A stretch of DNA of 62,633 bases, filler included, from Choristocarpus tenellus KU-1152 (lineage: Eukaryota; Protista; Phaeophyceae), in assembly GCA_964200185.2 (NCBI GenBank). It is 9 parts of 9 records of this genome, joined end to end, with 100 filler letters (N's around TTAATTAATTAA, not from the genome) between each part and the next. Parts side by side here need not be neighbours in the genome. Positions count along the whole stretch, not along the records: positions 1 to 14,484 come from CAXNAD020001176.1; 8 more parts are not named here. One strand, written 5' to 3'. Positions 1 through 62,633 of this stretch are shown here, piece by piece (position 1 is the stretch's first letter; each line of letters opens with the position of its first letter). A model generated the notes under the pieces. That model searched no databases. It was not told the DNA's origin and saw nothing but the letters and a program-made list of their open reading frames with translations. The translations under genes and the position numbers were made by a program.

Positions 1-1
1 G

Positions 2-262
2 GAAGCACCAGCAAGCCTGCCACCAGGCTCCGTCGGGGCTGGCGGCGTTCCAGGGGGCGTGCCTACGCCCGTGCCTGTTGAGAAGGCGAAGAGGGGAAGC
101 TTTTGGAAGAGTTACCAGGAGAGGAAGACCGAGGTTGAGGAGGAAACAATGAGGAAAAACGAGGTGTGGCAGAGGGTCATGATGAAGAAGCAGGAGGAGC
201 GGGAACGCCGGGAGGAGGAAGAGCGAGCAAGGGTTAGGGCCCAGGCCAAGGCCCGACACTGA
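2..262 (+). CDS. 3' end of an upstream gene (charged, coiled-coil-like C-terminus), partial
   Basis: Frame is open from base 2 to TGA at 260-262 (EAPASLPPG...EERERREEEERARVRAQAKARH*). GC-rich and coding-like; no family recognised. Confidence 0.4.
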   Translation, partial: EAPASLPPGSVGAGGVPGGVPTPVPVEKAKRGSFWKSYQERKTEVEEETMRKNEVWQRVMMKKQEERERREEEERARVRAQAKARH

Positions 263-1044
263 GGACACCTCGCCACTTTAGTCTGCTGTGAATGCGACTT
301 GACTTGAAGGGGACACTGGGAAAGCAGCCATGGTTTTTGGGCATACAGGCGAGGCTGAAGCAGGAGTGGGTTGGGGAGGAGGAGGGAGTTGTGCCAGGTC
401 TGGTTTGAGCCGAGTGGGTAAGGAGGGGGCAGTGTTCAGAAGGTCTAGAAAAAATTTGCGTTTTCTGGTAGATTGGGGAAGTTGAGCCATGAATGGTGTC
501 CTCGTTGGTGGCAGCGCTTGGTTTTTCCTCAAAAGCGGCAGGTTGAGTTTTAGTGTAAAGAGTTGTGGCAGTCTAATTTAGACTGGAGGAAGAGGATTGT
601 GGTGTCAAGGAAGACTGGCTTTCACTCAGCACATGTTAAGGGTTTGAGAGACTCCTTGGTTAAGGGATATGCATTGATTAAATGGTTAGGGGTGCTTAAC
701 CGTTCTCTTTACTAGTTTGGGTGCATCTTGGTGAACAAATGCAAGTGAGTGAAAACACCATACATTTCGTAGGGAACCCAATAAGCTAACCTGAAGTTGA
801 CTGTCTGGAATCCAGCGCAAGGTGAAGACCTACGGTAATTTTATCTATTGCAATCATCCATCACAATATGCCATCTCTGCCAGTGCAACATTGTTTTTAT
901 TTCCACTCACTTAACAAAAACCTATTTGCATGCCCAACTCACAAATGCCTGCAATGTGGTGGGTGAAGGGCAGGAACTACAATCCGAATTTCAAAGGCAC
1001 ATTTGCTCCATGCATTTCCCATCCTCTCACGAACACAACTGGAA

Positions 1045-2874
1045 TTAGTCGTCCTGTGAATAGTCACTTTCAAACATGGCCTTTTTAGTGTTGTGGACCT
1101 TCGATCCCTGCTTAGGAGGCCTGGGTTTTGTGGATTTCTCCTTAAGCTCCTCCGCCACAGCTGCCTGTTCTTCGTCTACTGATGCATCTCCATACGTGCT
1201 GCCAAAGAAGCTGAGACGCGTCGTATCTGGGGTGTCAGCAACCACTGTGCGTTTCACAGAGCTAGAAATTCTATGCCCAGTGTCATCTCCCAAGTCAGAA
1301 TCGAACATGGATCGAGTGTGGTGGATTGGGGCGACTTTTGACGCTCCGCCGCCACTTCCTCCACCTGGTTGCTGTTGTGCCAATCCACCCTCACTTGCCT
1401 TTCCCTTGAGAGCCTCAACCTCTGCCGCCGCCTTCACACTCAGCTGGTCTGCCTCCGGGTCTTTGCCATACACTGTAGCCCTGAATGCAAGACGGGTAGA
1501 GTCCGGGGTGTCAGCAGCTACTGTGCGCTTCACGGAGCTAGAGCCCCCATGTCCAGTGTCATCTCCCAAGTCAGAGTCAAACAAAGAGCGACTGTGATGG
1601 ATAGGGGCGGCAGTGGAAGTATTGCCATTTCCCTTTCCTGACTCAGGCTGTCCCAATCCTGTGTTCTCCGATTTTCTCTTGAGAGTCTCCACCTCTGCTA
1701 CACCCTCTGGACTCAGCTTGTCAGCCTCGGGGTCTTTGCCGTAGACAGTTGCCCTAAACGCCAGGCGGGTTTTGTCAGGGGTGTCAGCGAAGATTTCGCG
1801 CTTTACAGAGCTAGAGTCGGTGTGCCCAGTATCATCTCCCAAGTCAGAATCGAACAGAGATCGACTGTCATGGATGGGAGCAGGGCGACTTGTCGACGTT
1901 TGAATTATTCCCTCGGCCTTGCTCTTGAGGGCCTCAATAGCGGCAGCATCCTCCACTGACAATGGAGCTGTAACGTCCGGATCTTTTCCGTAGACTGTCG
2001 CTCTGAAAGCCAGCCGAGTAGAGTCCGGTGTGTCGGTGTAGACTTCGCGTTTGATCGAGTCAGTCGTCTTGTCGTCTTGCATTTGGGACATTCCGGAGTC
2101 GAACATTGATCTTTCATCATGGATTGGTGCCGCACAACTAACTGCAGTTTGCTTGCCTACTTTTCGTTTGAGTGCCTCAACCTCTTCTGCCTGGTCCAGG
2201 GTCAGTTGTGCTGCTTGAGGGTCCTTGCCATACACCGCGGACGCGAATGCTAACCGTGTTGCGTCTGGGGTATCGGAGGCGACGTTGCGCTTGATCGAGT
2301 CCGATGTCTTATCGTCATGGGACTGGGACATGCCCGAGTCGAATAGTGATCTCTGATCATGGATGGGGGCTGCTGTAGCGGGAGCCACAATATTCCCAAC
2401 CTTGCTTTGGAGGGCAGCAATCTCCTCTGCCTGGTCTGCTGTCAGCTCAACCGTGTCCGGGTCCTTGCCATACACCCCTGAGGAAAAGGCTAGCCTCGTA
2501 GCATTCGGGGTGTCAGCACTGACGTCGCGCTTGATCGAGTCAGCATGCTTACCATCCTCCGATTGCTGCGAGAGACTGGAGTCAAACAAGGATCGTCTGT
2601 CGTGGGTTTTCGAAGAAGGCCCTGCCCCCCTAACGGGCTCGTGCCCCACCTTTTTCTTGAGTGCCTCCGCTGCAGTGACCTGCGCTAAGGTTTGCTCTGC
2701 TGCATCGGGGTCTTTACCGTATACTGTAGAAGTGAAGGCCAATCGGGTGGCATCTGGGGTAGGGTCTTCGTCCCCTCGACCTGATCTTGACAGTAGGAGT
2801 CTGGAAGACAAACCGGGAACATTCACCTTGCGTGTCAGTGCACAGGTTACTGCCCGGAATCTGACCCTTATCAT
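1045..2874 (-). CDS. Intronless 609-aa protein of seven tandem ~80-92-aa repeats with an Arg-rich N-terminal presequence-like leader; function unknown
   Basis: 1.8-kb uninterrupted ORF. First ATG is at 2874 (the ORF-track start at 2916 is GTG). Repeat consensus DTPDxTRLAFxxxVYGKDP-(helix, EALKxK)-linker-PIHDxRSxFDSxxxDD..SxKR occurs 7 times, with motif residues conserved across diverged DNA. Confidence 0.85.
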   Translation of the reverse strand: MIRVRFRAVTCALTRKVNVPGLSSRLLLSRSGRGDEDPTPDATRLAFTSTVYGKDPDAAEQTLAQVTAAEALKKKVGHEPVRGAGPSSKTHDRRSLFDSSLSQQSEDGKHADSIKRDVSADTPNATRLAFSSGVYGKDPDTVELTADQAEEIAALQSKVGNIVAPATAAPIHDQRSLFDSGMSQSHDDKTSDSIKRNVASDTPDATRLAFASAVYGKDPQAAQLTLDQAEEVEALKRKVGKQTAVSCAAPIHDERSMFDSGMSQMQDDKTTDSIKREVYTDTPDSTRLAFRATVYGKDPDVTAPLSVEDAAAIEALKSKAEGIIQTSTSRPAPIHDSRSLFDSDLGDDTGHTDSSSVKREIFADTPDKTRLAFRATVYGKDPEADKLSPEGVAEVETLKRKSENTGLGQPESGKGNGNTSTAAPIHHSRSLFDSDLGDDTGHGGSSSVKRTVAADTPDSTRLAFRATVYGKDPEADQLSVKAAAEVEALKGKASEGGLAQQQPGGGSGGGASKVAPIHHTRSMFDSDLGDDTGHRISSSVKRTVVADTPDTTRLSFFGSTYGDASVDEEQAAVAEELKEKSTKPRPPKQGSKVHNTKKAMFESDYSQDD

Positions 2875-5800
2875 CGTGCCTACTATTTCCCTCTTCGTAG
2901 GCACCACAACATGCACTTAGGGGTGAACCGCTTTGTAGAACTCTGGTTCAAGGGCTTCACATCCAGGTTGATGTGCTAACTCGCGCATATCAACTTTGCG
3001 CGGAATCGAAGTATCTAATATGGTGAGTTATCGCAATAAAAATATTATAAAACTTTGTATGTATGAAGTTACCAATTATTGTACATACAAATTCCAATAT
3101 ATTAGTAGTAATACAGAGAAAATTGAAGAGGTTGAAACGCAGTCATCCACAACAATTATACTTACTGTTACTATGAGGGATCATTTGATCCCTAGTAGTT
3201 TCAAAGCTCAACACCATCTTCATGGCGAAAATTTTTTGAGGTGCATCGGCACGTAGCCAGAGCGCTTTTCCTGATCACCCCGCAACTCATTGTGTATTGT
3301 ATGTAGCGGGTGGTAAGAAGGGGCCTGACGGCTTGTTCCTAGGAGAGTAGGAGCAGTGAAGGCAAACCCGCAACAGATAGATCGTCTCAGTCAGTCGCTG
3401 CGCAAATGCTCCGAGAATATAACGATCTCTAGGCATGCCATTCAGTTTAAACGGAAGCCTCCAGGTCAGTTGCCTAGACAGGGCTTGATGACTGACTCGT
3501 CGTACCCTTCCCCTGGTTTAGACTGCCTTCATGTAGTGCCGCCCAAGAGCAGTCTCATCTACTATTATTATTGCTTCATCATTATCTTCATCCTACTATG
3601 TTTTTCGTCGATTTTTTGTTGTGTTCAAAGGACTTTCTTTCAACTGTTGTTGTTGGTTTGTTGTCCTCTTTTACCTATGACTCTTTTTTATACATGATGA
3701 CAGCATCTATCTTCTGGAAAATGTCAGTGGACTGGGGATAGTAAACATACTCCCGAGTCTTTGTTGGTTGTGGGTAATAAAAAATGATCATGATTTTAAT
3801 CAAGTATATATCGTAATATATCAAACGTTTCCAAGCATTGCCCAAAGAAAGGCTACAACTAACAGTAAGCATGGTAATGTCATCATTATCACCACCCTAT
3901 ACTACGTCATGTATACTACGAGCAGTTCCTATGTCAGATCCAACCACAACAGTAGTAGTAGTAGCAGAAAATACTTGCATACTTTCCTTAACAGTTTTTT
4001 GCATCATTTGACTGTGGATGGGGGTGGATTTAGTTGGGTAACATACCCTACACGTATGTTCCCAGTATATAACATGAATGAATAGTGACACAGGCAGAGG
4101 GATGGAAAAGAGAGGTCAGTTATCACAAGCCCAGTCAACCAGGTGCCAGCAGGGCACCTACCAGAGCAAGGCTGCAAGGCAAAAAAGAAAAACCATTGAA
4201 CGCACACAACAATCCAGTCTGCAGTACTAGAAGAAAGATGAAGAAGGGCCATCAATTCCAAGGGACCCTCATGACTACCTCCTAAATTTTGATGTAACGT
4301 TTGTGGGGTAGTACTCTAAAAAAAGGCAAATTCCTTTATCTGGACATACCTTTAATATCAACAAGCTCCCTATCATGGGGGTTACCTACCTGTATTTGGA
4401 CCATTGAGGAAGTAGTGTCCTGGCTCAACATTGTGTAAGTTCCATGATCATCAAAATGGGCAAAATTCACCCCAGAGTGGGGGTTCTTGGCTCAACCATA
4501 TGTTCATTAGGGTGACAGCATGACCTCACAGGTCATCCACACTACTAGTACCAGAACGAAATAGACATCAAAATGTTCAAACAGTCGGAGTGGTCATCAC
4601 TCAGGGCAACTGCACAGAAAATAGTTGATTCAAACAACTTCAGATCCACCTTCATACTCTCCAATGCTTTACATTCACCTGAAAAAAGGGTCTTGACTGC
4701 TCAATGATAAGAATTATAGTACTACTGTGTTTAGCTCTTAACCAACAAAACTGTTACAAGTTCTGAGGCACACGAGCCCAAAGGCAGAGCACTTGCGCAA
4801 ATACTACGTACCTCAGACGCTCACCTTAAGCATAAGCTCTTCATGCATCAAACCAATGTATCCATCTATTCACATTGCCAAAGATTCAAAATATTGCTGA
4901 GTGTCTGCATTTGATTATACTCTCCCCATGCTGGGGCATCATCCTGGAATAAGCTGAGAAACCAAGACAGGGTGAACTTTTCATTCCTGTACTTCTCATT
5001 TTAGGTCTCACTCACCAGGACCTTTTGGCATTGTGAATTCAACTCTTCCGTCTCTTTCAGAACACACCCTGAACACTACCACTCTTCCTGCAAAACAAAC
5101 AGGGCGCAGATAAATGCTAAAACATAAATTCAACAAGAAGCTATTTTTCCACAGAGTATGAATGCAGGATGCATTTATACCAGAGTAAGAGCGCCAAAAC
5201 TCTTGGCAGCATGTCAAAAAGTTTCCACCTTCCTCTTCATTCCCAAGTGCTGAGAAGATGACCCAGTTACGGGCTCATTCAAAAGGGAGGCCAGATGGGA
5301 GGTATGACAAGACGAGGAGGGGAACAAGCCATAACCACATTTATCTGTACACACCCTCCTCTTCCTATCCTTGCTGGAGGTACAAACGGTCTATCATATC
5401 CAACAGTCACAACGTGTCCGAAAAGCAACACGCCACTGTGTTGCAAAACCGACGGGGATGGGTGGGAGGCAAGAGGGGGGGGGGGGGGGCCAGGGGGGCC
5501 GGGCGGGGAAGGGCACGCTGTCCCCNNNNNNNNNNCCCAACCGGGCCGGAAAAGCAACCCCCCGGTTGGTGGAAAAACGGGGGGGGGGGGGGGGGAGCCA
5601 AGGGGGGGGGGGGGGGAACAGTGGGGCAGTGCTGGAACGTACCCGCTTCTCCCCTTGCATCCTCCCTCATGTCCTTACACATACCAGTCACCCTCTACCT
5701 CAGCTTCCCAAGCACCACCAATTAGGAGAGCTTTACACTTGTCAAGTACCAAAGTTATTTTTTGCGATAAATTCTGCGTACGTGAGAGAGTGTAACTCAA

Positions 5801-5996
5801 GCAAAACACTAGTAAAAAACAAGTGCCTTCACTGCTCTCACCACAAAACCAAATCTATACCAGTCTCCCCCTCCCTTTTCCCCCCAACCCTTTAGATGAG
5901 AGACTCTAATGAAGAGTGGTTTATGTGCAGGAGGGAGGGCCCTGCTGCAGGTGCATGTCTCCAAGGCACACCCTTCTAACAGATTTATTGGGAAAA

Positions 5997-8900
5997 TTAC
6001 TGGGCTACACCCGTAGCAGAAGAGGATTTGACCTTAGACTTGGTGATCTTCTCATAAACCTCACGGAGCTTAAGGGCAACAAGGGTCTGGAAGAACCCAG
6101 ATCCGTTGTTGGATCCAGGGGAGTCAGAAAGCTTGAGGATGTTCTGGGTGAGCTCACCGTAGAACTTGGTGCCAATACTGGAAAGGTGGGACTCAACGTA
6201 GATCAGCTCCTGCGAACATCAAATAGAGGAGATCAAAGCATACTAGTTCAGGGATGAGATATAGGGAGGCAGACGAAAGGGATTGATTGCCTTCATGCCA
6301 CTACTGTCTACGCATCCACTCCGCGAAAGAATCACACAGGGAGAGCACATCTAACAATTCAGGGGTAAACAGGTATGATCCACGCACATATGGCAGTACT
6401 TACACAAACGCCTTGCACATAATCTTACATATCATAGACCTCATGAGTTCCCCATACGTTTCTGCAAGGATATATCAGCTATGTAGGGAAATGAACAGTG
6501 TCGTTTACCATCTGCACTAAAAACTGTAGAGGTACAAAACACTTTGTACATGATCTTGCTCATCTCTTCCAAACTCTTGATCCAGTTTCTCAAGAACTAA
6601 AACCAGATGTCGCAGAAAGGTATCTTGTTGCCATACATACACCAATGGCCATAGTTCGTTGCTGGTGACTAGAATAGAATTATGTCACTGTTCAAACAAC
6701 ACAAAAAGAGGTTCAAAATTGCAACAAAAAATAACTCAACATTCCAACAAATTCTAGAAGTAGGGCGTGTTTGGTTGGTTCACTTTTTATGCATGGCATG
6801 GTACAAGAAAATACTAACTCCAAACAAAAAGACAAAAATAGATTAGAAACTGGTCTGTGAAGAAACATTTTGATACAGAAAACACCTCCCTTCAAGTTGA
6901 AACTTCCTGAGAAAATATTTTAGTGGAAACTTGATGCAGGAAACATCCTGACTGCAAAAATCTACCTCACTAATCTTATTATTGGAAGATCATTAGAAAT
7001 TAGTACTTTCTTAATATACAGACAACATGACACTGAAACCTGTGACAAGCAAGCAGTTCAGATAAAGGGCTTTCATCACTACCCTCCTATATTTCTCATC
7101 TGAGGCAAAACAAGGTGCATTAATCAAGACCAAAAAAAAAGAAAAAAAACGGCAGCAAGTACCTTGAACTGAACTATAACCCGCTTTCACTCTCCCCCCA
7201 CACTCAGAAACGGAATCTGGATCCCCAACACCTACATACAATAATACTGCACAGAAACATCAACTCCTCACCTGCAGGTTGTCAAACTGGCCATCCATCT
7301 CGATCACTGAGACCTCATTGTCATAGTAGGTGTCTGGGCCGTAGGCGAACTTGATGCCAGGGAAGGAGCATGTAAGCTTGCGTCCACAAGGCACCCAAGT
7401 GATGGCAGAGCCCTCATCAAAGAGGTAGGCAGGCTCAAAGAAGTCAACACCCTCCTTCTGGATCAGACGTGTCCGGAGGATCTTGCCCTCCTTGTCGTCA
7501 GGGATGAGCTGGGTGGGGAGCACCTGGATCACAACATCGGCCTCACTCCGCTGGGGGGCAATGAAGGCATCGAAGTCTGGCTTGCGAGCCTGGTGAGCAT
7601 GTGAATGAAACAATGAGGTCATGGCGGGGGAAAAGTGCAGGTAACTTAAATTACTCCAAAAATTATTATGAACACCATGGCAACAAATAGTTTCACTCGA
7701 ATGGTGCTATTGACACAGTATAACATCCTTTCCCCCCCCGCCCCCTTGCCCAAGCTCAAGACCGTATCGCTTGTATCCAACAGTGACTCCAACCCATTCT
7801 TGGAGAAAGAAAAAACCTGTAATGCGAAAAAACTAATCTACTGATCGCCACCACCACCCGGTTGTTAAGAGGTTCACACAGCAATAGCCCAGTACCAGTA
7901 CCACAAGATGAACATAGGAAAGAGGATAAAATGAAAAGGACTGAACAGGTTAAGGTTCCTCACCTGGATGGAGGCCTGGATGGATTCAAGAGAGTGGCCA
8001 CGCTCCATCATGTCACGCTGAATCTTCCATGCAAACTTGATCTCATCAGAGATGTCAAGATAGATGGTGAAGTCCAGCAGGTCACGGACACGAGAGTCAA
8101 CGAAGGGGTGCAGCCCCTCGATGATTACAATCGGGGTGGCCTTGATCTCCTCTGGTTCATCCAGAGTGCCATTGACGTGGTTGTAGATAGGCTTGTAAAC
8201 AGTCTTTCCCTCCTTGAGGTCCCTAAGTTGCTCATACATGAGGTCGAACTTTTGCTCCTCAGTGTTAAGTGCTGTCCTCCCAGACACCTGTGGGGGTGTA
8301 GAGGGTTCAAAACATACAACTCTTCCCTCTGAATCCTTGTTCAAAACTGTTGGAGCTATTCATTATTTTCAAGCATTAACAATGGGAAAAAATCCTTGCC
8401 TCAAACTTATCACACAGCTCGGCCGTAAACATTAGCACACACAAGCCTTTTAACACTCTTCAGTGAAATGTATTTTTTTCTCCTTCAAGGAGACATTACG
8501 ACCTGCAAAGGAGAAAGTACAAATTCTTTTCAGAATGAAAAAACTACAAAATACTCCAACACGCATAGTCATAGACCCTGTTGTATGAAATCAGCAGAGT
8601 TTCAGAATGATAAATGAAATAATCTGAGAGATGATGTGTGAACTCTACCTTCAAAACTAATATCTGTCATGAACTCAGCAGGCACAATTTTTCTAATTTC
8701 ACCCCTCTTGAAGGTGTAGGAAGTGCAAGTAACGCCCTCAACTAAATCCCTGACAGCAAATCCTAACCATGAAGCCTGCAATTCAGCACGTGCTTTGCAG
8801 AAGTAACAAGAGTAAGGAAAGATGTCAACTTTCCCCATCACTGTGCTTTCCAGTCACTAGCAATATGAATGGTATTACCTTGCGTCCACCGCGGTCGTTC

Positions 8901-9688
8901 AGGTGGTAGTCATCAAGGCACAGCACAGTCGTCAGGTCTGACACCAGAGTGTTGGTTTCCCATCCCCCGTTATCGAATCCACCCCCGAGGGGTCCCACTG
9001 TGTCCCCTCCAAAGATGCTTGTAAGTCGGCGCATAAATGTCGACTTACCGCATCCGGAGTCCGCAGCTACACCAATGATAACTACCTGAGATACACATCG
9101 ACAAAGTGGTCATTATTCAGACACAGTTCTTATAAACAAGTTCAGGAGCAGACCCAGACAGTGGTCAAGCAACAGATATGGACGCATTTCAATGGCGAGG
9201 CTTCGATTTCCTATGGCACCAACATGAACAGACCATGTTACAGTGGAGGGTGGCAAATGCACACGCTGCTTCTCTGGACCAGATTGCTGGGCAGAGGTAA
9301 AGACTCTTGTCTCGGATTGACACTCGTTACTTATGAAGATAAACGCTCTTTTTTAGGCAATCCTTCAAATATTTGATCCTGAATCCATCACCCAGTCTGC
9401 AACGTCAGCATCCCCTCTCTACCAGCATTGCATTTCACAAACCTTCTCGTCCTCGCCCAGCTTCATGCTGAGAGCATCCAGGCGAGAAACAGTGGCCTTC
9501 GTCACCGATCCCGGGACCACTCGCGCGGTAGCCGAAGTAAAGGACGTCCGTGAGATACCCCATGGCTGTGCGTTTGAGGACGCATGTGAAGGGGGGGCTA
9601 CCACGAAGGCGGAGTTAGGCGCCTGTCCTGCCCAAGGGCTAGCGGTCGCCGCGCTTGCTAGCGCCACAAAAGCGCAGGTTTTAATCAT
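5997..9688 (-). CDS. PRK: Phosphoribulokinase, plastid-targeted, 435 aa; exons 9443-9688, 8879-9085, 7964-8287, 7272-7589, 5997-6209
   Basis: GT-AG joins give one continuous frame containing VIIGVAADSGCGKSTFMRR (P-loop), VLCLDDYH, KPIYNHVNG, EGLHP, WKIQRDMMERGH, ARKPDFDAFI, VPCGRKLTCSFPG and ELIYVESHL. N-terminus is a signal peptide plus Ser/Ala-rich transit peptide. Confidence 0.97.
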
Positions 9689-10545
9689 GATGCTGGTGAT
9701 GTATGCGCCTGACGCTCACTGACACACTCGAATTCGAGGTTCGCTAGAGGTGTGGACAGGTTGGGATGTGAGGGGGTCTTGTGAAAGTAACATACAAACG
9801 CACTTGGTCCGAATTAACTCTTATTCCCACAATATATATACGAAAGAGGTTAATACTGTGATCTTATATCTTCTCTATGATGTTGTGGGGATATCCAACC
9901 ATGCGCGCTGTATCTATATTGTATACGATGTTAACATATGGTAGAAAATTCGATTCTAATTGTAGTAGTAGCAGTACGTATGAAATTGCTTCCTCACTCA
10001 TTTTCTCTTTTTTCATAAACATAATAAAATATGATACATCTTTCGATTTGTGGGATACATACATCGTTACTAAATTCCTAAAAAAATTTCCTAATCATGA
10101 AGTACATACTCCTTCTTCAGGACGTTAAGTGTCTTTGCGGTACCCTGCTGCTTCTCTATGTTTACATCTAAGTTATGCTACCAAAACAGTAAAGATGTGT
10201 GATAAATTAGTGTGTATCGCACAGATAGCGCAGAACTCAGAGAAATGGGAACAATTAGTTCACCTTTCCTTAACTTCCAGGCTGTCGGCCTCTTCATCTC
10301 CACCTTCTTTATCGTTTGTTGAAAGGAGAGAAAAGGTCTACAACATGCTTAAAAATGTGGTGCGGCGTGAAGCGATCTGACACGAGACACCATGGCCCAC
10401 AGGTAGGTGCCCTTGTTTTCTTTGGCATACACACGTTGTAAGTGCGTGATAAGCACTCCGTAGGACCAGTGACGTATGCATGGTACATCGTTATTACCCC
10501 ACGACTCACAATTATATCACGGTTACTTAAGAGATAAACCAACTG

Positions 10546-10790
10546 AGGAGTAGGCAGGGTTACATTTCAAGGATCCCGACTAAGGTCAAGAAATATTTTG
10601 TACTATTACAGAAAGAGCCCTTGGTGAATTGTGGTGTCACGTTACGTTTGGAAAGAAGGGGGTATATCGATATTGCGTACACTATTGTGGACATAACGTG
10701 ATGAAATAAGAGCGTATTGCACAGTTCATGAAAGATTACTTAATTAAGTGCAAAAGGGTCCAACCCTACCTAGCTTTCAATTGGTCTGAC
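10546..10790 (+). repeat. Dispersed ~240-bp repeat; second copy at ~39910-40150
   Basis: Colinear shared blocks AGGCAGGGTT(T)ACATTTYAAGGATCC, GAAAGAGYCYTTGSTGAATTGTGRTGTCACGTT and AAGGGTCCAAMCCT in both places. Confidence 0.7.
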
Positions 10791-12383
10791 TGATAATATC
10801 GGAAGCTTCCAAGGAGAACGAACTTGAAGGGCTACATTCAATTTCCAAGTACCACATACACCACATGAGTATCGAAATTGAGTGTTCAGAACACTGATGC
10901 TCTCTTCTTCTTGCGAAGTCACACAAGGAGCAGCAACGACCTCTTCACAACACACTATATATATACTATTTGATGTATGTAATATACAATGATAGTGCAT
11001 AGTTGGAAGGTGGATGTGTTACATCACAAAACTATAAATTTGTCGTTAGACTAGTAGTGTACCTTCTTGAAGCGTTTAAGGTAGGTTGAGAAAGAGAAAT
11101 TTGATGCCCATAATAGCACTTTCCCTATCTATTTATTTTGTTTATTTTGTGGATTGGAGACCAAAACAGAAAAAAAAAACATACCACGTATGACGTTCAT
11201 CAGTCAGTGTCGAGCAAACGCTTCCACAACAAGAGGTAGTTAACCTCATTCATTTATGTGTCATGGATTCCGCTGGGATGTCTTTCCCAGACGAGATAAA
11301 TGAAATTGACAACTATATCAACAACGCGGACTAATATAATAGGCCATGCCCCGAGAATCGAACGACCCGAAAAATTCCTTATTCTTTTACTACTACTGCT
11401 GTACGCTTATTGTTGTACGGATGACCATGGAAGGGCAGAATATGTACTTGGTTCTCCGGTTTAGCAGGGAGTGAGCTTCCTCATCCACTACCCAAAGAAG
11501 ATGCATGTATCCTCCAAAGCTCTCACACACAGTAGTATATATTTCGTACCAAATATTGGTTTCATGCACCTTTTATGGCATTAATGATGGCTGCAACGAA
11601 TACCTTCCTAAGTGTACCGATGATGATTGCCCTTACAATGATTTTAACAGAGTTCAAACTGAGCTTGACACAGAACAACCAGCCTCGTTCATTATCACCA
11701 CCAGTGCAAAAGACACACGACCAGCTCACAGTAGCTGCAGTTCCAGAACCCAATTGAAGTCAGAGTTCGATCCTGCTCCGACTTGCTAAGTCAAGGTCAT
11801 ACTCACAGGTGTCATCTATGAAAAAAAAAAACTATAATCATTAATGTAGATACCAGGGGATACCCCAACATATTTCCATGTTGCCACCTAGATACATGAC
11901 AACTCGCACTTGAAGATGAGTAAACAACCTGTCAATGGGGTAGCTCTAGGCTTGCTCGCATTGATCTGTATTCCGTGTGACAAACACCATCCTATACCAC
12001 ACATATATATGCCAAGGGTCTTTGAAAAGCAACTATGACAACAATAGACCTCCACGAAAGGGCAAAGACGATTTTGGGAGCAACGTATGAATAAAAAACC
12101 TTCAGTGGAGTGTAGCCACAGTCACTACAGCAACAAAATTTATAAACGCACACACACACAAATACACACCACAAGCACAACAGTCAACAAGAACAAAACA
12201 TCCACTATGCCAAAATATCGAGCAAAAGAACAGATAGCCACACCTCACCAGCCCTAACCAGACAAGCGCCAGCTACAAAAATGCAACAGCAATATATAAC
12301 AACGGACTGCACACTCTACACCTTCTAGTTTGCCTGCTCCCTTCAGGCTGCAATCACACAGTACCACTTCAATTTTCGCAACA

Positions 12384-14317
12384 TCATGTTATCCCCGGCG
12401 ACACTTGAGAGGCACCAAGAACGGCCTTCCTCCAGCGTGCAACTAACTCAGTTGCCGTCGAGGCGACTTCTGGCGATGGAGCCTTGCGCATATGCCGGAC
12501 AGTGCGGCCAAGATTTGTAGACTGGAGGACCTGTACAGACAGTAGGTGGAGCCATGGCATGTAATGGGTTAGTACAACATAGTGTCACGTGTACATTAAA
12601 GACACTTTGGATGAAAAGGAACACACATGGGTCACTCAAAAGAAGTCTCCCAAAAAATGCTATCTATATTGAGGGGAGGGGGGAAATAAACGACTCAACA
12701 AAGCGGGAATTACACAGGTACAGTATCACGTATTAATAGTGGTCTTGATGTCTCGCCCTGGACCAATAACATGCCTTGGTCCCACAAACCTCTCCCTCCT
12801 TGAATCTCACTACATGATCTTGGCATCAATCTTGAGGGGTATGGTACCTCAAAGCACTACCACTAAGCACACACTGCGTTGATGCGGCAGTATCACAGGT
12901 GCATTTAACATACATACTCAATATTTTGCATCACATCCATGAGGGGACTATCCCGAACTGTGATCAGAGGCACTACACACTGCACTTCTCATACTAACTA
13001 CTGACTACTGACAGACATGACTACTGCATTCTAACCAACAATAATTGAATACTTGACCTCTGTCTTTCGACAATGTCAGACAGTAACATCACAACAGAAT
13101 GCATAGTGTCCCTCCATCCAACACACGGTCTTACCTCCAATGTAACATTGCAAGCACCCAGGTCATCCAGGTACCGCTCGACAACATCCCACCTGTACAA
13201 AGCAACAGCAATACATACACAAAAACAAACAATAGAGTAGATGAGTGTATTCTTGTAAGCTAAATCCTCACTGGCAGCAACTGGCTGCTGAATACATGTC
13301 AAGTTTATACCTTCGTATTGGACAGGAGTTCAAACACAACAGCACAAGGAAGAGGGCAACAGCAGTACTGCAGGGTTGGCAGTGAGGTCTGATAGGTGCC
13401 ACACAACAATAATCATAGGGCGATGCATTGCTCTTCCTTTCCGTTTTTCAAATCGCACATCAATACCAAGAAAGAACCCTTACAAGGGATGCAAACTGCT
13501 TGGAAATAAAAAGAAAGGGAGATTCAAGTCAAGGAGATACAATCACACAAAATCACAGCAGCCTGTCAACACTCCTTCATCAATCCCTCATTACCACACC
13601 AGTCGTACCATTCCCATGCTCTTCCTCACCTATTCCCTTCATAACAAACCAAGTAATAAAAGCGGTCACAAGTAATGGCACTGCAATTCCACAAACTGCA
13701 GAAAAGAGAGACCTACCAGCCAGACTCCACTGCTGCCTGCATGCCCTCAGTGATCTCTTTGGCCATCTCCACTGCTAACCCCCTCACCCCTCCGCCACCA
13801 AGCACCTTGACGGAGCCTCCAACCAAGCCGTCTCGACTCATCTCCAATGCCTCTCAAATCGCATCGCATGTGTCCACATCCAATGTTCAGGGTTACACAG
13901 GAATGCCTTAGCTAAAAAGGGGTCTGAACAAAAAAAAAAATAATGCTCCAACAACCAACCTTCAACTACATGACATCCGTATCCCCACAATGAGGGTAGA
14001 GAGGAAAGAGCACCTCACCTCAACTATATCTTAACTCTTGACCTCATGCCTTTCACACCCAAACAACAGCACAAAAGTACAGCGCAACACAACCACACTC
14101 CCATCCTTTAAAAAAAAAAGAAGGAAAATCTAGCCATTGGGCCACAGAACAGCTGGACCTTGCCCTGTGGCGCCCTCCCCGCTCACCTCCTTGGGGTTGT
14201 CCTCCTCACTAGAGGTTTGAGGGGGCTTTCTAGAGGTGGGAACAGAAACCCCCTCCTTACCACCTTCTTCTTTCCTGGACCCCTCCCTATGCACATCTCT
14301 CTGCTCAATCGTAAGCC
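12384..14317 (-). CDS. 3' part of a gene ending in a TFIIS N-terminal (TND/LW/Med26-type) domain; exons 14187-14317, 13717-13850, 13135-13192, 12384-12530; 5' part cut by the contig end
   Basis: Phase-consistent splicing gives WDVVERYLDDLGACNVTLE|VLQSTNLGRTVRHMRKAPSPEVASTATELVARWRKAV...*, matching the TFIIS-N consensus LxxLxxxxxTxExLxxTxxGxxVxxxRK...AxxLVxxWK. The two upstream exons are less certain. Confidence 0.75.
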
Positions 14318-14484
14318 CTGAGACAAGCACCAGGGATATCACTTTGTGTTGGACATGGAACGAAACCCAGTAGAGTGCAGCATACACGCACAGGAATTAG
14401 AATGCACACGGAATGGACAGAACAATGCTCTCCTAGTACCGTGCTTAGCGATAGAACAGCATGTGTGGGTGCGCGAGGGGGGGG

Positions 14485-14584
14485 NNNNNNNNNNNNNNNN
14501 NNNNNNNNNNNNNNNNNNNNNNNNNNNNTTAATTAATTAANNNNNNNNNNNNNNNNNNNNNNNNNNNNNNNNNNNNNNNNNNNN
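14485..14584. other. Artificial contig spacer (44 N + TTAATTAATTAA + 44 N); also at 17893-17992, 29858-29957, 39620-39719, 42799-42898, 47600-47699, 54055-54154, 58775-58874
   Basis: Identical 100-bp structure eight times. TTAATTAATTAA puts stop codons in all six frames. Confidence 0.97.
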
Positions 14585-14700
14585 CAAGGGCGCTATGAGA
14601 GGCGTTTCGTCCTGGAGGACCTCGACGAGGATATCGTTGCCGATTTCAAAGAGTGGGTGCGTGAACACACAGGAAGGAAGGATGGGGAGCCTTTTTTCCC
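14585..14700 (+). mobile_element. Possible DNA-transposase fragment at a contig edge
   Basis: Short coding-like stretch QGRYERRFVLEDLDEDIVADFKEWVREHTGRKDGEPF resembles the N-terminal DNA-binding region of some DDE transposases. Too short to assign. Confidence 0.25.
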
Positions 14701-15509
14701 ACCTAAACCATATTCTTTAATCAAGTAATAGTGCATCTGTTGCCACTTTTGGTGACCTACAGTCCAGGGTTCGAACCGCTCTTTCTTCAAAAAAAGAAAA
14801 AAAATGTAAAAAAAAACACGAAGCCCGTACTCTGGAGGGCCTTGTGACGGGCATGACAAGTATGTTTTTATCTTTTTAATCCGAAGTTATGACGGGACAA
14901 CCCCAGAGGGCGAAGCTACTGGTACCATTATAGCTGTGATATGTTGTTTACCCTTTATGTTTCCATTTGTTGTTCTCATCTTTATGACACCCAATAATTC
15001 ATCTTTTCGAAATAGAATGTGTTCGAAATAGAATATGTGACGGTGTTTTTCAACCTTTCTTTGTATGATGGGCGAATGGGGGTAAGGACTTCTGACATAA
15101 TAGGGATAGATGTGGAGATCGGAGTTGGGGGATCCACACTCTAGTTAACACGACGAGAGGAACCGAGTTGGGAATCTGCTTTCGTTCCATTTGTGTTGAT
15201 GTGGTCGAATCTTTGCCCTGAGACGAATGTATTGTGAAGATGCTCTTTATTTCCTTCCTGCATATCCCTCGCAATGATGCCCTCTTATTTTCTTGGTCCC
15301 TGCAACTCACATCGCAGTCATTTCTTTGTATTTTTTGTCTCCAGAATCAATACGCGAAGTGAATTGAACGCGCCTAGTCGAACATGTAGTGGCAATGCTG
15401 TCGATCAATAATCTTGCTATTTTGTCCTGTGTCTCACTTGTAATGAGCTATTGCCGACCTTTTATGATCGGGGCGAGATACTGGAGAGCGCAATTCGTTG
15501 GTGGGTACA

Positions 15510-15950
15510 AAGCAGGGGCTGCGCATGAGGGGAAGCTCCGCAGGTAGAATCCACTGTGGTCTGTGCTCCAGCAGCCCCAGGAGGAGAGGAGCAACATTGT
15601 ATTTGTGTCCCTGGGTAAGCCCTTGGGGGCTGTGCTGGGGGAAAAGGGGGAGAAGATCCGCCAGTTAGCAATCACAGTGCTTGAGCAGCATAAGGGGGAA
15701 GATTCAGGGGAGTAGGGATATGTGGTCTGTGCCGCGGGAAAAGGGGAGGAGCCCCAACAGATAGCAGCCACAGTGCTCGAGCAGTGCCAGAAACGAAGTC
15801 ACAAGAAAGGCCGTATGTGGTCTGAACTTGAGGGGGAAAAGGACAAACTCCACCAACCAGCGGCCATGGTACTTTGGTAGCAACAGGAGGAAGGTACAGG
15901 GAGGGAGGACTGTGCCAGGGTAGAATGGATGAGTTGTGCCTGAGCAGAAA
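15510..15950 (+). repeat. Degenerate ~90-100-bp tandem units within a dispersed element; homologous copy at ~45140-45530
   Basis: Recurrent GGGCTGTGCC(A)GGGGAAAA...GAAG.TCCGCCA..TAGCA.TCACAGTG.TTGAGCAGC units. Downstream blocks TGTGCCTGCCTGTG and ACCCYGCCAGACAG are shared between ~16240-16420 and ~45367-45520. Confidence 0.6.
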
Positions 15951-16209
15951 GAGTCAAAGCATTTAGGAGGGTAGGAGCTTTGCCCTGTTTGTCCGTTCAA
16001 GGCTTGGCTTCCCACGGTTTTTTTATGCCCTTTTTCAGTTTTCTGAGTGAACACAGTTACCTAAAATGTATACGACTATGTGAAAGGTGTGCCCAGAGCA
16101 AGGATATTGACACTTGCTAACAAACACTATAGCCAAAATTCATCAAAATCACAACATTGGATTGATGACCCTAAATGGACGCAGCCCTACCCTCTTAAAT
16201 GCTTGGCTC
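15951..16209. mobile_element. ~260-bp MITE, family A (GAGTCAAAG...CTTTGACTC-type termini); other copies at 39109 (partial), ~42990-43066 (3' part), 44178-44431, 46863-47120, 56424-56686
   Basis: TIR GAGTCAAAGCATTTAGGAGGGTAG pairs with CTACCCTCTTAAATGCTTGGCTC. The internal body (TTTGCCCTGTTTGTCC...GGCTTGGCTTCCCAC...CAAGGATATTGACACTT...AAATGGACG) is conserved in the full-length copies. Confidence 0.8.
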
Positions 16210-18004
16210 GGAACTCGTTGGATTTGCAAGGGGGAGTTTGTGCCTGCCTGTGCAAAAGTTTGATGATCGAGCTATTATGTACATCATCAAGGATATCAAT
16301 ACGGTTGGTGGCTGCAATCTTGTGGAATCTGTGGGTAACTTTGACCTTAAAAGTGGCTAACTGGGAATTCTAAACTACTGGTAATATTGAAGACATCGTA
16401 ACCATGGACCCCGCCAGACAGTGAAAAAATAAATTGCATTCTGTGCCATCCGTTGGCTCATTCAATGTTTTAAGAAAAGCATTAGACCACAGCTATAGGG
16501 GATGGTGTGCGTTCCTTGATGATAGTTATAATTATTCACTGTTTTTCATCTAGCTATAGGTACTAATATCTGGACGGTGATTAATATTGACTGCAGAACC
16601 TGTGCATCACTGACAATGTGTCGGTTCTGAAACCAGTTATGGAGTAGGTCTCAGACCATTTATGGACTAGTTCTCACTTCTTTCCGGGTATGGGTCCCAT
16701 GCACATAGGAACTAGTTGGCACAGGTTCACTATGGCATTCTACTCCCTATCTATTACTATGGTGTAATATTGATGTCACATCACCCTTGTGGTGGGTAAA
16801 TAATGTGTATATCAAATACCCTCAACAGGCTGTAGTGATTGTTATATGGGTACGAACTTGTTCAAGGTCTGTTGCTGAAAAGTAGGACACACAACCTACT
16901 ACTGATGAGACTTTTCTTCTTTTGACAATTTGCTGTGGGCTTTGATCTGGGTTACCTAGACTGCATGTTGTAGTGCATGGAAGCACCCTCTAATAATTAT
17001 TTTCGAAAACAGTAAGGTACATTACACACATTTCGTGTGTGTGCTTGAAGGCAAGAGGTTTGTGTAAATTGCTGTGGATTAGGTCACGTGGGTTGTCATG
17101 TGTGCTTAGATTGCTGTATCGAAACCAGTTCCTGGAGACTCATCCCCTATAAAACGTTCTGAGGTGAGAAAGGTGGGAATATCGAAAACATGGGTTGGCA
17201 TGGATGTATAGGTGGCCATGGCAGAGCTTGCCACTTGGAAGGTCACGAAGGCCTCCAATGCTCAAGCTTGGTAGCTTGGTCGGAAAAGTTACTGTCAGGC
17301 CCCCAAGGTCAGTTCGGACCAATGGAAATGGGTGGCGACCTTCACTGTGGACGGCGTGATCTTCCAAATGGAAGCTACAAGAAGATTCATAACCCTAGTT
17401 TAAGTCCCAGAATCTTCAATTCAGAGAAAGGATCGGAGTCAAACTATATTCCTCTGGATGACTGGGGAATAGATTATAATTTGGACGATGAGGATGGGTC
17501 TTGAGAGGAGAGCAGGGACAAGGAGTCTGGTGTCAGGGCAACTGGGCAAGGGGTCAGGGGATCTGTTGATGGAGACAACTGTGAGACAGGTGAATTTGTT
17601 TGGGGCCGATGATTGGTCAAGAAAGGCTCCAAAATCCCGTACCACTGTGGGAATGCAGGACATGTCCTTGAGAACCGCTGAGAGGTGGGTTCTGGTGTTG
17701 CTATGGCAAGATGGGGTGTCAATATGTGCGACTAAATAGCCGATAGACTACTTCAACCTGATATTTCCCTGGGATAAAGTTGATGAGATGGTGGTGGGGA
17801 CAAACACTAACTTGAGAAGTGGTAGGTGTCCTGTTAAAGTATCCCCAAAATCATCAAAGAACATAAAGGTGATAAACCTGGCGAGATTGCTTNNNNNNNN
17901 NNNNNNNNNNNNNNNNNNNNNNNNNNNNNNNNNNNNTTAATTAATTAANNNNNNNNNNNNNNNNNNNNNNNNNNNNNNNNNNNNNNNNNNNNGTAGTGCC
18001 GCGT

Positions 18005-18073
<69 letters not shown>

Positions 18074-19587
18074 CTGTGTGTGTTTGTCTGTGTAAAGGAT
18101 ACTGCTGCTGTCTTTTGGTAAGGCAGAGCGATTGAGAACAGGATACCTCTATATACCATCATAAAGATTCCCATCGACTGCTGATACCTTTCCCCCGCTA
18201 TCATCGAAAAAAAACTGATCAGTCAATTTTCTGATCACTTCTTTCCCAAAACGCCTCTCAATTTATACATTGTCATGAGAGCCGCGTACCACAACAGCCA
18301 GCAGAGCCATATCGTATCAGGTATTGTTTATGTGGCTAAGATCATCGACAAATGAGCCATGCTGCTGTGTAACCTGTGCAAAATATGATCTGCATATTTT
18401 CCTCTATCAACAAAATTGCTGAGCATTTGAGACTGGAGATGTGCATTTCCACCCTTTGCCAAGAAGTGATTTGACTGAGGTAATATGCTGCTCACTCCAA
18501 GAGATCAATTGTAATGTGCATGGGCAATAGACTGCATATGTAAAGATTGCACACGTCGTAACGCCTCCAGCAACAATATCAAATACAACAAAAAAAAGAC
18601 CACAGAGTAGGGGAGTAGAGCTCAAGTACCTGCATACATACCACAACATGTGAATAGTACATTGCATTATTCCAGCGCACCATGAAGTACCAAGTGCATA
18701 GAATGTAGTACAGATGTAAAACATTTTGGGGTAGTTTCAAACATAGCACTGCATCATATTCTGAAGTGCAGTTCAGATTGGCTTGCCCAAAGATTTCCAA
18801 GTTTTTACCGCATAATATGATGGAGCTCTGCTAACATCGAATACCATACTAATACTTTCAAGTATCAGTGCAGTAGTCCTGGACAGTATCACTACCAAAA
18901 AATTAATTCTCACTACAAGAACCAACTGATCATACTGATTGTCCATTCCTATCAATTCTCATTACTGTATTAAATAGGGCTACAATGTACATTGCATGTT
19001 GGACTTACTTGCTCAATGGTAAAAAGGATTTCGTACAAGCATTTTTTCAAGTTAGTGATTACTCAAAAAAAGGAATACTTAGAAAAGGGGTACGTAGCCA
19101 CAAATTAAAGTGAGCGATGCCTTTTAAATTCGTATTGGGATGACGACTCTAGTATGGTTGCCGGGCAGCAAACGATCAAGTATCATTGCGTCATTGGAAC
19201 CGCGAGCGAGAAGTGCTCACCGTTTTACTAATGCTTTTGCATCAAGCCAGACTGTTTTTTGCGTAACTATATTGCACCACCTCACCATACTGTACTTCAC
19301 ACATTAATAGAGCCTGCTCTGAGACACCAAACTTCTAATTGCGGTAGTAAAACTGCTACTATTACCAAGGAATGAAGACACCCTAGTCAAGTCTGCCGCA
19401 GCACAGATGCCACTATGCCATCGAACAACCTACCGTGCAGACTTCATCAGCCAGAGCCAAGGTCTGGTTACTCCTAAAACACCAGATCTACACTTCAACA
19501 AACACTGATACAGCTTACCCTTGACTAGTTTCGCGATCGATGCACAACTTCAAGGGGAAGTTCCGCTGTGCTTAATCCAGCTCTTAC

Positions 19588-20142
19588 CCGCTTGTCTCCC
19601 GGTCATGTATATCCCCCCAGCAATCAGGGCACTCTGAGTGACCACAGCACCAAAGAGTCTCCCCCAATTTGTCTCAGAGGTCACTGCTGCCGCCCCATAT
19701 CCGTTATTAGGGAGTCCATCTTGATAATTTCGACCTTCGCCCATTCCCTTTATCCAACACAGTAGACGTCTTGAAGATGTCCTGGCAGGGTTAGGTGGTT
19801 ATTGTGGGGGTGTAGACGAGGAGGGGGTATCTCAAAGATGAATAGGGGGTCTAGAATGGAAGAGAAGGGCACAGGTGTGCACGCGTTAGTATCCATTACG
19901 CAAAATCTTTATAATAAATCTCACACTGGTATCATCCGATGTCCTATCCTGTATGACAGAGGCGTGTCCGGGCAGGCGGAAGATGCAGTCATGGATAGTC
20001 TCATGAAAAAGTACACCAAGCAACCGAGGAGGCTAGGTTTGCGGGGAATTGAAGAAGGTTCCAAGGGCCTTTTCCTTCCTCGATAATCCACATGCTTCCA
20101 TTTACCTCCATTGATTAGTGACCTTTGCATTTCTCCAACCAT
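19588..20142 (-). CDS. Putative first two exons (19925-20142, 19588-19781) of an uncharacterised, possibly membrane protein, divergent from the hydrolase; a further exon may lie at ~18407-18629
   Basis: ATG at 20142 and a phase-compatible GT-AG join give ...RMIPV|TSSRRLLCWIKG...NWGRLFGAVVTQSALIAGGIYMTGRQA followed by a GTAAGA donor. No homology recognised. Confidence 0.35.
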
Positions 20143-20522
20143 CTTCAGGGTTTTAAATTTAGTTGAGATGGAGGTATCCTAATCGATCTACATCTCTCTT
20201 CCTAGTACACAATTCCCCTCTCTATTCTGTCTGTTTGACCACTGCGGCTTAATTATGATTGGTCGAATGCGAGCCAGTCGTCTTTCTTGGTCGTTGCGAT
20301 TACCCCTTCGAAATGATGAGGGCAGACAATGTCGATCATCCTCTGATCTCGCTAGCTGCAACGGTCACATCTCCATAGTTGATTTTTCGGCCATCAATGT
20401 CGGAGAACGCAACCTCTCTGTTTCATTCCCGAATCGATGATCTCACCACAAGTCAATACCCTTCCACAACCAACACCAGAGTGAATGAACCTGAAGAGTG
20501 AGTTAGAGCGATAAATCCCTAG

Positions 20523-23500
20523 ACCTTGGTTAACCTGCCTAGTCCATCATTGCGGTACGTCCAAAAAGGTATTCTTAGACGACCCTGACAGCCAACGAGT
20601 CCTCTATTGCCCATCCCCTTTGCCAAGCCCATCAAATTTTACCTCTCACTGTTGGAACTGTGGTCGCAGCGTGCCGTGGCACCGATGGCAGCATCATCTC
20701 CTACCGACATTGTTGGGATATTCGAGACTTACTCTTCAGCTTACCTGGCCAATAATTGTGATGGTGTTAATTTCTTCTACTTGTCTCTGGTGAGGGGTGG
20801 AGTTAATCCACAGAGACAGATAGAAAGGGTGGAGCTCCAAAACCTTACTGAAAAACTGTGTACGGGTGACAATGTGAACAATGTAAAGTCTCAAATATTC
20901 TCCTGAGAAAAATATATGAACAACAATGACCCGTCTGAGTGTGTTCAAGGCTGTGATTTAACAATATCTGTACAGGCACTACCCCCTCGTGAATGCAATC
21001 ACTGGCATGGTTATCTTCGTGTGGATGTGGAGCGCTGACGAACAATTCGGGATGGGATACCTTGGTCGCATGCCTTCTAAGCTCAAGGCCGGACTACACT
21101 GCAAGTTGACCAAGCGGAATAAGGAGATCGTCGACAGGGTGCCAGGTCTACGCAAGGCTAATTTCGAAGGTGTTTCCTATTATAGTCATATACAAGCACG
21201 CAAAGTACTATCAATTTTTCGATCTGTTTCACAATGATACACCGGGCTTACTTGCTTCTGACGAAAGTGAACGATGTGCCTGCCTTACTCAAAGACATGA
21301 CCCATACACAGGTACTCCTTGGCTTCTCACTGGAGACAGCACTACAGTTTTTGCACATCTTTTTTTCGCGGAGGCTAGAATACCATACATCCGTAGGTGG
21401 TTAGCCGTTGCCCCCTCAGGAAAAGGTCGATTTCATGGTGAAGAGGAACGCCCTACCACTGTGGATCAAAGTACCAGCAACAAAGTGACGACAGGGTCCT
21501 CTAGTAGCAACAAGGAGGGGGGAAAGAGAACTGAATTCATTGCTCTGGATATTGCTCACCCAAAGGATGGCCTTAATCCATCAAAGCCCTTCCATTTGGT
21601 GCTGCACGGTCTCACTGGTAGCTCAAATGATGTGCGTAAAGGTTTCCTCTTATTGAGAACGTATCTCACCCAAAGTATGTGGTGTACAGTACACAATTCG
21701 TTTCTTACATCGCTTAAGAGATGCAGATTGTATTGATTCTTGATTTCAATCATTGTGGTGAATGGGAAGAAAACCTAGGCAGTAAAGTGGTCTTCAACAC
21801 ATCGCCTCAATGCCAGAGAGGAGGGAAAATTGAAACAAAGTAATATATGCTTCAAATGTATATAAAATGCAGTATGTCTCCAAGCAAGCTTCAAGCAGTG
21901 CCCCATCAGCAGTAGTGTTTTATATATAAGGTAGTGGATATCATATAAATATTTTAGGGGAAAGAAACTAAGAACATTCTGATGTATTGTCCACTCCCAT
22001 TAGATGCCTGCCAACCCCTTGTAAGCTTACCAAGCTACCAGGTGTATCATGCAATGGTGCTGATAGCAGTGAACCCTCTCCTCTCTCTTCCTTAACCCCA
22101 TGTATGAACAGAATTTCGTCTTAAGCTTAGCCAAGGAAGCCCTTGCCAGAGGCTCAGGGGTGTGCGTGATGAATGCCCGTGGACTGGAGGGAATTCAAAC
22201 CTGCACTGATGGTGGGCAAGCTCTCTTCAACATATTTTCCCTGTTGAGGTGTTCCCCGTTCTACCATCATTTACACCACCAGTTATACCACCAGTGGTTA
22301 TACCAAGACTCTCTGTGCCTTGTCAAGGGACTAATAATTACGAAAATTGTTTTTTATCTCTATATAGCCCTTGCACATTGATTCCCCTTTCAGTAAGAAA
22401 GCCACATTTGACAGAGCTACTCATGAAGTGTCTATTTTCAAAATACGGTGTATCACCAATTAGCAGTACTTACAAGTACAATATATTCTATACTTGCCAA
22501 CACTTCACTGGATTGTGTAAGCACCTAGACCTTGCTACAAATAGTACAATATATTAGAAAGTAGAATGACCAAAGTCAGCCTATTTCCCTGATTGAACTT
22601 TTCCTCCCCCTTTACACCCTTCTCCTCGTAGAGATTTGGAGTGGAGCTCGAACTGCTGATGTCAGGGCAACAATTTCCGCCCTCAAATCGGCCTTGCTGC
22701 CCCAGACCCCTCTCACCCTCATAGGTTTCAGCGCTGGTGGCATCACCGCCGCTAACTACGTGGCCAAGGCAGGCTCTGACTCTGGAGTGCAATGTGCTGT
22801 TTCTCTCTCAGGGAGCTTCGATATGAGGTTGAAGCAGCTGGGATTGACATTCCGATCGTCCTCGCATCCCATGTTCAAACTGTTATGATGATGCGCCACA
22901 TAAAAGTTTGTATAAATGCAACCTATGATGGTTCTTGAGCTGTGCATTGCAATTTCAAAATATTCTGTGCATGGGAGTTGGAAAATACACAGAAAACGGA
23001 CGAAGAATGCTGATTCAAAACACGGATAGTACAGTAATCGGTTGTGCAGTTGATGAGGCGAAGTCCAATGCCTTTCTCATGAAGTAATCTACTCAGCCCT
23101 TACACTGGGATGATGCAAGAGCAACAATATTTCGATCTCACTATGCATGCATCCATCTCCTCCTACATCAAATTCCCTCTATCTTTCAGACAGAATACTC
23201 TTTTCCAGCATAGTGTGAGGGTATTTCAACCAATTCTTGTGGGTGCAATGAAGTCTCGCCATGTCTTCCCTAAGCGGAATGAAATCAAAGCCAGGTAAGA
23301 AGTGCTTGGACCCCACCATTTGAGCATCCCATAGCTGAATTGTCTTCCTAATCCTCAAGTATATATTTACATGGACTTGCTTCGCTTTTGTTGAGGGTAG
23401 GTAGTTTTTGGATGTACTATCTATTAGTGGTAAACTCTCCAGTTACCAACAGCAATGAATAAGGAGTGCCCGGATGCTACCGTTTGAGGAGTTCCTGGTC

Positions 23501-24851
23501 TGATCATCTTCCTATGATGCACACAAATGAGGTAAACCTTGTGATTTGCTTCACCTGTTTGCTTGTGGAGAAGGGAATGTTTTGGACACACCATCCATTG
23601 GCAGTGACTACTGAGATATCCAACAGTGTTTTGCCTCAACTGGACATATTTGGCGTCATTGCCCTTATTGCATTGACAACCTAGGTGCCTCTTCAACTGG
23701 TAACCGATTGATCTGCAGCATGGTCTAGGTTGTAAGGGTAACGCTAGGGGTACACACTTCCTCTGTGGCAATGGTACCCACTACTTGATGGCAAAATCCT
23801 ACATTGAATCTAGCTCAGCAATACTGGCCGAGCTTGCCCGATTTTTAACTCCTTCCCTTTTCAGTGTATGGAGAGCAAGAGCTCAATTGACCCAACGGTT
23901 AAACTATGACGTCACATTTCTCTCCCCCATAAATATCCACTTCTTCTAATGTCTGGAGCAGAGGTTGTGACCTCAAGGCGGTAGAGAGATCAAGAAATCT
24001 GATTAACCTCGACAGTGAGCTGATGACCAAGTATCATGGGTACAAGGTTCGGATGCAACCCCCCTTCCAGCAACCTCAGGGCCGACCTAATTTTCTCAAT
24101 AGATGTGTATGGACTCAGATTCTCTCAAAGGACAAGTGAAGAAATGTAACAATGGCCCATCTATATACTTTCCCTTTCTCACAGATAGATGCAACACTCC
24201 CACCCCTCCTTACTTACCACAGCTCACAGTAAATGGAAGGTATCCAGACTCCGTCCATTTCGCATTCAAATCACTTTTTTTATATTTTGCCATTCACTCT
24301 TATTTCTACGGTTGATTTCTCTATTGTCCAAAAAAAATAACAGAATTCAGAATAGTCCTAGCACACATTTGTATAAAAAGCCGACTTTCAAACAAAATTG
24401 TCCGCATCCTTTCAATATAACCCTGGGTACGTCTCGCTTTGGCTCAACTGCTGATCATGTCGACTCACTTAGCTATAGTGCTGGCCTAGCGCAAAGCAGC
24501 TCTTCCCACCTGTTCAGGACGATCTGTCTTTGTTCTCCACCTCAACACACGCACTCTTGTCTATTTTTTCAAAGATGGATCCAACAAATAAATTTATCTG
24601 ATCACCCGCATGTTTGTTATCCACCTCCACCTGCCTCTATGAATGCTGTCTCCCTCTCTGGACTTGGATGGGTGGAAGAGTCCTTTGGATTACTATAGCG
24701 ACATGAGTGCTGGGGTACCACAGCGAAAGCTCATGGGGCTCAGGGTCCCACTCCTGGCCATCACAGCCCTAGATGACCCCATAATCACAGCAAACGGGGC
24801 GCCTGTAGACGTTGCTGAACGTCTCGAAAACCTCTTCCTTCTCATCACCAG
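20523..24851 (+). CDS. Alpha/beta-hydrolase of the ABHD1-3/YheT/EEB1 family, partial; exons ~20523-20789, 20976-21169, 21312-21631, 22112-22211, 22632-22827, 23190-23294, 23962-24046, 24679-24851; start and final (His) exon not located
   Basis: Phase-consistent exons give TPWLLTGD, LVLHGLTGSSND, VMNARG, RTADV, nucleophile elbow IGFSAGG, LDSELMTKYHGYKSPLDYY and VPLLAITALDDPII (catalytic Asp). Hydrophobic N-terminal segment. Confidence 0.85.
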
Positions 24852-25363
24852 GCAAGAGTAGGGAGTGAACAGTAGTAGGCAACGAACACATGATGTGAAA
24901 TCCTCATTCTTCGGTTACTTCCAGAGTACAACACTGATCGCTAATGAAATGTGATAGCATTCTTCTCAGTAAAAACAAAAGATTTGCTTCACACGGAAGA
25001 TATGATTCCAAGTGCGGGGAAAATTCCAGGTGGTAAGCATGTGTGGAAGGAAAGACCGAGATAAATGCTACTTTATATGTAGATAACATTTACTAGAGGT
25101 GTACATTAAAGTGCAGAGAAGATCAGATACTTTTAAACAAATGACCAGCAGGTTGAGAGTAGTTGTACTCTTACGATCTTTCGCTTCATACAGATATCAA
25201 GCACTCAAATTTGTTCCGTTTTGTGCCCGCTGAAATTGTCGTGCACATACATGTAATTGCGGGAGGAAATAAGCATGGAAGAGAAAGAATACATTGATTT
25301 CAACGGCAGTCTGATTTGGTCGTAACAAAGGGCTCCGTATACGACAGTGTGAACTCTAGTTGT

Positions 25364-25718
25364 TAGTGTTGTTGATAGCGACAGTTCAGTCAGTTTCAGT
25401 TCGATTAATCGGAATAACCGAGAAACTGGACTGAGAAGGTTCGGTTATTCGGTTATTAATTATTTTCAAAATAACATAACCAGAGGTGTTATTACAGAAC
25501 TTGTCAAAGGTCGCAGATTCATATCATATTTGTCATAAGGTGTCACTACCCACCATTAACAACACGCTTCAGTGTTTATAGCTTCAAATCTGCCTGCTGA
25601 GACCTGTAGTGGCTTTGAAGTTTCTCCCTATTGCGACAACAGTTCAATTCGATTAATCGAACCTTTTTATCAAGCCTATCTAATCGTAGCCGTAACAAAA
25701 AATTCGTTCACAACACTA
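25364..25718. mobile_element. hAT-like non-autonomous element (~355 bp); related sequence at ~54840-54950
   Basis: Termini TAGTGTTGT...ACAACACTA. Flanks CTAGTTGT and GTAGTAGT are a 6/8 match (degenerate 8-bp TSD). Repeated subterminal TTCGATTAATCG, TTCGGTT and AACCGA motifs. Confidence 0.55.
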
Positions 25719-26411
25719 GTAGTAGTTGTATTACATCTCCCCGTTTGAAGTCAACAACCGAAGTCTTGTAAAATATGTACCAGTAGTTGCAATATATAAG
25801 AAAACAAGAAGCATGTGATCCGCACAATTGAACCTACAGATAGACTAGAACCATGAAAGCAGTAGATAAGCAACGGAAGAATATCAGGAGTCAGCAAACC
25901 CCCATCTCGCCCACCGGTCCAGTCTCTCCACCTTTAGAGTGTGCATAATATGCTGTGAGGGATATTGTTGTATTTATGAACAAGAAAATGTCGCAGGCAC
26001 TCCTTCATCACCCCCTTCTTATTGAACACACCCTCCCTCTCTGCTCACCATATGCATTATTACTGGATAATCCAAAAAATACTGTGTCTATGTTTTGAGG
26101 CACCTGAACTTGTCCACAGCGAAGTTATAGAAGTTGAAATGAGAAGTGTTAAAAGACTCCTTTCAGTGATTATTTACATAGATAGTGGTCCTACCTTAAA
26201 TCATCGACTATTTTGGGTGCGTTATGGCTGTCTTATGGTAGATGTACTTCTAGTAAAGTACACGAGAGGTATCCAGAATTGCATTTTAAGGATGCTGACT
26301 ATTTCGTTTAAAATTTGACTATTTATACAAGTGTGTACAGGAACTTTCCTGAATTCTGATGAAATTTTCGAACAAAAGAGAAATCAACGGCCTCAAGTCA
26401 ATATTAAGATA

Positions 26412-28275
26412 CACCCTCTCTCCCATAGGTTTGGACCCTTAACTTGTGGTTCTTGGGGATGACCTCTGACTACAAAACGGACTTTTGCGTTGGACTTCTT
26501 GAAATATTTTACATGCAGAAAATTATTGTGTTCTGAAACTGTTCCGAAATAATGGAACACAGAATGGGGCATATTCTTATCGTTTTTTAATGTTCCTGAT
26601 GGAGCGTGGAGCCACACAACACTTTCATAACCCCCATGGCGAGCTCCCACATCTCGTCGTCCCTGGCACGAAGACTACCATCTCAGGGAAAGAACTGCAA
26701 GCTGGCCAAGGAAGGTCGGACCACACTTGCTCTGTGTTACGCATTGGCTCTTCGAGGAACCTCCAGGTCACGAGAGGCTCCCGAGGGATGTGGGATCTAA
26801 ATTGGCAAAAGAGATTTGAGTGAGAAAGAGATACCCTAGACGGGTGTGGGCGCACGTCAAAGAACAGTTAGACAGGGAGAATACCGTCTCCTTGAAATCA
26901 CAAGCACAATCTGGACGGCCGTCGAACTTTACGCCAACGAAACAAGTGAAGATCCGGGAAAAACAATGCCAGTAACTGCACGCTGACTATTGACCAACTT
27001 TCCAACAAGCTCACCAAAGCGGGCCTCACAACCGGCACCTCAAAGCTTCATCACTGGCTTAAAGCCATGGGGGCAATGAGGGTTCAGTGGCACATCATCC
27101 CTAGCCTTTCATTTTCTCACAGAAAGAACAAGGTGGACTTCATCCTCAACCAGATCTCCCGCAACCGCAAAACCTACAGGACTGGCCTCAACACCATTAA
27201 CATCGATGAGGTGTGGTTCTACCTCATCTGCAAAAAAGAGATGGTGCACATGTTCCCGGGGGAGGAAAATGTAGGCTCGACGAAGGTGCAGCACAAGAGT
27301 CACATTCCCAAGGTGATGTTCATCTCTGCTATTTTGTGCCCGGATTCTTCCCATGATTTCAACGGCAAGATCAGGATCTGACGGGTTTGCATCACGAAGT
27401 AGGTGCAACAGACTACAGTGTGGCACATGAAGGGCGAGGAGTATGATGTTAATGTCACCATCGACACCGAGTGGCACCTGGAGTGGTACAGGCTCAAAGT
27501 GTCTTGTCTACACGAGGTTGTCCATTCGGGCCCTGCCCAGGATAAGTGCACTTACATTATCCATCCAACACATATAAAACCAAATCACCCAAAAATCGCG
27601 ATATGGAAAAAAAGGCCCCGAATGAACCGTTGCCATCCCCCCCCCCCAGACACTTTGAGCTACATATAGCAGCTGTTGCCAGCAATCAAGGAAAAAACGT
27701 CATGGCTGGAATCGGTGGGGGGGCCCATACAGCTGGACAGTGCAACCCCACATACGGGAAAGGGCACTGTACAGAACCCGAACGCAGCAGGGATGGAGGA
27801 GGGATGGAACATTCAGCTCGTCACGCAAATAGCACAGTCGCCGAATCTCAGCATTAATGATTTGGAGGGTTTTGCAAGTCTGAAGAGCAGGGTATGGGCG
27901 GAGTGTTATGGCACCATTAATGAACTTGTAGAGGATGTTCCACACATACGACGCAGACATGCTTGAGAGGATGAAGCAGAGTCTGTTTAAGAGGTACAAT
28001 CAGGTGTTAAGTCCACTGGGGGGGAACGATTACGAGGTAGAGCACACCGGGCCCAAAAAAAGGCAGTGGGATGGTGGGTTAGCTAGATCAGTCGACATAG
28101 ACTGAGCGGCCTCCGCAGAGGCTTTGGATTGGTGTGTTGACGGTGTTGAATAAAGGCAAGACATAATCTCTTCATTAAACTATTCCAAGGAATCCAACGC
28201 AAAGGTCCGTCTTGTAATTTGGAGGTCATCCCAACGAGCTACAACTTAACGGCCCAGACTTATGGGACAGAGCAG
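26412..28275 (+). mobile_element. Decayed Tc1/mariner element of the plant-mariner (DD39D-like) group with ~95-bp imperfect TIRs and TA TSDs; transposase is a pseudogene
   Basis: TA|CACCCTCTCTCCCATAGG...CTTATGGGACAGAGCAG|TA, resembling CTCCCTCCGTCCCA termini. Motifs NIDEVWFYL, VQHKSHIPKVMF, FNGKI, IQLDSATPH and QSPNLSINDL. In-frame stops and a MITE insertion. Confidence 0.85.
27491..27661. mobile_element. MITE family B (GGCTCAAAGTRTCT...AGAYACTTTGAGC) inserted in the mariner transposase; other copies or ends at ~39201, ~39440-39600, ~39740-39898, 42566-42745, ~42985, 47441-47599
   Basis: Short TIRs and a shared internal body (GTCCATTYGGG...AAGTGCACTTACATTATCCAT...CCAAATCACCCAAAAAT). Removing it restores the transposase frame EWY|I...LLPAIKEK, with a (T)ACA duplication. 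Confidence 0.8.
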
Positions 28276-30019
28276 TATTATCCATAGAAATAAGAGTGAA
28301 TTACAAAAGATGAAAAAAGTGCCTTGAATGCAAAACGGCCAAAACCTGGGTACCTCTCGTTTGCTTTGACTCTCTAGTACTCTGGAGGGCGATTTCAAGA
28401 TTATTTGGACAAATTTTCATCTTCTCTTTTACAGTCGCAGTCCCTCTAAGGAAGGTTAGCTGCATTTCAGATGTGGGAATGGGTTGTCAGGTAGAAGGTT
28501 ATAAACATCTAAGTACTCAAGAGGCCTACAAAGACCCCCCTCAAAGATAGGATGGCTCTGATTATGCATCTGGGCATCAGTCGCAGGAATTAAGCTGTTG
28601 TTGGATGACGATGCCTGTAGGTGACGGTCAGCCTGGACCTTCAAAAAGACCACATTTAGGAGAAGACTGTCTTCCGGTTTGAGACAGTGTCCACATCGGA
28701 CATTGCCCTGGCGCTGAATACCGTGTTCACTTGGAAATTCTTGTCTTTTGTGAAGAGACTCGTATTGATTGTACAGTTTGCCCTACTTTTCCTTGCATAC
28801 AGATATGAAGTCCCGAGGGCTCATTTGTGAAACATAGGCCTATCTCACTCAACGCTTGTACACAATTTGCCTATCAAAATCAATGGGGCGCGATAATGTA
28901 TAATGTTGTTGGTGTTAACTGACACCCAAAGCTAGGTATGCAGGCACTCAAAATCTGAGGAATTGGTGGGCAATTTGGAGTGACTAGTTCCATATATGTC
29001 TATTGTCGTTACGTCATGATTCATGGGTCACTATTTGAGCCACTCAATTGGACTGTAATAGCGTTGTTTGCTCTAGTGTCTAGTGGATCGGCACCTGCCC
29101 GAATTCAGACATGGTGTGATGATGCATGTACAGTGTCCTGGTCAGTGTTTAAAATAAGGTTTAGGTTTTGTCGGTGATATGGTACGCTTATGAATGAAAC
29201 TGTTGGCGGTGTGTGTTGAAATCATTGCACGGTTCGCGGTGCATGCATAATGTTACACCTCCTTTACCGACCTCCGACTTCTTAATTAAGGAAATTCCAG
29301 AATTTCCAGACTGGTCGTTGTCCTACTGGTTTATATGTTTCTATTTAAAACGTTCGTCCTCGTGACTCCAAGGTTACGGAGTCTTGTTCCCTCCATTCAA
29401 TTCTTGGGTTCAAACCCATCAAGATCAGACTTCTTTTCGGTGGAAGTTTGGTTTCGATTATCCAATTCCAGCTGACAAGAACACGGGATTGCACATCACC
29501 TGTACTATCCTATCTGTCGCTATACCACTATAATCACCAGACCAAGACCAAGGTAGCAATGCCGAGGCAATCCAGCACTAGATTGAAGAGAGAAGGCTGA
29601 GTGACAAGTGGTGGGATTGCTGAACACATCACCCAAAGAGCAAGGCGTAAATGGAGACAGTATAATTAGTCTATCACAAGAGTTAGTTGCAGTAGAGAAC
29701 TAGTGCAGTGCGTAGTGCCTCTGACCATGGGATGGGATAGCCCCAGAATAAATAAGGACTGAAATATTGCCGGAGTTACGACCCAAAGTATCTGGAGGGG
29801 GGGGGGGGGTTTTACACCAGGGTGGGCATTTGGGACAAAAACAGGAAAAAACAATTTNNNNNNNNNNNNNNNNNNNNNNNNNNNNNNNNNNNNNNNNNNN
29901 NTTAATTAATTAANNNNNNNNNNNNNNNNNNNNNNNNNNNNNNNNNNNNNNNNNNNNGTGTAACAAACGTTTGCACTTCGTTGAAATATAAGAAGAAATA
30001 CTCGCTCTATTCGCCTGTA

Positions 30020-30760
30020 ACATAAACTCCATGGCTGTAGCTGCTGTTGAGCAGCTAAGGACGGACCTGTATGAGGTGAGCATAGTGCTAAACATGAATA
30101 AGACCTTACTACACACCGCCACAGGGCCACTAGTCCACACACTCGGAACTATATCTCCTAGCTACCATAAGAACAAATCTGGCTCCAGATCCAAATGGGT
30201 TTGCAACACTAGGGTCTCTGGTAGCGAGAGATGAGTTTGTTGAAGCCCACGCAGCCAGGGTGATCAAGTGCTCAGGCTCATGAATGCTGGCCACACACCC
30301 GAGTGAGAGAGGGGATAAATAAATTGCAAGGCTCCTCAAACCCTGGTACCTCTCTTCCCGTTTGGGTTATTTGTCACTCCCCCCCACTTTGCACACTCCA
30401 CCAAGGAACAAGCTGACAAAACCTTGTTGTGGACTCTAGAGAAGATAATGGAGGTAGCAGACTCAGCTGGGGCCAATGAGTTCTTTGATCGGGTGTATGA
30501 AAATGGGTCTCTTCACCTGGAAACATATGTAACACATGAACAATAACAGACACAGATGACCAAACATTCAGGGGGCCTAGGCCTGCTATCCATGAGACAC
30601 CACCAGCATGCAGGTTTTGTGGGATCGCAGGTGGTCAACCATCCTCCCCACTATCCTAGCAAGGCAAGGGTCCCACGGAGAGATTTTTCACCCAGACCAT
30701 TTGTGCGACCTCCACAGTCCAGGCCCCAGCATTGACGATCCACATCCTCCTCTTATCAGG
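30020..30760 (+). mobile_element. Non-LTR retrotransposon reverse-transcriptase remnant (C-terminal RT/thumb region), frameshifted
   Basis: Fragments across frames read VSIVLNMNKT, NGFATLGSLVARDEFV, LLWTLEKIM...EFF and SGGLGLLSM...HAGFVGS, the usual LNxxKT / LGxPxG..xFV / GGLGL motif order of LINE RTs. Confidence 0.65.
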
Positions 30761-33362
30761 ATTCCCTTCGGAAGACTTAACGGGAATTATTGGCTAATGG
30801 TAGGCAGACCTGTCACAGGCGATGTGTCTTCATTGCATTTTCATAAACGTCATTATGGCCTTGAGGTTCCTAGATCTTATATATTTGTACTTCTTGATTA
30901 TTTATTCTTTAGTCAATATGATGTCACACAGAGGTGGTAAATATTTTTTCAGTCCTAATTTTATACCCCCATGAAAGCAATAAAGTGAATAATCGAAGGG
31001 ATACAGCAAATCCGATAGTCAGGTGCAGGAGGCATAAGGTTGACACCCGACATACCCGCACCTTCCCTAGGGTGTGATGACCGGTACACCAGGATATGCT
31101 AATGGTGAAATGCCTAAACCAACTCTTTGGGGATTGAGCTTTCCTTCTACTATGGAGGATTGTAGCCCATTCACAGTGGGCTGGAATTCCACATGGATGT
31201 GGAGTTCCACGCGGGGGCATCTCAGACGCTGACTCAACTCCCTACTGGGACAAAGGCCTCCTTGTGGATGCTGGTTTGGCAGAAGTTCAAGTAGCCCCTC
31301 ATCTTCCCCACTCATCCACTAGCAATGGTGTAGCTGCTGCTTGAGTCGAAGCACAAACGTGCTTCCATTGTGAGGGATCTTTTGGCTCTCGTAGTTTTAA
31401 TCTCAACACTTTTGCAGTGGGAAGTTTCTTGGATGAGATAGTCACCTCTGCAGAAGGGGGCAGGGGTAGGGAGGATACTGTGGGAAAGGGGCTGTCAGGT
31501 CCTGTTTGAGACAAATAGTCTCTTCAGACGCGCCATGCCTTTCAAGAGACATGAGACAGATGGGCAAGAAGGGGCCTGTCAGATCCTTGAGATGCTTCCT
31601 TAGCTCCGCACCCGCCTTCTTAGGGCTAAGCTAGGTTAGAAAGGAGTGTGTACAATTACATTGTTGTATTGTAAGTTTTCAAATCGTAAATATCTCCTAG
31701 AGAAGGAATCAATTGAATAGTGACAACTGCTACTGCTATTTTTTTTCAGGAATCCTTGTTATATACCTCGGTTTTTCCTTGACACACTTCCAAAGGGAAA
31801 ACTTATGAAATAGTCTGAGGTTTGTGAGTATGATAATTCGCTGTGGTAGAGACGTACAAGTGTAAGCTATGTCGTGGCAGGAAGAAGAAAAGACAAGGGG
31901 GGTAAACGGAATGTTAAAGACTGGATGACTGGGAGGCGGGCAGTATAATCAAGAACACAGTGGGAAATGAGTGACAGGAGGTTAAGGGAGGTAAGGAGGA
32001 GTGGGGCAGAATGAAAGGTATGAGTCAAAGGTGGAGGTGGGAGGACAAGATGGGGCAGGACCAAGGCAAACTCTGAACAGTCTTTCAACCCCTCCACACT
32101 CTCGATTGCTCACGACTGAGTGCGCTGTTGGGCGCGCGGAGGGGGGTCAAGCTCGGGTTGGGTAGATCTCTCGTAGTTCAAAGGCACGGTATGGGAGTGG
32201 ATTATTGGGGAGTTCTTGGATGAATGCGAGTGTTGTGGAGTGGGGTGGAGTGGGTTGGTATGGTAGAGAGTGTTGTAGAGGAAGGTGGAGTTCATTCGCA
32301 GAAATTAGCTGTATTGGTTGGTGAGGGGTTATGTGGAAATTGACCACGTTGAGCACACGGAAATTGACCGCATTGCTTTGTGAGTTGATACTGGAAGTTG
32401 GTCACATTGGATACATGGAAATTGGCCAATAATAAAGTGGTTGATGAGTGGATGCGCGGAAGTTGATTGAGGAGGATTAGAGTGGATGGAAGGCTAAGAC
32501 GAGGCATAGTAATTGATCCAGAAAACATGAGAAAAGTGAAATATTTGAGGACATAATATTAATATGTACTAATATATTTGAATACAAAAACGAAGGTAAG
32601 GATTTAATTGGTTTGCTCAAGTGGTGGAGAGAGAAAGGGTCCTAAATGTATTGGTAAGACCGCGAATTTGGTTGAAGCCCCTCTGTGTACGAAGTTGGTT
32701 GAACTGCTCTGACAGGAATCTACACCAGTCTACTATCAACTACTGTTGTTAGCTGTCCCGGTAGAGAGAATAGTGGAAAATCGTGTGTTTTGCTGATTCT
32801 GATGTTCGCATCTTTATCGACCTCACCTAGTGGTTAGGTGTGTACGTCACGTTTTGACATTGGTCTCGGGTCATGCTAATTCAGGATAGGGGGAAAAAGA
32901 TCACTGCCGGACTAGTTCTTGCATCTAGAAAGAGCTAGGACACCGTTTCATCCGTATGGTGCTTCTGGAATCTAGGACGGAGTCATGGACTATCTATTAG
33001 AGGTGAGCATGTGGTAGTTACATTGAACGCAACATGCAGAGGAAGATTCCACCGACTGTAGTCACCTATTCTTTCTATTTGCCAAGAGCATCCTGAAGGG
33101 GCTCATTAGTGGAAGACAAGAAGGACGTAAGATATTTACATGTTGCTCGTGTTTTCGTTGTATTACTTTCACAAAGAACTCGACAATGTGACACTGCCGA
33201 GTCATGCATGGTGCAAGCACCGTTCCATAAATGATACCTCTTCAACTTAAACGTGTTTATATCGCAGTAGTTCCGTACGGAGAAATACACCTTGTTGGTC
33301 ACCTGGATAAAAGCAATCTTCGGGAGAAATTCCTCTGGACAAATTTTCTTTGGTTTGGATAG

Positions 33363-36300
33363 ATGGAAATTCAGAGCATGACTGTACTGCTGATGTCTAT
33401 ACCGAAGGTAGCGGCTAAGGACGAAGATGTCACAAGGAGTAACGGTCGGCAAACCACCGCCTCTTTCCCTATATTCAGCTGCCACAATCACTCCCTAACA
33501 ATCAATCCATCATCTCTTGTGGAGGCCTTCTCCGAGCTCATGGATCATGACGGTCTAGTTGTGATGGCGCGTGGGCTCGGCGTCCGACGATTGCTGGCAA
33601 AGTTTCTGATGATGCACTGCATGCACGGCACATTGCCAAAGTCACCACTGCCGACCTCTGCAAAAAGACGTCAGACTGTCAAGGAGTCCAACAGCATTAA
33701 TACGACAAAGGAAGAGACCTCCGGTCTTGAGAGAGGGAAGGGGTCAAGAGAGGACAAGGTCTATGGTAGGGATAATACTGATGACAGAGCCGGGGTGAAC
33801 ACAGGTGTTGGAACAAAGGTGCAAGCACAAATCGATGTGCTGGGAAATGAAAGAGTGATGACTGGGGCAAGAGCAAGTGCAGGGCCCAGTGAAGGAACTG
33901 GAACTGGAACAGGCATTGGGTCTGGGATTGAGACTGTATCCAGGTCCAGGGTGTCAATTGGAACTGGGAGTGGGACTGGGGCTGGCACTGGGATTGGGGT
34001 GGATGGAAGTGGAGCCATGGCAAAGGCACATGAACGAACTGGTCTTGATTCGGAGAGTGAGACTGGAAGAGGAGGGACTGTGACTGAGAGGTGTTTTGGA
34101 ACTGAGGAAGGAATCGACACCAGGGTTGAAATTTGGACTGAAATGGGCACTGGAGCAGTTGCAGGCCCAGAGGATGGGCGGGGGGTTGCGTGGGGGAGTG
34201 GTGAGGAGAGGGTGGAGACTACTGTTAGCCATGCACGGAGGTCACTGGTGCTTTGTCTCAATGCTGGTGGGGAGGAAGACTTGTTCCTAGATGCTCTCAT
34301 GTCTGATGGGGTCTTACCCAACCGCCTTCCTGAGGCAAGTATGAATAAAAAATAGAAATATTCAGAAGAGAACATCTTAGCTTCTTTTCAAGTTCAAAGC
34401 TAGTAGATGGGATTGAGAAGTTATGAACTTTCTTGGTGATTTGGTACATTTTGATATAGGTGGAATCTCTTCTGGCTTTTCAAGTGTAGACCCTGGGATG
34501 AAATTGTAGTTTTTTGTTCATATTTGACTTTGCTTCCAGTATGAGTAGCTTTCCTCTATCAACTGAACACTGCCGTTTTTAAAGTGGGAAGACCTGCTGT
34601 TGTAGTGGTTAATATATGATGTTTATATTATTATGTTGGCTAGTTTGAGTAAATTGTTGGTGGACAATGTCTGTAGGGTATTGCAGAGCTCAACAGTGTA
34701 TGATGTCAGAGTGGGTTTCAGGAGAAAGGAAATGTATGTGGTCATATTTGGTGTTACCAATGGTTTTGAGTATGTTAGTATGCTTCTGGCACTGCTGTGT
34801 GATATAGTTCTAATACTTCCTTGTATGCCATAAGGTTATTGCTCACCGCTATACCTTTTTTTGTCACCTCATTTTTTATTTTGATTGCCCTTGAGGTCTA
34901 GAGTAGTTTGGATTGTCCGGTTTTGATGACATTTTTTAATCATTTCATGATCAGTTTTTGCTCTGGCCCTCGAGTAGTCTATGAAAATATTCTGGAGGTC
35001 TTCTCCCTTGTTGCAAGATAGGATAGTCTGGGAAGCTACAACATGAGAGTTCTTTTTTTCTTCGATTCTCCTCTGAGAAGTTTCTCAAGTGATTTGTCAT
35101 TGCTACCTGTGAGGATGTTTTTTCTTCACTGTGCCCACTCTCACACCTGGACAGGTTCTAGATGCAGAGTTCACGCCAGCACAGCGGCGGGAGATGTACC
35201 TCTTGGGGGGTGTGTTCCTGGTGACATCTAGGGTTCTCATCGTTGATTTGTTGAATAAAGTGAGTGCTGTACTTGCTTCTTTGGCCAGTTCTATCATGTC
35301 TCTGCTTGGTTCTAGTACTTGACTCAACTCACATTCTTACTGATGTTCTCGGTTCAAGCACATTGGAATTAGTATCCACTATAATATAGCATGGTTGAAG
35401 ATGTGGGTCACACTAAAGGCACCACTGATGGCAGTACACAGGAGTGGAATAGAGTCACTGAAAACCGGTGAAAAAATATGGGACAGAAGTTTTTGCAACA
35501 GGTTCTTGCACAAGATGCTTTCACAGAGAGTTGGGCTATTTATTGACTCTTCTACCTTTGTAGATAAATTTGCTGTTATGACTGATTGTACGCCGAAGTT
35601 TAGGTATGGCGCAGTTACCCCTGTCTCGGTTGCATGGTGCAATTAGAAATCACGTAGTTGAGCGTAAACAAAAGGAGTAGTTTAGACTGTCGAGGTATTG
35701 ACTCATGCAAAAGGAGAACTCTGTTGGACATTGTGAACTGTATCAATCCAAGACTTCTCAGGATATTATATTCTGAGCATCCACTTGAAGCACGTTCATT
35801 TTATTACACTACTGTCATATAGTGGGATGGTTCACCTGTTGCCCCTTGACGTTTTTGGTTAGTTTCTCACTGATGTTGAGTTGAGGTGCCAGTGGTTCAT
35901 TACATAGCTCTGAGAGTATCAGCTGTTCATTGAGTAGTGTGAAGGTGTGTGCCAAAAGGAATTTACCATTCGAATTCCCCCACCAAGATATTTTGGAGTT
36001 TGCAAATAGTTAGTTAGGTTGGGTCTTCCTGGCCCCTTGAATTCTTTTTGGTGCGTTTGGTGAAAACGTCAATTGGTTGCTGACATTGGTACCATACTAA
36101 CAGATAACTGGCGTTGTTCCGGAAGTTGACAGTGTGAGGTGGATTTGATTTGAGGTATGTCTTGCGAATTTTGATTCTGTTGTGAAAATAGTGGGCCAGG
36201 CATATCAAGTTGGATGCTAAGTGGTAGCCATGGCTTGAACCTTGTCAGAGCGTGCCAGGGACTTTGTTCGAACTATCATTGCCCGAAGGTTTCAGCTGTG

Positions 36301-38097
36301 CTAACTCGAGCTGAGTTTTTGCTGGGAAGGAAGTTGACTGTGCCTTGAGGTCACCTGCAGAACGCCTCTCTATCCTCGAAGCTGGAAGAACAAGGAGCAG
36401 AACACTAGAAGAATGATTCACACCATTTCAGCACTGAGGGTCGGTTTCAAAGTGTAACTGTTGAATTTCCAGCAAGAAGTGCGTCCACGAGTGTCCACGA
36501 GGAGACTGATAACACATGAAGCAGCTTAAGATGGGGATATCACCTTCGCGAAAATGGAGAGAGAAACATTTTGGTTCTTGGATGGGGAAGGTGAGCTCGA
36601 ATGAGGGTGCTGGTTGACCACGAGGATCAGCAGGACTGTTTTCGCTGTGAAACCTTGTGCTGGCCTTTCAAGGAGGTGCATGGTGACAGTCCAGGTGCTG
36701 TCAATGCTGAGAGGATTTACGTGTAAATAGATAGTAATGCTTCCTCTGTTCAGCATCAGTTCGAACAGACGGTGGGGCAGGCTTTTCATGCACAAGATCG
36801 TATCAGATTTTCATTTTTTTTTTCATGGGGGGGTCTTGCTGATACCCGTTATGAACTTTTACCCTAAAATGTCAGGGAAAGTCTGACTTTTTCTATGTCG
36901 CTCGCTGCTAAGCTGTAAGAAAAAGTTCTTCCTAATGCGGTCTATCTCCTCCGTACAAAGCGTTCCAACCGAAGTTGAACAGAGCAAGTACTTGGTTTTG
37001 ACTGGAACTTGTGTGCGGAGTTTTGTATACGATCATGGCTTTCAAGGCAGGCGGCTGAGTGTTGAGCGATAGATTCGGAGGTGTCTAGGACTGAGCTTCT
37101 TCCCAGTTCAAAAAGTCAAAGGTTAGCGAGGTCTAGCGAGGTCTGAGGCGAGTAGGAAAGTCCTCCACTGTAGTGGACATATGGTGCAAGGGTTAAGAAG
37201 CAACTGTTGCACCGCTGGGAACAACCCCTTTTGTGCCCGTTTCATGTCACCAGACGCGGGTCAGACGCTCGACCAGCTTGTTGTGACCTTGTTACGTTTC
37301 TTTATGGAAACTGACGTGGCTAAGAAAGGCCTCGCTCTTTTTTCTGGACCGGTCAGTCGGTTCGCATCCTTGTACCTAACTTAAGTGCTGCTGCAGTGGT
37401 TCTGGTGCATCGACTTGCTTTTTTTTTTGCCCTTACTCAGCCTCCTGCGGCCCCCACCTTCCTCGCCTTCGTTGTTAGTCATCTCTCTGATGCATCCCAT
37501 CGCCCCCAACGAGGCTGAACCCGATCGCTCATATTTTGATACATACAAGTCATGAATTGTGTTTTTTGTGATGGTACAAAATGAAGGTGGTAGACCCTCA
37601 ACGCGTGTCCGGCTTTCTCGTGCATCGTGCGCACCGTGTGGTGGAGACATCCAGCGAAGCCTTCATACTCAGGTGGGATTGCGTTGATTGTTGCTCTATT
37701 GGGCTCTCTGTTCGTGTGTTGTAGAGAGTTGTGTTGCACTGCATGGGATGCATGTTACGGTGTGTTAATTTAATTTGGTTGTGTACTAGTGGAACCGTGC
37801 TGTGTTAATTCTATGTTGTGTTGTATGAGTGTTGTGTACTAGCGAACCGTGCTGTTTTAATTTTAAGTTATCGTTGTGTGGGTGTTGTGTGAATTTAGTG
37901 TGTGTTGCACGTACTTGCTGCTCCATTTGCGCTCTCTGTTTGCGTGTTGTAGAGAGTTGTTGCACATTGTAAGATGCATGTTACGGCGTATCAATTGTGT
38001 TGTGTACTAGTGGAACCGTGCTGCGTTAATTCTATGTTGTGTTGGTATGAATGTTTTGTGCGACTTGCAATGTGTGTTGCATGTTGTGTTTTTCCCC

Positions 38098-38129
<32 letters not shown>

Positions 38130-38155
38130 TTAGGAGTTCTGTTCCGTGTTTTGTG

Positions 38156-38191
<36 letters not shown>

Positions 38192-38941
38192 TTAGCAGTT
38201 CTGTTCCGTGTTTTGTGAGGTGTGTTTGATACTGCATGTGGCATGTTGCTGTGCTTCTTCTTATTGATTGGTCGGCTCTGTCATAACCTCTTTGAAGGGT
38301 TTTTGGAGCTCTCACATGTGTTTCATCCACATCTGTATATCATCCTCGTGCAATTGATCTGTGTTGTGTCATCATGTGTTGGTTTTATTGAGATTTTTTT
38401 TCTGTACGTGTGATCGATCAGGAGGTGCTGTCTGGGGTAAGACCCATTCGTTTGACCTGATATGATATGTTTTTGCTAGAGGTTTCTTGGTGCACAAGTA
38501 AAATGACTACCATTTTTTTTTGGCATTGGCTGTTGACTGGTTTTGCTTGTTCTCTCCCTGCCTCCTCTCTCTCATGTATGCACATTAATTTTTTTTTTTT
38601 TGCTGAACCAGCGTCGGTAAGTATGATGAAAAATAGTATTGCCGCCTTTGACCTAAGAATGAAGAAGTGACCTGGTTGACTTGCTGACTGACTGACTGGA
38701 TTGCGTTTATTTTTATTATACGTGTCCTTAGGTTTTCCCCACCTTAAAAAAAACAGATATCAACACCCATGGTTTCTAGTAGCATCTGCAACTATTTTTT
38801 TTTAGCCTCTTTCTTGTGCTGTTTCCTGCGTTTGTTTGTGTCACTGCCAGGGTGTTCCGTGAAGCCAACCACGACGGTTTCATCAAGGCTTTCTCAGATG
38901 AGCCGGAGGCATTTTTGTCTGGGTTTGGGAAACTGGAGAAG
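33363..38941 (+). CDS. ERCC4: DNA repair endonuclease XPF (ERCC4/RAD1), N-terminal helicase-like region, partial; exons 33363-34334, 35155-35259, 37587-37672, 38851-38941
   Basis: Spliced translation: ELMDHDGLVVMARGLG...SLVLCLN...LPE|VLDAEFTPAQRREMYLLGGVFLVTSRVLIVDLLNK|VVDPQRVSGFLVHRAHRVVETSSEAFILR|VFREANHDGFIKAFSDEPEAF. This matches XPF motifs DGLVVxARGLG, TSRILVVD, AHRxxExxxEAFILR and GFIKAF. Exact start ATG uncertain; truncated by the contig end. Confidence 0.92.
37703..38220 (+). repeat. Intronic ~230-bp-period duplication followed by duplicated (TG)n microsatellite units
   Basis: GCTCTCTGTT...AGAGAGTTG...GATGCATGTTACGG...TACTAGTGGAACCGTGCTG occurs at ~37703 and ~37931. (TG)n + TATGTGTTTAG.AGTTCTGTTCCGTGTTTTGTGA occurs twice. 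Confidence 0.8.
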
Positions 38942-39392
38942 GTATAGTGTGTACTGTATGTCTAAGATGCCAAATGGCAATTTACATTTTCGGATGTGTG
39001 TATGTGTGTATGTGTGTATATGTGTGTGTGTGTGTTTTTGTGTGTTTGTGTATTTGTGTCAATGGTTTTTATGTACCTGTAGCGATCTTTGATGTTGCAA
39101 GTGTTGGGAGCCAAAGCATTTAAGAGGGTAGGAGTTTTGCCCTGTTTGTCTGTTCAGGCTTGGCTTCCCACGTTTTTTTTATGCCCTTTTACAGTGTTCT
39201 GGCTCAAAGTATCTGGGGGGGGGGGGGGGGGGGGGGGGGGGGCTTTACGGGAGTCCCTTTGGGGCCTGTCCCGGGGAAGGGGGCGTTCACTTACCTATTG
39301 AGGTTGGCCACCANNNNNNNNNNTGTTGGTGTTTTTTTTTTTTCTTTTTTGTGTTTGTTTCTTTTTTTTTTTTTTTTGTGTTTGGGTGTGGT

Positions 39393-39440
<48 letters not shown>

Positions 39441-41564
39441 GGGGTCTATATCAGAGTGTCCATTTGGGCCCTGACCAGGGAAAGTGCACTTACATTATCC
39501 ATTTGATGCATGCAACCAAATCACCCAAAAATTGTGACATGGGAAAAAATGGGCCCCAAATGACAGCCGCTCCCCCCCCCCCCCCCCGCAACCCCGAAAC
39601 TCCGTTCGAAAACAACCGGNNNNNNNNNNNNNNNNNNNNNNNNNNNNNNNNNNNNNNNNNNNNTTAATTAATTAANNNNNNNNNNNNNNNNNNNNNNNNN
39701 NNNNNNNNNNNNNNNNNNNGGAACAGCGGGGCGGGGGGGGCATCGGTATCTACACCAGGGTGTCCATTTGGGTCAAAATCAGGAAAAGTGCATTTACATT
39801 ATCCATCCAACGTATGCTACCAAATCATCGAAAAATTGCGACATGAAAAAATTGACCTTAAATGGGCAGCCGCCACCACCCCCCAGATACTTTGAGCCCC
39901 AAACCGATTGAGAGGGAGGCAGGGTTTACATTTTAAGGATCCTGAGCAAGGAAAAAAATATATGTAATTTTGCACAATTGCAGAAAGAGTCTTTGCTGAA
40001 TTGTGATGTCACGTTGTGTGAGGAAAAGGAGAATATCAATTTTGCATACACCATTGTGCACATGAAGCAATGAAATAGAGTGCACAGGGTAAGACAGGTG
40101 GCTTAGAATGTGTAAGGGTCCAAACCTGAGTACATCTCCATTGGTTTGGTCCGAAATAAGATCAGCAGGCAGACATTATCACATGTGGTTGGTGGTCAAG
40201 ACCACTTTCACATGATGGGCTGTACCTGCTTCAACCTCAGTGGTATGCAGGCATCTATAAGTCCTCACATCTGTCGCATCTATTTGGGTCTTCTACAGGA
40301 AAAACTCATTGATCTCCTATGATGTCGAAAGCCTTGAGGTCGTCGTCTTGAAGGCATCGCAACCAATTTTTCCTGGTCCCCCCTTCTCCCCTGTTTGGTT
40401 TCTGAGCATCTAGCTACTTCCAAAATGCTGATTGTGTTCGACGATTCAGCAGAAAGATTGTGGGGAGTTTCTGCAACACTCTTAGTTCTTATTGAGTTAT
40501 TCAAGCATAAGGTTCTTGGGTTATTTATCGCCATCCATTCGCAACATGAAAACTGCAAATACAGCCTCCTTCAGCGGATACTGGCCTCAATGCACTTACA
40601 TACAGTTAGCTCTCTTAAGGGATTCTCTCTAAGACATGGGAAGGTCCGTACACTTCCTTTTGTGGAACCCAACGCAACCCTGTAGGAATTTGCAGTGTTG
40701 GGCACGGAATTGGGCGTAATGATCCATCCCTTTTTAGTATTCACCTCATACATCCATACGGCACAATCTATAGAGCTTGGACTTTGAGCACTCAAATATT
40801 ATCCCCACTCTACAACATACTTCCGCAATGTTGTGTTGTGTGTTTTACTACTGTACTATACTGACGTTTTATACTATGATTACTTCCTTATTGCGCTGGG
40901 AAAAAAACATCTTGAAAGTACCTCCTTCTTCAACCAATTAGTAGTGTTACAAAAGATTACTGTATTTACTACTTCTCGGGATTTAATCAGTGCAAGCGGT
41001 AAGTTTGCGCGCTGGAAACCATACATAGGAAAGTTCGTTTCGCTATAGTTCTAGTGTTAAGGTTTTAGCACAAAATCTGTAATCTAGAATAAGCAACAGT
41101 TTTTAGTTGTATTACAACTTCTGAAAACTGGATCCATTTTAGAACTCACTTCATGTGTTCACAAACCACCCAAGTTCTCTGTCCTGATTGTCGTACACTT
41201 ACCCTGAGAATAACTATTCCTTCATTTGCTAATCTGCTAATCACCATCTCCGATGGTCATCAGGCTATCCATACATCTCAGGCGCCTTTTACGTTAATCT
41301 CCGCCATCAACAACAGGCTTGTGGATTGGAGGCGCACATTCCGTGGAGGAAAGCTATGGAGTTTTTTGTAACACTGGTGGGTATTATAGATTTCCCACAA
41401 AAAGCAGAAGAAAATTGGCGCCAAACGCTATCATGTTGGTGGGGTTGTCGCCGAAACCTCCAATTTCAATTTGAACTGTCTCCGATTTTGCCCTAAATTC
41501 GTCGGCCTTACGATTTTACAATATTCTGATTTATAGATGGAGTAGCTTTAAAATCAACACCTTT

Positions 41565-41860
41565 ATAATGGAAAGTTTTGGGCGGCTCGGTAAGCAGGCA
41601 GAAAGTTTCAAAATGAGTTGGCCACACATGCATTGGGGGAGAAAGGGCAGGGAGGTGTATACCAGGAAAGGGACTGCCAAGTCCCGCTTAGGGCAGATAT
41701 TGTCCCTCACTACACAAGTAGCTCTCTCCAGACACGCCATGCGTTTGAAGCTAGATACACCAGGCAGATGGGCAAGACGGGGTGTGTCAGATTATTGAAA
41801 TGCTCCCCAAGTTCCTCGCCCCTTTTGCAGGGCTAAGATAGGTTAGAGGGATAGCAGCAG
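41565..41860 (+). repeat. Dispersed ~300-bp repeat family; copies at ~31420-31650, 41565-41860, 42110-42410, 55210-55510
   Basis: Shared TGGAAAGTTTTGGGC..CTCGGTA.GCA, CACCAGGAAAGG...AAATCCCG, CACAAGTRGCYCT.TC.AGAC, GATGGGCAAG..GGG and CTAAGCTAGGTT blocks. Confidence 0.8.
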
Positions 41861-42714
41861 TGTACACATTACAATATAATTACCAACCTTGAAGAGAGTA
41901 TTGTGGTATAGATAGTATTCAAATAGAAAATAGTTTTCAGAGTATCATTTACATTAACAACTAATATTTCTTTTACAGCGATATCCCTTGCGATATAGAG
42001 GTTTGTCTTTTTCCTTGGCTCATCTACAAAATGTCAGAGAGGAGGATAATAATAATAGAGCACCCACTATGAGGGTCCTCTTGACCCTCGTAGATATAAC
42101 CTCAACACCTTCGAGTGGAAAGTTTTGGGCGCCTCGGTAAGCAATCGATTTTTTTTATGAGTTGGCTATGCGCGTGGTAGGGGGGAGAGGGACTTGAGGC
42201 TACAACAGGAAAGGAACCGCCAAACCCCGTTTAACACAGATAATGTCCGTCACAACACAAGTGGCTCTATCAAGACGTTTCGTGCGTTTAAAGCTGGAGA
42301 CACCAGGGAGATGGGCAAGGAGGGGCATGTATGTCAGATTATTGAGATGCTTCCCTAGCTCCTTGCCCCGGGGTGTAGGGCTAAGCTAAGTTGGAGGTAT
42401 AGGAGGGGGAGTGGTATACCATAGCTGGTGGTGGTAGAATAGTAAATAGATAAAAAAATGTCTTTCACATTTACGACAACTGTTCCTTTTCCAGGGTTTG
42501 TTCTGACATTTAATTGACTTTTCATGTGAGAGCCATCTTCCAACTAAGGTATACCTTTAACGTGAGGCTCAAAGTATCTGGGGGGGGGTGGCAGCTGTCC
42601 ATTTGGGGTTATTTTTTTCATGTCACTACTTTTGTGTGATTTGGTTGGATACGTCGGATGGATAATGCAAGTGCCCTTTTCCTGGTTATGGACCAAATGG
42701 ACACCCTGGTGCAG

Positions 42715-42746
<32 letters not shown>

Positions 42747-44063
42747 CGTGTGCCCCTCTTTACCCCGCCCGCCTCTATATGTTTTTTATTTTCTCTCTNN
42801 NNNNNNNNNNNNNNNNNNNNNNNNNNNNNNNNNNNNNNNNNNTTAATTAATTAANNNNNNNNNNNNNNNNNNNNNNNNNNNNNNNNNNNNNNNNNNNNGT
42901 GTCGGATTTGAAATGTCAGAAAAAAAAAGAGTTCTTTGACCGAAACGGACGCCCCCTCACAAACCACCCCCAGATACTTTGACCCTTGAAATAATACATC
43001 AAAATCGGAACATTGGATTTTTGCCCCGAAATGGACGAGGATCTACCCTCTAAGATACTTTGACTCAGACGTAGTTTCTCCAGTCGTATGTGGGAGGGTA
43101 CATTAAGTTGATTGCAAAGAGCAGTAAATGATGGTCTGGAAATAAATCTAACAGGAGATACGAACCATTTGTTCAATTATGGATGCGGGAAGGGGAGACC
43201 TTCAAGTTAGGTTGTTAACAAGGGAAAGGGGAGGTGCAAGCGTGAAGCAAACAATCTCTAGTGGCCATCAAAGAAAGCTACCACAGACACTATACCTTGA
43301 ACAGATGCAGATTCCCTCCACTACTACTGTGCAATTAATTCTACTACTTGACTTCCTTCTCTGATGCAAAAAACCGAAAAACTGATCTCCCAGTTTTAAC
43401 CTTCAATTCCTCCAACTTTTACTCTTGAGTGATTTTGTGCTGGTACCTTATTTGTGGCCCAACTCCACCTTAAACGTGGCCCAACAACTTCTAACTTTGT
43501 TTCCATCTAAAATTACTAACCCTAACTATTAATGGGGTTCTACCTATTATTATTACTGCTGCTGTGCCGTATAGACTTCAAATTTTTTTCATGTACTGAA
43601 TTGTAATCGAGCTGTACACGAAACGCAAGGGACTAGCCACCTGAAGCATTGAGGGCTCCAAGGCTCTGCGAGCATTACGCGCAGGTATTGCATCCAATAG
43701 TGAGTTTCCTATTGTACTTCATTCACACACTTCCCTATCTTGGTCTTGATTCTCAACTTTTTATATCTGAGGAGCCCAACTCCATGGACTTGCAAACTGA
43801 TCTCAGCATGGGGGGCAGGAGGAATGGTGGAGTATCGGTGCATTGCTTGTTCAAAAAAAGGCCGTCTTATCTATCACCTTATTTGATGCAGGAGTGGCGT
43901 ATTGGTTGTACATTTCAAGCTATAATGAGCTCTCTAATAATCTGTAAGCGGGAGAGCTAGAAGTCAGTAATATCTGTATCTAAGCAAAGCTGTTTCCCAA
44001 CCCTTAATTTTTACTCTGAAGTACATTTAATTGTTTGCGTCTCATTCATTGACATCGACATAT

Positions 44064-44543
44064 GAGCCAAGGTAAACGAGAGGTACCCATTTTTTTTTAT
44101 CTTTTGCACTTCACCCATATTTCTATGAATGAAGTGCTAAGTTTTGCCTTTAAAAGGTTGATTTCTTTACTGCTTGAGAGTTAAAGTATCTTAGAGGGTA
44201 CGAATTTTGCCCTATTTGTCCATTCGGGGCTTGGCTTCCCACGAGTTTTTGTTATGACATTTACCTACTCCAAAATGTTTCGCAGTAGGCAAAATATGTA
44301 TACATTATGAAAAGGTGTGTCTGGAACCAAGGATATCGACACTTCCTAACAAACTTGACAACCAAAATTACATCAAAATCGCAACAATGGATTTTGGTCC
44401 CCAAATGGACGCGGCCCTACCCTCTAAGACACAATTTGAAAAATCTCCTAAACGCACGCGTATTAAAAAAGCCAAATTTGCACATATTTGCAAGCATCCA
44501 TAAAATGTAACTTTGTCTGGGTACCTCTCGTTTACTTTGACTC
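44064..44543. mobile_element. MITE family C with a nested family-A MITE (44178-44431); lone right end at ~28347-28372
   Basis: 26-bp TIR GAGCCAAGGTAAACGAGAGGTACCCA pairs with TGGGTACCTCTCGTTTACTTTGACTC (2 mismatches). Confidence 0.75.
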
Positions 44544-46862
44544 TGAATTAACTGCAATCGATTCTACAGCTAAGTAGCGGTTTCTCGCTGACGAACCTCA
44601 TTTATATACTTCAAAGCAATTGGCAGCAGCAGTTACTGCCCCAAGCCAATATTACTGCTGCTAGGAAGAATATATGTTTTACGCTCGTTACAAAACAGTG
44701 GGACGTGTATATAGTGAAAAATTGTTACACCAAGAGGATTAAAAAAAAAGTCACCACAATTGATAACCTCATTCACAGCGGGCCGTTGTCTTTTGCATGG
44801 TGCACCTGGTTACAAATAACAACAGCAACCTTCATTTACTGTTGCTTCTACATCTCCATGTCCAGCCCTATTTCACAGACACCTGTATATGCACTTCTCC
44901 TAATATTTCAAAAGCCTAAATTCATGCATATCGAAATCGATTGGGTGGGGAGTCGAATGGGACACCTGGACTCTCTCGTGCATACGTAATAAATGTATGC
45001 CTGGGTAACAAGGAGGGAATGCAACGCAGGGGGAAGAAGAGAGGGATCTCGATCAGTCGTTATTAGTAGCCGTAGTACTTCAGGAACAGCAACAGTTGGA
45101 ATGAAGAAAAGTAACAGCGGGGTATTATGCCTGGGTCAACTCGTGGGGACTGTGCCAGGGGAAAAAGAGAAGAGGGTCCGCCACCTAGGAGTCACAGTGT
45201 TTTAGTAGCAGTAGAAAAAAATGCTCAGGGGAGGGCTGTGTCTGAAGTGAAAATAGGAGGAGAAGCTCCGCCACCTAGCAGTCACTTTGGTCAAACAGCA
45301 CCAGGAGGAAAAGGGCAAAGATGGTCAATGCCTGGGTAGTAGGGGTGGGCTGTGCCAGGGGAGGGCTGTGCCTGCCTGTGTGAAAGAAGAGGATGACCTA
45401 GCTAAGCGTACATATATAGCTATGTATAGGGTTTATGCACAAATTCGATCTTCAAAGTGACCAACAAGTATTATAACTTATATTGATTGGATCACAGGTC
45501 ATGACCCTGCCAGACAGCAAGAAAGAAATTACAAATAGATCACATGCTGGGACAACCATTAAGAGACCTCACAGGTAGTATAGAGTCAAATAGATGACAT
45601 TCTGTAAAAATTACCCCTCAATAGTGTTTTACAAAAGATTTGTGCTATTGGTAAAATAGAAAGGGGGGTGTCAATAGGTACGTATATCCACCTCATTGAG
45701 TTTTAGCAAGAGGTAGTATTATTTATTGCTACGTAGTAATGTGTCTGCTATGGTTGCTGTTATTTATTATACGGCTCAGCAGGTTTCATTTTTTTGCTAT
45801 TGTAGCTTTAAAGTGCTTTGACGTATTCTGTTTGGGGCAATCAAATTAAAAAACAGTCCAGAGGCACCCATACACGTATTCTCCAGAGTGTGCCGTTTCT
45901 TTCTTCCTACGAAATGTACACCCCTAAAACTTCGAAGAAGTCAAACAGGGTCAAACCAATGAGGTAATAATCAAGACCCCTTATAGTAAACTACATAAAT
46001 CTCTATCTTGCTGTCCTATTTCTTAATATTTTGGGGGGGGTTAGGGTTAGGGTTAGGTTCAGAATTATGTAAGGATATTGCTACGGATATGAGATGGGGG
46101 GAATAGAGTTCTGGTTTTTCACAAATCGCTCTGGTCTTGTTTCCACCTCTCCTTCAAATTTCTATTGTACGACAAACATTACTCAACCCAAGACATAATC
46201 GTTGGCACCTCAACTACTCCTTTTGTTATAAAGTATGCCACCGTGCGATTTTGATGAGAGTGTCCTCTTGTTAGTGATTCTTTCTCGGCGTGAACTTCTC
46301 TTACTCCCCTGTTCGTTGCGCCTCTTCCTGTCCCCTTCGCTGTTCCCACGAAGGAAATAAAAAATAGATTTGATGAAGTCGCCCAACGATGTGATACGAA
46401 ATAAACTAATGGTGGCATGAATAATTGAGTATACCGTTAGTGGTATGCCTGTATGTTGTCGGAGCAATATTTAGTCGTATGAACCCATCCATCCCCCAAT
46501 ATCTAGTTGGTGGGGGAATCTCCGGTTTATCCTCAAAATCGTGTGGGAGCGACGATTTTGAACTATACATGTATTTCCCTAGTTGCCACAAAGTGGTCAC
46601 CCCTCATGTACCTCTGCCTACTGTGCCCTCTTTATTAGCCTCACCACCAGGCACTCAATCGAGGTTGTGGCTCACGTCGGTCAAAAAGCACCAAAAAGGC
46701 GAGAGTTTTTATCGTCTCTATCTCAGGATTGTTGGAGTTACCATGACATTTGGATAATAGACTGGCTTAGACTCCTTGCCTACTGGTTGTCTGCATCATC
46801 TGGTGTATTTTCTAATCTGTTCAGAAAGGTTTGTGTGGACCTGGCCTATGGTCTATGACTAT

Positions 46863-47120
46863 GAGTGAAAGTATCTTAGAGGGTATGAGTTTTGCCGTTT
46901 TTGTCCATTTGGGGCTTGGCTTCCCACGGGTTTCTTGCGACATTTTCCTACCTAGAAAATTTTCTGAGTAGGTAAACTGTATACGTTATGAAAAGGTGTG
47001 TCCGGAGCAAGGATATTGACACTTCCTAACAACCACGGTAGCCAAAATTACATCAAAATCGAAACATTGTATTTTGGCCTCCAAATGGACGCGGCTCTAC
47101 CCTCTAAGATACTTTGCATC
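46863..47120. mobile_element. Family-A MITE, full length
   Basis: GAGTGAAAGTATCTTAGAGGGTA...TACCCTCTAAGATACTTTGCATC. Body aligns with 15951-16209 and 56424-56686. Confidence 0.8.
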
Positions 47121-47738
47121 TGGTCTGTTACCTGTGATTATCTGTAGCAATTTTCGTTGTGAATTCTTGTCCGGATAAGATTCTCTCTCTTGTGGTCTCT
47201 CTCAATCGCAACCATCCCGTCATCTTCCATTATCTATGTTTATCTGGTTGGATCGATGCCACTAATCACCCATTGTGGACCTTAGATTACGATCTGGCAC
47301 TCCTCCACTACGACATGCCAGGTCGATTTTTCCAGATGCACTCCTTTACAAATCCACACAGTAAGGGTGCCCTATGTCTTCCTTTTTTTAACAACGCCTG
47401 TCTGAAGACACCCTGCAATGCGCACAGAGCTAACACAATTGACTCAAAGTATCTGGGAGAGGTGGATGCTGTCCATTTGGGACCCATTTTTCTGTTGTTG
47501 GGATTTTGCGTGATTTGGTTGCATGCGTCAGATGGATAATGTAAGTTCACTTCTCCTGGTCAGGGCCCGAATGGACACCCTGATGTAGTTCCCCCCCCCN
47601 NNNNNNNNNNNNNNNNNNNNNNNNNNNNNNNNNNNNNNNNNNNTTAATTAATTAANNNNNNNNNNNNNNNNNNNNNNNNNNNNNNNNNNNNNNNNNNNNG
47701 GGGGTGTGGGGTGGGGGCTTGGGGGGGGGGCGGGGGGG

Positions 47739-47777
<39 letters not shown>

Positions 47778-47970
47778 GTTGCTTTTTTAAGAAATTAGGA
47801 GAGGTGTTGGCGTGAAAGGCAACAGCATGGATATCAATTTGTCCACTCTGTGTGGTTTGATTGTTTACTTCGAAGTACTCACTTTGGTGCGTGTGAAGGG
47901 TGCGCATTATTTTTTCTTTTCCCACTCACGCTTGAAATTTGGCTACTGTCTACCATTGTCGTGTTTGAAA

Positions 47971-48001
<31 letters not shown>

Positions 48002-48677
48002 TTAGTAGATGTTTTAATAAGACTGTCCGGATAAAACTCTCTGCTGATTACTTTGGTATCGCTCTGGAGTGACTCTGGAGTGACGTATACCTTGCGTTTA
48101 TATGGGGTCCCTCTGTTGAGAGCTGTGCTTGAGAAGCAATCATAGTGTAGTGTGTACTAGACCATCAATAAAGTAAATGTATCTGTTGGTTACCATTGCA
48201 TGACTCTAGAGTATCACCGTACGTTCCTATAGTGATGCTGGTATTGAGGGAGCAAGGGAGGCATCATAGTTAGAGTTGATGAATCAATCAATCCTATTGG
48301 CTTAAGGTGCCATATTGATTTATCTGATTGATTGGTCCAGACATTGTTTTGGCTTTTGGTGCAATGTGGATATTTAACCTCGTAGCTGCACTCTGACATA
48401 TGACTCTTCATCAGACAGTACTGCGACCATAAGCTTTTCATCTCTGGTGCCATCTCTGATGCCTATAGTTGTTGGTTTTTGCTTGCACACCAGGATGTTC
48501 AAGGCCAAACAGGACATACCAGTGAGCTGTTTTTGCTATGATTACTCTCCAGAGGGAGTGGACTTCCGTTGGTAAGAATACTCCTACATACGTACATACA
48601 TACATATATACATACATACACATATACACACATACACACATACACACACCTGGCAAACCCACCATATGCTCATTCAG

Positions 48678-50587
48678 GGTCCAGACGGGGCCTGGGGCTG
48701 TCCCCTCACCCATGGTGACTCTCAAGAACCTCCTGTCAGAAGAGGACTGCAGTGATAAGGTATGGTGGGGGGTTGTATTTGGAGAGAACAAAACAGTATT
48801 TTGTGTAGTGGGACCTAGAGTTAGGGCTAGACTGCTGTACTCTGCGTATTCCGTAACCCTAACCCTAAGTACTGCATTTACACTCTGGTATAGAGTTCAC
48901 TTACAATTTATCAAGCACAGTATTAATAGTATGAATGTAGATTGGACAGGGGGGGGGGGAAGTTGTTGTCACTGTTCTCTTCTTGTTTCCAGTCAGAACC
49001 TCTCTTGGTTCAAAGTGATAGGGTGATGCTTGTATCGCCATTACCTCAAACAGAGTAGTTTTGTTTAATTCTAAGTTGGTGAAGGAGTAAATAATACGTC
49101 AGTGCTGTAGTGGTGTATACTTTGTATAGGTTCTAGCATTCTATTTTATTGTGAAGAATGTAATACACATTATATATATATTCATAGTTTTTTTTCTGTT
49201 GTTCTACCGATTTTCAAGTAGTATTTAAAACTTCATTTTTAATTAATATTTTTAGTTGAGAGTGATAGTATTTTTTTGTTCAAGTCTGCACCAGCTCTTT
49301 TTGAAAGACTTACAAGTTAGCTTTTCATTTCACAAGTCTCTCGAAATGCTGCTATTTTTCTTCCCCTAAAACTGGCTATTTGCTTGTGAAGCCTTCGGGT
49401 GTGAGCCTTTTTTTTATGGTATAGAAACTTGTCCATGTGCAGTTTATTTATTTTCTTAGCTTCACAGTAGTGACATCGTTCAAATCTTAGGAAAGAAACA
49501 CAATCTCGTACCTCTCAACACTTACACCTTCTTTGTCCCCCCTTCCCTTCCCATCCCTATCATAGTCCCACCTCCTCCGCCTACGTGTGCCAATTGTACT
49601 TGACTCTCTTGCTATTCTCACATGCCTGCTGAAAGATATGACAGGGGGGGGGTTGTTCTGTTTTATGCTTTTGTTTTATTTATCCTGTGCATTCATCCTC
49701 TGTTGAAAATTAGTCCAAATCCCGATGCTCTTTTCGTACTCTCTCCTTCAAACAAAAAAATAAAAATAAATCCAGGGGCGTGTTATTTGAAGGGTTAAGA
49801 AAAACGTATAGTCACTTATCAGGGGAAGACCTTTTTTTTTTGTAGTTGGAAGTATCCGCGCACCAACACGATTTCTTTTTTGTGACCTGTTTCTGTAGTT
49901 CCTGAACAAAGTGTTGGAAAGATGTGAAGTGTTTTGGTTCATCAAGATGGATTGTGCCTCTTTGAAAATATATAATATATTTGTAATTTAAAGAGATGAG
50001 CGAATGCTGTGTCCACTAATAGGTGCACCAGTTTGTGTCCCTGACAGATCTGACTGGTAGATGTGCGATCTGGTTGGTAGATGTGTGATCTGGTTGGTAG
50101 ATGTGTCTCGAAGAATTTTGGGTATGTATGTGCAAAGCTAGGTAGGAGCTAGTGTATTCTTGCTGAAGAATGTATATTTAATGAATATGTTCGTCACATC
50201 GCAAGCCTGCCGACATTATTGAGGTTATCGAGGACACTCTGCACATGAGGCAGATCTAAATCCACCACACACAAGTACAATAGTGATCTACCCAAACAAA
50301 ACAAAACACCCCCTATTTCTTTTTAACCAATAGAACGCACTCGATCATCTTCACACTGTAGTAAGCAGGAGACTCCATCCCTAACCCTACCTCCCCCCCC
50401 TGTCGGTGTTGAGTATTCAACCTCTGGCTAATCACAATGTCTGTGATGTCGTCACTCCCTCCTCAAATTTTCCCATGACATGGGTAATGTGTTGTGTGCT
50501 AAACAGGTTCGGTGGGTGTCTTTGACTGGCGCTGACCCGTCTCTCGTGATCCGCTTGGCCAACCGCTATGGCATACATCCTCTACAG
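48678..50587 (+). CDS. Internal exons (48678-48759, 50507-50587; possibly 52652-52725) of a CorA-like Mg2+/Zn2+ transporter
   Basis: AG/GT-bounded, phase-compatible exons read ...LLSEEDCSDK|VRWVSLTGADPSLVIRLANRYGIHPLQ, resembling the CorA W-x-x-x-x-G...LAxxxGxHPL motif. The GMN motif is not seen. Confidence 0.55.
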
Positions 50588-50680
50588 GTGAAAAGGAGAT
50601 TTGCAATGCTCTTTGCAATGCTCTTTGTAATGCTGACCCCGTGTAGAGCGCATACCATTTTCATTGGTTAGGGTTAGGGT

Positions 50681-51150
50681 TAGCAAGGAGAATGGTAGTG
50701 CTTTCATTGGTGGGAATGTGTTTAGCAAGGAGAATGGTAGTGCTTTCATTGGTGGGAATGTGTTTAGCAAGGAGAATGGTAGTGCTTTCATTGGTGGGAA
50801 TGTGTTTAGCAAGGAGAATGGTAGTGCTTTCATTGGTGGGAATGTGTAACGAGGAGAATCCAAGTGTTTTCATTGGTGGGAATGTATATCAAGTAGAATT
50901 GAAGTGTTTTCATTGATGGCAATGTGCAACGAGGAGAATTGAAGTGCTTTCATTGGTGGGAATGTGTTTAGCAAGGAGAATGGTAGTGGTTTCATTGGTG
51001 GGAATATGTGTAACAAGGAAAACGGAAGTGGTTTCATTGGTGGGAATATGTTTAGCAAGGAGAATGGTAGTGCTTTCATTGGTGGGAATGTGTTTAGCAA
51101 GGAGAATGGTAGTGGAGAATTGAAGTGTTTTCATTGGTGGGGGAATATGT
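50681..51150 (+). repeat. 42-bp minisatellite, ~11 units, intronic
   Basis: Unit TAGCAAGGAGAATGGTAGTGCTTTCATTGGTGGGAATGTGTT at 50681, 50723, 50765 and 50807, followed by variants. Confidence 0.95.
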
Positions 51151-51789
51151 AACAAGAATCGAAGTATAACCGAGACGGTGAGGTGTTTTGGGCTTCTTTT
51201 CTTTTTTGTGTGAAGTAAGTTTTTAACTCTGAACATTGTGAAGGCGTTTGAAGAAGTTCTTTGATGAGGATGACTTTACTTCTTCAGACATGAACATTCA
51301 CACCCAACAGTCGAAATGCGCTACACAGATAGCTGGGTGTGCTGGGTGTGCTGACAACACCCAACATGTGACGACAGAAACGCTAGAGTGGTCGGTTGAC
51401 ACTCAATGACATCCCCCTCTTGGATGCTTTGGCCCTCGTGTTGCTCGTGGCTATCGTACTTCCTGATCGGGTTCAAACAAGTAGATAAGATAGAATGCTT
51501 TAGTTCAACAGTATGTGCTGTGTAGTGGATGCATGATCGTTCCCTTCAGGCGCTGACTCGAAATTTAGTATACCATGGGTCTTAACCCTCACCCTAACTA
51601 AGTACTACTGTACTGTAGCACCAAATGATGCTGTGGTAGGTGCATGCAAGACTTTTTTTTGGTTTGTTTCTCCTCCTGGCTTGTCAAGTGTTTAACAGTG
51701 CTGGGGGAGGGTCTCCGAGGGAAGGCTAAGCGAAGTTGTTGGGGTTAACCCTAACTCCAACCCTAACCCTATTTTTTGAATGGCTGATC

Positions 51790-51912
51790 GAGTAGCCCTA
51801 ACCCTAAGTATTATATGGCTGTTCAACTAGCCCTAACCCTAAGTAGTATATGACTGTTCAAGTAGCCCTAACCCTAAGTAGTATATGACTGTTCGAGTAG
51901 CCCTAACCCTAG
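51790..51912 (+). repeat. 35-bp minisatellite (~4 units) with an embedded CCCTAACCCTAA telomere motif
   Basis: Unit AGTAGCCCTAACCCTAAGTAGTATATGACTGTTCA/G. Confidence 0.9.
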
Positions 51913-54900
51913 TATTACTGACCAGCGAGAAGAAGATTCAAGTTTTGTCGGGCAAAGTATTGTAATTGTGCTTGTATTGTCCACAATTTGCCACAATATT
52001 TGACCAATCAGCTCTGTTTATGGGTCCTTTGCCACAACAGACGACCAATCAGGCCTGTTTATAGGTCCTTTGCCACGATAGCCGACCAATCAGGCGCTGC
52101 TAACGAATACTCTGCTGCAATAGTCGACCAATCAGCACCAAGTATTCAAAAACAGCCTCTTTTTCAAACCAGTCAGCATACTTGCTCGTACCGGGATTTT
52201 TGACCACCACCTTGAAGGTGTTTTTTCTTTAAGATTCTTGATGCTCAGCAGTTTGTACACTATTTTTTTTTTGTGGGAAATTGGTTTTGGAAAATCGCTT
52301 TCATGCTGCGCACTCTGTAGCCGTTGTAGCAGTAGTTATGTTTTTCTTATTTTATTATGCCTTTGTAGGGCGTTTTTTTTTTTAGGAGTAGCGTCGATTA
52401 TATGTATGCCCTTCTTTGTGGGCCCATGTGTTAGAAAGGAGGAAGTGAGGTACTGCCCGGGTGTAGTGGGAGGTCTCAAGTGCTGATATTACACAGCAGG
52501 CACATGATGCAAGGAGTACATGGTTCAAACAAGATCGGCCACAGTGCAATTTTGAACCAGTCTCACTACCTCATCTCAGGCCTGCTTCTTCCACAACAGT
52601 CATGGAAGTTGGCCCGCCTGGTTGTGGTTTGATTTGGGTACTCCGCCCTAGGATCGATCAGGCATCTTGGGAGTCGAGGACATTGACGGTAAATATGTTT
52701 ATTTTGTGTTCCTGGAAGATGTGGGGTGAGAGTATCCTAAGAGAGACGTATGGCTGAATTTTACGGATTTGTGGAAGAGACTCTTTTCTTTTTTTTTCAA
52801 TGTACCGGGACAATGGAAGATATACCTCTATTATATAGAGGGGTTTTTACCAAACAGAAGGTAGATATTTTTTTTAGCATAGAAGTGGTGGGTCAGGTAC
52901 GAGGTTGAAGGGACTTTGATGATTCAAATTCAAAGAGGCTAGAGCCTCACATGTATGTCTTACATAGTATATATATATATATATATATATATGCAAGTTT
53001 GCATTTTATTGATTCCTTAAGTGGTGTGCTAATTTTGTGAAGATGGAAAGTCATGATGACACGCTTTGCCTTTGCATAGGAGAGAGGACAATTTGTTAGT
53101 AGTAGTAAAAAGTACAATAATGTATTGAGGCATCTCTAGTCCATAGTAGCTCCTTTCACGATCTTGTAGCTATGTAGCGCTACGTAGTGCTACATAGTAG
53201 GATATACGACAGTTCGTGCATCGTCTCTACTCATTCTCGCTCTCTTGTGTTTCTAATTAATGTATACAGTATGGATGTGCAATATTGTGAGTGTTATGAG
53301 TATCATCTTCTTCTTGAGTAAGACATGTCATATTTTCACAATATGCAAGAGGACATCTAGGTTGTTTTCGCTGAGCTTAGCACCCGCCGTTTGTGTGGCA
53401 AGTTCCTACCTGCAGTGCAAGAAGGGATGGCAATGAAGAGTTGATATGTACTGCTACATATGTAGATGTTTTATGTTTTTATTTTACTTCGATAATGACA
53501 CCCTTGATTGTCACATTTTGGGGTCAAGAGCCACACAGGGAAGAAAATAAAGAAAATCTAGCCAAGAGATGAGCGGGCCGTTGTTGTCGTTCTTTTTTAT
53601 TACAAATTGGAGATCTCCACCAATTGGATACGAGGGTATATCGCCTTATCAGCATGACATTACAACTTAAACTTCCAGTGTAAAGGTATACTGATTACTT
53701 TACACAATCATTGCTTCATAGCTAATCAATCGTTTGACTGTTTTCTCCGACTGCATCAATTCCATAATTACTTCCCTGAAGCCCATGCCTGTGGGCTATT
53801 ATTGTAAGAACGGGCAGAGTGGAGGAGATCGTACTGCAGTGAAGATACGGATATAATAATTGATGGAACAGGATGTAGAGGTCGATGTGGAGTATTTTTT
53901 TTATTCTTATCGGCATAAGAAGGGTGCCAATCAATCGATATTCATATCACATCCATCCGTCCATCCGTCCACCCCCCTTCCCCTTCCCCTTCCCCTTCCC
54001 CATTTTTTCTTTTTTTAATGTTATTCCTTATTTACGCAAAAAAAAAAAATAAAANNNNNNNNNNNNNNNNNNNNNNNNNNNNNNNNNNNNNNNNNNNNTT
54101 AATTAATTAANNNNNNNNNNNNNNNNNNNNNNNNNNNNNNNNNNNNNNNNNNNNCCATTTGGGGTCAAACCCATCTTCCATAGTATGCTCCATCCTCAAT
54201 TTTGGTGAGAGGCTGTTATCTGCCGTAAACGGGATTTATTCGCCACTTTGTTCGGTAGAACACAAATAACATAGGATAATAGAAGAGCAATACCTTGTAA
54301 AAATGAAAATAGAGTTGCAGTTGTACAAACTCCATTACCACATAAAAGAATGATGAGACAAACACTATGGGGAAATACATCGCCCATTGTACTGCTCTAT
54401 TTTCCTAATATTTCATCCTTTTTTGTCTTATCCATCTAACATCATTTGATTTGTATCTATTTCTACTTACAGTATTATTCGATCCTCTTCTACAACCCAA
54501 TTAGATTTATTTGGATTCCTTGTTACATTATTATTAGACTCTTCTTCTGGCGTCAAATTCATCCTTAAATGCGCGTTTCGTTCGCGCGGCGTGGATTCCA
54601 CGCGTGAACCGCGCGCGGATTAATTCATTTATTTATGGTCCTGTATTTCTCATGACTACTGTAAGTTGACCAACCGAGACTCATCAAATAAGGTTAAGCA
54701 TGCTGATGTGATTACAACAAACGAATTTGCATGAAAAAAATGTTGTTGATCAAACGTTACGACAGGACTAAGTTGATGCAGGAGGCGACTGCTAACACTG
54801 TATCACTCCATGTTATTTATTGTGAAGCATGACATTTTAATCCGTTTCAGTTCAACTAATCGGAATAACCAAGGATAACCGACCTGAAAAAATTCGCCCA

Positions 54901-55725
54901 TTTGTGGAAAACAGGTTTTCTATTGTTATACCGTTATTTCTGTAGTCATATTCTGTTACACCAGTTGAGGTTTCCTTGTCAGGAATCCCCAATTCCTCTG
55001 CAAGGTCTTGCGAACAACCTCCCACACTCATCCAGCAGCAATGGGGTAACTGCTGCTGCAGCTGAGGTGCGAAATCGCACCCACTACGAGGTATCTTTTA
55101 ATCCTTGTAGTTATATATAGTTTTTGGGGGTTTCCCCTCTGACTCATCTGCAAAATGTCAGAGGGCATAATAGTAAAATATTCTTGTAGTTATATCCTTA
55201 ACACCTTCACAGTGGAAAGTTTTGGGCACCTCGGTAGGCAAGCAGAACGTTTTCTGGGTGAGTAAGCTACGTGCGTGGTAGAGGGGAGAGGGGCAGGAGG
55301 CTACACCAGGAAAGGGGCTGTCAAATCCCGTCTATTGCAGATGGTCTCTGTCACAACACAAGTAGCCCTATCTAGACGTGTCGTGAGTTTTAAGATGGAG
55401 ACACCAGGGAGATGGGCAAGGAGGGACTTGTTAGATTCTTGGGATGCTTCCCTACCTCCTCACTCTGGGGTGCAGGACTAAGCTAGGTTGGAGGCACAGG
55501 AGAGTAGAAGTGTAACATATCTGGTAGTAAAACATTAAGTGATAGAAAAATGTTTTTCGAATTTAAATATACCTCCACTGTTACTTTTTGAGAGGTTGTA
55601 CTGACATTTGAATGGTTTTTCATTGGTTTTTCTCCTGACACATCAGCAAAATGTCAGAGAGCACAAAAATAAAATAAAGTAATAATTGAGGTGACCACTG
55701 TTACTTTTTATGGGGTTGTTCTAAT

Positions 55726-55869
55726 AACAGCCGATTTCAAAAATTGAGGATGGAGCTTTTCATTGAGGATGACGACAATACAAAAAAAAACATATCGACA
55801 CTTTAACCCAGTCAATTTTGGATCAAGCCCATCCTCAAGCTCCATCCTCAATTTTTGAAATCGGCTGTT
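55726..55869. mobile_element. 144-bp MITE with perfect 33-bp TIRs; diverged end of a relative at ~54187-54217
   Basis: AACAGCCGATTTCAAAAATTGAGGATGGAGCTT and its exact reverse complement AAGCTCCATCCTCAATTTTTGAAATCGGCTGTT. Confidence 0.85.
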
Positions 55870-56248
55870 TAGTATTGAATTTTCTTTTCATCAGTTTTTC
55901 CCCTGACATATCTACAAAATGTTGGAAGACATAATAGTAAAATAATTGAGGTGTGGAATCTTTCAAGAAGAGACGAATCACACAAGTAATGGACATCTCT
56001 TCAACCCAAGATGCTACACATCAAGGGTTCTCTTTGCTCTCGCATCTTCACCTTTGTGATGATCCTTTTCTCGTCAGATTTTCATCACTCCACAATTCCC
56101 GCAAGTCCTTGCAGTCTAGCACTTGTCAAACCTTAACTTCGTCCTCTCGGTTACGGTTCGTCTTGGTCTGTCTGGTCTGTTTTGGTTGGTGATTCTCTTC
56201 ATCACCCTTCCCTGAGCGAGCCACGCCACCATAGAATCACACGATTCA

Positions 56249-56302
56249 TGACAACACTGGTGAGATTCGAACTCTCGCGTGTGAAGCACACAAACTTGGC
56301 AG
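56249..56302 (-). pseudogene. 3' half of a type-II tRNA, most like tRNA-Ser(GCT), degenerate
   Basis: Minus strand CTGCCAAGTTTGTGTGCTTCACACGCGAGAGTTCGAATCTCACCAGTGTTGTCA shows an anticodon loop, long variable arm, T-arm (GAGAG-TTCGAAT-CTCAC), acceptor 3' strand and a CCA-like end (TCA). No 5' half. Confidence 0.6.
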
Positions 56303-56423
56303 TTTTTTACATCGTATAGCGTTTGCTCCTCTCATCTCCTTTCTGATCCTCTCTTTATACAAGATACAAGAGACCTTTATGTTGGCAACATACACTTCTC
56401 GCCTCGTATTTAGGCTGATTGCT

Positions 56424-56686
56424 GAGTGAAAGTATCTTAGGGTTAGGGTACGAGTTTTGCCCTGTTTGTCCGTTTGAGGTTTGGCTTCCCTCGTTTTTTT
56501 TAATGAAATTTTCCTACTCCAAAATATTTCGGAATAGGTAAAATGTACACGTTATGAAAAGTTGTGTCCGCAACAAGGATATTGACACTTCCTAACAAAC
56601 ACGATAGCCAAAATTACATCAAAATCACAACATTAGATTTTGGACCCCAAATGGACGAGGCTCTACCCTCTAAGGTACTTTAGCTC
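56424..56686. mobile_element. Family-A MITE with a 4-bp TSD (TGCT) and a telomere-motif insertion in its left TIR
   Basis: TGCT|GAGTGAAAGTATCTTAGGGTTAGGGTA...TACCCTCTAAGGTACTTTAGCTC|TGCT. Confidence 0.8.
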
Positions 56687-59600
56687 TGCTATGCTGATGC
56701 CATACTCTCAGACCTCGTAAGCTTGATTCGTACGCTGAACATATACCATGAACCTTAGGCTAATGATATCCTGATCACATATTAATTAATGTCTCATTTA
56801 ATTATTACATTTCATTTTGTATGGATGGAATTGTGTAATATTATGGTCCACTACTAACAGTCACGCATGTTTCCCATCTTGCTCCCAGAGCTCACTTTTT
56901 GGTTGACCTCGAATCATGTTTAGATGGCTTCAAGGTCGATCAGAAAGGGGGGTTATGTGGAAAGTAGGTTTGTCTCACCAACATGTATCTTGTATTTCTG
57001 TGGCAACGTGGTTCACTCAGGCAAGGGTGGTGAAGAGAATCATTGGGGAACACGTACCAGACGCACCACCAAGACGGACCGTAGCCGAGAGGACGAGGTT
57101 AAGGTTGGACAAGCACAAGACTCCACGGACTTGCAGTAAATTGTAGAGTGATGAAAATCTGACGAGAAAAGGATCATTACAAAAGCTAAGACGTGTCAAC
57201 AAAGAGAATCCTTGATGTGTGACATCTTGGGTTAAGGAGATGTCCACTACTGGTGGGATTGGTTTCTTGAAAGATCCCACACCTCAATTCTTCGTAAGAC
57301 CTTCCAATGCAATCGGGGATTCCTGAGAAGGAAATCTCAATTGGTATTACGGTACATGGCACACAGCAATAACAGTACAACAACGGACAAACCTGCTTTT
57401 CACACGTTCATTCTTTCAAAAATCACTATCCAACCAAAAGTGAGACTATTGAATGTGTCAGAGGTCACAGAAACACACTTTCGATACAAAGTGTCACAAC
57501 CCATCACTCAACACACATTGCCCTTGTTCATGGGTTCGGATCCGCCTACTGAGACCTTGGGCTTTTTGCCTGATACCCCAGAAATTCAATCTAATTTACA
57601 AAAAAGTAGGTCTAGTCGACAATATTTTTGCTGTTGCGACACCAACCTCGTAAGGTTTTGACAGCTTAAATACAGGTGTGTATGAAGTATGAAGGAGGGC
57701 ATCAACAGGAGGAGCAGGAGAACCAGGAGGCAATGCAATGGTCGCTTACTTCTACTATGACAATGTAACCCTCTGAGGACAGACAGCACACTCCGGCATT
57801 TCAAGAGCCAGGGTTTAAGGCTTTGTGCTTGGGATATTGGTAGGACTGGAGATAATTTCAGTGTTAGTAAGACTGAGGTTGGGGCATTGATACATCATTT
57901 GGTATTAGAACATTTCATACACTGCACAGTGTGCAACCTATTGTTGAAGGACATTAATGCCCCCTACATTCATACCAGTGAGCCCTATTGAACTATCTCT
58001 TTCATAAAGCTGAAGTCCAGATTGCTCTAAATTTCCCACAATTAAACTTTCCGAAACAGGGGAAGTGGTTGCAACACAAAAAACAGGAGCCCATAGAGAT
58101 GCCATGCAGGAATTACAAACTCCACAAAATCCGAAAACTCATGTATGTACCATTCAGTGAAACTCTCTACTCAAGAAACAAACCAGCAACAGCCATGAGC
58201 TTTTTCTTCAGTGACAGTAGTACTCCAAGCGCTTTGTGGCAACAATGCCTCTCCTTTCAGCCTCTAATCATTTATTCTTTCCACCATTATCAATCGCAAC
58301 TTCAAAATATACACGGGAGAGGGGTGGTGCCATGCTCACAGAGTGCGGACTCCCCCAACAAGGCATCAATGCGCATAACAAAAACACCCTCTTTCTCAAA
58401 ACCCCAAATCACTATTGAGAAGAAACCGTCGACCAAGGGAAATAAATACCCACGCAGTAAGCCGCCAAGAGAGTATTTGGTACTTGGAGTACTTGGGAAA
58501 ATTCCACCAGTGCTTGTATTATTCTTGTTCATCAGACACGGCATATTGTAGTAGCTCTGTACGATGGTCCATTAAAAAATATATATATTTAAGCTCAATT
58601 ATTTATTTCCAAGTGTGCTATCACCCTTCTGTTTATGCTCCTCTCTACTTTAATCTCCTGCCTTCAAGACTGAGTGCTACCATCTTGGTTCCACACCATA
58701 TCATAGCTCTCTTCAAGTCCACCAGCCATCAAGAAAAAAACATCAGGGGGGGGGGGGGGGGAGTGGGAAGGTGGNNNNNNNNNNNNNNNNNNNNNNNNNN
58801 NNNNNNNNNNNNNNNNNNTTAATTAATTAANNNNNNNNNNNNNNNNNNNNNNNNNNNNNNNNNNNNNNNNNNNNCCCCCCCCCCCCCCCTACTAATACAT
58901 TTTATTATTTTACTGTTTTTTTTTTTTGTACCCTCTCTCGGTGTGACTCACAAACCTGCGTGGAAAAGTGACTCTATGGATGGAATATTCCACTCCCCCG
59001 TTGCGGCGTACTATTGTTTACTCCGCTCTTGGTGTGGAACTCCCAGAGCATCACATAGTGTCCCCCCGTGTGGGGAGAAACAAAACGACGCCTACTGTTA
59101 TCAGGGGAGGGATGTGGTAGTGTGATGTGATGTGGGTGTTTTTCAGGAGAGATAGTGTTTCTGATTTTTATAAGTTTTCTACTAAGTGCGCGTGCCTGTG
59201 TGTATGGGCCGTACCAGTGTTCATGGTGGAATGGTTGTTATAACCCTAACCCTAATCCGTAGGGAGAGGGCGGGAGGGGCTCTATAACGTGGATCTATTA
59301 CATTGAAGTAGGTAACGTGGTCGGTTTTAGCTCTATAGAGGGGAGAGGAAATGTTGTCGGATATTTTTTCGAACGAGTCCTGTATTTTTTATCGTTATAT
59401 CGTTGTGACGTCTGGGCTATTCTATTTTTGGTGGAAGTGTTCGTGTTTTTGTTTTTTTTCCTGTGGTTATTACCTCCTTCCAATATTACTGTTAATAGTA
59501 GTGTTATTATTTACTTTAATAACGATTTTAGTATTGTAGTACATTTTTCTGGTAGTATTATTGTGTAATGATAATGGAATGGCACCATTTTTTTATTTCT

Positions 59601-60005
59601 ATAGTAGTACTCTTTTTCGAGCATTACTGTTACTTTGAATATAACTACATGGCAGTAAACCTTGGAGGAGTGGGAAGAGAGGTGCAGTCCCTATCGAGAA
59701 GACCCTACTTATGCACAGCGCAAGTAGGGGTAGGGGTCAGCGGACCTTCACAAGCACACCGGACCAAGACTGTGTAGAGGCAGGCGGTGGTGAGGGTTTG
59801 ACTGAGCCACACTATTTATTTTATTTTATTTTATTTTACAAAAAACTGTAAAGCACTCGTAAGTGCTCTGGATATAAAAACCTAGGAGATCATCACTAAT
59901 ATTTTTTTATATGCGCTAGGTATGAGCGCACAGGCAGTACATACACATATACATACATACATACACAACAAGACTTGAAGTGTCTCATTGGACGAGATCA
60001 TTGCG

Positions 60006-60048
<43 letters not shown>

Positions 60049-60082
60049 TTGTGCATATTTGATCCTGGGTGCTATCTATCAG

Positions 60083-60225
60083 TGTACGGTTTTGGGGGGC
60101 GGTTAGGACCGGATGGTGTGGTGAGCCACTGCTTTCCTATCTGTCCACGGTATGATCATGTGGGGGGGCTGCAGGAGGTGAAGGGCGTGGAGGGCATACT
60201 TGAAGCGTATGCTGCTGCTCTTCAT
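60083..60225 (+). CDS. Single internal exon of a copine (vWA domain)
   Basis: CAG|...|GTGAGC-bounded exon encoding VYGFGGRLGPDGVVSHCFPI...EVKGVEGILEAYAAALH, matching the copine consensus xGFGA..P.GxVSHxF...GxxGxxxAY. Confidence 0.85.
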
Positions 60226-62633
60226 GTGAGCGGAAGAGTCTCTTTTTATTTTTTTTGTCTGTTTCCCTTCCCTATTCGCCAATGGCATCCGTTTTTTGAC
60301 CTAGTGTACTGATGTGATGGTCTATAGATGTTAGGGTTATAGGGTTAGGGGTAATATATTGGAACTGAATCCCCTCCGAACCCCCTTCTCAACCGCCTTC
60401 ATTACTGCAAGAGTTCCGAAAGGTTTCAAGTGGCTCTGTAGTGCTACGAATCACAGTGAAGTGCTACAGAGCGACCCCCTCATCTCTTTGTGCACAGCAG
60501 TGATTCTGGCGCCGCACTGCACACTGACGAGAGATTGCACAAAAACAATTTTTATTTTGTGTACTGGTGTGTAATAAGGAACTCTTTGCTAAATATACAT
60601 TTCTTTTTCCCCACCCCCTCCCCCCACCCGCTTCTCCTTGAACGGGTTGCCGCAAGGTCAACTTAGGGTAGGGGTTAGGGTTAGGGTGCAGAATCTTGTT
60701 AGTAGTTGTCAAGCATAATTATGCTTGACTATTTGTGAGAATATGATTTGAAGTATTATTTTATGTACGCACAGATAGATGATAATGTGGGATATTTGGG
60801 ATATTTAGGGTTAGGGTTAGGGTATTATTTGACCGGAATTAATCGACGGACTGTTGTTGTTGTAAGAGTCGGAGTGTTTATAACGGGTAATAGAGAAACG
60901 TTGAGTCATTTGGTGTTCTGAGACATTCAATGTTAGAATTGGTGAGCCCCACCTAGTGAAGGTATCTCACTCTCCTCTCAACTGTGATACAAGTTAATAA
61001 ACAATAATGTAACTGGTTGTGTGGGACAACAGATCGTCAAGGACAGCTTAACAGTAGAGTTTCTTGATGTATTTATTGGCAGGAGTTGTATCAAGATCTT
61101 TGTGAAAACAAAACCAACAATAGATATCATGACGGGAATTATATGGTAATGATAATGATTTAAGAGCGATTGCATCCTCTTAGCTCGATGTGGTGTGTAC
61201 AGTACTGATAGGGTAGGTGCTGTCCTTTGATTGGTCTGTGGCGTTGAAGGTATGTCGCTTGATTGGTCTATGTTGCTGTTTTTGTTCCGTGAGGGTTCCC
61301 CCTGTACGTTAGTTATCCCCTTGTATAGTAATAATAATAATAATAATAATAATATATGAATACATTGTTGTATTTGAATATTAGTGAACATGAAATAAAT
61401 AATAAAAATGGGCAATAGCTACGACGTGATATTTATGGTACTTTACTTTGTGATACGAGGGGTGAGATCAGAATTTTCATCTTATTTTGTTTAGTTAGGG
61501 TTATAGGGTCTCTAGGGGGGCTGTATCTTACTCTTCACAGTTTTCTTCTCATTGTGTTCCAAGTAGTTAAAAGAATAACAAACAAAAATATTATGGTAAA
61601 ATGAACACGTGGAATATATCGGGAGAGCTTTGTTTTGCACAGTCATGGGACTGTACAGGAAGACTTGGACTGCATATCTTGAAAGAGTAAGATTGATGTG
61701 ATGTGATGTGATGTGATGTGATGAAATGAGATGAGATGAGATAGAGCTATGTGTTGTGGGGTGGGGGGGGCGGGAGGGGCAAAGAAGTGGCGATAGGATG
61801 NNNNNNNNNNGGTGGTGGTGATGTGAGGTGAGAAAAAGTGAAGTGTGGGAGGGAGATGTTGGGTGGGGGGGGGGGGGGGGGGGGGGGGGGGCAAAGAAGT
61901 GGCGATAGGATGGCAAAGCAGACTTGCTTTGTCAAAAAGGTTTAAAAGGTTGTTCCTGTTTTTGGCAAACTGTCCCTCCAGACATAGTGATAATGGGAAT
62001 GAAAAAACAAAATTTTCCGTTCACCTTGATGAACGTTGTGGCAGAGCAAAGAGGTATCAAGGAGGGCATTTTTTATACATGTTCTGTTGGTGCCTCTTAT
62101 CCCTCTCTCCTCTTGTGTCATGTAACCGATCTTTGACTGCTTTTCATGGTAGGAACATTCCCGTACAGTATTCGAAGAGTAGGAATTGGTGTTGTTATAG
62201 AGCTGTAGTGCGTTTTGTTATCCTTCAAGAGGTGCCGTTGTATCGTTCTTTTATTTGCGTACCCGCTACTCTACTTGACTTATACATGGACGCAGTTCAT
62301 AAAAAGAAGAAAAAAGAACAAACAATTCCAATAAATCATCCCACTTCCTCCAGCAACATGGATATATATATATATACACACTCTTTGGGGTATTGCTGGA
62401 AGGGCTCATCAATGCCCACAACGAGAATCGGCACCTTTTTTTTCACTTTTTTTTTATTGTGCTTTTTGACTACTTGGTCTGAGGTGTGTTCTTTTTCTTT
62501 GTACTAATGCAAAAATGGTTATAAAATGCTTTTTGATAATAATGTTTCAAGAACAATGTTAATTAAGAGCAGTTTTTTTTTCACCCAGACCCACCGAACA
62601 AACGTTAGCACCTCCCCCCCCTCCCCGCCCCCC

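Follow-up and report, generated by a model that had tools for sequence, protein, structure and literature searches.

A tandem-repeat protein family with mitochondrial-type leaders in brown algae and allied classes is a candidate multivalent tether

Sticker-spacer linker proteins such as EPYC1, CsLinker and PYCO1 are disordered chains that combine repeated stickers with helices and spacers, PYCO1 having more than one sticker type (PMC13655443). A limited literature search returned, among its 15 best matches, no dedicated multivalent enzyme linker from the mitochondrial matrix, the described examples coming from plastids. Here we analyse a seven-repeat protein encoded in a window of 62,633 nucleotides (nine joined parts, filler included) from the brown alga Choristocarpus tenellus KU-1152. 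The family of this protein resembles these three pyrenoid Rubisco linkers in that the chain is predicted to be disordered and organelle-targeted, and in its build of 5-7 sticker repeats, short helices and spacers. Unlike the pyrenoid linkers, it shares no sequence similarity with them, carries a mitochondrial-type leader and a far longer module of fixed length, and is acidic overall. The stickers of PYCO1 (KWSP.., GTGYNP) were absent from 29 of 30 members, the remaining one matching a search whose loosest term was W-x-P, which agrees with the original prediction in claiming no homology to EPYC1 or PYCO1. Proteins of another kind, the mitochondrial ATPase inhibitor IF1 and plastid CP12, are also organelle-targeted, disordered until bound, and equipped with short conserved motifs and helices. 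In contrast to IF1 and CP12, the present family has no Pfam or PDB match, carries three to seven tandem copies and lacks conserved Cys pairs in the mature protein. We propose tentatively, with a probability of roughly 0.45, that it is a multivalent tether which folds on binding to an abundant oligomeric complex of the mitochondrial matrix or inner membrane.

The repeat gene occupies 1045-2874 on the minus strand as an uninterrupted frame of 609 aa plus a stop codon, as first reported. This stretch is present in three public runs; coverage in X1 and X3 is even and DNA-like, and X2 has a depth of 650-1000 over 1-2873 and 4513-5400 and zero in between. From this pattern we infer that X2 is RNA, the kind of run being absent from its record. 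Contigs of X2 tile 748-2873 with no joint anywhere across the coding sequence, and the gene is therefore intronless and complete in Choristocarpus; from this RNA-like coverage the gene appears to be expressed, and no level is claimed since contig depth cannot rank genes. Positions 748-1044 (minus strand) are a probable 3′ UTR, continuous with the coding sequence in the X2 contigs, which carry no strand, and this UTR may extend beyond 748 into the convergent neighbour. At window position 777 one X2 contig departs from the genome, with at least 255 unmatched letters and no GT/AG, and is possibly a chimera. The convergent neighbour has its last exon at 1-262 (plus strand), with a charged C-terminus. 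This exon matches the gene lying downstream in locus L013 and, weakly, that in L005, and appears to belong to a NIF-domain (PF03031) gene, the 3′ end of which may overlap the 3′ UTR of the repeat gene. Further along the window, exon-like frames at about 12387-12584 and 13021-13302 (minus strand) have a translation that may resemble a TFIIS N-terminal/Med26-type domain.

An upstream exon is formally possible since the X2 contig ends at 2873, one base inside the ATG, with the 5′ UTR outside its coverage. However, the frame closes 15 codons upstream of the start with no in-frame Met between, orthologues have the same leader type and the same distance to the first motif A, and homologues begin at the equivalent Met. 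A short out-of-frame upstream ATG frame of 9 codons (2912-2883, minus strand) stops just before the start codon and matters only if the transcript begins further upstream. The NCBI model in GCA_964200185.2 (P0001), a partial model and the top protein match, begins at about 2769 and so misses the leader. Its intron (about 1357-1644) was rejected because the ends are not GT-AG, the frame is open and X2 contigs read straight through at either end. Both the intron and the missing N-terminus are prediction errors, and the public Choristocarpus gene model is corrected here by restoring the leader and removing the unsupported intron.

After a 37-aa N-terminal segment the protein is composed of seven repeats of 83, 80, 80, 83, 91, 92 and 63 aa. 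Motif A (T-P-x2-T-R-x2-F-x4-Y-G-K-D) opens every repeat, its seven copies starting at aa 38, 121, 201, 281, 364, 455 and 547; motif B (H-x2-R-x-[ML]-F-D-S) is likewise present in seven copies, the last one 12 aa before the stop. The original description of seven repeats ending right after the last motif B therefore stands. Repeat 1 (aa 38-120; 2515-2763, this and the following all on the minus strand) consists of motif A, a helix, a spacer, motif B and a third element, IKRxV; it is followed by repeat 2 (aa 121-200; 2275-2514), repeat 3 (aa 201-280; 2035-2274), which is placed with repeat 2 in the tree of modules, and repeat 4 (aa 281-363; 1786-2034). Repeats 5 (aa 364-454; 1513-1785) and 6 (aa 455-546; 1237-1512) have long spacers, rich in G/S/N/P and in Gly, respectively. 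The terminal repeat 7 (aa 547-609; 1048-1236) contains a variant motif A (TRLSFFGSTYG) and a variant motif B, both kept at the same position in brown-algal orthologues.

The third element, S-x2-I-K-R-x-V, is near-invariant and lies between motif B and the next motif A. In 146 of 150 cores, B is separated from the next A by 27-28 aa; the stretch from A to B varies between 46 and 67 aa and is the sole variable spacer per repeat. The initial view of two motifs separated by variable spacers is thus revised by the presence of IKRxV and by the fixed B-to-A distance. Since this distance is fixed and IKRxV lies inside it, the conserved unit is a module of constant length (B, IKRxV, A; ~50 aa), followed by the helix and one variable G/A/S/P spacer. 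Such a module is as compatible with a single extended binding footprint in each repeat as with two independent stickers.

Pairwise identity between repeats is 40-70%, with repeats 4-6 at about 70% among themselves. In motif A (15 pairs), 148 codon differences are synonymous and 46 non-synonymous, the counts for motif B are 75 and 40, and TRF found no DNA tandem array at this locus. The motifs are under purifying selection, and the synonymous excess together with the absence of a TRF array indicates that the repeat is maintained at the protein level and is not a DNA repeat. Motifs A and B look alike (R-x2-F-x3/4-Y-G); in xanthophytes motif A has the form ..FDSDYG, and the final motif B of Vaucheria is an A/B hybrid (likeness seen in the window protein, P0025 and P0045). 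The two motifs may descend from one older motif.

AlphaFold models based on shallow alignments (30-36 sequences) gave a pTM of 0.27 for two repeats and 0.24 for the mature chain, with two short helices per repeat and no packing within or between repeats. Motif B and IKRxV have a pLDDT of 31-45, and the invariant R/F/Y/H/D/T/P positions sit in low-pLDDT segments or isolated helices. According to these models the protein would be disordered on its own, with short helices and no predicted fold, as anticipated in the original prediction (pTM 0.24-0.27, no packing, from shallow alignments). It could instead be that B-IKRxV-A is a small folded domain, or that B and A halves pair between chains to build a matrix filament or mesh. 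The fixed spacing and the invariant T-P and D-S positions would suit either arrangement, and an A left unpaired at the N-end could associate in trans with a B left unpaired at the C-end, but the lack of packing in both AlphaFold runs and the low hydrophobic content make this improbable.

The mature chain is hydrophilic (GRAVY -0.73, range -0.6 to -1.0) with a net charge of -22, has no transmembrane stretch and is nearly without Trp and Cys; its helices are moderately amphipathic. This composition and the repetitive build would also be expected of a mitochondrial LEA-like hydrophilin, which would shield membranes or enzymes from osmotic, cold or drying stress by means of inducible helices and without a specific partner. 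However, no LEA family was matched in Pfam, and among the ordered parts conservation is lowest in the helix, whereas the aromatic/Arg motifs are near-invariant in sequence and spacing between brown algae and xanthophytes. This contrast speaks for a specific surface; we consider the hydrophilin explanation quite unlikely. Conserved Arg, aromatic, His and Asp positions with conserved spacing in an unfolded chain are a signature of fold-on-binding, the behaviour assumed in the tether that we favour.

The N-terminus (aa 1-35; 2770-2874, minus strand) is a mitochondrial-type presequence as judged by composition and pattern. Its first acidic residue is at position 35, in agreement with the Arg-rich, acid-free leader of about 35 residues originally noted, and the first 30 aa include six Arg and one Lys. 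Many family leaders end in R-x-W/L/F-L↓S, in the form RAWL↓S in many orthologues and RLLL↓S at aa 25-29 of the window protein, which we read as an R-3-like cleavage site. In nearly all of 26 N-termini examined, the first 30 aa contain 2-6 Arg and no more than one acidic residue, so that the proposed mitochondrial-type leader recurs across the family. The leaders are rich in Arg from residue 2-3 onwards; this acid-poor type without a long hydrophobic core extends to distant members, and the Vaucheria leader is less typical with its first acidic residue at position 12. Mitochondrial presequences are basic, acid-free and amphipathic with an Arg near the cleavage site (PMC3097184), and the family leaders match this description. 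We therefore infer a mitochondrial location from leader composition rather than from a trained predictor or imaging.

Plastid import in heterokonts requires a signal peptide and an ASAFAP-like motif (PMC2567999). By composition, none of the family leaders contains a plastid signal peptide, and on this basis the family should not comprise pyrenoid linkers. The neighbouring phosphoribulokinase gene, PRK (5997-9688, minus strand; with introns, 435 aa, PF00485), does have a hydrophobic leader of the plastid signal-peptide type. The X2-covered stretch at 4513-5400 is probably a long 3′ UTR of PRK, crossing an N gap at about 5526-5535. PRK lies upstream and in tandem in Choristocarpus, and downstream and convergent in Ectocarpus and Pylaiella. 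This recurrent neighbour, and an architecture that recalls pyrenoid proteins, could point to a non-mitochondrial protein, either a plastid Rubisco/PRK linker or a cytosolic one. However, the leaders lack the signal-peptide pattern that the PRK leader has, PRK was absent from the fetched flanks, some of them short, of loci L003, L005 and L009-L013, and an AMP-binding gene (head-to-head) and a NIF-domain gene (convergent) are common to the loci at least as often as PRK. A plastid or cytosolic location is thus very improbable, and PRK linkage was set aside as a functional clue since, with other neighbours at least as frequent, it is ordinary microsynteny.

The AMP-binding gene, which also encodes a PP-binding domain (about 1100-1200 aa), is head-to-head with the repeat gene at a distance of about 0.7-1.1 kb in five brown-algal loci (L001 1-9052, L004 1-8868 and L011-L013), and the two possibly use a shared promoter. 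In Choristocarpus it is not head-to-head with the repeat gene. Loci outside the brown algae have no neighbours in common with the rest.

Of 25 proteins retrieved by a word search, the named ones are from Ectocarpus, Pylaiella, Laminaria, Hapterophycus, Phaeothamnion and Tribonema, and a cluster look-up added Nemacystus, Cladosiphon and Undaria. An HMM built from 28 single repeats and searched against 1.84 billion representatives gave 24 matches, adding Chrysoparadoxa, Vaucheria, xanthophyte-like sequences and two distant transcripts (P0042/P0053 and P0038/L007). The latter score 43 and 63 bits, compared with at most 9.4 for shuffles, and have recognisable B and A motifs and mitochondrial-type leaders. 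Because shuffling also failed to separate the artefact P0034 (72 bits), we assign them to the family by motif order and leader, not by score alone. P0034 and P0035 were excluded as the translation of an unrelated short-period repeat on one contig, having only MFDS-like words in common with the family. The 1.84 billion representatives contained no other real relative, and further word searches from distant members and metagenome scans added none. No match is named as a diatom, oomycete or non-stramenopile, and faster-evolving relatives elsewhere may escape detection. The named members come from brown algae, Xanthophyceae and allied classes (Phaeothamnion, Chrysoparadoxa).

Nothing significant was found in Pfam, NCBIfam, PDB sequences (with a single sequence and three profiles) or ESM Atlas features, and Foldseek shape searches of PDB and the Atlas gave no significant match. 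The best PDB match, mitoribosomal mL80 (7pkt_K, E 0.4-0.65), was treated as chance, and the labels Endosulfine, RRM_ESF1, MukE and bPH_6 were dismissed as weak scores summed over repeats. For Endosulfine/ARPP19 (PF04667), the summed score of the Phaeothamnion member is 32 bits (cut-off 29.8) and that of Chrysoparadoxa is weak, presumably because motif B resembles F-D-S-x-Y. No individual stretch reaches significance, none of the 30 members tested has an FDSGDY-type core, and the window protein has no Endosulfine match. The Ectocarpus siliculosus orthologue (CBN76690.1 / D8LBI1) is annotated as an 'expressed unknown protein', and we found no paper citing its accession. The original statement that no family could be recognised therefore holds in that the protein is undescribed and Pfam and PDB are empty, but relatives do exist in brown algae and allied groups, all of them unnamed. 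They constitute a real, undescribed, lineage-restricted family that is old and apparently single-copy.

Complete members have three to seven repeats and never one. They all end on motif B and start with either A or B, indicating that the halves can stand alone, and such terminal orphan halves, A or B, are conserved. The Ectocarpus orthologue has six repeats with the same leader type, motifs and terminal repeat. In Ectocarpales the last motif A is interrupted by a single intron. Each repeat of Tribonema is encoded by its own phase-0 exon, and in Chrysoparadoxa a cassette of three exons is repeated. A module tree of 58 modules and 53 columns, midpoint-rooted for drawing only, is weakly resolved; P0044 was left out as its motif B falls outside the search pattern. 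Modules cluster by lineage in Phaeothamnion (99/100), Chrysoparadoxa (99/96) and two xanthophytes (98/97), and Choristocarpus cores 4-6 form one group (100/99). This well-supported clustering means that several lineages separately rebuilt or homogenised the multi-copy state. The retention of three to seven copies, with no complete single-module relative found among the 1.84 billion representatives, suggests that valency matters.

The points that we count for a tether are the leader, the conserved motifs in an unfolded chain, the hydrophilic chain lacking a transmembrane stretch and a fold match, purifying selection, the copy number of three to seven and its repeated rebuilding or homogenisation, the one-repeat exons of Tribonema, the conserved orphan halves and the linker-like architecture. 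A nucleus-encoded protein would be imported into the mitochondrial matrix via its presequence as a chain that is disordered alone and carries several fold-on-binding modules of ~50 aa. Each module would dock on a single copy of an abundant oligomeric partner, located in the matrix or at the matrix side of the inner membrane, and the spacers would let one chain bridge neighbouring copies, thereby clustering or ordering them. Against this, the fixed B-to-A length could equally reflect a small folded domain or a stoichiometric regulator. In the latter case the protein would be a tandem regulator or accessory subunit, similar to IF1 or CP12, in which each module modulates one site of an enzyme or respiratory complex without forming a network, and the repeats would serve just to increase dose or avidity, or would be cut into units. 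A conserved footprint of fixed length, as seen here, is typical of extended accessory subunits and of inhibitory peptides, and the freely varying copy number would be compatible with such a role. However, neither the single sequence nor the profiles match a solved subunit or inhibitor, no Pfam family of this type was matched, single-module relatives are lacking among the representatives searched and no conserved cleavage site was seen in the spacers, which leaves a regulator somewhat unlikely. A narrower form of the tether, in which it would act as the linker of a matrix enzyme condensate or lattice in brown and yellow-green algae, seems unlikely.

As far as our searches reach, this conserved motif set and its family are limited to brown algae and their sister classes. 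One synthetic module of ~50 aa is a ready bait for the partner, and the Ectocarpus orthologue makes the question directly testable. If the linker reading is true, the family would give the pyrenoid principle a mitochondrial counterpart, in which an oligomeric matrix enzyme is concentrated or respiratory complexes are ordered on cristae.
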